This document shows, piece after piece, positions 1 to 64,000 of a stretch of DNA of 64,000 nucleotides. The notes beneath the pieces are model-generated. The model made no database searches, was not told the DNA's origin, and saw nothing but the letters and a program-made list of their open reading frames with translations. A program made the position numbers and the translations under genes. Position 1 is the stretch's first letter. Every line of letters begins with the position of its first letter. Origin of the DNA: Chrysomallon squamiferum (taxonomy: Eukaryota > Animalia > Mollusca); contig CM022679.1 in NCBI GenBank assembly GCA_012295275.1, forward strand, positions 12,586,001 to 12,650,000, in the 5' to 3' direction.

Positions 1-184
1 TTACTTCGAGTATTCTGTCATTGAACCAGGTTTTCAATATATGTTTGATGGAATAAATATACTACAATGTTATTAATTCCATCCCGAAGGTGTATTGACA
101 TTTTTTGGAGAGACTGCCTTTTACTCAAAATTTTAAATTTACTTCCATTTGCTTGAATTATTATTATTTATATTATTAATATTT

Positions 185-223
<39 letters not shown>

Positions 224-712
224 TTTGTCTAGTATTATTATTTAGTAGTAGTATCATTATTATTACTTTTAGCAATCCTTTCTGAACCAAAAAACAAAAA
301 AATTGTAGCAAAAAAAAAAAACTTCATCCTACAGTATGCTAAATTATTTATCCTTAAACAAGTTATCCATTACCGACTCATTAAGTACCAACAATTACTT
401 CGTTAAAAGTTAACCTCAAAATTACATTTTGTTGACATTTACACAGACTCAGTCTTATTATGATTTTTGCATTAACTATCAGAAGCGATTTTTTTAAATT
501 AATTAAATTATTACATTTTGCTAGATAGCATAAAATATCTCACAGCCCGCTCCTTAAAACATAAAGATGATGATAATGATGACAATAATAATTACAATAA
601 TAAATAAATCAATTAATGTATATATATTAGTAGTAGTAGTAGTATTTTTATTTTTTTTTTATTTTTATTATTTATTATTTATTTTTATTTATTTATTTAT
701 TTATTTAGTTAT

Positions 713-755
<43 letters not shown>

Positions 756-779
756 TTTTTTAATAACAGGACAACATTT

Positions 780-2291
<1,512 letters not shown>

Positions 2292-2399
2292 AATTATCTG
2301 GAATATGAAGTAACCCTTCAAAATAAATATATTTTATGTTCGGTTATTTATAATTATTTATTTCTTTTTTTTTTTTTACTTTTTCTTTTTTTTTTTTTT

Positions 2400-2542
2400 G
2401 ATCTAGCTGCTAAGGCTGCATTGAATTTGCCTCATGTTTCTGAGGATATATGAAAGCGAAAGCGAACAAGTTTCATTCTGTCAAACCAGTTTTACAAGAT
2501 TGTCGGTCCTCAAATAAGTTGTTTTCTGTCGCTCTTGTATTT
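2400..2542. repeat. ~140 bp local repeat (gatctagctgctaaggctgca...ctgtcgctcttgtattt); other copies at ~7981-8119, ~11625-11767 and ~12488-12630, partial at ~3277-3317
   Basis: Direct sequence identity between the copies. Confidence 0.85.
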
Positions 2543-3399
2543 TTTTAATGATTTTTCGGTGTGCATTGTTGTTGTTGCTAGAGGTATTTGACTAGTGTGT
2601 GAAGGATTCTTTTCTTTTTTTTTTTTTTTTTTTCATCTTTCATTACTTTATTTTCATTTAGTCAGACTTCAAATCAATAAAGTTGAATAGAAAATATTTA
2701 TGAAAACAAGGAGAAACTGTCTATACACATTTCAAGGCTACTGCTATAAGGTTTATTAAACATAAACATGGACAATGAGATAGAAACACCGCTATCGTCC
2801 ATAGTGCATAGGGTGACCTTTAGCAGTGAAGTATAATTTATATACACCTTCCCACAAACTAGGAAAAAAAACACAACGGTCTGTTATAAAGCATTTGTAA
2901 TGTTCTTGCTAAATAAAGAAACAAGATCAAGAAAGGCACTAAGAAGGACTGATCCTACAAGTAGTCATACCTCAGGCTGTATTACCTTTCACTACAGTCT
3001 TTTCCAGAAAACAATTTCCAAGAGATTTCTTAATTCAGCATCAATTTTCACAGTTGAAACAGAGGCACAATTATTGATGCCCTGAAAAGAATTCAGCATT
3101 CAGATGCATCCAGACTCGTTTTCGTGTCTCCACACTCTACACAATACTGAGATGAATCATGCCTTACATGGGACGGTGATACGAAACTGTGTCTTTTATC
3201 ATCTAAAAGTGTTTTGTATTTTGTTGGGTGCCCAGTCATGTGTGGCATCAGGGGATGAGCAATGAAAAGGAAGATCAAGATTGTCGGTCCTCAAATAAGT
3301 TGTTTTCTGTCGCTCTTCAGTTCTTTATTATGAAATACGTTTTATGTTTATGTATGCTCTGTTGAAATGTATGTCAAAACGTTCGATTCAGGAAACGCA

Positions 3400-7678
<4,279 letters not shown>

Positions 7679-10042
7679 TGGTATTCCAAAGCGCTTATAT
7701 GTTGAGGCCGCCATACATATGTGACCTATTTTATCTGCCTTTTCAACGCTTTATCTGTTCTCTGTTTCAAGTCCTGTCTGAATAAATACTGTATGAATGG
7801 AAAATACGAAGTTTTATCTTAATATTTATTGCTCGAATGTTACCTTGTATTGCAATGAAAAGGATTTAATCAACTGGGGATGTCTTGGGTTAAAATTTAG
7901 GTTTCTCCGATTTAATCTTCAGACTCAGGGTTAGCTCTGTGTGCATTTCTCATATAAACAGCCTCGACCAAATAAAGGAAGATCTAGCTGCTAAGGCTGC
8001 ACTGAATTTGCCTCATGTTTCTGAGGATATATGAAAGCGAAAGCGAACAAGCTTCATTCTGTCAAACCAGTTTTGCAAGATTGTCAGTCCTCAAGTTTTT
8101 TTCTGTCGCTCTTGTATTTGTAATACAAACATAAAAGTTTCTGCCATATTAAACTCAGAAAAGAGCAGGAAAACCTTGATGGAAAAAGAATGTGGTCTCT
8201 TAACTATTTCCGAACAACAGACATCTTTCAAAACCATATCGTCGGAAAGGGAAATATTTCGTCATTTTAAAATCAGTAGAACTGAAGCTTAAACTACAAT
8301 TGTAGTTACGACTAAACCGTGTGTTTTCCACAATGAAACTCGTAACTTCGATAATATTTTCCACAATGAAAATACACGGTTTACTCGTAACTAGGCACGT
8401 GGCGAAAATATGTTGGTCAAGTGGTCACGCGTCCAGTAATGATACTGTCCGAAAGAGACACTGGTCAGTGAAAGATTTTTGAACTTAGCAGTGACATTGG
8501 CAGATACAAATATTTGTGTAATCGTCCAACTTAGACAGTCCGGCGTTTATGGCTTGATTTACGACTCCACAGGTTGTAAAATAATTGTTTTGTGACAAGC
8601 CACACTTTCAAAAACAACTGACCAATAATAATAACAGTACTAGTAGTAGCAGTAGTAGTAGTAGCAGTAGTAGTAGTAGTAGTAATAATAACAATACTAG
8701 TTGTAGTAGGAATAGTAGTAGTATGTACAGTAAGTATAATTAATATGGCCAATAATTTTTATCTACTAACACAGATTGACTGATTTCCCGTTCCACCATG
8801 ATGCTGCGAGATCGGTATTTCAATTAGCATAGCGAAGTATGTTTTAATTAACGAAATTTTGTTGACTGTTCATTTTCCGTCCTAAGTAATTACTGTTTCA
8901 AAACTGTGATATTCTGCTTCTCTTTCTTTCTTTCATTCTTTTTTTCTTCTTCTTCTTTTGTTTTTCCTTTCTTTTTTCAAAAGTTTTATTTTAAAGGTAA
9001 AAGTTAGCATATTCTGATAAATGACAACTCAGACTGCTAACTATTTTAATTTATACATATTTATTACTTACTTCGAGTATTCTGTCATTGAACCAAGTTT
9101 TCAATATATGTTTGATGGAATAAATATACTTCAATGTTATTAATTCCATCCCGAAGGTGTATTGACATTTTTTGGAGAGACTGCCTTTTATTCAAAATTT
9201 TAAATTTACTTCCATTTGCTTGAATTATTATTATTTATATTATTAATATTTGTATTTATTTACTTATTTATTTATTTATTTATTTGTCTATTATTATTAT
9301 TTAGTAGTAGTAGTAGTAGTAGTAGTAGTAGATGTAGTAGTAGTAGTAGTAGTAGTAGTATATCATTATTATTACTTTTAGCAATACTTTCTTGTTCATT
9401 TATTGTGCTGAGGTGCAGTTAAATATAATTGTATTTATATATTACTAATAATATCAATTTAGAACCAAAAAATAGAAACCAAAAAATAAAAAATTACAGC
9501 AACAAAGGAATCTTCATCCTACATTATGCTAAATTAGTTATCCTTAAACAAGTTATCCATTACCGACTCATTAAGTACCAACAGTTACTTCGTTAAAAGT
9601 TAACGTCAAAATTACATTTTGTTGACATTTACGAAGACTCAGTCTTATTATGACTTTTGCATTAACTATCAGAACCTTTTTTTAAATTAATTTAATTATC
9701 ACATTTTGCTAGATAACAAAATAGCTCACTCCCCGCTCCTTAAAACATAATGATGATGATAATGATGACAATAATAATTATAATAATAAATAATTATTAT
9801 TAGTAGTAGTAGTAGTAGTTGTAGTATTTTTATTTTTATTTTATTTTTATTTTTTATTTTTTTTATTTATTTATGATGATAATGATGACAATAATAATTA
9901 TAATAAATAAATAAATTAAGAAAATATCTCTTACTGATATATATATTAGGAGTAGCAGTAGTAATAGTATTTTTATTTTTATTTTATTTTTATTTATTTA
10001 TTTAGTTAGTTAGTTAGTTATTTTAATAACAGGACAACATTT

Positions 10043-10444
10043 CTACAGTTTCCATTTCGATATTTTAAATTTCAGATGCTGAAGATTTCCAGACAGTTTA
10101 TCTATCTCATTATTCAAAATCTTTATCTTCCTTTCATTGTAAAAGAAATGTTTGTCCATGTGTAACGGACGTCGATGAAATTTCCCTTCTTGATCTTGAA
10201 GCGCGCATGAAATCTTCATTTCTAAAGTATTGTTCACGTTCAAGAAATCTGCAAGGCGCACAAGCTGACTGGTCAAGTCTGTTATGAGATGATCGTAAAG
10301 GATAATTAAGACATTACCATTGAATTCAAGCCAGGACTTAATAAACGTCCTCCAGAGTAAAACTCGTCCTTGAAAGTAATTGTCCCAGTCTGTGAATGAG
10401 AATAAGTATTATGTATAAATAATACAAGCAAAACAAGTATCTGA

Positions 10445-10526
<82 letters not shown>

Positions 10527-11534
10527 CACATACACACATATATACGTACATACATACATGCATTCATAGGTGCATGCAGGACAAAAACACACACACACAT
10601 TGAATATACATTTCTATAGTTACATTTTCTGAATTCATCCAGCTGCACTCGTTTCGTGTGATTTTTAGAAATATATCGGTTGAAATCCGCCAACAAACAG
10701 TCAAAAGGATTCCTCAGAACCAGAACAGCCTTTGTACAATCCATCTTGTTCTCGTGACTTTTTATAGCAATGTAGTTACAGTTCCTTTTGCCTTCTCCTA
10801 AGAAACCAGCGTTTCGAAGCTGACCGTCGAAATATACAGATCCTGTTGTGATACCTGTATGAGACACCTGAATGTGAAATCTGCCATCACCAGATATTGA
10901 GAAATGAAGAAGGTAATGAAGCGATTCTGACTTAGAGATATACTAACAGAGTCATGTGTAACACACACACAGACGCAAAGGCACAGGTACACACGCACAC
11001 ACACATGCACACACATACACTTAAACACACACAGACACATACATATATCGATAGGTAAACACACGAACACACGTAGTAATTATTGTAGAAATACTAGTTT
11101 CAGAAGTAATTGTATTTATTGTAGATGTACTAGTTACACAAGTAATAACAGTTATTGCTGACGTACTAATTATTGCAGTTATAGTAGTGGTAGCAGTTGT
11201 TCTTGTTGTCGGTTGTTGTAGTATTTTTAGCTGAAATGGAAATAGTGGTGATGTGACATAGCTGGAGCAGCAGCATTGCTACGTACGTACCTGTCATCTT
11301 TTCAATTAGATGTCTCAACCATGTGTTCCCCGAACCTGGAAAACTTGCAAGAGCGGTTATAGGGAGGCAGTGATTGGATGGAGTAACTTTCTCAAAACAC
11401 GTCACTTGCTCTCTGATTAGAAGAAAACAGCCGAAGTAGAACACGAGCAGCAGAATGAGAAAGACCAAGGTACTTCTTAACGACAGACAGCGTCCGAGTC
11501 CACAAGGAATGTACCCACTCATGATATATGGCAT
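10043..11534 (-). CDS. WSCD-family (WSCD1/2-like) type II membrane sulfotransferase lacking a WSC domain, ~273 aa; exons 11291-11534, 10624-10854, 10043-10389
   Basis: N-terminal TM segment (STLVFLILLLVFYFGCFLLI). 5'-PSB motif TALASFPGSGNTWLRHLIE, then GITTGSVYFD..L...GFLGE, IKSHE, VLRNPFDCLLADFNR, ILYDHL and C....EGKFHR, all typical of the WSCD sulfotransferase domain. GT-AG introns keep the frame (822 nt). Confidence 0.82.
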
Positions 11535-13086
11535 AATTATCTGGAATATGAAGTAACCCTTCAAAATAAATATATTTTATATTCGGTTAGTTATAATTAT
11601 TTATTTCTTACTTTCTTTTTTATTGATCTAGCTGCTAAGGCTGCATTGAATTTGCCTCATGTTTCTGATGATATATGAAAGCAAAATCGAACAAGCTTCC
11701 TTCTGTCAAACCAGTTTTGCAAGATTGTCAGTCCTCAAATAAGTTGTTTTCTGTCGCTCTTGTATTTTTTTAATTATTTTTAGGTGTGCATTGTTGTTGT
11801 TGCTAGAGGTATTTGACTAGTGCTTGAAGGATTATTTTCTCTTTTTTTTCATCTTTCATTACTTTATTTTCATTTAGTCAGACTTCAAATCAATAAAACT
11901 GAATAGAAAATATTTATGAAAACAAGGAAAAACTGTCTATACCTATTTCAAGGCTACTGCTATAAGCTTTATTAAACATACACATAGACAATGAGATAGA
12001 AACACTGCTATCGTCCATAGTGCATAGGGTGCCCTTTAGCAGTGAAGTATAATTTATATACACCTTCCCACAAACAAAGAAAAAAACACAACGGTCTGTT
12101 ATAAAGCATTTGTAATGTTCTTGCTAAATAAAGAAACAAGATCAAGAAAGGCACTAAGAAGGACTGATCCTACAAGTGGTCATACCTCAGGCTGTATTAC
12201 CTTTCACTACAGTCTTTTCCAGAAAACAATTTCCAAGAGATTTCTTAATTCAGCATCAGTTTTCACAGTTGAAACAGAGGCACAATTATTGATGCCCTGA
12301 AAAGAATTCAGCATTCAGATGCATTCAGACTCGTTTTCATGTCTCCACACTCTACACAATACTGAGATGAATCATGCCTTACATGGGACGGTGATACGAA
12401 ACTGTGTCTTTTATCATCTAAAAAGCTTTTGTAATTTGTTGGGTCCCCAGTCATGTGTGGCATCAGAGGAGGGGCAGTGAAAAGGAAGATCTAGCTGCTA
12501 AGGCTGCATTGAGTTTGCCTCATGTTTCTGAGGATATATGAAAGCGAAAGCGAACAAGCTTCCTTCTGTCAAACCAGTTTTGCAAGATTTTGAGTCCTGA
12601 AATAAGTTGTTTTCTGTCGCTCTTGTATTTGTAATACTTACTTGACACATCTTATTTATTGGCAATGCGTTATATTAAACTCAGTGTACTTCGTAATTTT
12701 TTCGTCAACGTTTTCTAATCGTCACGACTCTCTAGTCATAGAAACAAAAATGTAAAAATCCTGAAAGCCTGAATATAACTGTTGCAGTAATCTGCGTTTA
12801 TTTATTTTATTTATTTTATTTATATTGTTTATTTATTTTGTTTTATTTTATGTAATTTCATTTCATTTCATTGTTTTTTATTATTTATTTATTTATTTAC
12901 TTACTTACTTATTTATTTATTTATTTATTTATGGAAACACGATATAGGAGGAAAATAGTACTATTACCGTCAACTTTAATATTATTAATACTACTATCAT
13001 ACGTCATTATTAACAATTTTTCATTATTCTACGTACTGAAATAAGTATTTAGACCAAAATAATAATCTAAAATAGTTTGTACTGAT

Positions 13087-13186
<100 letters not shown>

Positions 13187-15599
13187 TTCTTTATTATGAA
13201 ATACATTTTATGTTTATGTTCTGTTGAAATGTACGTCAAAACGTTCGATTCAGTAATTAGGCCCGCCATTCCTTTTTTAATACATAATTCTATTTTATAA
13301 AATAATAATGATAATAATAATAATAATAATAATAATAATTAATTAATTAATTTATAATACAGTGACGCCACTACTTACATTGTTCCGAGCCATCGTTTCC
13401 GAGTCCAGTGTATGTGTATGTGCTGTGTTCTATAATAGATTAAGTAAGTACAAACATCGAACAAGCTAGTAAAGAAAACTTGAATAACATTTTAAAAATA
13501 TTTTACCTAGGAAGTCACACAGCTGTTGCACGCTGTATGGGGTAATTGAATGTTGAAGGAGATGTTACTTTGCAGGCTGTTCCTCATCACTTCGGAGTAT
13601 TTAAAAATTTAATAAATTAATAAATAAATTTTAAAAACATAATAATAATAATAATAATACAAAAAAAATCATAATTTAAAAATTACAAAATTAACACAAG
13701 CTTTCAGCTTACTCTTCAACAGCGGTAAATTAAAAGGACTTCAGATTCAGATCTTCCGAAACGCAGGAGAATGAACCAATCAGTCCCTCTCTGGTTTAAA
13801 TCCCGACGTGGTCTTTTCGTCCTTGCGCTGCATATTCACCATGTTTCTTTTGCAAATCAGAGAAAAGGCTTCTGGCTTTCTGCTGAGTCAACGTTAGGCT
13901 CAGCTGACCCGAAATATTTTTGCAGATGCTCGAACCAATAGCTTAAGAGTTTTTCAAACAGCTGTTCCACAGATTATGGTTGACTTCACTGGCACTGAAT
14001 TTTTCACATATTCCACAATTTCGTCCTCGTTTTTGAGATTCGTGGAACAAAAGAATAGGCAATGTTCATCATTTTTTTACTCCGTTCTGATGTCATGGGT
14101 TTCTCAGTACTACCATCTGCATCACCAATTCTTTTGAGCATACCACTAGACAAAACACCACACGAATAATAATAATAATAACTGGTATTCCAAAGCGCTT
14201 ATATACTGAGGCCGCCATACACATGTGGCCTATTTTATCTGCCTTTTCAACGCTTTATCTGTTCTCTGTTTCAAGTCCTGACTGAATAAATAATGTATGA
14301 ATGGAAAATACGAAGTTTTATCTTAATATTTATTGCTTGAATGTTACCTTGTATTGCAATAAAAAGGATTTAATCTCTGCTGGGGATGTTTTGGGTTAAC
14401 GCCCATTTAGTCCTGTTTCTCCTAATTTGTTTCGCCAACGTCTTTCATGCTGTTTAGACTCAGGGTTAGCTCTGTGTGCATTTCTCATATAAACAGCCTC
14501 GACCAAATAAAAGTTAGATTTCCTTAGCCTCAGTTGTATAGCAAACATAAAAGTTTCTGCCACCCGAAAGAGCAGGAAAACCTTGATGGAAAAAGAATGT
14601 GGTCTCTTAACTATTTCCGAACAACAGACATCTTTCAAAACCATGTCGTCGGAAAGGGAAATATTTCGTCATTTTAAAATCAGTAGAACTGAAGCTTAAA
14701 CTACAATTGTAATTACGAGTAAACCGTGTGTTTTCCACAATGAAACTCGTAACTTCAATAATATTTTCCACAATGAAAATACACGGTTTACTCATAACTA
14801 GAGTTGTAAAATCTTTTATCCTGATTTCAGTGATAAAAACATTCAAAGTTGTCAGTCAAATAGTTCTGAAGATATGAATTATTTAATTTTGAGCACGAGT
14901 GCTATTGTGAAGAAATTTCGACGTTTAAGGCCTTTCCATAATGGAGATTGTTTCTGACAAAGTTTATTTCATAACATGTCAAACTATGTTTTGCAAATAT
15001 TCATCCATATTTTTTTTTTTTTTTGTTATAACTCTGCATAGTATATTTAGCTTGATATCTGAAACCAAAGATGTTTGTCATTCAGTGAAAATCACTTTTG
15101 ATGATAATAATAATAATAATAATAATAATTCACCTGTTCTAGTCAAAAGTGACAACAAATACAATAACGAAAATAAAATGATTAATTCAGCAAACCAAAA
15201 CGCCACAAAATTAAATCTACAGTAACAAAAGTAATGTATTTTCAAGTAATCTTATTCGATCCCTGCATACTTACCTGTTTTTTTTACCGTTTAATATTTG
15301 TTCTTTATTGGTTTTTCAGTAAACTATTTTATTATCACATCTGTATTTTTCGTTCCATGCTGAGATACCATTTGACTTTGTTAAGCTGCTCTGGCTTTCA
15401 TTTGTATGTAAATATTAAGTTCTGCAAGCTGTTGTTCTTTCGCAATAGGTAACCCCGTTATTCTGTACCATGAAATAAAACAAATTAAGAAATTCCGTAG
15501 CGTTTAGCGAATGGTTGTCGAGTTATTTTTTAATTATTATTAATTCAATCAAATAATCGAAATAAGCTACATCGTGTGGATCGCGAGAGGCCTTCTTAT

Positions 15600-15790
15600 A
15601 AATTTTTACCAAAGAGGATGGTCCATATTTTACTGAACGTGCTCATAAAAAAAAAAAAATTAATTATATATATATAATATATATATAGTGATGTGTCTTA
15701 ACAGTATCTGCAAATTTCAGTGTTTTGCAGTCTGAGCAAATATTTGTAAATTTACAAAAGCAACATCACTGAAATAAGTTACTCCAAAGC
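15600..15790 (+). repeat. Dispersed repeat fragment; inverted copy at ~39100-39240
   Basis: aacagtat...gtctgagcaaatatttgtaaat..aaaagca.catcactgaaa at 15698-15775 matches the reverse complement of tttcagtgatgtgcttttagtatttacaaatatttgctcagact...atactgtt at ~39106-39176. Confidence 0.7.
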
Positions 15791-16746
15791 GTATTTACTT
15801 GCAACACAGTTTTGACCTATTTCTGCGCACCTTTTATTTTTAACGCACGACCTTTTCGGTTTCAGATCCTAATATCGGAATCTCAGTAACAGCTGAATTA
15901 ATGGAAAATTTAGTCGTATCTTTCTCTTTATTCCACGAATTTTACCTACGGCTCTTAAAAAAAAAAAAAAAAAAAAATTAAAAAAAAGAGAGTAATTTAA
16001 TCTCAATAAGAAATGTGATGGGTAGGCTCCACTCGTTATGGATCTACGGTCGTTCATCGCGAAAATAAAAAATGCTTTTCAGCTATATTATTTATTTGTA
16101 CCGCCACTGGTATACTTTAAAATTGCAGCTGTAGAATTAATTTGTGAAAATACATGTCTGCCATTTCCAAATTGTTTACATTTCCAGCATTTAAACATAC
16201 ATACGTCCACACACAATCTCACAATTTAGACCAATATTTTAAATTTTTGTTTTTTGTTTTTTTTTTATATTTATATAGATTCCATTTTTAAACAAATATT
16301 TTAAATACTGTTTAAAAAGAAAAGAGTTAAAAAAATAAACCACCTCAACACATTTTTATTCACAAATATTTTCTATTTCTCATTGAAAAAGCACATATAA
16401 CAACACATTAAAGAAGCAGGCCTTCAGACAAATGCCAATCTGTTCAAAAATGATCTTGTTCATTACACTACTAACTCTATTCATCTTCTGCACAAAATAT
16501 TTTCAATTTAACCAACAAAGATAACATACGGTTATAATAAAAAAAAAATTAAAAAAAAATAAAAACACACACAGACACACAAAAACATTACCTGTTAAAA
16601 AGAATTAAAATGTATAATCTTTTGTGAATGAATTTTATTTATTTATTTTACGTTCACACACTGGACAAAGTGTGTGTTTCAGCACTTGATTACAAACTTG
16701 AGAACTAAAGTTCTATCTGAAGTCAAACATTAAATTTTCTCTATTC

Positions 16747-17591
16747 TCAAGATCTCATGTTTGAGTCTGGATGTTGTCTCTCCCAAATCAGTCGGTGTTT
16801 TTGTTTCATGTAGGCAGTTATAACATTATTATTGGCCCCAATGTCACCATCTAAAAAACCAGATGATACAAGATTACATATATATATATATATATATATA
16901 CAGATACAGATACAAGATAAACTAGTTATTATTGTTACATATAAGTATGGGATAAAGCAGTTAGAGGTATAGTTATTATTATTAGTTGTAGTGGTAATAC
17001 AAGATAAACCAGTTATTTTATATAATGGGGTGATAACTATTGTTATGTATATAAAACTGAGATAAAAACACACATCAAAGTAGGAAATGTAGATGCAACC
17101 AAGAGAGCTAAAAGATTAATTTTAACATCAGTAATCATAATGTTCACAAGTAAAATGTAAATATTACAAATAATGCTAAACATAAATGAATAAATTCTAC
17201 TTTATATGTCAGTTCTTTCAGCAAGCATAAATTTACATCAACAAATGGCCTGTTTTCATTTACATAAGAGATCTTTAAACATATTAATTTCCTATTATCC
17301 AAATATATATGTATCATGCCCTGTTAAACATGTTTATTGACAAGGATGGGGTGTAACTCATTGAGAACATAGAGCATTCACTTGTTGCCCAGTCATGTTG
17401 AGATACAATGTTCCACCAGCAGGAAGTGATTTTAATTTCCTGTTATCCAAATATACATGTATCATGCCCTGTTAAACATATAGTGTTGAGATACAATGTT
17501 CCATCAGCAGGAGGGCCAGATTAAGATCTTTCTGAAGCCCTAAGGCTAAGCACTTAAAAGATTTTGGTACCTCCATATATTATCCCAGGAT

Positions 17592-17638
<47 letters not shown>

Positions 17639-17648
17639 TGTTTGTGTG

Positions 17649-17714
<66 letters not shown>

Positions 17715-20700
17715 TTCTTTTCCTTTTGGGTGGCCCCATTGGTGTACCATGGTTAAGCTGCACCATTTACCATTTTGCACTGCATGGTCCATGGTAAAAC
17801 TGACAATGGAAAATGTCAGTAGTGTCCCCTTCTCCTGATGCCCTAAGCAAGATTAACATCTGTTTCTCCAACAATTAACACATTAGCATTTTAAAGGTTA
17901 AGGAAAGTTAAAATATTCTTACATTTGATAAACCAGTTGGTGGCTGCCTTTTCGTAGTCTTCACAAATTTTCTTGCATTTCTGTTTAGCATCAGGACCTT
18001 CCCAAAACTTGCACTCATTTTTCCTGTTTCTTAAAATCTTGACAATCTGGCTGTCTACCTGTCTAAATTTAAAAAAAAAAAAAAAATTAATAAATAAATA
18101 AATTATATAAGCTTTTATAATTTATTCTAATATTGATTAGAAAATAACCTTATACATCTGCTTGAATAGCATTTGCAATTTCATTATTGGTGTAGGTTGT
18201 CAAGGGCTATAATTACAAGCATTTCAACAACAGCACCTGCAGCAATAATAAACATAATTAAAGAAAAACAGTATTATAAATGTTCATTAAGTATTCTGCC
18301 TGTGGCCTGTTATTACCAACTGACAACTGTTTTACCTGCCAGCTATTTATAAATTATATTCATAACAATTTTAACACTGTGAAATATGCACAGCAGTTCA
18401 GACATTTCTATAAAGTTTTCATTTAAGCGATTCATTTATTTGTGCTTGTATTAAACTATTCTTCATAGATGTAATGACAGTGTCATTATACGTCATATAA
18501 AATAAACTTCAAGTCATTTACTTGTCTCTCTTGTACTGCATGTCAGCTTCGTAGATGCAGACAGCATCATTGTAATCACATTCATCAACTGTCGGCACTC
18601 TTCGAAAATGACGATGGTAATAAGGATACTTGTTCTTACTTTGAATAGGCTCAACAACCTTTTCTGAAAATAATTATAAAATAATAAAATGCTTACATGA
18701 AAAGTCAGTTATAAAAATACATGTTTTTATTTTGCACTAGCACTTGTACACAAGTATCATGGCAAAATATTCAATAAAACCTTTTCTTTTTACATCACCA
18801 ACAAGTTTTTGTGTGTTTTTTCCCTGATATGAGCATTTATATATATATAATTTTTTTGATTTTTATGAAACTTGGTATACTTCTTGACTGGGATCCCACA
18901 CCAATCAGACCAGTTGTTTGGGAGATGTGGCCCCCCGAATTTTGAAAAATTCAGCCAAAATGGGTGTGACCACCAACCTTTGAACCCTTATATCTCACGA
19001 ATTACTGGGTCAATCTTCATGAAATTGGTAATATTGTTGAAAAGGCAATATGACAAGGTTTCCAAATCTGTCATTATTGTTCAGTTTAGAGAATGCTGGG
19101 TTACATTGACCTTGAAATTGACTTTGTGGATCACATGACCTTCAGACAACCTTTATTGAAATTTAATCTCCCATATGTTAACTAAAATATATAAAAGTTT
19201 CAGTGTCAAGCTCAGCCTGCAGAGTGACCCACCAGAACTAGTATCTGTCCAGGATTCTGAGGATGATATAACAGAGTTACCAGAGGAGCCAAGAAGCAAA
19301 ACTATTTTGTTGTCTGTATGACAATGTGGCATGGGTTGGGCTAGTTGAGGACATTTCAGAAGAGCATGGAGGCTTCTTCTATTTGTTTCATGCACCCTCG
19401 CAGACTTTCTAAGTTATTTCACTGGTCAAACGAAGAAGACACTTGTTGGTTTAGTGAAGGGGACATCTTCTGTGTCATTGATACACCTTCTATTGCATCT
19501 TCTTGACAGGTGTACTCTCTGCATAAAAAGGATGGTGCTAGAATTGCAAGACTATGAAGGAAGTGAGTGACTGAATGATTCTGTGACTGCTGAACTGGTG
19601 AGAAGGCACAGAAGGAAGTAGTTTGATATCATATGATCATAGCAAGTAGGCCTACAATGTATTACTTGGTGATCAAGAGAGATGGTGATTCCTAGCATCA
19701 GGAATTGGTCATTCAGGATTTACCTAATCAGATGTTAATTGCAGATACGGTGTTATTTTCATGGTCATGCAATTTTTGAATGTATATTGCTGCTAAACAA
19801 AGAATAGTACACCTCTGAAACTTTTATTATGTGTTTTAGTTAACATGTGGGAGTTTAAATTTCAAGAAAAGTCATCTCAAGGTCACATGATCCACAAGGT
19901 CAAAAGGTCAGTATACCCCAACCTTCTTCAACCATGGCAGATTTGGAATCCTTGTCATACTGCCTCTTCAACAATACCAATTTTATGAAGATTGGACAAG
20001 TAGCTCCAGAGATATGAGGGTTCAAAGATTGATGGTCACACCCTTTCGGCTGAAAATCGCAAATCTCCCAAATCACTGGTCCAACTGACCTAAAATTTCA
20101 GATGTGCTGCTGTGGGACCCCTGTCAGCAAGTATACCAAGTTTCATAAATCTGAGACAGTCGGGTTTAAAATTTGTTTTTGGGGTCGGTGATTTGCCACA
20201 GAATGACCCTATATGAAAAAAAATAAGAAAACTAGCCTGGCTTATTTTGCCTTGTTACACTGACCAATTTTAATGTATTCACATTCAAAATTTATTCCTT
20301 ATTTGCAATGCCTTTTTTTTTTTTTTTTTTTACTTTTGACTCAGTTTTGTTTATTGCTCAATTTTTTTTTCAAACTATGTCATATTAATTGTTTTTACAA
20401 AAAAAGATAATTTACTTATTGGCTTAATGTTGTTTAAATCAAACCAACTTATTCCTACAGGTTTTTTTCTTTTTTATAATTACTTAAAGCTGAATTAGAA
20501 GATATTACATCAGTCCTTGAGGAAGACAAATGTGTATATGTGTGTGCTGCCATTCTTACCAATAGGCAGGTTCCAAGTAATGTCACAAAAACATAGTTGG
20601 CCATTTTTGGGACCACCAAATCCTTTGCTGCTAATCAATCACAGTGTGGCATGCCATACAAAAGAAGAAATTGTGCAATGCCAAAGAAAAAAGAACACTA

Positions 20701-22033
20701 TTGTAACATTGAGGGATATTGCAACAGATCAGAGTGCAGTGTAGAAACAAATCCACTATTATATAATTCCAGCTATAATAAAACATCTAGGTGAACAAAC
20801 TGAGTAGTGAATGGAAGTGAGTATGGCTTGTGAAGTTAAATCAAGATATGGACAACAAAAATCTAGCAAATATTCAAAAGACTTAATCTCTACATTAGGT
20901 CATTTTTAGTCCAGAGAACAAAGAAAATTGTGTCTAGGTTTGATGTATCCAACAGGCTTTGCACTTAGTAATAAAGCACATGATCCCTCTTCATTCTTTT
21001 GAAGAAAGACCTTATCTAGGGACATTATCTAATATTTTATCTTTTTAGGGGAAAAGGGGCATTTAATTTCTAAACCAAATTTCCTGCAACAGTCACAAGA
21101 AACAGTTCCATCTGGTGAGGTTCCAAGATGTGGGATTTCAGCACTGATGATAAATCCACTCTTTAATTGTCAGAGTGTGCTGGAAAGGGCCTATTTCAGG
21201 CTATCCCTGTAAATAACAGTGTCTTTAGAAGCTTTAGCCATCACTATTACTTTTTACTTCTATGAATTTACATTTTGTTTCACTCTGCATTCATGTATTA
21301 TCTCATGGTTGTCCCATCTATGGCAGACTGAACAGCATCATGGGAAATATGTTGCATAACTGAAACCGCTGTAAATATACTGTTTGTTATACACTATTCC
21401 TGTTGTGTGTTTATAAACAGCCATACATCTTAACAAAATTTATTCAGGCTTTATTAACTTCTGGATGATGCCAGAAAATTCAACAGCATATGAGTCAAGT
21501 ATTTGCTACTGTGCAGTGAAGTTCAGTTTCTGATTTAGTGTGACATTTTTGCAGAACAAATAATAGTAAAATAATTCAGTAAAATGTGCGTTGACATAAA
21601 CTGGATTACTAATATTTATATAAACAATAAAGTGAATAATTATTAAGTCAATACATTTTTAATATTAACATGGCAATGGCATTACTATACATTACTTACT
21701 CTTAATACTGTATACGTGATTATCATTATGGTTACATTCGTAAAATGGCAGTCCAGTTAATCGATGTTGTTGTCTAAATGTCACTGCATAGTGATACATC
21801 AATGTATACGACTTTTGTAAACTGCAATGGCCTTTTCGTGGTTTTTGAATAGGCGAAGCGAGGAAGGTCCTGATAGTGATACTTGACAGTGAGTGTCACA
21901 GTGCGATTGCAGCAAGCTTAAACAAATTAAATGCATTTTTACCTCTAATAGCTGTTACTGGACCATCGATGATCTTAAACAACGCCAGTGCCAATTTTTC
22001 GTATCTATGCCCCTCATTATCACCGTCTGACAT
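16747..22033 (-). CDS. NDUFB10: NADH:ubiquinone oxidoreductase subunit B10 (PDSW), 158 aa; exons 21943-22033, 18522-18663, 17923-18062, 16747-16850
   Basis: Spliced translation MSDGDNEGHRYEKLALALFKIIDGPVTAIRE-KVVEPIQSKNKYPYYHRHFRRVPTVDECDYNDAVCIYEADMQYKRDK-QVDSQIVKILRNRKNECKFWEGPDAKQKCKKICEDYEKAATNWFIK-YGDIGANNNVITAYMKQKHRLIWER. It has the YYHR.FRRVP, C..EA..Q.KRD, YGD.G and MKQK.R signatures. Canonical splice sites give 477 nt. Confidence 0.95.
18862..20209. mobile_element. Foldback/MITE-like DNA element with ~340 bp imperfect inverted arms in NDUFB10 intron 1
   Basis: Left arm 18862-~19205 (tttatgaaacttggtatactt...aaagtttcag) is the reverse complement of right arm ~19811-20149 (ctgaaacttt...aagtataccaagtttcataaa). 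The spacer is ~600 bp. Confidence 0.8.
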
Positions 22034-22909
22034 GCTACTGATTTATTTTATTCCTCAATTATGAAGGTGAATCAATCTCGTTCGACGGAAGTGAAGGTCG
22101 TAATTTGCCAAAAACTGATTCTGTTTCTTCTTTCGTATAAGGTTCCGTGATTAGTAAAGCACTACTTTTGCAGTAATTTATAATAGTTACAGTTTTAATT
22201 TATTGAACAATTTTCAAATTTTACATTATTTCTTACGCTTGCAGACCCATCACAAATTGTAAATGAATGAAGCATAAATAATCTGAAAAAAATCCTGGAA
22301 TATATCTATACCTGCACGTCTGTCTGACTACCTATCTACCCAGTAAATCATACATCGTACGTGCTTATATAAATTATAATACATACAGATATATATAATA
22401 CATGCATAGACATATTTACAGAATGCAAACAGAACATTACAGATAAACATAATTATATAAAATACTGTTTACATTATATTCATCATAATTTACATAATTA
22501 CCATATAATACTAATATTAATATTTAAGACTGCAACAACTTATTTTTATTCATTTTCAGTATTATATATTTATATCAATTTTTCTTATTATTATTACTCT
22601 CGACGTATGGTTGTTTTTAAACCTCTTGATAATTATTGCCTATTTCATATATTTGTTCGATAGTTGAAAACATTACTTGCATGAGTTTGTTAAGAGTTGC
22701 TTGCCCATTCATCCCATTGGAGAACGACATTCAAAAATAGTTAATAAATCACATATTGTAAGTTGTGGTGTAGCTTTTTTATCATATTAATTACACATAT
22801 GTCAAGTACTATTATTAAAATATTAAACAGTAAATATAGCAGATAGTCGTAATATAGCACGTTTTACGAGCCTCATTTTCGATAAGCCTTTCCGCTTGTG
22901 GTCGTCATC
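22034..22909. promoter_or_regulatory. Divergent (bidirectional) promoter region between NDUFB10 and RPL3
   Basis: 876 bp separate the two start codons. An ETS/GABP-type CGGAAGTG lies at 22086-22093. A polypyrimidine TCT/5'TOP-like CCTTTCC lies at 22887-22893, just before the RPL3 ATG. Confidence 0.65.
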
Positions 22910-25900
22910 ATGGTAAGACGTGTTAATTTTTTAGTTTCATAATCGTATGCCATCTGCGTGCAGTTTTGAGTTAATTTGAATAGATTTGTGTTTTAAATAG
23001 TTATTACATTCCTTTGCATTAATTTTTAATAAGTAATTAATGTAATTTCTTATCTGTTTTCCTTTTAGTCTCACCGAAAATTTTCTGCCCCTCGCCATGG
23101 TTCTAAAGGCTTTCTGCCTAAGAAGAGGTCCAAGAGACATAGGGGCAAAGTCAAGGCTTTTCCTAAAGATGATAAAACGAAACCTGTTCATTTAACAGCG
23201 TTTATAAGCTACAAGGCCGGTATGACTCACATTGTCCGTGAGGTTGATAGACCTGGATCAAGTAAGTTGAAAACAATTTGTAGGTATGTGGACAAAAAAT
23301 TCATTCACCACCAACTTCAACATAAATAACATTGCTGAAAAGAACTCTAAAAACCCTGTCAAAGACGACAAACATGTGATTCTGTTGAGTATTAAGGAAG
23401 TTACAGCATTTTACCGTTTTCAATTAACACAAATTAATTGTTCTATCATTTACTGCATTTGCATTACAGTGGCGTGACCAAAATCCTATTGTTTTTCACT
23501 AAAATGCATGTAACTTTCTTAATCAAATTTTATTAGTGAAATTTGGACTGAAGATAGATGGTATCTAGTTCTCTCAATACAAGCTATTAAAGGTGCAATA
23601 TAAATAATTATTAATACAGCAGATTTTAATTAGCCTAATTTGGCAACTTCAGTTAACTGAAAAAGTTATAACAAGAATTATTGTAGATAATGTCACGCAG
23701 TCCTTAATGAGACATTTTATACAGACCTCATTCCAAAAAATGTACTGGGTTGATAAATAAGTCATTGCAGTTCATAACTGATTCATATTTATAGCAGAGG
23801 CATCAAAAATTTAACTGTTGGGAAGAAGTGGTAAATAACAACGGAGAATACATTATTGATTAAATTACACCTTGTTATCAATTAAGCTTAAGTTTTCTTC
23901 TATGTAATGATTATATTTAGTTTAACTGCAATGGCTTATTCCTCAACCCAATATTTACATAGTCAAATCATCGGAAATAAGGTCTGCAGCCAATTGGAAA
24001 ACAGACGTATCAAAGTCAGTTGCATCATCATGTTTCTGTCTGTGACCAGTATGCTACAACACACTTACTTCCCTTAGCCTTCATCTTTTCAATTCTGCCA
24101 TTGTAAAGAATCTGGCGCCCATCTTCAAACCATACATGACAAATGTTACATCCAACAGATTTGCCTTCCAACAATTCCTGGAGTTGATCCTGCTTACCAT
24201 CAGAAAGCTCAGGAAATTCCTCACCAATCTTAGCAACCTTAACAGTTTTCAGTTTCTTCTCTAGCTTTTTCCTCACAGATGTCTCTCTTGTTTGATGTTT
24301 GTCAGTTTGTCTCTTTGATAATTCTGCTCTCAACTCATTCTGCTTCATTCTTCTCTTCTGCCTTTGTTTCTGACCTACCTGTACAGCCTTCATGAGAATC
24401 ATATCTCTCCTCTCCTTTTCTAAACCATCTAGATAGGCCACAGTTTTATTTTTTTGTGCCCTCAACTTACTTGAGATAGCAAACAGTTGCATTAGCCGCC
24501 TTCTGTTTTGCAGCATTGAACATGCCCACCATCTCTTCAGCATCCATATTGTGAGACCTAGCACTTTCAGTTTCTAGTCTCAGCCTCTCTGTGATCTTCC
24601 AGTCATCTGAAAAAAAATTCTTATATTGCCGCTCAAGGACATCGACATTGGCTTGAAGACATGCTTTCATCATGTCACTGAAGATGGTCCCATCCTTGGG
24701 TGGCTCCTGTAATTTGAGAAGGGTTTTATCTTCAACTTGATGAAGCTGGTTACCAAAAAAATCTGTTTCACACGCCAGGAGATCCATTGGTGCGTCCATC
24801 TGGTCCTTCAGTTTTTGGATGATCTATTTAATGACTTGGATCCCCTCTACATGATCAGTCTGGTCCACTGCAGCAGTGTAAAAAAAATTCATCCAAGTGC
24901 CAGTTAACATCTTGCCTAACAGGCCTAACACCTGCATCTCAACCTTACCTGTTACTGACACAAAGTCAGCCAAGACACTAGCACGCAATCCATCACACAC
25001 TGTACCGTGTTCAAGGTATTTCTTGAACAACGCATGATGCTGAGTATATATGCCACATATATGAAACAGAACATGCAAACGATTACCCCGATACCTGAGA
25101 ACAATCCCCTGAGGCAGGTTGTGGTCATCAAGAAGTCTTGAACCCCTGGGGATCACCCTTATTGTTTTTAAAGTGGAGTTTGTTCATCTATTCAATGATG
25201 TTGGATGCACATCAATCATTTCACCAAATCTGTCCCTTTGCACCCCCTTCACATTCCTTGAGTGCTGTTCTAGCTTTTGTGGCTGAGTCCAGTGGGTGCT
25301 GATTGGCAGTTGAACTCGTTCAAAGTCTTGGCCCAAGAAACATTCACTAACTGTATTGCAGCATGGTTTGCTGCACACCGATCAGTAAGACTGTTGGTTA
25401 TGTTTGAAATTAACCCCTGGCGTATGGTTTGATAGTCTTTATCAAAGAAATGACAGTACACCAGGGCCAAGTTATCAACTGAATCACAGATGTGCTCGTG
25501 ATAATCATTGGCTGTACCTCCAGGTAACTGATTGGCAGCAACATAGCAATCGGCATGGGTGGTGATGTGTATGCTATTCAAATGACCTCCGCCTTGTGTC
25601 GTGGCGTTGAGTCCTTATTGTCTAAAATAGCTTCTGCAGTTTGAAGATCGCTTATTGCCCCAAGTTCTCTTACCATTGCTTCTACTGTAGTCCTGTGTGG
25701 AACAATAGCATCAAAAACGTTGAATCTCATTTCAGGAGAATAAGTCCTCCCATCGGACTTGGTTTGTTCAACAAAACCCTCCAGCTCTTTTACCCTATCT
25801 TCTAGCATTAGTTTGTTGTCTTGGAGCTGGAGGATTTCCTCCCTTCCTGCCAGTTTCCTTTCCAATACTTACTCTTTCATCATCAGTCTGGGATAGAAAC

Positions 25901-28900
25901 ATTAGTTTTCTTTATTTTGTGGTATTTCTTAATTTGCTGATGTTTCTTTTCTAAAGTTGATATGATACTTGTAGCTTTTCCCAGACCTTCAGCAAGCAGA
26001 AGAATCCAGCTGCGATTTTACTTTGGATAATTGCCCTTCTTTTCTCTTGATTTTTTGATTTAGTCTCTTTACTGATTCAAACCTTCTCTGATGGCGCTTG
26101 GCCATCATATTACGTACCTTAATCCAATTCTGACATTTTAAGAGATCCTGTTTCTGTTTGGCAAATTGCAGACTTTCATGATATCTCTCAGTTATGGCAC
26201 TGATTTTCAGTGGGGACACAGCAACAGGCTTGGTACTGGGAAGAACAATGGCATATTCTTCATCAGCCTGAGGGACTTCCACTGGCTGGATAATACATGA
26301 CATAACTGTGGAAATAGTACTGGTCAGGTTCAGCTGATCAAAACTTTCGTGACAAATGGAATCAAACATACTGAATTCCACAGTGTCGTTGAGTTTCTTG
26401 AACTTGTTCAAAGTGTTGTCAACAAGTTTTTGAATTTGTGATGTAATATAATTCAAAACTGTATTTCTCTGATGACCAATAATATTATTGGGGATATATG
26501 ACTGAAGTTCTCTAAAGGTCTTCAAACGGCTTTTTTCACAGCGAAAGACAAAAATAAACAATACATGACCATTTAAGAAATTCACCAAAGAAACTGGAAT
26601 TCCATTGGAAAAGTTCTCTTCCAAGTGTTGGTTGGCTATACCAGTCCTTGGATTGGGGGATTTTCTTTTCCGCTTCAAGTTAGGCATCCTGAAAAGAAGA
26701 CCAACATAATGATTACTAAATTTCAAAATTAGTTCATACCGATTGGCTGAAGACACTCGCAAAATCCACAATCATCCACTATTTACAATCCATCGGGTAG
26801 AAAGTGTGACATAGAGTTCCGTCGTATATTTATACAGCATCACAATGTGTTCTATCACTCATTTATCAAACCTAATACTGAAATTGAGGGTAGAAATCAC
26901 TTCAGTTTCACTCAAATTTTTATCCGCCATGTTTGATTTTGAAGCCATTTCGATTTTACAGCTCGTCTTCCCGGGGTTCATAAACTATCTCAGCTATGTC
27001 AGATTTCAATATAAATTCAGATATAATAAAATTAATATTGTTCTTCCACTTACCTTAGATTATCCTCAGATATTGAAAACGACCGATTTTAATGTTGAAT
27101 ATGAGAAAAAATACACATTGTATTGCTCCTAATTAAGACCGGCAACACCTTTCTGGAGGATTATACAAGTTTAAAAGTCACAACATTTAATAAAACATGC
27201 ATCCTACAAGCTATTAAAAATATAATCAACATAGATTATAGAAATATGATCATTTCAAATAGCATCAGTTATTTGTAGTTGCACATAAAATCTGCAGCAA
27301 CTTAACTAGGTAGGAAACAATTTACAGCTATTGTAAATAAAATCAATGTGATTTCGGTCTGTAGAAAATTTCACTAAGCACATGCTAAAATGTACATGCT
27401 GAAAATAAGAACATTCAAGAAAAACGTACAGCAAACATGTTATTAAAATTAGAAAAATATAATCATATTAAAAGCAACACACCTTTCTAGTTGTACATAC
27501 AGCAATTTCGGTAGGGTAGAAAGCGTACTTAACGGCGATTTCCCTGTGCACGTGCTATAATGTACATGCTGAAAATAAGAACATTCAAGAAGGAAAAACA
27601 CACGTTACTAAAAATATAAACAACATAGAAATATAATCATTTTCAACAGCTCCAGACCTTTCTAGCACATTTTAAAATTAAAATGCAAGCAACCACACAT
27701 GTATATACAATATTTTATTAAAAATGTTAGGTCAATTTGTCGACAAATTGACCTTTCTAACTGTACATAAAATTTACTAGAATTCATAAAACTAAATATA
27801 TAGTTAGGATCATCTTCAATTAGATCTGCAGCCAGAGCATGGATGTTCATACAGTGGTCTACTGCATCTGCATACGATTCATTTGCTCCCCAGTAGTCTA
27901 CAACCTATTTCTTACCTTTGCATGTAATCTTCTATCTTTCCATTGTATATTGTTCTTTCTCCATCATCAATCCACATATGCCAAATCATGCTACCCACTG
28001 AATTCCCAGATAATCTGAGATATCCAAGAATTCAACAGTCTGTCCATGTCTACGCTTTTCAATCTTTTCTCCAATCTGTTCCTCTCTGTGGTTTCCTTTG
28101 CCTGCAGCTTCTGTACCTGTCTCCTGTTTTGTTCTTTTCTCAGATTTTTCTGCTTGGTACGCCTGACCTGTCTGTGTTGTTGGCCCATGTGGATCGCTGT
28201 TTTAATATGATCTCTTGACTCCCTGTCTAGGGCATCAAGATAATCCACTGTCCTGTTTTTTATGGCCCTCATTTTACATGAGATGTAGCAGAGAGTAGAA
28301 TTAGGGGATTTCTTGTGTAAGGAACTAAACATCCCCATGATCTCTTCTGCATCAATGTGTTGACATCCATCCGACCTCGACTCATCCCTCAGTCGCTCGG
28401 TGAAATCGCAGTGGAAGTATCTGTTGTACTGCCGCTCAAGGACAACAACTGTTGCAGCCAAACAACTCTTCATCATGATTGTAAGCAGGGAGATGTCTTC
28501 AGTTGCTGCCTGGAGAATTTCCAGAGTTGGTTCTTGCAAAAGTGTATGTCCATGACAATGTCTCTTCAGGGGCCTGTGCACTGACTTTCAGTTTGGCAAT
28601 AACTTGCTTAACCAGCTCAGTGCCCTGAATATGGTTTACTTATTCTGGGGCAACCGCTGATCAGTAGAACTCTGTCATCCAAGGACCACTGAGCAGTTTC
28701 CCATTAAGTCCAAGCACCTGCATTTCCACTTGTGCAGGAACAGACACAAAGTCTGCTAGGATGCTATGCTGTAAACCACCACACGATACATCCCGTCTGC
28801 AGAAAACTCATGAATAAATTATGGAAGCGAGTGAAAACACCACATATATGAAAAAGGATATGTAGGTGGTTACCTCTGTATCTGGGCAAGATCCCACATG

Positions 28901-31900
28901 CGAAGTTTTCGTGGTCTAGAAAAATGGTGAAACCACGAGGATCACCCTTGCTATCCATAAACCTCATTTTGTTCATCTGCACTACTATGTTTCCAGCCAA
29001 AGAGTCTATCTCTTTACGTTTCTTTTCTATTCTCATTTCTGCTTTACATGTTTTTGTTGGAACTGAGTCCAATGGATGTAAATGTCAATTTAATTCATTG
29101 AGTGTTTTGCTCCACGTTTCATTCAGAAGCTGAATTGCAGCATGATTTGCAGGGCATCGATCAGTAAGGGTATTGGAAATATCAGAAATTATTTTTGTTC
29201 TTGCAGTTTGATAATCATCCTCATGAAAGTTTGAGTAAGTTATTAATGGAGTCAGATATGTGTTCATGATAATCATCAGCAGTCCCACCAGCCAGTTCAT
29301 CAACTGCAGCAACATAACAGTTCTCTGGTGTCGTAATGTGGGCACTGTTCACCATTGTGCCCTCTGTGTTGTGGCATCAAAATCAAGTGTGCAGTTTTTA
29401 TTCTCAATTAAAGCTTCAGTTGCCTGTAATTCAGTTATTACTTGTCATTGCCTCAGTAGTGGTTCTGTGTGGGATGTCATTCAGTGGAACATTTCGCAAA
29501 CAAAATTTCTGAACAAGAACGGATATATTGCTGGTTGGCACCTGATTTACAATGGCATCAAATACCATCATTCTTAGGTCTGCAGAATAGACCTTTCCAT
29601 TATATTTTGTTTTTTTGTTTACTAACTAATGAAGCTTTTCTTCCAGCAGGATTTTATCTCTCTGGAGATCAATTATCCCCATTTGTTTTATTTTTAAGTT
29701 CAGAAATTTTGTTTTTGGCAGATAGCAAAGTTTCCAATTCAGTTTTATTCTTTTTTTCACTGTGGTACTTTTTCAGTTTTTCATTGGGTTTTTTAAAGTT
29801 CGACAGCAGATTTTGCCTCATGCATAACCTTTGAAACAGTACTTTTTTCTTTAGGTTTTGCTATTTGTTCCTCTTTCCATCTGATTGTTTGGTTTAATAA
29901 TTTTACACATCCCTTTTTCTTCTGCTGTGTTCTCACATCTCAGATTGCAATATGTTTAAACCTTTGAAGCCGTAGCTGTTTTAGTCTCATATTTGTTAAG
30001 GAGTTATTTAATAACCTGCATGACTGGCAGTTTTTTGTTTGTCTGGTTTTCATGGGTGGTTTTGTCAATATTTGAATGGCAGATTCCTCTGAATCTTCTC
30101 CCCAGTATGAACTGCTATCCAATCAATAGTGTGGTTCTGGGGAAGCAGTAACATATTGTGGGTTGCAACTCGGTCCAGGTTGGGGCTCATTTTGTTTTCC
30201 TGGTACATTCTCAAGATTCTACAGATTTCTGTGAGGAAAAAAATTTCAGAACATAAACACATAAATTTGGTAAATTGTACAGCACAAGCCAGATTTCAAA
30301 ACTTAACAAACTGGTACATAACTTTCTTTTCTTCAGCAGAAAGTCTCAACACAGTAGGGTTAGGAGTTAGTGACAAATGACTACATAATTCACTAACTGT
30401 TGTTGCTCGACTGTTACCACAGCTAGTGTAAATATAAAGCACATGTCCTTTCAAAAACTCATCTGTTGCAGGAACTGTGGAATACTTTTCTTGCAGATGC
30501 TGTCTAGCTAAGCTCGGTTGGTTACATCTAATTAGGCACCGTTTCTTTTTACTCAAAGGCATCTTTTGGTTATTCACTGAAAAAAACAAGATAAGAGCTG
30601 AGAAGACAACTGAAATAAGTTTTAAAAATAGTTGAAATTATGAAGGACATTATTACCAAAATGAAACAGCAACTGTGTGGGTCAAACCAAACACTGAAAA
30701 AAAAAAAAAAAATCAATTGTATGAAAAGAAATGCAGAATTTTTGCTGGAATCCCCCAGAAATAATGTAAAAAAAGCCATGAAAAGCAAGCAAATGGTGCA
30801 CATCCACATGCAAGATATGGGCAAAATTAACAGGCCAATTGGTGCACTATTATCTGTACACTTAAATAATGTACAGATGCAGAAACAAGTTCTGTATTAT
30901 AAGCTGTATCTAATCTGTGACTTTAAAAATAAATGTTTTGCCCTATTTCATTGAGAATAAGCTAGAAATGTTCAGTAATATTTAAAGGACATTTTTCTTT
31001 CTATCTCAGTCCCAAGAAGCCATGGAATAATTGCTTATTTTCTTAGTTTTTCAATTTTACCACTGTACATTAGTTTCTCGAATGCCCTGTCACATGATTG
31101 CCTTTCCATCCACTAGAACCCTAAGACTGTCAGTAGTATCCTGCTCAAAATGTGGAAGGTTTCTTTCCTTCGGAAAAAATGCTAGCTGCACATTTTACAT
31201 TGTACCAAGATCTGGTTTCACTTGCCATCAGACCTACTTTGAATACAGACATTTCAGGCATTTAGCTCGAGTATATTTGTTTTTACATCTAATATTCTTT
31301 ACATGCCTATTAGATAGTTTAATGATCACTGACCAGTTACAGATAGCTGAAGATACATCTTTCTCTCTATTAAGTCCTGTAAGTATTTAATGAAAGGTTA
31401 ATCCTTTTCTGTAGTTTGTCTTAGATGAACAAATGCTGGCCTTTTGTATTGTAAATTAAAAACTTACATAATTTTCACTTGCCAGAGGTCAACAAGAAAG
31501 AAGTTGTGGAAGCTGTAACCATTCTTGAGGCCCCTCCCATGGTCTGTGTTGGTATTGTTGGTTACATTGAAACACCCCGTGGACTGCGTACCTTCAAAAC
31601 TGTGTGGGCCGAGCATCTGAGTGAAGAGTGCAAGCGACGTTTCTACAAGAACTGGTAAATTTTAAAGCAGTGATAAACTAACTAATTTGTTCAGTCCTGT
31701 TGAGCATAAAACTGTCATTCACATAGGAAACAGTATTTTTTAAAGTTTTAAGTAATGAACTTCAGAAAAAATTAACATTAAATGTCTGAAGACTTAATAT
31801 CTTTGATGGTGCAAGGAATCAGGGAAAAAAAATCCTATGATTACATTAGTAAATTAACTTCTAGCCATTTATATTGTATTTAAAATATTCTGGTTTGAAA

Positions 31901-34489
31901 TCTAAAAAGAACAAGCCTCTCTGACCTGCTGTAATTTAAGTGTTGCATGCACTTAACAAGATTCAGGAACTTTCTTTCTGTAGCTCTGGTATTTTCCATT
32001 TTGTGTATGTTGGAAAGATAGAAAAAACTTTTTGCAATTCTGTTTTTTATTTAGATATATATGTGTGTGTATGTTTCGATTATAGATATTTTAATTTGCT
32101 AATTCGCTTAGAAAGTATGTTGTAGGTCACATGACCAGCTTTGTACATCATTGCTCCTCTCAGCCTTTGGCTGATGAGCATTTCGTTCGTTTTTGTCTCC
32201 GCTCACAAGACAACTTGTGATGAGACGTTAATAAATTTGTCGTACCAAGGTCCCGCTCCAAGAAGAAGGCTTTCACCAAGTACATCAAGAAGTGGCAGGA
32301 TGATGCTGGCAAGAAGCAGATTGAGAGAGATTTGTCTAAGATGAAGAAGTACTGCAAAGTGATCAGGATTATTGCTCATACCCAGGTAATTACAGATTCA
32401 TCCTTATACATAAATAAAATTCATCATAGATAACTACAGGCTATACATTTTTTTTTTTTTATTAGTTGAAATAATTCAATTTATATAAAGTATAAATGAT
32501 TAACTAGTATGTGCCAGTGCAGCCTGGATTATTTCCCTTGAACAAAATCTTTAGATTAACTTTCCTTTCTAAAGTTGAAAATTATTATTTATCCATATGA
32601 AGCATGCTATTAAAATTAGATCTATTAAATCAAAATTTTCACAATAATAAATTTTTCTGGAAACAAAAGGCAGTTTTGTTTCACCTGTTGTCCGTTACTG
32701 ATAATTTATTTCCATTGTATTAGCTGATAAAATTGTTCAAATTGTTTCAGACTAAACTGCTGCACAAGCGCCAAAAGAAGGCTCATATCATGGAGATCCA
32801 GCTGAATGGAGGCTCCATCTCGCAGAAGGTTGACTGGGCTAAGGAGCACCTGGAGAAGAGTATTGCAGTGAATCAGATTTTTGAACAGGATGAATTGATG
32901 GACGTTATTGCCGTGACAAAAGGACGAGGAGTTAAAGGTCAGCATTTATACGTTTATAAAATAATTTTAATATTTTGATTTAAATAAATTATATTTTTAT
33001 AATAAATTATAATTCAAAATTTTGGTTTTTCATTTTGTCGCAAATGGTTTATCTACTATGTAACCAATAGAATAAATAATATAAAAAAAAATGCAGTATA
33101 CAAATTTGATATTCTGAAAAGATGTTTATAATGCACATGATGAAATCACATGGACTGTCTCCTGCCAGAGACAAACTGAAACTTCACTGTTGAGCAAAAC
33201 CATGTTGCCTTCCTTCTGATGCTACATACTGTGCTGTTCGTGAAATTTTAAAGTGATACATGTTTCCTTCGTTATATTCAGGTGTCACCAGCAGATGGCA
33301 TACCAAAAAACTGCCAAGGAAGACCCACAAAGGTCTGCGAAAGGTTGCCTGTATTGGAGCCTGGCATCCAAGTCGAGTTCAGTACTCGGTGGCCCGAGCT
33401 GGTCAGAAAGGTTACCATCACCGCACTGAGATCAACAAGAAGGTCTACCGCATCGGCAAGGGGGTGCACACCAAGGACGGCAAGATCATCAAGAACAACG
33501 CCTCCACCGAGTTTGACCCAACCGACAAGACCATTACCCCACTGGGTGGATTCCCTCACTACGGTGACGTCAGAAACGACTACGTGATGCTGAGAGGATG
33601 TGTACCTGGGCCAAAGAAGCGGGTTATTACACTGAGAAAGGTTTGTCATTGAAAGATGCAGCAATTGCCTTGACATTTTTTTAATACTTGGTTGTTTACA
33701 ATCTGTTATGTACTTGGGAGATTTTTGATGTAAAGAGAGCTATAGGTTAGGGTTTTGTTTCTATTTTACTTTCTGTTACCAGTGTGTTACTGTGGCTTTA
33801 CTAGGAATGTTGACATGTTTTTCAGTCTCTGCTGGCTTCCTTCCGACGTCGCCACATGGAGAAGATCACCCTGAAGTTCATCGACACGTCCAGTAAATGG
33901 GGACATGGCCGCTTCCAGACTCACGATGAAAAGAGAACTTTCATGGTAAACACAACTTTTATCTTTTGTTGGTTTTACACACCAAGTGATAACCCCGATA
34001 ACCAACAGACAGATTGACCAAAACAAACGAGATCAGTCCAATACATGTTTTGATTAGGTTGTCTAATGAAATGTTTTAAATGATTGTAAAGGCACGTGAT
34101 GAAGAACATGGTTTGACCCCTGCCAGGGTCATCTGATAAAACATGTTGAACTGTCCATGTTGCCTTCCTTCTGATGCTTACAATCAAATAAAATTTAATC
34201 AGACTTTAAAATGTAAGTGTGTAGCAGAATACTGTATTTTAGAAGTATTAGTTAGGAACTGAACTGGATATATGAGAAAAACGCTAAAGTGAGTCCCAAT
34301 GTTTGTCAGTGTGCAGATACATGAACTGTTAGTCCCAGCACAATTTCTGACTTGATTTTAGTTTTATTGTTGAACAGATAAACCATCTTGATAGACTGCA
34401 TAGATTAATTTGACTTAACAATTTGAATTTTTTAATTACAGGGTCCACTGAAAAAGGAAATTATGAAGAAAGAAGGAATTGTGGCCTAA
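22910..34489 (+). CDS. RPL3: 60S ribosomal protein L3 (uL3), 404 aa; exons 22910-22912, 23069-23261, 31486-31654, 32250-32385, 32751-32937, 33282-33640, 33826-33945, 34442-34489
   Basis: [22 protein letters not shown]...[30 protein letters not shown]...[14 protein letters not shown]...[13 protein letters not shown]...[24 protein letters not shown]...[16 protein letters not shown]...MGPLKK. Exons total 1215 nt, in frame. AATAAA at ~34507. Confidence 0.98.
23955..26687 (-). mobile_element. Decayed DNA-transposon transposase gene A (RNase H DDE with CxxH; hAT/MULE/P/Kolobok supergroup) in RPL3 intron 2
   Basis: Fragmented ORFs in order: basic N-terminus, coiled coil, [16 protein letters not shown] (HTH-like), [16 protein letters not shown] (first Asp region damaged), [12 protein letters not shown] (second Asp), NEFNC..HPLD (CxxH, frameshifted), [24 protein letters not shown] (Glu). 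Several frameshifts and stops. Confidence 0.75.
27790..30562 (-). mobile_element. Decayed paralogous transposase gene B, head-to-tail with A in RPL3 intron 2
   Basis: Same motif order: [91 protein letters not shown]. Many stops and frameshifts. Confidence 0.75.
32152..32226 (+). promoter_or_regulatory. Twin RNA hairpins just upstream of the RPL3 exon 4 acceptor (candidate splicing autoregulatory element)
   Basis: TGCTC-CTC-TCAGCC-TTT-GGCTGA-T-GAGCA (32152-32180) and GTCTC-CGC-TCACAAG-ACAA-CTTGTGA-T-GAGAC (32195-32226) share the same 3x1 internal loop with different flanking stems. The function is inferred. Confidence 0.55.
33133..33222 (+). ncRNA. SNORD83: Box C/D snoRNA, SNORD83-like (guide for the 18S rRNA A equivalent to human Am468), RPL3 intron 5
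   Basis: C box ATGATGA at 33137-33143, D' CTGA at 33176-33179, D box CTGA at 33216-33219. The D box is preceded by TGCCTTCCTT, complementary to the conserved 18S AAGGAAGGCA. Terminal GCA/TGC stem. Vertebrate RPL3 hosts SNORD83A/B. Confidence 0.88.
34092..34177 (+). ncRNA. SNORD83: Second SNORD83-like box C/D snoRNA, RPL3 intron 7
   Basis: C box GTGATGA at 34096-34102, D' CTGA at 34133-34136, and the same TGCCTTCCTT guide before D box CTGA at 34171-34174. Extended flanking stem tgattgtaa (34081) / ttacaatca (34186). Confidence 0.88.
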
Positions 34490-37400
34490 TAGACATTTTC
34501 AACAAAAATAAACCAGTTGAAAATCTATTTGTAGTTGTTCATCTTTATATGAATATAATTATAGTGCTATTTTGGGGGGCTTTGTTTGTAATATCAAAGA
34601 TCAAAAGTAACCAATATAAATTCAATTATATTCATTTAATGTTGTACTTTAAACACCAGTGACATTAGATGTATTGCTTTTTAAACAAATACTGTTTAAT
34701 GTAGAACTGATTCTTTTTCTTATCACATCTGTAAACTGAATACACATGATTGCTATAGTATTTTATTTATGGGTGTTTTCAGGTTGTTCCTTGTGTTTGT
34801 GTATAATGGCAACTTAGTTTATATTAGTCGATATTTTAAATGTTAAAAACGAAATGCTTTTGTAATCTATATAATGGATTAACGTTTTATAATGGTGTTT
34901 GCTGGGTATCCATTGGAAGCAGTATTGTCTGCTTTGTTTATCAAAAATAAAGCATGTTGCAAGAAAAAAATCGGGTAGAAAATCCATAGAGAAGAAATGC
35001 AGATGAATGGTTTGGAAATTTTTTAGAACAATTTTTTTCCAATTTTCCAACACATGCGTAATTACATACTAAAGATAATATCTACACCAATATTTTATTG
35101 TATCTTTCTGTAGATGGAGAAAAAAAGTTGCAATGTATCTATTTTAAAATCGAGGTATCATTGTTAAATACGACATTTGGGAAAAAGGAAAAAACATTGA
35201 CCATTTTATCAGTTAAAAATAAAGCTGCAGTCGTATAATCCGTCGCTGGTATCAAATATCGAATGCTATTCAAGCCTGTTCATGTGGAACACGCTCTTCA
35301 AATCACAATTGCTAATGTACGTTAACAAGCCTACACATCTAATTTATGTATTTAGTTCCAGTTGTGCATTGTACACGATCATTTTGTTCTGCTTGACAAG
35401 TGCGATCAGAGATCGACAGATACGAACTGTTAAAGAATGATTCTGGCACAAACACAAACGTTCATTGAGCCGGTCACGATTTCTTGTACATACCGGATCA
35501 GGCTTTGACCATTCGTATTTTGCGTGACATCAGTGAGGGTTAGGTGGGGTTTTTATTATTATTATTATGATTATGATTTTAAATTTATTATTATCATTAT
35601 TTATTTATTTATTTGTCCTTATTTAATAAAAAAAATAATAATAATAAATATATAAAATATTAAACTGAAATGTCGCTGGGCAAAGTAAATATTCATTTTA
35701 TCAAATATTAAGATACTTAAACATAGAAAATTAATTAAATTAAATCGAACGCAAGATGTTCAGTTGTTGTTTACTGGTAGATAAGTTTTATTTGTTTATT
35801 TTTATAGGTTTAATAAATTGTAAAACGAGTAGGAGCGATTACACATATTAAATTACAAGTCTAACATTGAAGGCGCGATCACGTTTTTGAAATTCTCACA
35901 GAGTGTACCATGTTAACGTTCCTGGCGCCATATAAATAAACCTGTGACTATTAACAAGTCTTCATCTCTTAGGTTCAAGTTCTCAAATCACAGATATGAT
36001 CTGAGTAACTGGCTTATTCCTTTATTATACAGTTTCAATACGCGATTGGCTGAAGGACCAAGTAGTTTTACAGAAACGATAAACATTTTAATATGACACT
36101 GGAAAAAAAAAAAAAAATGTTTTTACCTACTATAACAGTTACAAGAAATAACACAAGCAATTTCACAAAATAAACACTTTATCAAAAGAAAGAAAACAAA
36201 ATTATAGTTGATTTGACCTCTTTTTTTTATTTGTCATTTTTCTTTAAGTAAATACAGTAACATGGGCTTTTACATGCTTATAATGGTGTATTTGCTAACC
36301 TTTTTTTTTAAATGGCTGCAATGATATGATAAAATACCAGAGAGGTTTTCGAGTGGCTGCCTGTAATCTTAGTGTAAGTTTAAGTAGGATTTGGGTAGCT
36401 GTCTATTGTTGATTAATATCCGTAATCTACATATATTTTATGTTCAGAGAAGGTACAGTGCAAACGAGGAATGCTATTGTTCGCAATGCAAATTTCAAAC
36501 ATGTCTACACGTATATGACAACGAGGGTCGGAACGTCACTTTTGGTCAGAACATTAATTTCACTTGTAGACAGTATCTACAAGTTTTCGATTCTTCAACC
36601 GTGTTTTCTCTACACGAGGAAGAAATTATTTGCTTTTACAAAAATTACTGCGGTAATACTTAAAAGTCGTTGTAAATAAATTTAGATAGTAGCACTGAAT
36701 AACTTGCACGATAATTAAATACTTAAATAAAATGTTAATAAATCAGCAATGGGATGTTTCTAATTGTTGTTGTCGTTGTAGATGTTGTTATCGTCCTTCT
36801 TCTTCTTCTTCTGCATTATTATTATTATTATTATTATTTTATCAGTTTAAAAACCAATCTGTCCTAGCCATAAAAAAAAATATAATAATAATTTTTTTTT
36901 TTTTTAAAACAGAAAAGAAAACCAAAACATTTGAGGCAGAATTATTTTTTACTTTGTTCTGTATTGATACAAGAGCTTTGCCACTGATTTTGTTTGTTTA
37001 ATGTCTTTATGTGTCATTTGTTAGAGGTTTTTCTTTACCGCTATTCCATTTTTTTTTTTTTTTTTTTTTTTTTATTATTATTTAACGTCTTTACGATTAC
37101 ACAGTAAGTCAGAACGGAAAACGAAACCTTCATGACATGCCGCGTAATAGTATTGTCATACTTTATTTTTAGCAAAGGATGATTTAAAAAAAAAAAGGAG
37201 CAAGTTAAAATAATAAAACGGTTTATTATTATTTTGTTTCTAGAATAATAAAAAAATCTCTCTCTAAAAAATAATAATAATAATAATAATAATAAATGTA
37301 ACGAGTAAATTATATAGCACTTCGAACAGTTTTAATACCCTTCAATAACCTACGTGCATGCTTTACTGCGAAAGTTGATATCACCAGCTAAAGGCGTTTT

Positions 37401-37500
37401 CACACCGTGCGATGACTCATACACTTCGGCATACACCATTAATAAACAACCGGTCGTGTTGGAGTAGAAATGATTAAAATAAATTTATTTTCAAACATCC

Positions 37501-37536
<36 letters not shown>

Positions 37537-38980
37537 TCCGGGCAAGAGTTGTGTCCCTTTGTATTTATTGTATACACGCAGTAAAAAAGAAAAACAATAA
37601 ACAACAAGAAAACAAACAAAACAAAACAACAACTAAAAACGTATGCGTTCAGCAAATTCATGTACTACACATGGAGTTATCTCAGAATGTGAACATCCCT
37701 TTATATTTACCCCTAAATCATTCAGGACATAACAAAAAAAAAAAAAAAAATTAAAAAATAATGGCGTTGTCAGTGACAACATACAACCATATCAATAAAA
37801 ATTTGTTTTTCGAATCTTCCCTGTGGTGTAAGTGTTATTTATTAAGTTTCTCCTGTTGACTTTTAAAATACTTGAGCACTGCGTCTCTCTTAGTGTCCTT
37901 ATTAATGCTACAAAGACGGCACTATAAACATCACGTATTGATTTACTACCTGCTTGAAGATAACCTTTATCTCTGTTTCGTGTAGATAACATTTTCATTT
38001 AAAATTTGTTTCGCAGCATTCCCTTTTAAAACGACGAAACTACCAGATATAATTATAAGTTAAATGCGCAGCCGTTACACAAACAACAAACAAACAAAAC
38101 CAAAATCTGGGTCATAGCATATAATTATCGTAAGTTAGTATTAACTGTGGCTCCGGTGAATTTGCTACGTGTACGTAAGTTAGCAGAGTCGCTACTGCTA
38201 AACATTTCGCTGTTATCTCCGTCTTCCAATGATGACGTTTATCACATTACTTAGCGTTTTTGAATTTCAATATTAAGTGACGTCAAATGACCTGCTATTT
38301 CAAATAAAAAGGAAAGAAAAAAAGGAAAACACTTAGACATGAGTTTGAGTCTTCGGCTAATCAAATTTATATGACACAGTGTGAGAGCACGAGATTTCAG
38401 ATAGATAAGTAAATAACCGATCCTTTTATGTGTTTCAACATGTAAACAAAGATTAGAAAATTAGGTTAATAATAACATCTAACAATTACTGGGAAGCACA
38501 TCGCATGTAGGCCTACATTGTAATTTGAGAATGTAAATTTTCCTTCAGCTAGTCTGAAAAACCTTTACGCCGTAAATCCTTTAATAAATAAACAGCTGGC
38601 ACTTAACTGTTAACGTCTAATGGGCGATTATCATCCGAAGCGGAATTAACTCGCGGGATTGGGACAGGCACCTTTGTTTAAACATGGGATCAGCACCGGC
38701 GCGAACCGATCACATCACGAACTCTCCCGAGAGACGTCGTTGTTTGACTCGCCTGCAGTCAACCAATCGCGTGTTACGTAACAAAAATAGATCAACTTGT
38801 GCTTGAACCAAACCGTTAAAGAGTACCGTATATAATAATTAAGCTTCTTTTATGTGCTTAATGTTTTTTGTTTGTTTTTTTTTGTATTATTTTCTTATAA
38901 ACATTAACCGAATATATTTATCAATAATAATAATAATAATAATAATAATATCATCATCATTATCATCATCATCATCATCA

Positions 38981-39027
<47 letters not shown>

Positions 39028-39416
39028 GTGTACTGAGTTCATCTCAGTAATTCCACCTACGCGAATCTGAACATGCACTGACAACGCCCAGATGAAAACT
39101 TCGATTTCAGTGATGTGCTTTTAGTATTTACAAATATTTGCTCAGACTACAACATTGGAAAATTCAACATACTGTTCCGTCACATCACCGCATTCTTTTG
39201 TTAAGGACACGTTCAGAAAGATACGAACCTATCTGAAGACGTCACGGCATATCAAAGATGGCGCACGTTTCAATTTTGATTGATTCTAGTTATTTATTTA
39301 TTATTTTTTTGTTATTGTTTCTTCCTCTTCTTTCTTTTCGAGTTTTCTTCTTTTTCATTTCATAGTTTCTTTTATGTTAACGACAGTGTTATTTATGTAT
39401 TTATTTTGCAACATAA

Positions 39417-39454
<38 letters not shown>

Positions 39455-39619
39455 TACTGCATTACAGATTTGACACTGTATTAATTCGAGATTTCAGTGT
39501 ATCGCAATATATCACAAAATAATTTTGGTATGTCCAGAAGTTAATAATGAGATCATTTCTTAGTTCATTTATTTATTTTTTATTGTTATTATTATAATCC
39601 TCATCATCATCAATATCAA

Positions 39620-39673
<54 letters not shown>

Positions 39674-40170
39674 TTTCCCTTTTTCGAGATTATCAGTGGT
39701 TTATATCCAATTACTAACACTTTCACTTTTACGTTTGAATTAACATACAGTTACGCATACGCACACTCACAGAAATGTATACACACACGCGCACACACAC
39801 ACACACTTACACATCACTTTAAAAAAAAATCTAATTTCAGAATGAGTCGTGTTTTCCCACTGTTTATATATCTATGTACATTATTCTTCTTTTGTTATCT
39901 GAATGACAAATGACTAATTTGATCTGAATTTCCATCCGATTAAATTTCATTAGTCATCTTTTTTTGTATAATATATATATTTTTTTATTTGCCATAACAC
40001 CTTTATATTCAGTTAAAATAAATTGATTGTACAATATCCTAATGTGTAGGGAATAATATTAACATTTATGAGTTATTTTTTATGTTAATTTATTGTTAAA
40101 TTCGATATTTTGACAGTTCCAATTTTGTGTTAACAAATGTTTTGCTATTTATTTATTTATTTATTTTTTT

Positions 40171-40600
40171 ATTATTTTTAATTTAATTGTTTTTCGTCTT
40201 TTTTTTTTTTTTTTTTTTTTGTTGTTGTTTTTTGTTTTACTTTTTTAGTTTGTCAAGTATTTTATTGGTTTATTTATTTATTTATTTATTTATTATAATT
40301 TTTTTTAATGACGTTTCAGAAACTAATTTTGTCTATGTTTTCATAAATACAAATTAAACACTCAATCACATACACATATTTTGTTGGTTTAATAAAATTA
40401 ATACATATAATTATTAGTCGAAGTGGGAGTGATAAAGGTGCTATTAGTAGAAGTAGTAGCAGCAGTAGTAATTTTAGTAGTAGTCGTAGTATATACATAT
40501 ATTATTATTTTTAATTTAATTGTTTTTCGTCTTTTTTTTTTTTTTTTTTTTTTTGTTGTTTTTTGTTTTACTTTTTTAGTTTGTCAAGTATTTTATTGGT

Positions 40601-40631
<31 letters not shown>

Positions 40632-40840
40632 TTATAATTTTTTTTAATGACGTTTCAGAAACTAATTTTGTCTATGTTTTCATAAATACAAATTAAACAC
40701 TCAATCACATACACATATTTTGTTGGTTTAATAAAATTAATACATATAATTATTAGTCGAAGTGGGAGTGATAAAGGTGCTATTAGTAGAAGTAGTAGCA
40801 GCAGTAGTAATTTTAGTAGTAGTCGTAGTATATACATATA
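40171..40840. repeat. Near-perfect ~339 bp tandem duplication
   Basis: Identical 60-aa spurious ORFs at 40316-40498 and 40655-40837. The units differ only in homopolymer and microsatellite lengths. Confidence 0.9.
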
Positions 40841-42991
40841 TATATATATATATATTTTTTTTTTATCATTATGTTTTATTACTCAATAGTATTATTAGAG
40901 TTTTATAAAAAAAAAATATATTTTTATTTTATTTTTTTATTTTTTATTTTTTATTTTTTATTGGTTTGCTGGTTACCCTTAATGTTTTAAAGCCAAAATT
41001 AAAAAATCAGAAAAAAAGAAGAAAAAAATCTTTGAAGACGATTAAACCAGTTTTACACTGCTCCAACAGATCAAAATAAGAACAGTTTGTTTTGGTTTCT
41101 CACCTCCTTCGTCACTTAACCCACAACCGACTCTTTGTGTTACATTATTTTAACCGTGTACGTACGTGTGAGTGTATTGTACAGTGGATCGAGTTGTATC
41201 TGTTACAATGAAACATACCTTTATAATATGATAATAATAATAATGATAATATAACACGTCTAAATAATCAGTTCTCATTGTAACGCAGTTTGTAACGCAG
41301 CGTTTAAGGCGGCGGGTAAGAAAGAGTGTATTAAAAAGTACCGAACAGTTCTTTTATAGCGAGAGGCGTTTATCTGACGTCTGCTTTTATTGAACAGAAA
41401 TCTGTGTTATCTACAAATCGTTGGGTCTGTATACACCTCTAACGGGTTGTCTTCCCAGGTAACAGTTCAACAGGTCATATATTTGCGTGTGTGTTCTTTT
41501 CTTATTTTTTATTTACTTTTTTATTTTTTTATTTTTTTCTGAAGACAACTGCTTACTGGTATTCATTCTCCTACTGCACGATTGTTTTCTCACTCCAGTT
41601 TGGGTTTGCTCCTCAACAGCGATGTTGAAATATTCTCGTTTTTTTTTTTTTTTTTTGTTTTGTTTCGTGGTGGACAACAAACACAAGGACTGTTGTTTCC
41701 TAGTGATTGGAAAGTTGGATTATATTGCGTTTAAAAATACACACGAAGCTATTTCTTTCTCAGAACGTGTAAATCTGACGACATGGACTGCATTTGAAAT
41801 ATGTAAGTTGATCACATTTGATTAAATGAAATTGGATTGCGTTTCATTAGGCTAAGTTAGATTAAATTAGATTAGATAACTACAAATTAAAGTTGATGTC
41901 ATTTAATTTGAAGTTAATGGTAGATAGAAAGACATAATATAGACAAACACATATAGATAGACAGACAGATGATATATATATATATATATATAGACAGAAA
42001 GATAGACAGACAGACAGATAGACAGTTTGTAGGTAGGTAGATATGAGTTTGGTAGGAGGTAGACAAATCGGTACATAGGTAAGTTGGCAAATAGTCTAAT
42101 AGATATAAAAACAGAAAGACAGACAGACAGACACACAGACAGATAGGCAGATAGTCACACAAAGGGGAATGTGAGTTTGGTAGTCAGAACGATATGATAG
42201 TCGGTAAGTAAGCTGGAAGCTAATAAGGCTAAACCTATAGATAGCTAGAAATATCTACTGAGACAGATCTTTGCACATATAAATATAAAGACAGGCCGAT
42301 ACGGGTGAACGTGTGTGCGACTGTGTGTAGTGTACTAAGTAGCTGCTTGTTTAGAAATTATTTAAAATATTATTGTATATTATATGAATGTGTTTGTGGC
42401 TTTGGTCTAACATTTTTTTGTACTGTGATATTTTCTTTTTTCTTCTTCTTTTTTTCTCGCATATATTTGTGTTTGTGTCTTTGTCTCTCTCTATCTCTGT
42501 CTGAGTGTGTGTGTGTGTGTGTGCGTGCGTACACACATATACAGACATTACTATTTTATATTTAAATCAAATTTGATACCCGAGCCATCTAAGAATGTCA
42601 TTTTTTTCTTTTTCCAAAAACGCCCATATACATATTTAATCGTTTTTCCGTTTTTACTTCATTGTCTTTTTTTTTTTTTCTTCTTCTTCTTTTTTTTTTT
42701 TTTCTTTCCTGCACTATTTGTGAAAGGATATCTCCTTTCGCAAAATTAACTGTTTCACATAACTAACGTTTCGCTAATACAATAAATTTAATTTTAGTGG
42801 GGAGAGTTTTTCAACGTAAGACAAGGCAGCCTATCTATGTAAGATGAATAAAAACAGTGAATTTATAGCATCGCTGCTAAACAAACAGTTAAATCGGTGT
42901 CCAGACAAGGGAATTTTTGTTACATTAAAATTTAAAAAAGTAAATGATATATCTTTAAAAAAAAAATAATTTAAAAAAAAAATTCCCTTTA

Positions 42992-43030
<39 letters not shown>

Positions 43031-43380
43031 GTTATCATCATCATTTTTAGTGTTGCTCTTATTGTTGTTACTACTACTAGATCTACGTCTGCTACTCCTT
43101 CTCCTCCACTACTACTACAGCTACTACTACTACTACTCCTTTTACAACTGCTGCTGCTGCTATTATAATTACTGTTGTTATTGGTGTAATTATTATTATT
43201 ATTGTTGTTTGTTGTTATTACTTAGTTTTTGAAATTAATGTGTTCATCATTATCATTACTACCGCCACTATTACTACTACATATTAACATATTACTGATA
43301 TTAACATTAGTACTGATGCATATATAATACTAATGTAAGTTTTCGTTGATTAGTTTATTTATTTATATTTAGTTTAATTT

Positions 43381-43433
<53 letters not shown>

Positions 43434-43639
43434 CTCTCTCATACACACACACAGACACACATATATATATTGTTTTCTGTTGCTTTGTTGTTGTTGTTTT
43501 TTTCGGTTATTGTTTTTATTATTTTGAGAAAATGTTAAAAAAATTAAATATATCTGGCGATATAATTAAGTACGTACGAATCTCCTTATTCAAAAGTATT
43601 CGGAATTTTAAAAATAAATTATTTTGCGATATATATTAT

Positions 43640-43717
<78 letters not shown>

Positions 43718-44377
43718 ATCCTTTGACGTTTTAATTAACCCGATCAAAGTCGTTGTACAAACATAAAAGAGAGTAATGATACAGGTGCCGTAATATATCT
43801 TCATGACTTCAATTCACTATGTAATTATGAGTACAAATAAAAAAAAAGTCATTTTCTTTGAAGAAGTGAAATGATTCATGCTTTATAACACTTCTTTTAT
43901 ACATTTACCTATTCATCTTCAAAATAAACTTAATTATTTTGATCAGTCATTTGATATTTCGGTTCACATTCTATTAACATTCAAACGTGCACAAATGGCA
44001 AGCTACAATACAACAGGTCTTTCCTTTCAAATAAAACATTGGTAGTGTGCGAGAAAAGAACGACGCCGACATTCATAATATACTGCATTTGGGGTTTTAA
44101 ATGCTTACTTCTTTACATACGCGGTGGTTATGTATTGGTGATTACTTTTTACAGTCGTATTCTGGATCAGATGAAAAGAATCTGCCTTACAGTAATATTA
44201 ACTTTATTCTCTGAAGTTGTGGCTTTATAAAATGTTTCTGCGCTTTGTGTCCTAGGTAAAGATGCTTTACAATAATCATTCCCTCTTCTAGAATGAATGA
44301 ATCGTTGACAAGGTTTTAATATTAATGATAACTGGGTTATTAAACTTAAGTTTTAAGTAATGTATATTAATGGTAGG

Positions 44378-44525
44378 TGAGAGGAAATCCGCCGATGTCA
44401 CTCTGTCTGGTATTAGCAACGCGTGATCTTTCACATTCACATTCCCATAGACCGAAAAATACAGTTAACGACATTTCATATACCAGTCGTGGCGCATTGG
44501 TAGGAAAGGGAAATAACACAATGAG
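44378..44525. mobile_element. Degenerate SINE/MITE-like dispersed repeat; related fragments at ~2770-2900 and ~11990-12110
   Basis: Shared skeleton gaga..aaa..cgc....tagca....tt.a.at.cac.ttccca.a.ac. Weak similarity judged by eye. Confidence 0.35.
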
Positions 44526-46091
44526 CTAATTTTTTCAGTTGGAATTCATTAAAAATCATTGCTTTTAATATATACATTTTTTTTAAATTAATAACTACTT
44601 AACTGTCGAACATTCCAAGTTTGTAATTCAGTTCGAGTTGGCAACAACCATGATCCAGATTTTGTGTCTGTAATGTCTTCTTGACCGAACCTCGATTTAA
44701 CGGGATATAATTTTATAAACTACCTAAACACACTGAGCCAAAGTTGAAACCAGTTTACGGACCTACTGTACTTAAGATAATTGGCTTTACCGAGCTGGAA
44801 CAAATTGCACAGTGAAAGCTTGGCCATGTTACGAAACCGTTATTTACTGTGTTTCACGGAATATGCACACAGCTATTGCAGACCGAACGTGTTTCATAAC
44901 TGGCCTTTAGAAAACGATCCTTGACATTTTCACGTTCGATATGTCCGCTATTCGAGACGTGTTTTTCTTTTTTTTTCTTTCCAACCCTGGAATCAATTGA
45001 TAAGAAATACGAGACACAAACCTTTCGTTGTGAATAGCTTATTCGTTGGATGACACCAGTATAGAGAAATATTCAACTGAACGTGTTAATGTGTCTTTCA
45101 TCTACTTATGTATGACAAAAAACGTCATAGTTCTTTGTTCGCACCGAGATCTGGTTTCGATTTATACTCTCGTTCACCTCGCAATCCGTACGACTGGGTT
45201 ACCTGTCCACAAATACCGGTTAGTGAATTCTGTATTAGTTTGCATTAAATTTTGCTAACGTCTCCATAGATGTTTTGTTTTTTTTCTTTAGATATTCTGG
45301 TCCCAAGGCTATGAAGAGAATATAATGTATTAAACGCTTACACATTAGTAAGATATGGTCTGATAATAACGGATTTTCATAAAGACATTAAAAAAGAAAA
45401 TTAGAAGAATAAACTCCAAATACTGGTAGTCGTAAACCAGTTACATTTTATAAACGTTTTATGTACGTTACAGTGCTTACGTTCAGTTACAGTTCAAACT
45501 AAATTCTAAGGACGTCGGTTTTGTTGCCAAAATTCTTGGATTCGTTCTGTTCTACGCTATCCATTATTATCTGATATATGTAATTTTTATTGCGTTACGA
45601 ATAAGTCGAAGGTATGAATAAATTGTCTGATAATTTTTTTATATATTTTAATAATATTAGTTTACTGCTTTTGAGCGCGCTGTCATTATTCATAACAATG
45701 TACGACAAAAATAATACGGTTACAAAAAAAGTGAATGCTGCCATTTTTTCCTTTCACAATTGGAATTTACGTGGTGGACTGACAGAGGGATTTTTTTGTT
45801 GTTGTTGTTGTTGTTTTTTGGTTTGTTCCTTCTTTTTTTTTTCTTATGCCAGAATAAAAGCATTGACGTCATAGTTAGAGAAAGGCTGTTTCTTTGTACC
45901 ATCAAATGTACATATTCTTTTTTTTTTTTTTTTTTACTACACTAACCAAGCTCGGTTTACAGTTAAATCCGTTATGAAATAGTATTAAGTTACATAAAAC
46001 TAAAGATTTTAAAATGTTGTTTTCATTTATTTATCAGTTAACCCTTTTGTTCTTATTTCATTATTTTAGTTACTTATTTATTTAGTTGATT

Positions 46092-46126
<35 letters not shown>

Positions 46127-46187
46127 CTGAATGTTTTAATTACTACAATTATTATTATTTTTTTTTTTCAGAGAGGACAACAGCGAG

Positions 46188-47690
46188 ATGCCTACTGATA
46201 ATTTCAAATCAAAATTAGCCTGGCCACCTGCACCGGCGAGTTTGTCGAACCCGGTGAAAAACGACTTTCCCGTTCACTTAAAGAATGTCGATCTTCTGCA
46301 GGAGCCTAAAAACGTGAGACTGTCGAACGCTTTGTTTTATTCGATTTTGAAAGGACGCCTACAGAAAACTAAATTCTTGCTAGACCAGGGCATCAACGTC
46401 AACGCTCGCAACGACCACGGGTTTAGTCCCCTGGTGGCCGCGTTGCACATCGACAAACTTTCTTTACGACGTAAACTATTTCGTATGCTCTTACAACATG
46501 GCGCTAACCCGCTGGGGCGAGATGTACCAAGCAACAGAGACGTTTTATCTTGGGCCGCTTTGCTGGGCCGCTGTGAAGAAGTGCAGATTCTTCTGGATGA
46601 TTTCGGAGGAGACATTCACCTCACCGATTTAGACAAACATGGGTTTTCTGCTCTCCACTACGCCACGCATTCTAACAGTTTAGATACTGTTCGAAGCCTC
46701 ATCGCCATATATAACAAATACAACATATCAGTGGATATTCAAGATCGCCAAGGAATGACGCCGTACGCTCACGCCAGGCGACTGGGACATAGTGAGGTCG
46801 CAGAAGTGCTGAGGAAAGAAGGAAACGCGTCCACCGGGCACGCAGATAATATTAATTTCAAAAGTCCCAGAGAATGGTCTCAGATAGGAAGGTTCGAGCG
46901 ACAACTAGACGAATACCAGTTAACGAAGAAAGAAATGGACAGAGCGAGACTGCTTGGCAGGATTAACAAAGCAAAGGCCCTCAGAGATCTGACGCTACAG
47001 AACGTAGTGCCAACACTGGCTTTGTTTCAGGATCAGGTTTCTTCCAGTCTCAAGTCTGATGCGTCTTCTGATTCTGCCGAAAAGAAAGGACGTCAGATTA
47101 ACGGGTTTGACTTTCTTTCTAGTCGTGACAACAAAACCAAAGATTCTGATAGACAAGTGAAGAGTGTGTGCGCGTTTCCTTCAAACAGATTCAAACCGAA
47201 GAAGGAATATGCAGACAAATACAGTCCTATGCCTTTAGATATGTCTTTCGATGATAACGATGCTCAAAGCGTAAAAACACGGTTTTCCAACAAAGCGGCT
47301 TTAAATTTGCTGGCCATGACGTCAGACAAAGGTAAGGTGGTTGCTAGGTTTCACAGTAGCGAAGTGGACAAATCAAAATCTTCTCAGTACCATGGCGACA
47401 ATGTCAATAACTTCCTGAACATACTCTCTGATCAGACATCGTCCTCGTATCGACAGTCTGTGACTGTCCCGCCCCCCCGGGCGCCAACCCCGCCTGTTCT
47501 CAAACGTAAGAAAAATAAGAGCAAAGTTTCGAGTTTGGCCATCATCATGGGACGACAACGAAGCGGAAACAAGAGGCGAAAACAGCCGAATCATTCCAAA
47601 ATTAATGAACTGCGAAAGAATAAGAAAACGAAAAACAAATCAAAGAATTTTCTACTACCTGATATAAAAATCAATGACCGCGCTGTCTGA
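46188..47690 (+). CDS. Ankyrin-repeat protein, ANKRD63/ANKRD34-like, single coding exon, 500 aa
   Basis: About 5 N-terminal ANK repeats (GINVNARNDHGFSPLVAA, LLQHGANP, DKHGFSALHYA, VDIQDRQGMTPYAHARRLGH) followed by a disordered Ser/Lys-rich tail with PPPRAPTPP. Splice acceptor ttttcag at ~46171, just before the ATG. Confidence 0.88.
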   Translation: MPTDNFKSKLAWPPAPASLSNPVKNDFPVHLKNVDLLQEPKNVRLSNALFYSILKGRLQKTKFLLDQGINVNARNDHGFSPLVAALHIDKLSLRRKLFRMLLQHGANPLGRDVPSNRDVLSWAALLGRCEEVQILLDDFGGDIHLTDLDKHGFSALHYATHSNSLDTVRSLIAIYNKYNISVDIQDRQGMTPYAHARRLGHSEVAEVLRKEGNASTGHADNINFKSPREWSQIGRFERQLDEYQLTKKEMDRARLLGRINKAKALRDLTLQNVVPTLALFQDQVSSSLKSDASSDSAEKKGRQINGFDFLSSRDNKTKDSDRQVKSVCAFPSNRFKPKKEYADKYSPMPLDMSFDDNDAQSVKTRFSNKAALNLLAMTSDKGKVVARFHSSEVDKSKSSQYHGDNVNNFLNILSDQTSSSYRQSVTVPPPRAPTPPVLKRKKNKSKVSSLAIIMGRQRSGNKRRKQPNHSKINELRKNKKTKNKSKNFLLPDIKINDRAV

Positions 47691-49119
47691 AAGACGGATT
47701 ACTTCAGTTGGTTTGATAATGATTTTAAAGATTAAAGATTAAGATAAAGATTAATGAAGGGAGCCGTCAGTGCTAAAGTTAATGTAAAGTTTTAGAAACT
47801 AATCTGAATAGACTAACGAATTAATCAAAAGATTCTGATTTTGGTGTTTTCATATTGATTATTGAAACGTGTATATATATATATATATCTATTTATTTAT
47901 TTACTACAGTAAAAGAAAAGAAAAGGAAAAAAGAATAAAATTTTAATGTTGGCAACTAAATCTATTACATGCTTATAAAGATGTTGTTTTTGTTATTTTT
48001 ATTTCATTAGTATATTTGAGTGATTACTGATATATTTGTATGCGTTTGTGTGTACGTGTATGGGTGTATGCATATATGTCTATACGTATGCATGTATAAG
48101 GAAATAAAATGAAGAAATAAAAGAATGAAATTAATATAATCAAAATACAAACAAAGGATACATGTATATTTGTCTGTGCATCAGTGTGTCTTTGTTGTTT
48201 ATATATAATGGTGAAACTGCGTATGTGTTTATATATTAGTCTGTGCATACATAATGTGATAATGTGCGTGATCGTGCAAGCATAGACAGGCAGATAAGCA
48301 GAATAATACTGTTTACACAGTCTAATTTTCAAGGTTTCAGAGTTAAAAAAAAATAATAATAATAAAAGTCATGTGTTTCGAAGTGGCTGCCATATGATCA
48401 GTAAAATGCATTGACAAATCTTCCAGTGCTATATTTTTAAAAGATATAAACACGTCAACAGTAGATGTTGATTTATCACTGTTCAAAACCGATCTCTATT
48501 TTTTCTCTTTCTTCTACAGTTGACACTTAAGCGAAAAAAAAAAAAAAAAAAAAAAAAATCATTTTTAAAATATGCAAACTGTCAAAACAGAAGAGAAAAA
48601 AAAAAAATTCAACAAAAAAATTCAACAAACATTTAAAAATAAAAATAAAAAACATATATCATCCACAGTGTTTGATCCAGAGAATATTAAGTTTTATACT
48701 TTCAAGAGAAAGAAATTTATTGTGGGATATGTATTTAGTATCCGCAGATTCAGTCGGGAAGGTTGTTTTATGACAGTCCTTTGTATAATGTGATACGTTA
48801 TCATCATCTGATCACAGACTGATTGATTTGTCCTCTCTGGCTAAACAGTTTCATGGCTTTGGACTTGTTCAGACATAACGGTGAATACATAGTGTCTCTA
48901 TATTAGAACTGATTTACGAATGTTTGTCAAGTTTAAGAAATAAGTAAATGAGCGCACTAGTATTTGTAACATGTAAAGAGAATATCCACCTGAGATGCGG
49001 TGCTGTGTATTGTTTTGTGTGCTTACGTACGCACAATCAGATATATATATACCTTCATTATAAAACATATAAACATACATACATACATACATACATACAT
49101 ACATACATACATACATACA

Positions 49120-49153
<34 letters not shown>

Positions 49154-50744
49154 CATACATAAATATATATATATATTCTTGTTTGTTTATTAATGCAAAA
49201 TATCAATATCGGCATTTTACATCAGAATACATGATAAATGATAAACAGGTCACATGCACAGACACACAGATATACACACACACACACACACGAAATAATA
49301 AATAAATAAATAGGACGAAGAAAATCAGACAATATATCGTTTAAATGTTTTGTTTATAAATAAAGGTTGTAGAAATAATAAACATAAAAAATAAATTGTT
49401 CTTAAATAATGGATCCAAAAAACAAAAAAGAACAATTTATATTGAAAACCACTAAAAATATCATTTATATGCAATTGTTGTAAATTACAAATGCTAAAAA
49501 GAAAAAAGTTTTTTTGATTGTTTTATATATTTTTTTTTTTTTTGCTACGTAATCTGTAAATAATTTATTGATGAAGAAAAATAACTTTTTTTAAATAAAA
49601 ATTAATAATGAAAAAGGAAGAAATAAGAGAAGAAAAATTTATATATAAATCCTATTAAATTATCGATTTCAGTAAACTGTTTTCGATTAGTAACTAATAC
49701 GTTCGAATCTAAGCACATATAATCTATATAAATTAACACGATTTAAATTCAAAAAATAATAATAAACAAAATAATAGTAATAAAAATAAAAGCAACAAAT
49801 GGTCGGAAAAAAAGAAAAAAAATCTTAATCCCTTTAAATATTCAATTTATATGTAAATTTGAAAAGAAAAGAAGCTTCCGCGAAGGTGATAAAATGATAT
49901 AAGTTCTAAGTAAATAATAAAAGAGTGTAAGGAAATTAATTTCCTGTTCTCTGTCTCGCGTGATATCGTTATAGCATGCAGAACGGCATCGTACTTGTTT
50001 AGCTTTTTGTCTCTTTTCAGATTATACCATGCGTCAATTGGGATAACTGTACTAATTTCCGTTACAGTCATTCAGAAGAGAAACAGTCTTCAAACAGCGT
50101 CTCTCAACACCATAAACAGAAGAAAAGACGACAACTGAGTCTGAACAAGACGGACAAAAAAAAAAATCATTAAAACTGAACTAATAGACCAAGAATAAAT
50201 CCGTTTATATAGATATATATATATATATATATACGCTGTTGACCCTCGATTTCTTGGACTAATAGGGAGGAAATACCGGTGTAGAAAATCGCAAATGTAA
50301 ACGTTAGCCCTAAAATTTATCGGAACTTTAGTACAACAACAGCTGTTTTGAAAATAATGTAAGAACAACAACAAACATATAAGTAATGTAAACCAATGTC
50401 ATACGATACATGTAAAAAAAAAAAAAAAAAAATGTAGAGTAGAAAAATTAAACAAAGTTGGGTTAGGATGATTATGGTTGCTGTTGTAAAATTTACTCTT
50501 ACTTTAATGGAAAGTGGGTTGAGGGAGAGTGCCGTGATCGTAAAGTGGATATCAAAATAAGTTACGTATTCTCTACGACCAGTCGTAACTCAAAACGGAC
50601 GTTAGTCGGCATACGTTTCAGCTTCTTTGCCTCTTAATGGAATAAGTTACTACTCTGCGTTTTCAGTTTCGCTTGTGCTGCAGTACAGAGCCACCGGACA
50701 GCATGTGCAATGAAGAAATTTTGTTTTCTTCTTCTTCTCTCTGT

Positions 50745-50783
<39 letters not shown>

Positions 50784-50900
50784 TTATTATTTTATTTTAT
50801 TTTATGCTATTTTGAATACGGATAGATTTAAGTCGCACCGGGTATGTTTTCGAATATTCAGAATTATATTACTTTTGCGAACATCATCATCATCATCCTT

Positions 50901-50987
<87 letters not shown>

Positions 50988-52154
50988 GCCGTATAAAACA
51001 ACATCTTCTGGATTTGATAATTTAGCCTTCATGAGTTAGTTCCCATTTCGTTCAAGAATTATAATTAGCTGTACATTTGTTTTGCTGAAAGAACACCTAG
51101 GTATCGATAGAGAATTAAATCGCAATGAATATAGCTGGTTTGTAGTATAGTTGTAGTAGCTGCAGCAACAGAATAAATAGCAGCAGTTGTGGTAGTAGCA
51201 GTAGTGGTGGTTATGGTGATGGTGATGCTAGTTATAAAAGGAATATTAATTATAATCATAATAATTTGATTGTATTCAAAACTGTAGAACCAGTTATATT
51301 TGTCATACTTGTGTAGAAGTACTTTTTGTTGTTGATGTGATTGTTGTTGATGTTATTGTTACCGCTGCTGTTGTCTCTTCGTAGTTTAAATAGTATAATA
51401 ATAGAAGCGGCATTAACAGTTGTAGTAGAAACATATTATAATAGTAGAACCAGCGGAGTAAGAGATGTTTGCGAATGTTTGCAATTAATAACACATAGAA
51501 ATTAGAAAAGATAATAAAAAAAAATAAATAACAGTTAATTAAAGTTTAAATATTGCAAATAGTTTAATAAATATATAATTATTTTTGAAATTACACGATA
51601 TTAAACAGGAAAACCTTATATATTTACAAAAGAAAACATAAGAAAAGAAATATAACAAAAATGACAAATAAATAAATAAATGAGAAAATATTAAAATCAA
51701 TATCAAATAATGACTAACGTGATCGAAAATGTTTAAAAGATGTTTTCTGATATAAATTCATTAATTAATTAAAAAGCATATAAAAAAATAAATATAAATT
51801 TTATGATTGTCTATTTTAATGATATAAATTAATCATTTCATTCATAAAGAATTAAAATCTTTGTCATAAAATGTATGAATTGAAACAAAATAATTGAGAC
51901 GGTTCACTGCAGCACAAATTTCATACCTAATTGACATGACACCTCTTAAAAACAAATTTCGAAAATTACTTTCCAATCTAGAACCACAATATTATTTCTA
52001 TAATACCAAATTAATCAAATTATTAACTTCTGACACACTATGAAATAAGTATATCTAAAAAACTGAATAAGTTTTAACATATTCACTAGGAACTTTTTCC
52101 AGTTAATTAGCATAATAATCTGATAAACCATTTTATGCTACTCTTTTTCGTGTC

Positions 52155-52281
52155 ATTGCTGACGTCATATTTATCACGTGGAAACAAACCGGACGTCACG
52201 GAAGTAACCTCTGGAAAATGTAGACATCAAAATGGCGCTGATCTGTGATTCTTTTCACTGAAATTATAACAATTTGAAGTA
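52155..52281 (+). promoter_or_regulatory. Candidate promoter and non-coding first exon of the C1GALT1 locus
   Basis: Cluster of TGACGTCA (CRE), CACGTG, GACGTCA, CGGAAGT (ETS) and AAAATGGCG (YY1) in otherwise AT-rich DNA, followed by the donor TAG|gtaatg at ~52281. Confidence 0.5.
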
Positions 52282-52823
52282 GGTAATGATTGTTTTATTT
52301 GAAACACGAACAAAAATATTTAGACTATATCGTTTAGATTCATTTTATTATAAAAGTTATTGAAAAAATGAATTACAGAGTGAAGGAACAATAAGAATAT
52401 ATGTATACATTTACAATATCATAAGGTTTCTAGGAGAAATTTGCCTTCATTAAATATAACATAATAAATTCAGATAATTACATTATTACGCTATTACTAC
52501 TAGATGTAAATAATAAGAGTAAATGAAAGATTATTATTAGTAGTAGTAGTAGTAGTAGTATTATCATCATCATCATCATTTGTTATATTTCTTTTCTTAT
52601 ATTTTCAATATCATCATCATCATTTTTTATTTATTTATGTCTTATTTTTATACTTTTATTTATTCATTTTATTTATTTATTTATTATGTTTATAATTTAA
52701 TTCGAGTTTATGGAACATGGCAAATAAGTCCATCGTAAAATTTCGGGATATTTGTAGGTTACTTCTCGGTATATAGATTCGAGAGTTCTTTGACAACGAA
52801 TATTTGGGAAAGGGATTTTTTAA

Positions 52824-52858
<35 letters not shown>

Positions 52859-53173
52859 ATTTTTTTCTCTCCCTTGAATTGGTTTTTCTTGACGGGTTGC
52901 ATTTATGTGGTAGGTTATTACTTTTTTTTTTTTTCTTTTGTCCACATATATCTACTTTTATTTAATTTTTCCCATTTCTTTGGCGTGAAATTGTTTATTT
53001 ATAATGAAGAATATAATAACGAAATTTAAAAATTCATAATATATTAAACTAATAAAATAAACTATTGTTTAAAATCCAGCTAAGATTTTATCGGGTATAA
53101 ATTTAATTATTTTATCCAGATCACTTTTAGGTTTTCTGTACGTCTGGCATTATTATTATTATTATTATTATTA

Positions 53174-53219
<46 letters not shown>

Positions 53220-54198
53220 ATTGTTTTTTGTTGTTGTTGTTTTCATCACTATCGTGTTATAGTTATTATTATTTTCCTCTTCTTTCTTTCTTTCTTTCTT
53301 TCTTTCTTATCTTATAAGCAACCGATCTAAAGTTTAAATTAACATTCTTCAATTAACTTTGTATTTTGTCCTAACAACTATAAGAATTCACGAAGAGAAA
53401 AATAACTAATAAAACTAATAAAAATATTATAATCTTGAAAATACGACTTCAGGTTTAATTGCCTAGGATAAGACGTAATTATGACGACATTAATTACTTT
53501 GATCTCGAGAATTCTCGCCCGGCGCGAGAATAATATTCGATGCTACACATGACTAACGTGAGTTTGTTTATTTTTGTCAGTTAAATGGCATCTCTCATTT
53601 ATCTACGATTGACTGTTGGTTCCCATTTATTTATTTATTATTATTATTATTATTACGTTTGGAAGGTCACAATAATTATTTTGTTTATATTTTTAAATTG
53701 TAAGAGTGGCCGTAGATGACGAAAACTTTTAGGAGCTGCAGGAAGCTGAACCTGTTAAATAGTGTTTCATTTATGATTTAACAATACTAGTACTACTACT
53801 ACTTCTTCTCCTACTACTACTATTAATAATAATATAGTAGTAGTAGTACTCGTAGTAATGTTAATAATAATAGTAGTAGTAGTAGTAAATATATATTTAA
53901 TGGATTTGCACAAATACAAAAAAATGGACAAACCAGAAATATTATTTATATAAAATTATACAAAAATAAGATTTAAGAATAATAATAAATTATTTATTGG
54001 TTTTTAATGGAATCCTGGAAAAGATTTTATTCATTTATTATTAAGACATCGCTTTTTGAAAATATTATTTCATTTTAATTTTAAAACTGAATGTTGATAT
54101 AATAAAAAATATATATACATTTTAAATTGCTGTTATAACTTACAATTAACAAAATAGATAAAATTATTCTCATTATCGTGAAAACAATATTTCTACCC

Positions 54199-54244
<46 letters not shown>

Positions 54245-54626
54245 AACAGCTATCAAAATAAATTACTGAAAGATCATGCTTCAAGATCATTTAGACTTTT
54301 ACCTGGAATGCGAAGTATGAGTTTGGAAATAGTTATCTTTCCCTTATAGAGTATGCAGTGAGTTCTTTCCCTTGAAAGACTGTCTTTTTTATTTCGGCTG
54401 CGCTAATTCAGTAATTATAACAATCATTGTCAGGACTGGACAATAATAATAAAAAAAAATAATAATGACAGTCGCAACGACAACGACAACAATAACAACA
54501 TCATAATAAATTTTACGATCGACTTTGCTTTTCCGGACTAAATAAATACAGTGTACGAGGCGCTGTATAAATGCATATATTTATTAATGTTACATTTGTT
54601 GTTTTTCAATCATTATTTCTTTTTTC

Positions 54627-54680
<54 letters not shown>

Positions 54681-54882
54681 TATTTATTTGGTAATATATT
54701 TATTTATTTGAACGTTCATAATGATTTTGTTCTCGTTATTTAATCAATAATTATTTTACTTTATTTTATTTTATATTTTTATAATTTATTATTTTATAAA
54801 TAAAATAAAATAAAATAATTTTATTATTATTATTTTTTATTTTTTTTTATATATTTATTTATTTATTTATTTTTATTTATTT

Positions 54883-54935
<53 letters not shown>

Positions 54936-55067
54936 GTCTATTTTTTGTTTGTCTTTTTATTTATTTATTTATTTATTTTTTTATTTATTATTTTTTTTTT
55001 TTTCAGTTCAGTTTCCATTACGAGACTGACCTAAGCCCTCACTTTATACTGGCTGTACAAGCTGATA

Positions 55068-57351
<2,284 letters not shown>

Positions 57352-57572
57352 AATAATTCTTAATTATGTCAGGTACAGAAACTCGGAGCATTCCATATTA
57401 AATTGTATATCAGTAACATATATTTATTTAAACGCACACTTAGCTTCATTCAAATTTAACACCTGCAAGAGATTCGTTTATGTTGCATCAGTTGTCCGTA
57501 ATATATCAGAAAAAAAGACAATGAGAAATAAAACGACATTGACTTCCCCAAAAGTGACAGACTTACCGAAGG

Positions 57573-57679
<107 letters not shown>

Positions 57680-59076
57680 GTACTGACTTTGCTTAAGAAA
57701 TGTTTAGAAATTTATATTTATACTAATTTGTGCTTGAATAAATATTTTTTTAAGATCGCAGTTTTAGTCATTATTATTATTATTATTATTGAAATAAAAC
57801 AAAGATATATATATATAATAAATATAATAATCAACGAATGTGTAGCATTAGTATTATAGAAGCATCAGTTCTAATATTAATATCAATTACTATAGTGGAA
57901 ACTAGTTAAATATAGTAGTAGTGGCGGACGTAATAATAATGATAATGATGAATTCATTAATTAAGTAATAATAACAATACATAATAATAACTACAATACC
58001 AAAAACAATAATAGTAGTAGTAGCAGCAGCAGCAGTAGTAGTGGTAGTAGTTATAGTTACAGTGGTTGTGATGCTAGTAGTGGTAATAATAGCACTAGAT
58101 GGAGCAAAAGTAACAACAGCAAAAGGTAGAGCAGTGGTCAATTATTAAATAATTAATTTCAATAAAAGTTAATAAATTAGTTAACTTCGTTTGTAATTGT
58201 CAAGGATAATGTATTTTATTTATTTATTTAAACTGGTCTAATAGTCGTGTGTGTTCTTGTAGTTCTGTAACTAAAAATAATGACGTAATATTAATTAGCA
58301 AAAAATAAAAAATAAAAAAATGGAGAAGTAAAGATAACTCTCATTTTTGAGCCTCACTCCCTAGAACCGCCTCTGTGGACTCAACATTAACATTCTCAAA
58401 ACAAAACTGAAATAACCGATAAGAAATGTTTACACCATTTCACCCAAAGCTACGACAACATAAGTGCCTCCAATTAATTTAACTACATGTTTTGCCTGCA
58501 GCTACTGATAACAAGAGACAAACCTTTTTCGTGTCTACAACAAGCGTATTCAGCTGCCTGTTCAAATCATCTTTCATTTTGTTCCCTAAAAATTGGTTCC
58601 TAGACGAATGCCAGAGAAAACGCTCTGTGTAACTTGGAGTTAACTCGTATTAAAGGTAAGTGGTAAATGTCATGACTGATGTACGGATTAGAAATGAGTA
58701 AGAATGTGTTTAAATTTGTGATCGGAGAGAGTAAAGGAAATTTTTTGTAACAATCACGAATATCTGTTATGAACACTAGCCAGTATTTAGATTCGCTACA
58801 ATCTTTATAAAAACAAAAAATGGTGGCCATACTTGTTTAACGTAAATGCCACGAACGGGAAACAAAAGTTTCAGATATATGTTTTTATTTATGATATTAT
58901 AGATTTGTTTGGTGATTCCGTTAGATATTCACCTCTTAAGAGTTTTCATTGCTTTGAGAGGTGAGTTTTTGAGAGTTATAACTTTATATTTTATTATATT
59001 AATTGTGATGGGAAAAAATAAAATAAAATAAAAAAATTACTTTAAAAAAAATTGTGACAGGTGCGGAAAATCGTCG

Positions 59077-59150
<74 letters not shown>

Positions 59151-60649
59151 TTAATTGTTATTATTGCTGTTGTTGTTGTTGTTATTATTATTATTTGATA
59201 CAGATTTTTCCATTATCTTAAAGTTAACAATATAATGCAAGTACTATGACAGAATTTGACTCGAATTACTCAGTTTCTTTTTCATTTATTCATTTATTTA
59301 TTTAATTATTTAAATCGTCAGGCATAGAAAGATAAAGGAATTTATCATATTTTTAACCTATTTTTTTTCCACTGTTACCTTTGTGTTTTGAAATTCCTTT
59401 CAAACAATACTTAACATACTGCATGACTGAGTCCTGTTGTTCTAAATCAAGGAATTTCTGAAAAGGGCGAATGGGAACATTTTCCTAACTGAAGTATAAT
59501 AACGTAGAGGAATGTTTTCTTTCTTTTCTCTTTCTTTTTGTCAGTTATGTTTTAGAACCTAGCGGCTGTCCATCTTTAGTGACTAATTTACTTTCAAGAT
59601 CAATATAAAAAGATTTTAAAAATGTTTTAAAAGATTTAAAAAAACAAAAACAATATGAAATGGATATATTTTGTTGAAATCGACCCTGTTTTGTTCACAA
59701 GCAACAATAACCGTATAGTGAAATATTCGAAAAAAAAAAAAATAATAATTAAAAAAAATAATAATAATAATAAAATAAAATTAATTAATTAACAAATATG
59801 CGCTCTTCTCTTGTTTTCTAAACGAAATGTTTTCTATTTTTTTAATTAGTTATAACAACAATTACGAACCCTCTCCTTTCTGGAAAACTGGATCCGATTC
59901 GCCTCTGATTACGAGACGTTACCTGGAACCATATAATTTATAGGGTGTAGTTTTCATAGGCCCCTATGGCTTAATTAGAATGAGACAGGCAGTACATAAT
60001 ATACCCTGGGAGCCATTTCTTCTTTTTATTATTATTATTATTATTATTTGCATAGATCAGTAGAGTCCTTAGGCTTATATTGTAGGTCGTTACTTCCACG
60101 AGTCTTTGGACAACATCTACGCCCGCTGGTTTAAGGTGGGTTGATGACATCTTGATAATTAAAACAGAATCGACGCCAGAGGGACAAACGTATTGATATT
60201 CCAGCGTTCAACGTTGTTTGAGCTTTTATCTATGTGAGATGTTGTGTGTTATTGTTGATGGTTGGAGTGTATTGTGTAATCTGTTACAGAATGTATAAGT
60301 ACCACAGGCATCCGACGTAATGAAGACCTATATTATTGTCTGTAAAAAAAAAATATATAATAATAATAATATAAAAAAGACATAAAAATTTATAAACGGG
60401 ATTCTGATAAAAAAAATAATAATTAGCATTATTATGATGTTTAAATTCATCATCAACGACATTATTTATTAGTAAAAACAGTAACTATATTAATATTTAT
60501 TTATTTGACTAGTAGCAACAGTAGCATCAGCTGTAGATAATTTTAATAGCGGTGGTTGCGGTAGTAGTAGTAGTTTTAGTAGTTATTGTTGTTGTTGTCA
60601 TTGTTACTGGGCTTTTTTTTAATTATGTATTTATTTTTTATTATTGTTA

Positions 60650-60683
<34 letters not shown>

Positions 60684-60753
60684 TATTGCCATTTTTTTTT
60701 ATCATTCTTCTTCAGATAATGCTGTAAAATTTCACACGTTCACATTTAAAATC

Positions 60754-61423
60754 ATGCCAGGATGTTTTACCACGCGACTGGATTTCATGGTCGGTTTTGC
60801 CATAGGATTCGGTTTGGCTGGACTTCTTGCTTTTATCAACAGCGTCAGTCAGACTAGACACACCCCATACAGCTCGCTGTTAATTCGTCACACATACAAC
60901 AGCGAGCTTGGTCACAGACATCTGCACTTCAGCGACAAAGAAGATCGCGCAAATTTCCACGCAGTTCAGGGTCAAGATCAGACCGTTGAAGCTCAGAATG
61001 TTGACTTCGACAGGGATTCACATTTTCATCACGGTACGTCAATATATTTGACGTTTTTTTGTTTTTTTTTGGATGCTGATGTTCTTCTTAAGCACGACAA
61101 TCCACCCAAATATGTTAAAAAGATTATTTCACCTTCCATCCAAATATCAGAGGCCATAAAAGAGCTTTTGTGTTTTTGACAAAATGCATATTTAAAGGCT
61201 CCCATGACACTCCCGATATATGTGGATCCTACTTCAGTATATTCCTATTTACGAAGCTATTCCCTGGTTTATCCTTTTTGATAATTAAAAATTTTAATAA
61301 TAATATTAATATTAGCACTATATAGGGTTTGTTTTGTCTTACATAGGATTTTGCTGAACCATTCCAATACGGAACTCGTAGGATTGCCTGGATAAATACG
61401 ATTATTTATAAAGACTACGAGAT

Positions 61424-61458
<35 letters not shown>

Positions 61459-62606
61459 TAGATGACGACACTCTTGCGAGAAATCTGGAGAAAAAGGTTA
61501 GGGTGCTGTGCTGGATCATGACGTCACCAGAGAATCTGAATAAACGCGCGGTACACGTGCGCAACACGTGGGGCAAGCGGTGCAATAAATTACTGTTTTT
61601 CAGCTCAGAAAGCAATTCTACGTTTCCCACCATTGGACTGAATGTTACAGAAGGTCGCAACCACCTTACTGCTAAGACGATTGGTAAGAAATTTGAACGT
61701 TTATTACCGTTTATATCAAGTATGTTACGATCGCTCACATGTTTGAGTGCTTAACAGTTTGTATGTATGTATTTTCCTATATCTGTGCTCGTTTAGGCGT
61801 GCTGGACAGTTTGTGTATATGCATTTGCCTATGTCTGTGCTCGATTATAATGTGCTGAACAGTATGTGTGTATGTACTTGCCTATGTCTATGTTTGGTGC
61901 ATGTAAGTGTGTCTACATACACGTATATGTATTGTGTTTGTATGATTTTTGCTAATTATTACATTAACAAATTTTTTAAATTATTTATTTGGTTATCTAT
62001 CTATCTATCCATCTATCTATATGTCTGTCTGTCTGCCTGTCTGTCTGCCTGCCTGTCTGTCTGTCTATCTATCTCTCTATCTATCTACATATCTATCTAT
62101 TTATTTCCCGTCATAATCACCATCATCATCATCATTATAATCTTTTTCATCATTACGTTTATCTATTTGCTATTTCTTAGAATGAACAACTAGAATTTAA
62201 AGAAAATAAAAACAGAAAACATTTTTATTAAATGTTTGTAACTAACCAGTCGATTATTTTTCAAATTTACATTCACTGAAAGTATCATTTAAAAAAAATT
62301 GTTTGTCTGTTTTCAGAATAAAAACAATGGTCAGCTAATATTTTGCCTTATGTCTTAATGTCGCCGTCCATTTTTATCTTCTATATCATGTAACAATTAT
62401 TGATGTCTAATTTGTTTTGTGTAAAAACGAAGATGTACGAGAACTAATGTCGACAAAAACGAAGTCAAATCGTTGATTGTCGCTAATTTCCGTCTTTTAT
62501 TTCTTACATCTTAAGGCATACATGCACTTGCAAATAACAGATTACGAAAGAAACATACAAGCATAAAAGAAATAACCAAAAAATGAAATCAAATATTTTG
62601 ATTGTG

Positions 62607-62637
<31 letters not shown>

Positions 62638-63588
62638 GTGTATGCATGTATGCATGTACGTATGTATATATATCCCTCTAGTAACATAAACCTATTGTTT
62701 TACTATTTTAGGCGCTTTCAGATACGTCTACGAAAATTACTACGACGATGCTGATTGGTTCATGAAGGCTGACGACGATACTTACGTCATAGTCGAAAAC
62801 CTGCGATACTTCCTATCCAGTCAGGACACGAATCTGCCGATCTATTTTGGACACAAATTCAAGAAAATGGTCCCCCAGGGGTACTTCAGCGGAGGTGCTG
62901 GATATGTTCTAAGCAGGGAGGCTTTAAAAGTGTTTATAGAGAAAGGATCCAATCAGACGATCTGCAAACAAGATGGCGGCGCTGAAGATGCAGAGATAGG
63001 GAAGTGTATGGCCAAACTGGGCGTCATTGCGGGAAACTCAACTGACACGTTAGGCAGGAGCAGATTCCATTGCTTCGATGCAGAGACTCATCTGTTTGGT
63101 GGATATCCTAAATGGTATTACAACTACGACGCCTCCGGAGCTAAGCAGGTAAATAACCTAGATAATACGATGTGGGATAAATTTGTAACATATCGTTTTG
63201 GGGCTGAAGAGCTGTCACGTGTTAATCAGGTAATCGTTACGTCACTATTTATGTCGATTCAAACATGTCCGAAGATTACCGAGTCTGTGATTTTCTGATA
63301 GGGGTCTTGGGTTTCTTCGTGTATGTACGACAGAAGGCCACAATTATTGTTAAATGAGTATATTAGCCAATGAGTATCGTTGCCAAAGATTAGCCAAAAA
63401 AAAACGATATAGACCTATCTCTGGCGGAGAACCAGCGATATCCAGTCAGATGTTCGTCTGAGCTGTTCTACGCCAGAGAATACTCGGCTACTCAGCTAAT
63501 TTGTCATTTACAAAAATCATTGAAAATATTAAAACTGTTAAAATTAAATATTTATATATTTTCGTTATATATTTAGGTGAATGGATAT

Positions 63589-63619
<31 letters not shown>

Positions 63620-63840
63620 TCTATCTATCTATCTGTTTGTTTCTTTCTTTCTTCGTTTATTTATTTATTTATTTATTTATTTTATTTTATTTGTTATTTC
63701 AGGGACAAGAAAACATTAGTGATTATGCAGTTTCATTCCATTACGTTGGACCAATGAAAATGTACTCTATGGAACTCTTTGTGTATCATTTACGTCCCTA
63801 TGGCATTATATCTCGAGCGCAGGATCTTAATTTGCTATAA
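60754..63840 (+). CDS. C1GALT1: Core 1 beta-1,3-galactosyltransferase paralog 2, 358 aa; exons 60754-61033, 61462-61683, 62712-63148, 63703-63840
   Basis: Same motifs (KADDDTY, IYFGHKFK, GYFSGGAGYVLSREAL, GGAEDAEIGKCM, AVSFHYV, YHLRPYG). Internal exon sizes (222, 437) are identical to paralog 1. Total 1077 nt. Confidence 0.94.
63400..63495 (-). mobile_element. Possible degenerate tRNA-derived SINE head in the last intron of C1GALT1 paralog 2
   Basis: The reverse complement begins gtagccgagt (A-box-like) and has gctggttct (B-box-like) ~55 nt later. No complete cloverleaf. Confidence 0.25.
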
Positions 63841-64000
63841 GAAGTTAAGAAGAGAAATAAATTATATACTTTTGTTGGCGTTTTATCCATGATTAATTAA
63901 TTAGTATTTCTTTTAGCTGTGTAAACTTTATACAAGATATATTAAACCCTGTTTAGAAATATTAGAAATAAAACATTAACAACGACCATTATGATGATGA

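Follow-up and report, generated by a model that had tools for sequence, protein, structure and literature searches.

Twin hairpins beside the weak acceptor of RPL3 intron 3, a conserved element and a likely site of uL3 feedback

Two adjacent hairpins near the 3' end of an intron in a ribosomal protein (rp) gene raise the question of whether they serve as a switch through which the protein controls the splicing of its own message. The hairpins lie in intron 3 of RPL3, in the window (the whole 64-kb stretch of DNA that was analysed here), and an earlier note had proposed them as an autoregulatory element. According to the gene model, the window contains a complete RPL3 (uL3) gene on the + strand, whose 8 exons at 22910-34490 give a 405-codon ORF and whose intron 3 is placed after CDS nt 365. 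The nearest named relative of the encoded uL3 is that of Gigantopelta aegis (90% over exon 5; 93% over 229 residues), and the two are sisters in the tree with support of 99/93, which makes the host a gastropod close to that vent snail. Human RPL3 intron 3 presumably follows c.365 as well, i.e. the same position, and the claim that the window intron is orthologous to the autoregulated human one was upheld. Retention of intron 3 leads to an immediate in-frame TAA at 31656. The features of this part of the gene are as follows.

31486..31654, + strand: RPL3 exon 3, 169 nt, ending at CDS nt 365 in phase 2 (gene model and a spliced contig joint in run X1)
31655..32249, + strand: RPL3 intron 3, 595 nt, GT..AG (contigs and gene model)
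32250..32385, + strand: RPL3 exon 4 (gene model)

Elsewhere in the gene, intron 2 (window 23262-31485) measures 8.2 kb, which is very long for an rp gene; several open frames of 114-260 aa on its minus strand, richer in GC and without a Pfam match, are probably decayed mobile elements. At 22887-22912 a pyrimidine-rich CCTTTCC stands directly 5' of a first exon that is short and ends in ATG, and fits, as expected, a TOP-type rp promoter. Further along, the window carries an ankyrin-repeat open frame at 46140-47690 (+) and two Fringe-like/galactosyltransferase frames at 56227-56883 and 62690-63298 (+), which look like tandem paralogues.

Structure prediction agreed with the description of two adjacent hairpins near the 3' end of intron 3, which fold as had been claimed.

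32152..32180, + strand: hairpin 1 (HP1), with a lower stem, a 3x1 loop (CUC at 32157-59 facing U32175), a 6-bp upper stem and a UUU apical loop
32181..32194, + strand: linker between HP1 and HP2, which varies within and between species
32195..32226, + strand: hairpin 2 (HP2), with a 5-bp lower stem, a 3x1 loop (CGC at 32200-02 facing U32221) and a 7-bp upper stem

HP1 and HP2 share the core CTC-CNC-TCA...TGA-T-GAG, which forms a 3x1 internal loop; the loop and its flanking pairs are common to both hairpins, whereas the outer stems and apical loops differ. The predicted fold energies are -12.8 kcal/mol for HP1, folded over 32153-32179, and -13.4 kcal/mol for HP2. Predicted pair probabilities reach 0.95-1.0 throughout HP2 and 0.87-1.0 in the upper stem of HP1, and for the HP1 lower stem they are 0.66-0.67 in one context, with 0.94 for the loop-closing pair in another. 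Based on the gene model and the fold, HP2 ends 23 nt before the start of exon 4, in line with the distance given before. When no motif letters were fixed, twin hairpins sharing any core appeared in 0/2000 shuffles of the intron and in 0/5000 shuffles of its last 150 nt, and the intron-3 pair was the sole twin hairpin sharing a core in the 64-kb window. The fold of the region as a whole has z = -2.57, and 5/200 shuffles were equally good.

Orthologous introns were sought in one metagenome scan, using a pattern that linked CTCA...TGATGAG to exon-4 codons and returned 10 loci. This pattern fixed part of HP2 (CTCA and TGATGAG); the orthologue set is therefore motif-biased, and a match of that part is not independent. 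Three of the 10 loci (L002, L003 and L009) are animal RPL3 introns at the same position and represent 2 species, L003 being a duplicate of L009 (1705/1709 identical). At L001, L004, L005, L007, L008 and L010 the pattern was met by the coding sequence of RPL3 genes that do not have this intron, and L006, which had no RPL3 match, was dropped. Of the L002 gene, only exon 4 and the 3' portion of the intron are present. In the tree, the L009 uL3 is sister to that of the bryozoan Bugula with support of 100/99, which points to a bryozoan as its probable host, and the L002 species, placed via P0227 (identical over the 40 available residues), is left unplaced outside the mollusc clade. Pairwise uL3 identity among the three species is 73-76%.

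Both L002 and L009 have HP2 and an upstream HP1 at nearly the spacing of the window: the end of HP1 lies 69, 75 and 76 nt from the acceptor in the window, L002 and L009, respectively, and the end of HP2 22, 32 and 21 nt. The HP2 core CTCCGCTCAC...GTGATGAG is identical in the three species. Its CTCCG letters, which were free in the search pattern, also match (P about 9e-4 and 6e-4), and the HP1-like unit, equally free, was matched in quality by 27/5000 and 56/5000 shuffles. An unbiased pattern built on the exon-4 junction gave 0 matches in genome contigs and viral contigs, a protein-based search of the viral contigs found no RPL3 locus, and the same kind of search in genome contigs found 5 RPL3 loci, none of which has an intron at c.365. 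Separately, L011 (1-563) and L012-L015 are eukaryotic RPL3 sequences inside prokaryotic assemblies, i.e. contamination of those records; L011 is an intronless vertebrate-like RPL3 cDNA fragment in a Paracoccus assembly.

Alignment of the six hairpins from the three species revealed that 96.3% of 54 cells are paired and that 6/9 stem pairs change on both sides, in a structure derived from these same sequences; several of the double changes stem from a single hairpin, HP1 of L009. Covariation over the six hairpins was 0.63, compared with 0.22 in shuffled alignments (0/500) and at most 0.105 when the alignment was slid. The loop letters C, C and U and the closing C-G pair are invariant in all six, giving the consensus 5'-C[CNC]Y-3'/5'-R[U]G-3'. 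For HP1 of L002 the 3x1 register has a predicted probability of only 0.04, and a slipped register wins. A covariance model made from these hairpins matched, in the window and the loci, its own training hairpins alone, the next best match being coding sequence with E=0.096. Polymorphism within the 74-nt element was also examined: 5/6 SNPs fall in the linker or apical loops (P=0.008) and the sixth preserves a G-U pair. We give this placement little weight, because SNP density in the core (1/52) is not lower than in the upstream intron (12/498) and equals the intron background. The claim of a repeated internal loop stands, as the loop is conserved, covarying and beside a weak acceptor in the three species of the motif-biased search. 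Based on these comparisons of sequence, the twin hairpin is a real, conserved cis-element in orthologous RPL3 introns of at least two phyla as placed by the tree.

Other structures were predicted around the hairpins. A long-range stem between window 32138-32146 and 32242-32251 would enclose both hairpins and draw the productive AG into pairing (unpaired probability 0.05). Conservation of this stem is not evident, and L009 and L002 instead extend the lower stem of HP2 over the branch-point region. A small upstream hairpin showed no conservation in the three-species alignment.

32125..32136, + strand: small predicted hairpin GGUC-ACAU-GACC, -3.8 kcal/mol, spanning the 32126 junction

For the splice sites that the element might govern, we scored acceptors with a coarse PWM trained on the 11 constitutive RPL3 acceptors, so that the scores of those 11 are in-sample.

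32247..32249, + strand: productive 3' splice site AAG, weak (joint 31654>32250; PWM)
32123..32125, + strand: TAG, the earlier note's candidate poison acceptor, exon start 32126; weak and without read support
32161..32163, + strand: CAG in the 5' arm of HP1, exon start 32164, which would add 86 nt with a first stop TGA at 32342 (PWM)
32099..32103, + strand: CTAAT, branch-point-like, a candidate only, upstream of the element (motif scan)
32228..32232, + strand: TTAAT, candidate branch point of the productive acceptor, at the foot of HP2 (motif scan)

The productive acceptor scored -2.9, -0.9 and -2.0 in the three species, against 2.2-5.6 (in-sample) for the 11 constitutive sites. Its weakness is largely due to the AAG, which is followed by G; the accompanying remark about little pyrimidine tract was overstated, as 11/20 pyrimidines is the same as in two constitutive acceptors of this gene. 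The candidate branch point TTAAT starts 2 nt after HP2 and becomes CTAAT in the T32228C allele.

RNA contigs were compared over 31300-33390, with 3/4 RNA runs and X5 (probably DNA) represented and X2 without a contig. The only joint in the RNA contigs is the productive 31654>32250, found in run X1 at depth 142, which confirms the productive acceptor. No alternative intron-3 joint, including 31654>32126, occurs in the RNA contigs of this interval, contigs being prone to drop rare isoforms, and intron-3 contigs of runs X1 and X3, at depth 3-4, run unbroken through 32126 and 32164. These low-depth contigs are compatible with a retained or slowly spliced intron, and could instead be DNA carry-over or ordinary pre-mRNA. 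The other RPL3 introns have no RNA-contig cover, which carries no weight because the exons there are uncovered as well.

The earlier note favoured the TAG at 32123-32125 as the poison acceptor. Its arithmetic is right, in that this site would add 124 nt with a first stop TGA at 32172; however, 32126 has a PWM score of -4.8, below the productive site. The stop at 32172 singles nothing out, because a premature stop follows from retention and equally from each of the 10 upstream AG candidates listed for the window, and the same is true of L002 and L009. The best-scoring alternative acceptor in the window is the CAG of 32164 (+3.6). A YAG is present in the HP1 5' arm of all three species; the HP1-arm site is also the best in L002 (+2.4) and is weak in L009 (-1.5), whose best site lies 148 nt upstream. 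One point against activation of the HP1 CAG is that uL3, by stabilising HP1, would hide it. We regard the 32164 CAG or intron retention as a better candidate than 32126. As the unproductive product itself, intron retention or slow splicing is tentatively favoured; the CAG in HP1 is possible, another upstream AG (e.g. 32055, 32112 or 32139) is more doubtful, and 32126 is the least likely.

Our preferred reading, to which we assign a probability of about 55%, is that the hairpins form a conserved animal RPL3 pre-mRNA element that binds surplus uL3 and blocks the weak acceptor, giving an NMD-bound form. Surplus uL3 would bind the two identical 3x1 internal loops of HP1 and HP2, and the bound protein would block the adjacent productive acceptor; the transcript would then acquire a stop codon, by intron retention or use of an upstream AG, and would be removed by nonsense-mediated decay. 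The block may be steric, with branch-point recognition hindered at the candidate at the foot of HP2. U2 snRNP requires the nucleotides immediately 5' of the branch point. According to the predictions the hairpins are for the most part pre-formed, and an energy bonus simulating a ligand at the loops leaves acceptor accessibility almost unchanged; in these models steric occlusion is likelier than refolding, and a refolding switch was not supported. Invariant unpaired letters between covarying stems, repeated twice, suggest recognition by a protein. By analogy, the likeliest ligand is uL3: the element lies in uL3's own gene and in the intron of human rpL3 feedback, and uL1 acting on L10ARE offers a precedent. 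We infer as likely, then, a protein that reads the loop, its identity as uL3, the steric block, the kind of unproductive product and NMD. More tentatively, the loop could be an ancient animal-wide uL3-binding motif arranged in tandem, a direct RPL3 sensor that human and nematode studies have missed; if so, it would amount to a minimal RNA ligand of free uL3.

The competing explanation that survives best, in our judgement unlikely, keeps the regulation of intron-3 splicing and has the loop read by a protein other than uL3 (a splicing factor, a different ribosomal protein or a uL3 chaperone complex), with uL3 feedback being indirect. The fixed loop letters imply a reader without naming it. In the accessible text of PMC3177206, the human circuit relies on hnRNP H1 acting on G-runs, KHSRP and NPM, and in that of PMC4937301, knockdown of one worm rp gene shifts the splicing of others. 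Yet within the 64-kb window the motif occurs only in RPL3 intron 3, and characterised rp feedback elements, L10ARE among them, are as a rule bound by the protein that their own gene encodes, as far as the accessible texts go.

It is less probable still that the hairpins are purely structural, hiding cryptic pyrimidine-rich AGs and setting a constitutive splicing rate without a ligand. HP1 does bury the best-scoring AG, with an unpaired probability of 0.34 in the window and 0.16 in L002, and even with no ligand present the predicted hairpins are largely formed. However, masking needs pairing only, which leaves unexplained an invariant unpaired CNC/U loop that occurs twice per gene in three distant species, as well as the identical HP2 core in L002, where the 5' arm contains no AG.

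A third explanation, which we consider very improbable, takes the region for a non-coding RNA housed in the intron, similar to a C/D or H/ACA snoRNA, or for a box C/D element acting in cis. RTGATGA is found in HP2 of all three species, and RPL3 hosts two U83-like snoRNAs in other introns. Nevertheless, no Rfam match at E<=1 (Rfam 15) was obtained in the element or in L002, L003 and L009. As a box C/D motif the region was rejected, since box C is not kept throughout and no CUGA partner follows the C-like box before exon 4; as an H/ACA snoRNA it was rejected on the missing H box (ANANNA) in the linker that would act as hinge and the missing ACA tail, the hairpins being only 27-38 nt. The UGAUGA letters are moreover Watson-Crick paired and change with compensation in HP1. 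A related suggestion, that the loop resembles a C-box or kink-turn, was not borne out. In a kink-turn, two stems are separated by an asymmetric internal loop, one strand of which has 3 nt, and tandem sheared G-A pairs follow. Kink-turns such as those of yeast RPL30 pre-mRNA and box C/D RNAs share with the RPL3 twin hairpins the asymmetric loop with its 3-nt strand between stems and UGAUGA on one strand. In contrast to them, the twin hairpins have no tandem G-A pairs, as the upper stem starts with U-A or C-G followed by C-G in 6/6 hairpins, and their UGAUGA letters covary and are lost in 2/6 hairpins with the pairing kept (RTGATGA in 3/6, TGATGA in 4/6). Finally, chance or neutral duplication without function is scarcely credible: three species from a biased search and a core without SNP depletion speak for it, but the shuffles (0/2000 and 0/5000) and a position and spacing that stay the same from phylum to phylum, together with compensatory changes, largely refute it.

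The C/D snoRNAs resembling U83 (RF01179) lie at window 33132-33223 and 34091-34178 (+), in RPL3 introns 5 and 7. With 27.8 and 32 bits they fall short of the gathering score of 50, and they have the guide TTGCCTTCCTT in common, placed ahead of box D. A comparable sequence in one of the late introns of L009 (about 1790-1865) received no Rfam score. Vertebrate RPL3 also hosts U83, and the host relation therefore looks ancient.

Like AS-NMD elements, the twin hairpin lies inside an rp gene's own intron beside a splice site, is conserved, and is accompanied by alternatives that give a premature stop. Among rp splicing autoregulatory elements, mimicry of the protein's rRNA site is common, though not universal. 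Both AS-NMD of RPL3 and the self-regulation of rp genes through intronic RNA are already known. When human rpL3 is overexpressed, use of a cryptic 3' splice site in its intron 3 increases, together with NMD, and the accessible text of PMC3177206 contains no direct binding of uL3 to the intron in its mechanism. According to the accessible text of PMC4937301 (Takei 2016), eight rp genes of C. elegans, rpl-3 included, show more productive splicing of their own transcripts when they are knocked down, uL1 makes direct contact with an element in its own intron, and the human, worm and fly RPL3 introns are orthologous, with no conserved stretch found for the rpl-3 intron. What seems new is the conserved tandem structural motif at the 3' end of RPL3 intron 3, for which no description was found in the literature covered; the same literature had nothing on SNORD139 or RNU86 together with RPL3, and PMC5640933 contains 0 whole-word mentions of rpl3. 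Feedback on RPL3 intron 3 is thus known in humans and worms, and a direct RNA sensor is absent from the accessible part of that literature. The motif offers a precise, mutable target, a 30-nt hairpin with a four-nucleotide loop. The recruitment of uL3 is a key early step of 60S assembly in the accessible text of PMC8536713, and a direct sensor of free uL3, if true, would link early ribosome assembly to the splicing of its own message.

Yeast RPL22 and RPL7B resemble the proposed circuit in that an intron structure is associated with inhibition of splicing by the gene's own product (accessible texts of PMC4838235, PMC13630204 and PMC12311795), but other proteins and motifs are involved, and RPL7B uses mutually exclusive folds, a refolding that is not predicted for the RPL3 element. 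Human RPL3 AS-NMD has in common with the window the gene, intron 3, the choice of 3' splice site and the premature stop; its published cis-elements are the hnRNP H1 G-runs, and "hairpin" occurs 0 times in the accessible main text of PMC3177206. L10ARE of RPL10A/rpl-1, as presented in the accessible text of PMC4937301, is likewise a short animal-conserved element in an orthologous rp intron that is associated with unproductive splicing. L10ARE, a sequence of 39-40 nt for which direct binding is shown, is flanked by alternative 5' splice sites, whereas in RPL3 a structural motif occurs twice at the 3' end of the intron, as a putative uL3 site.
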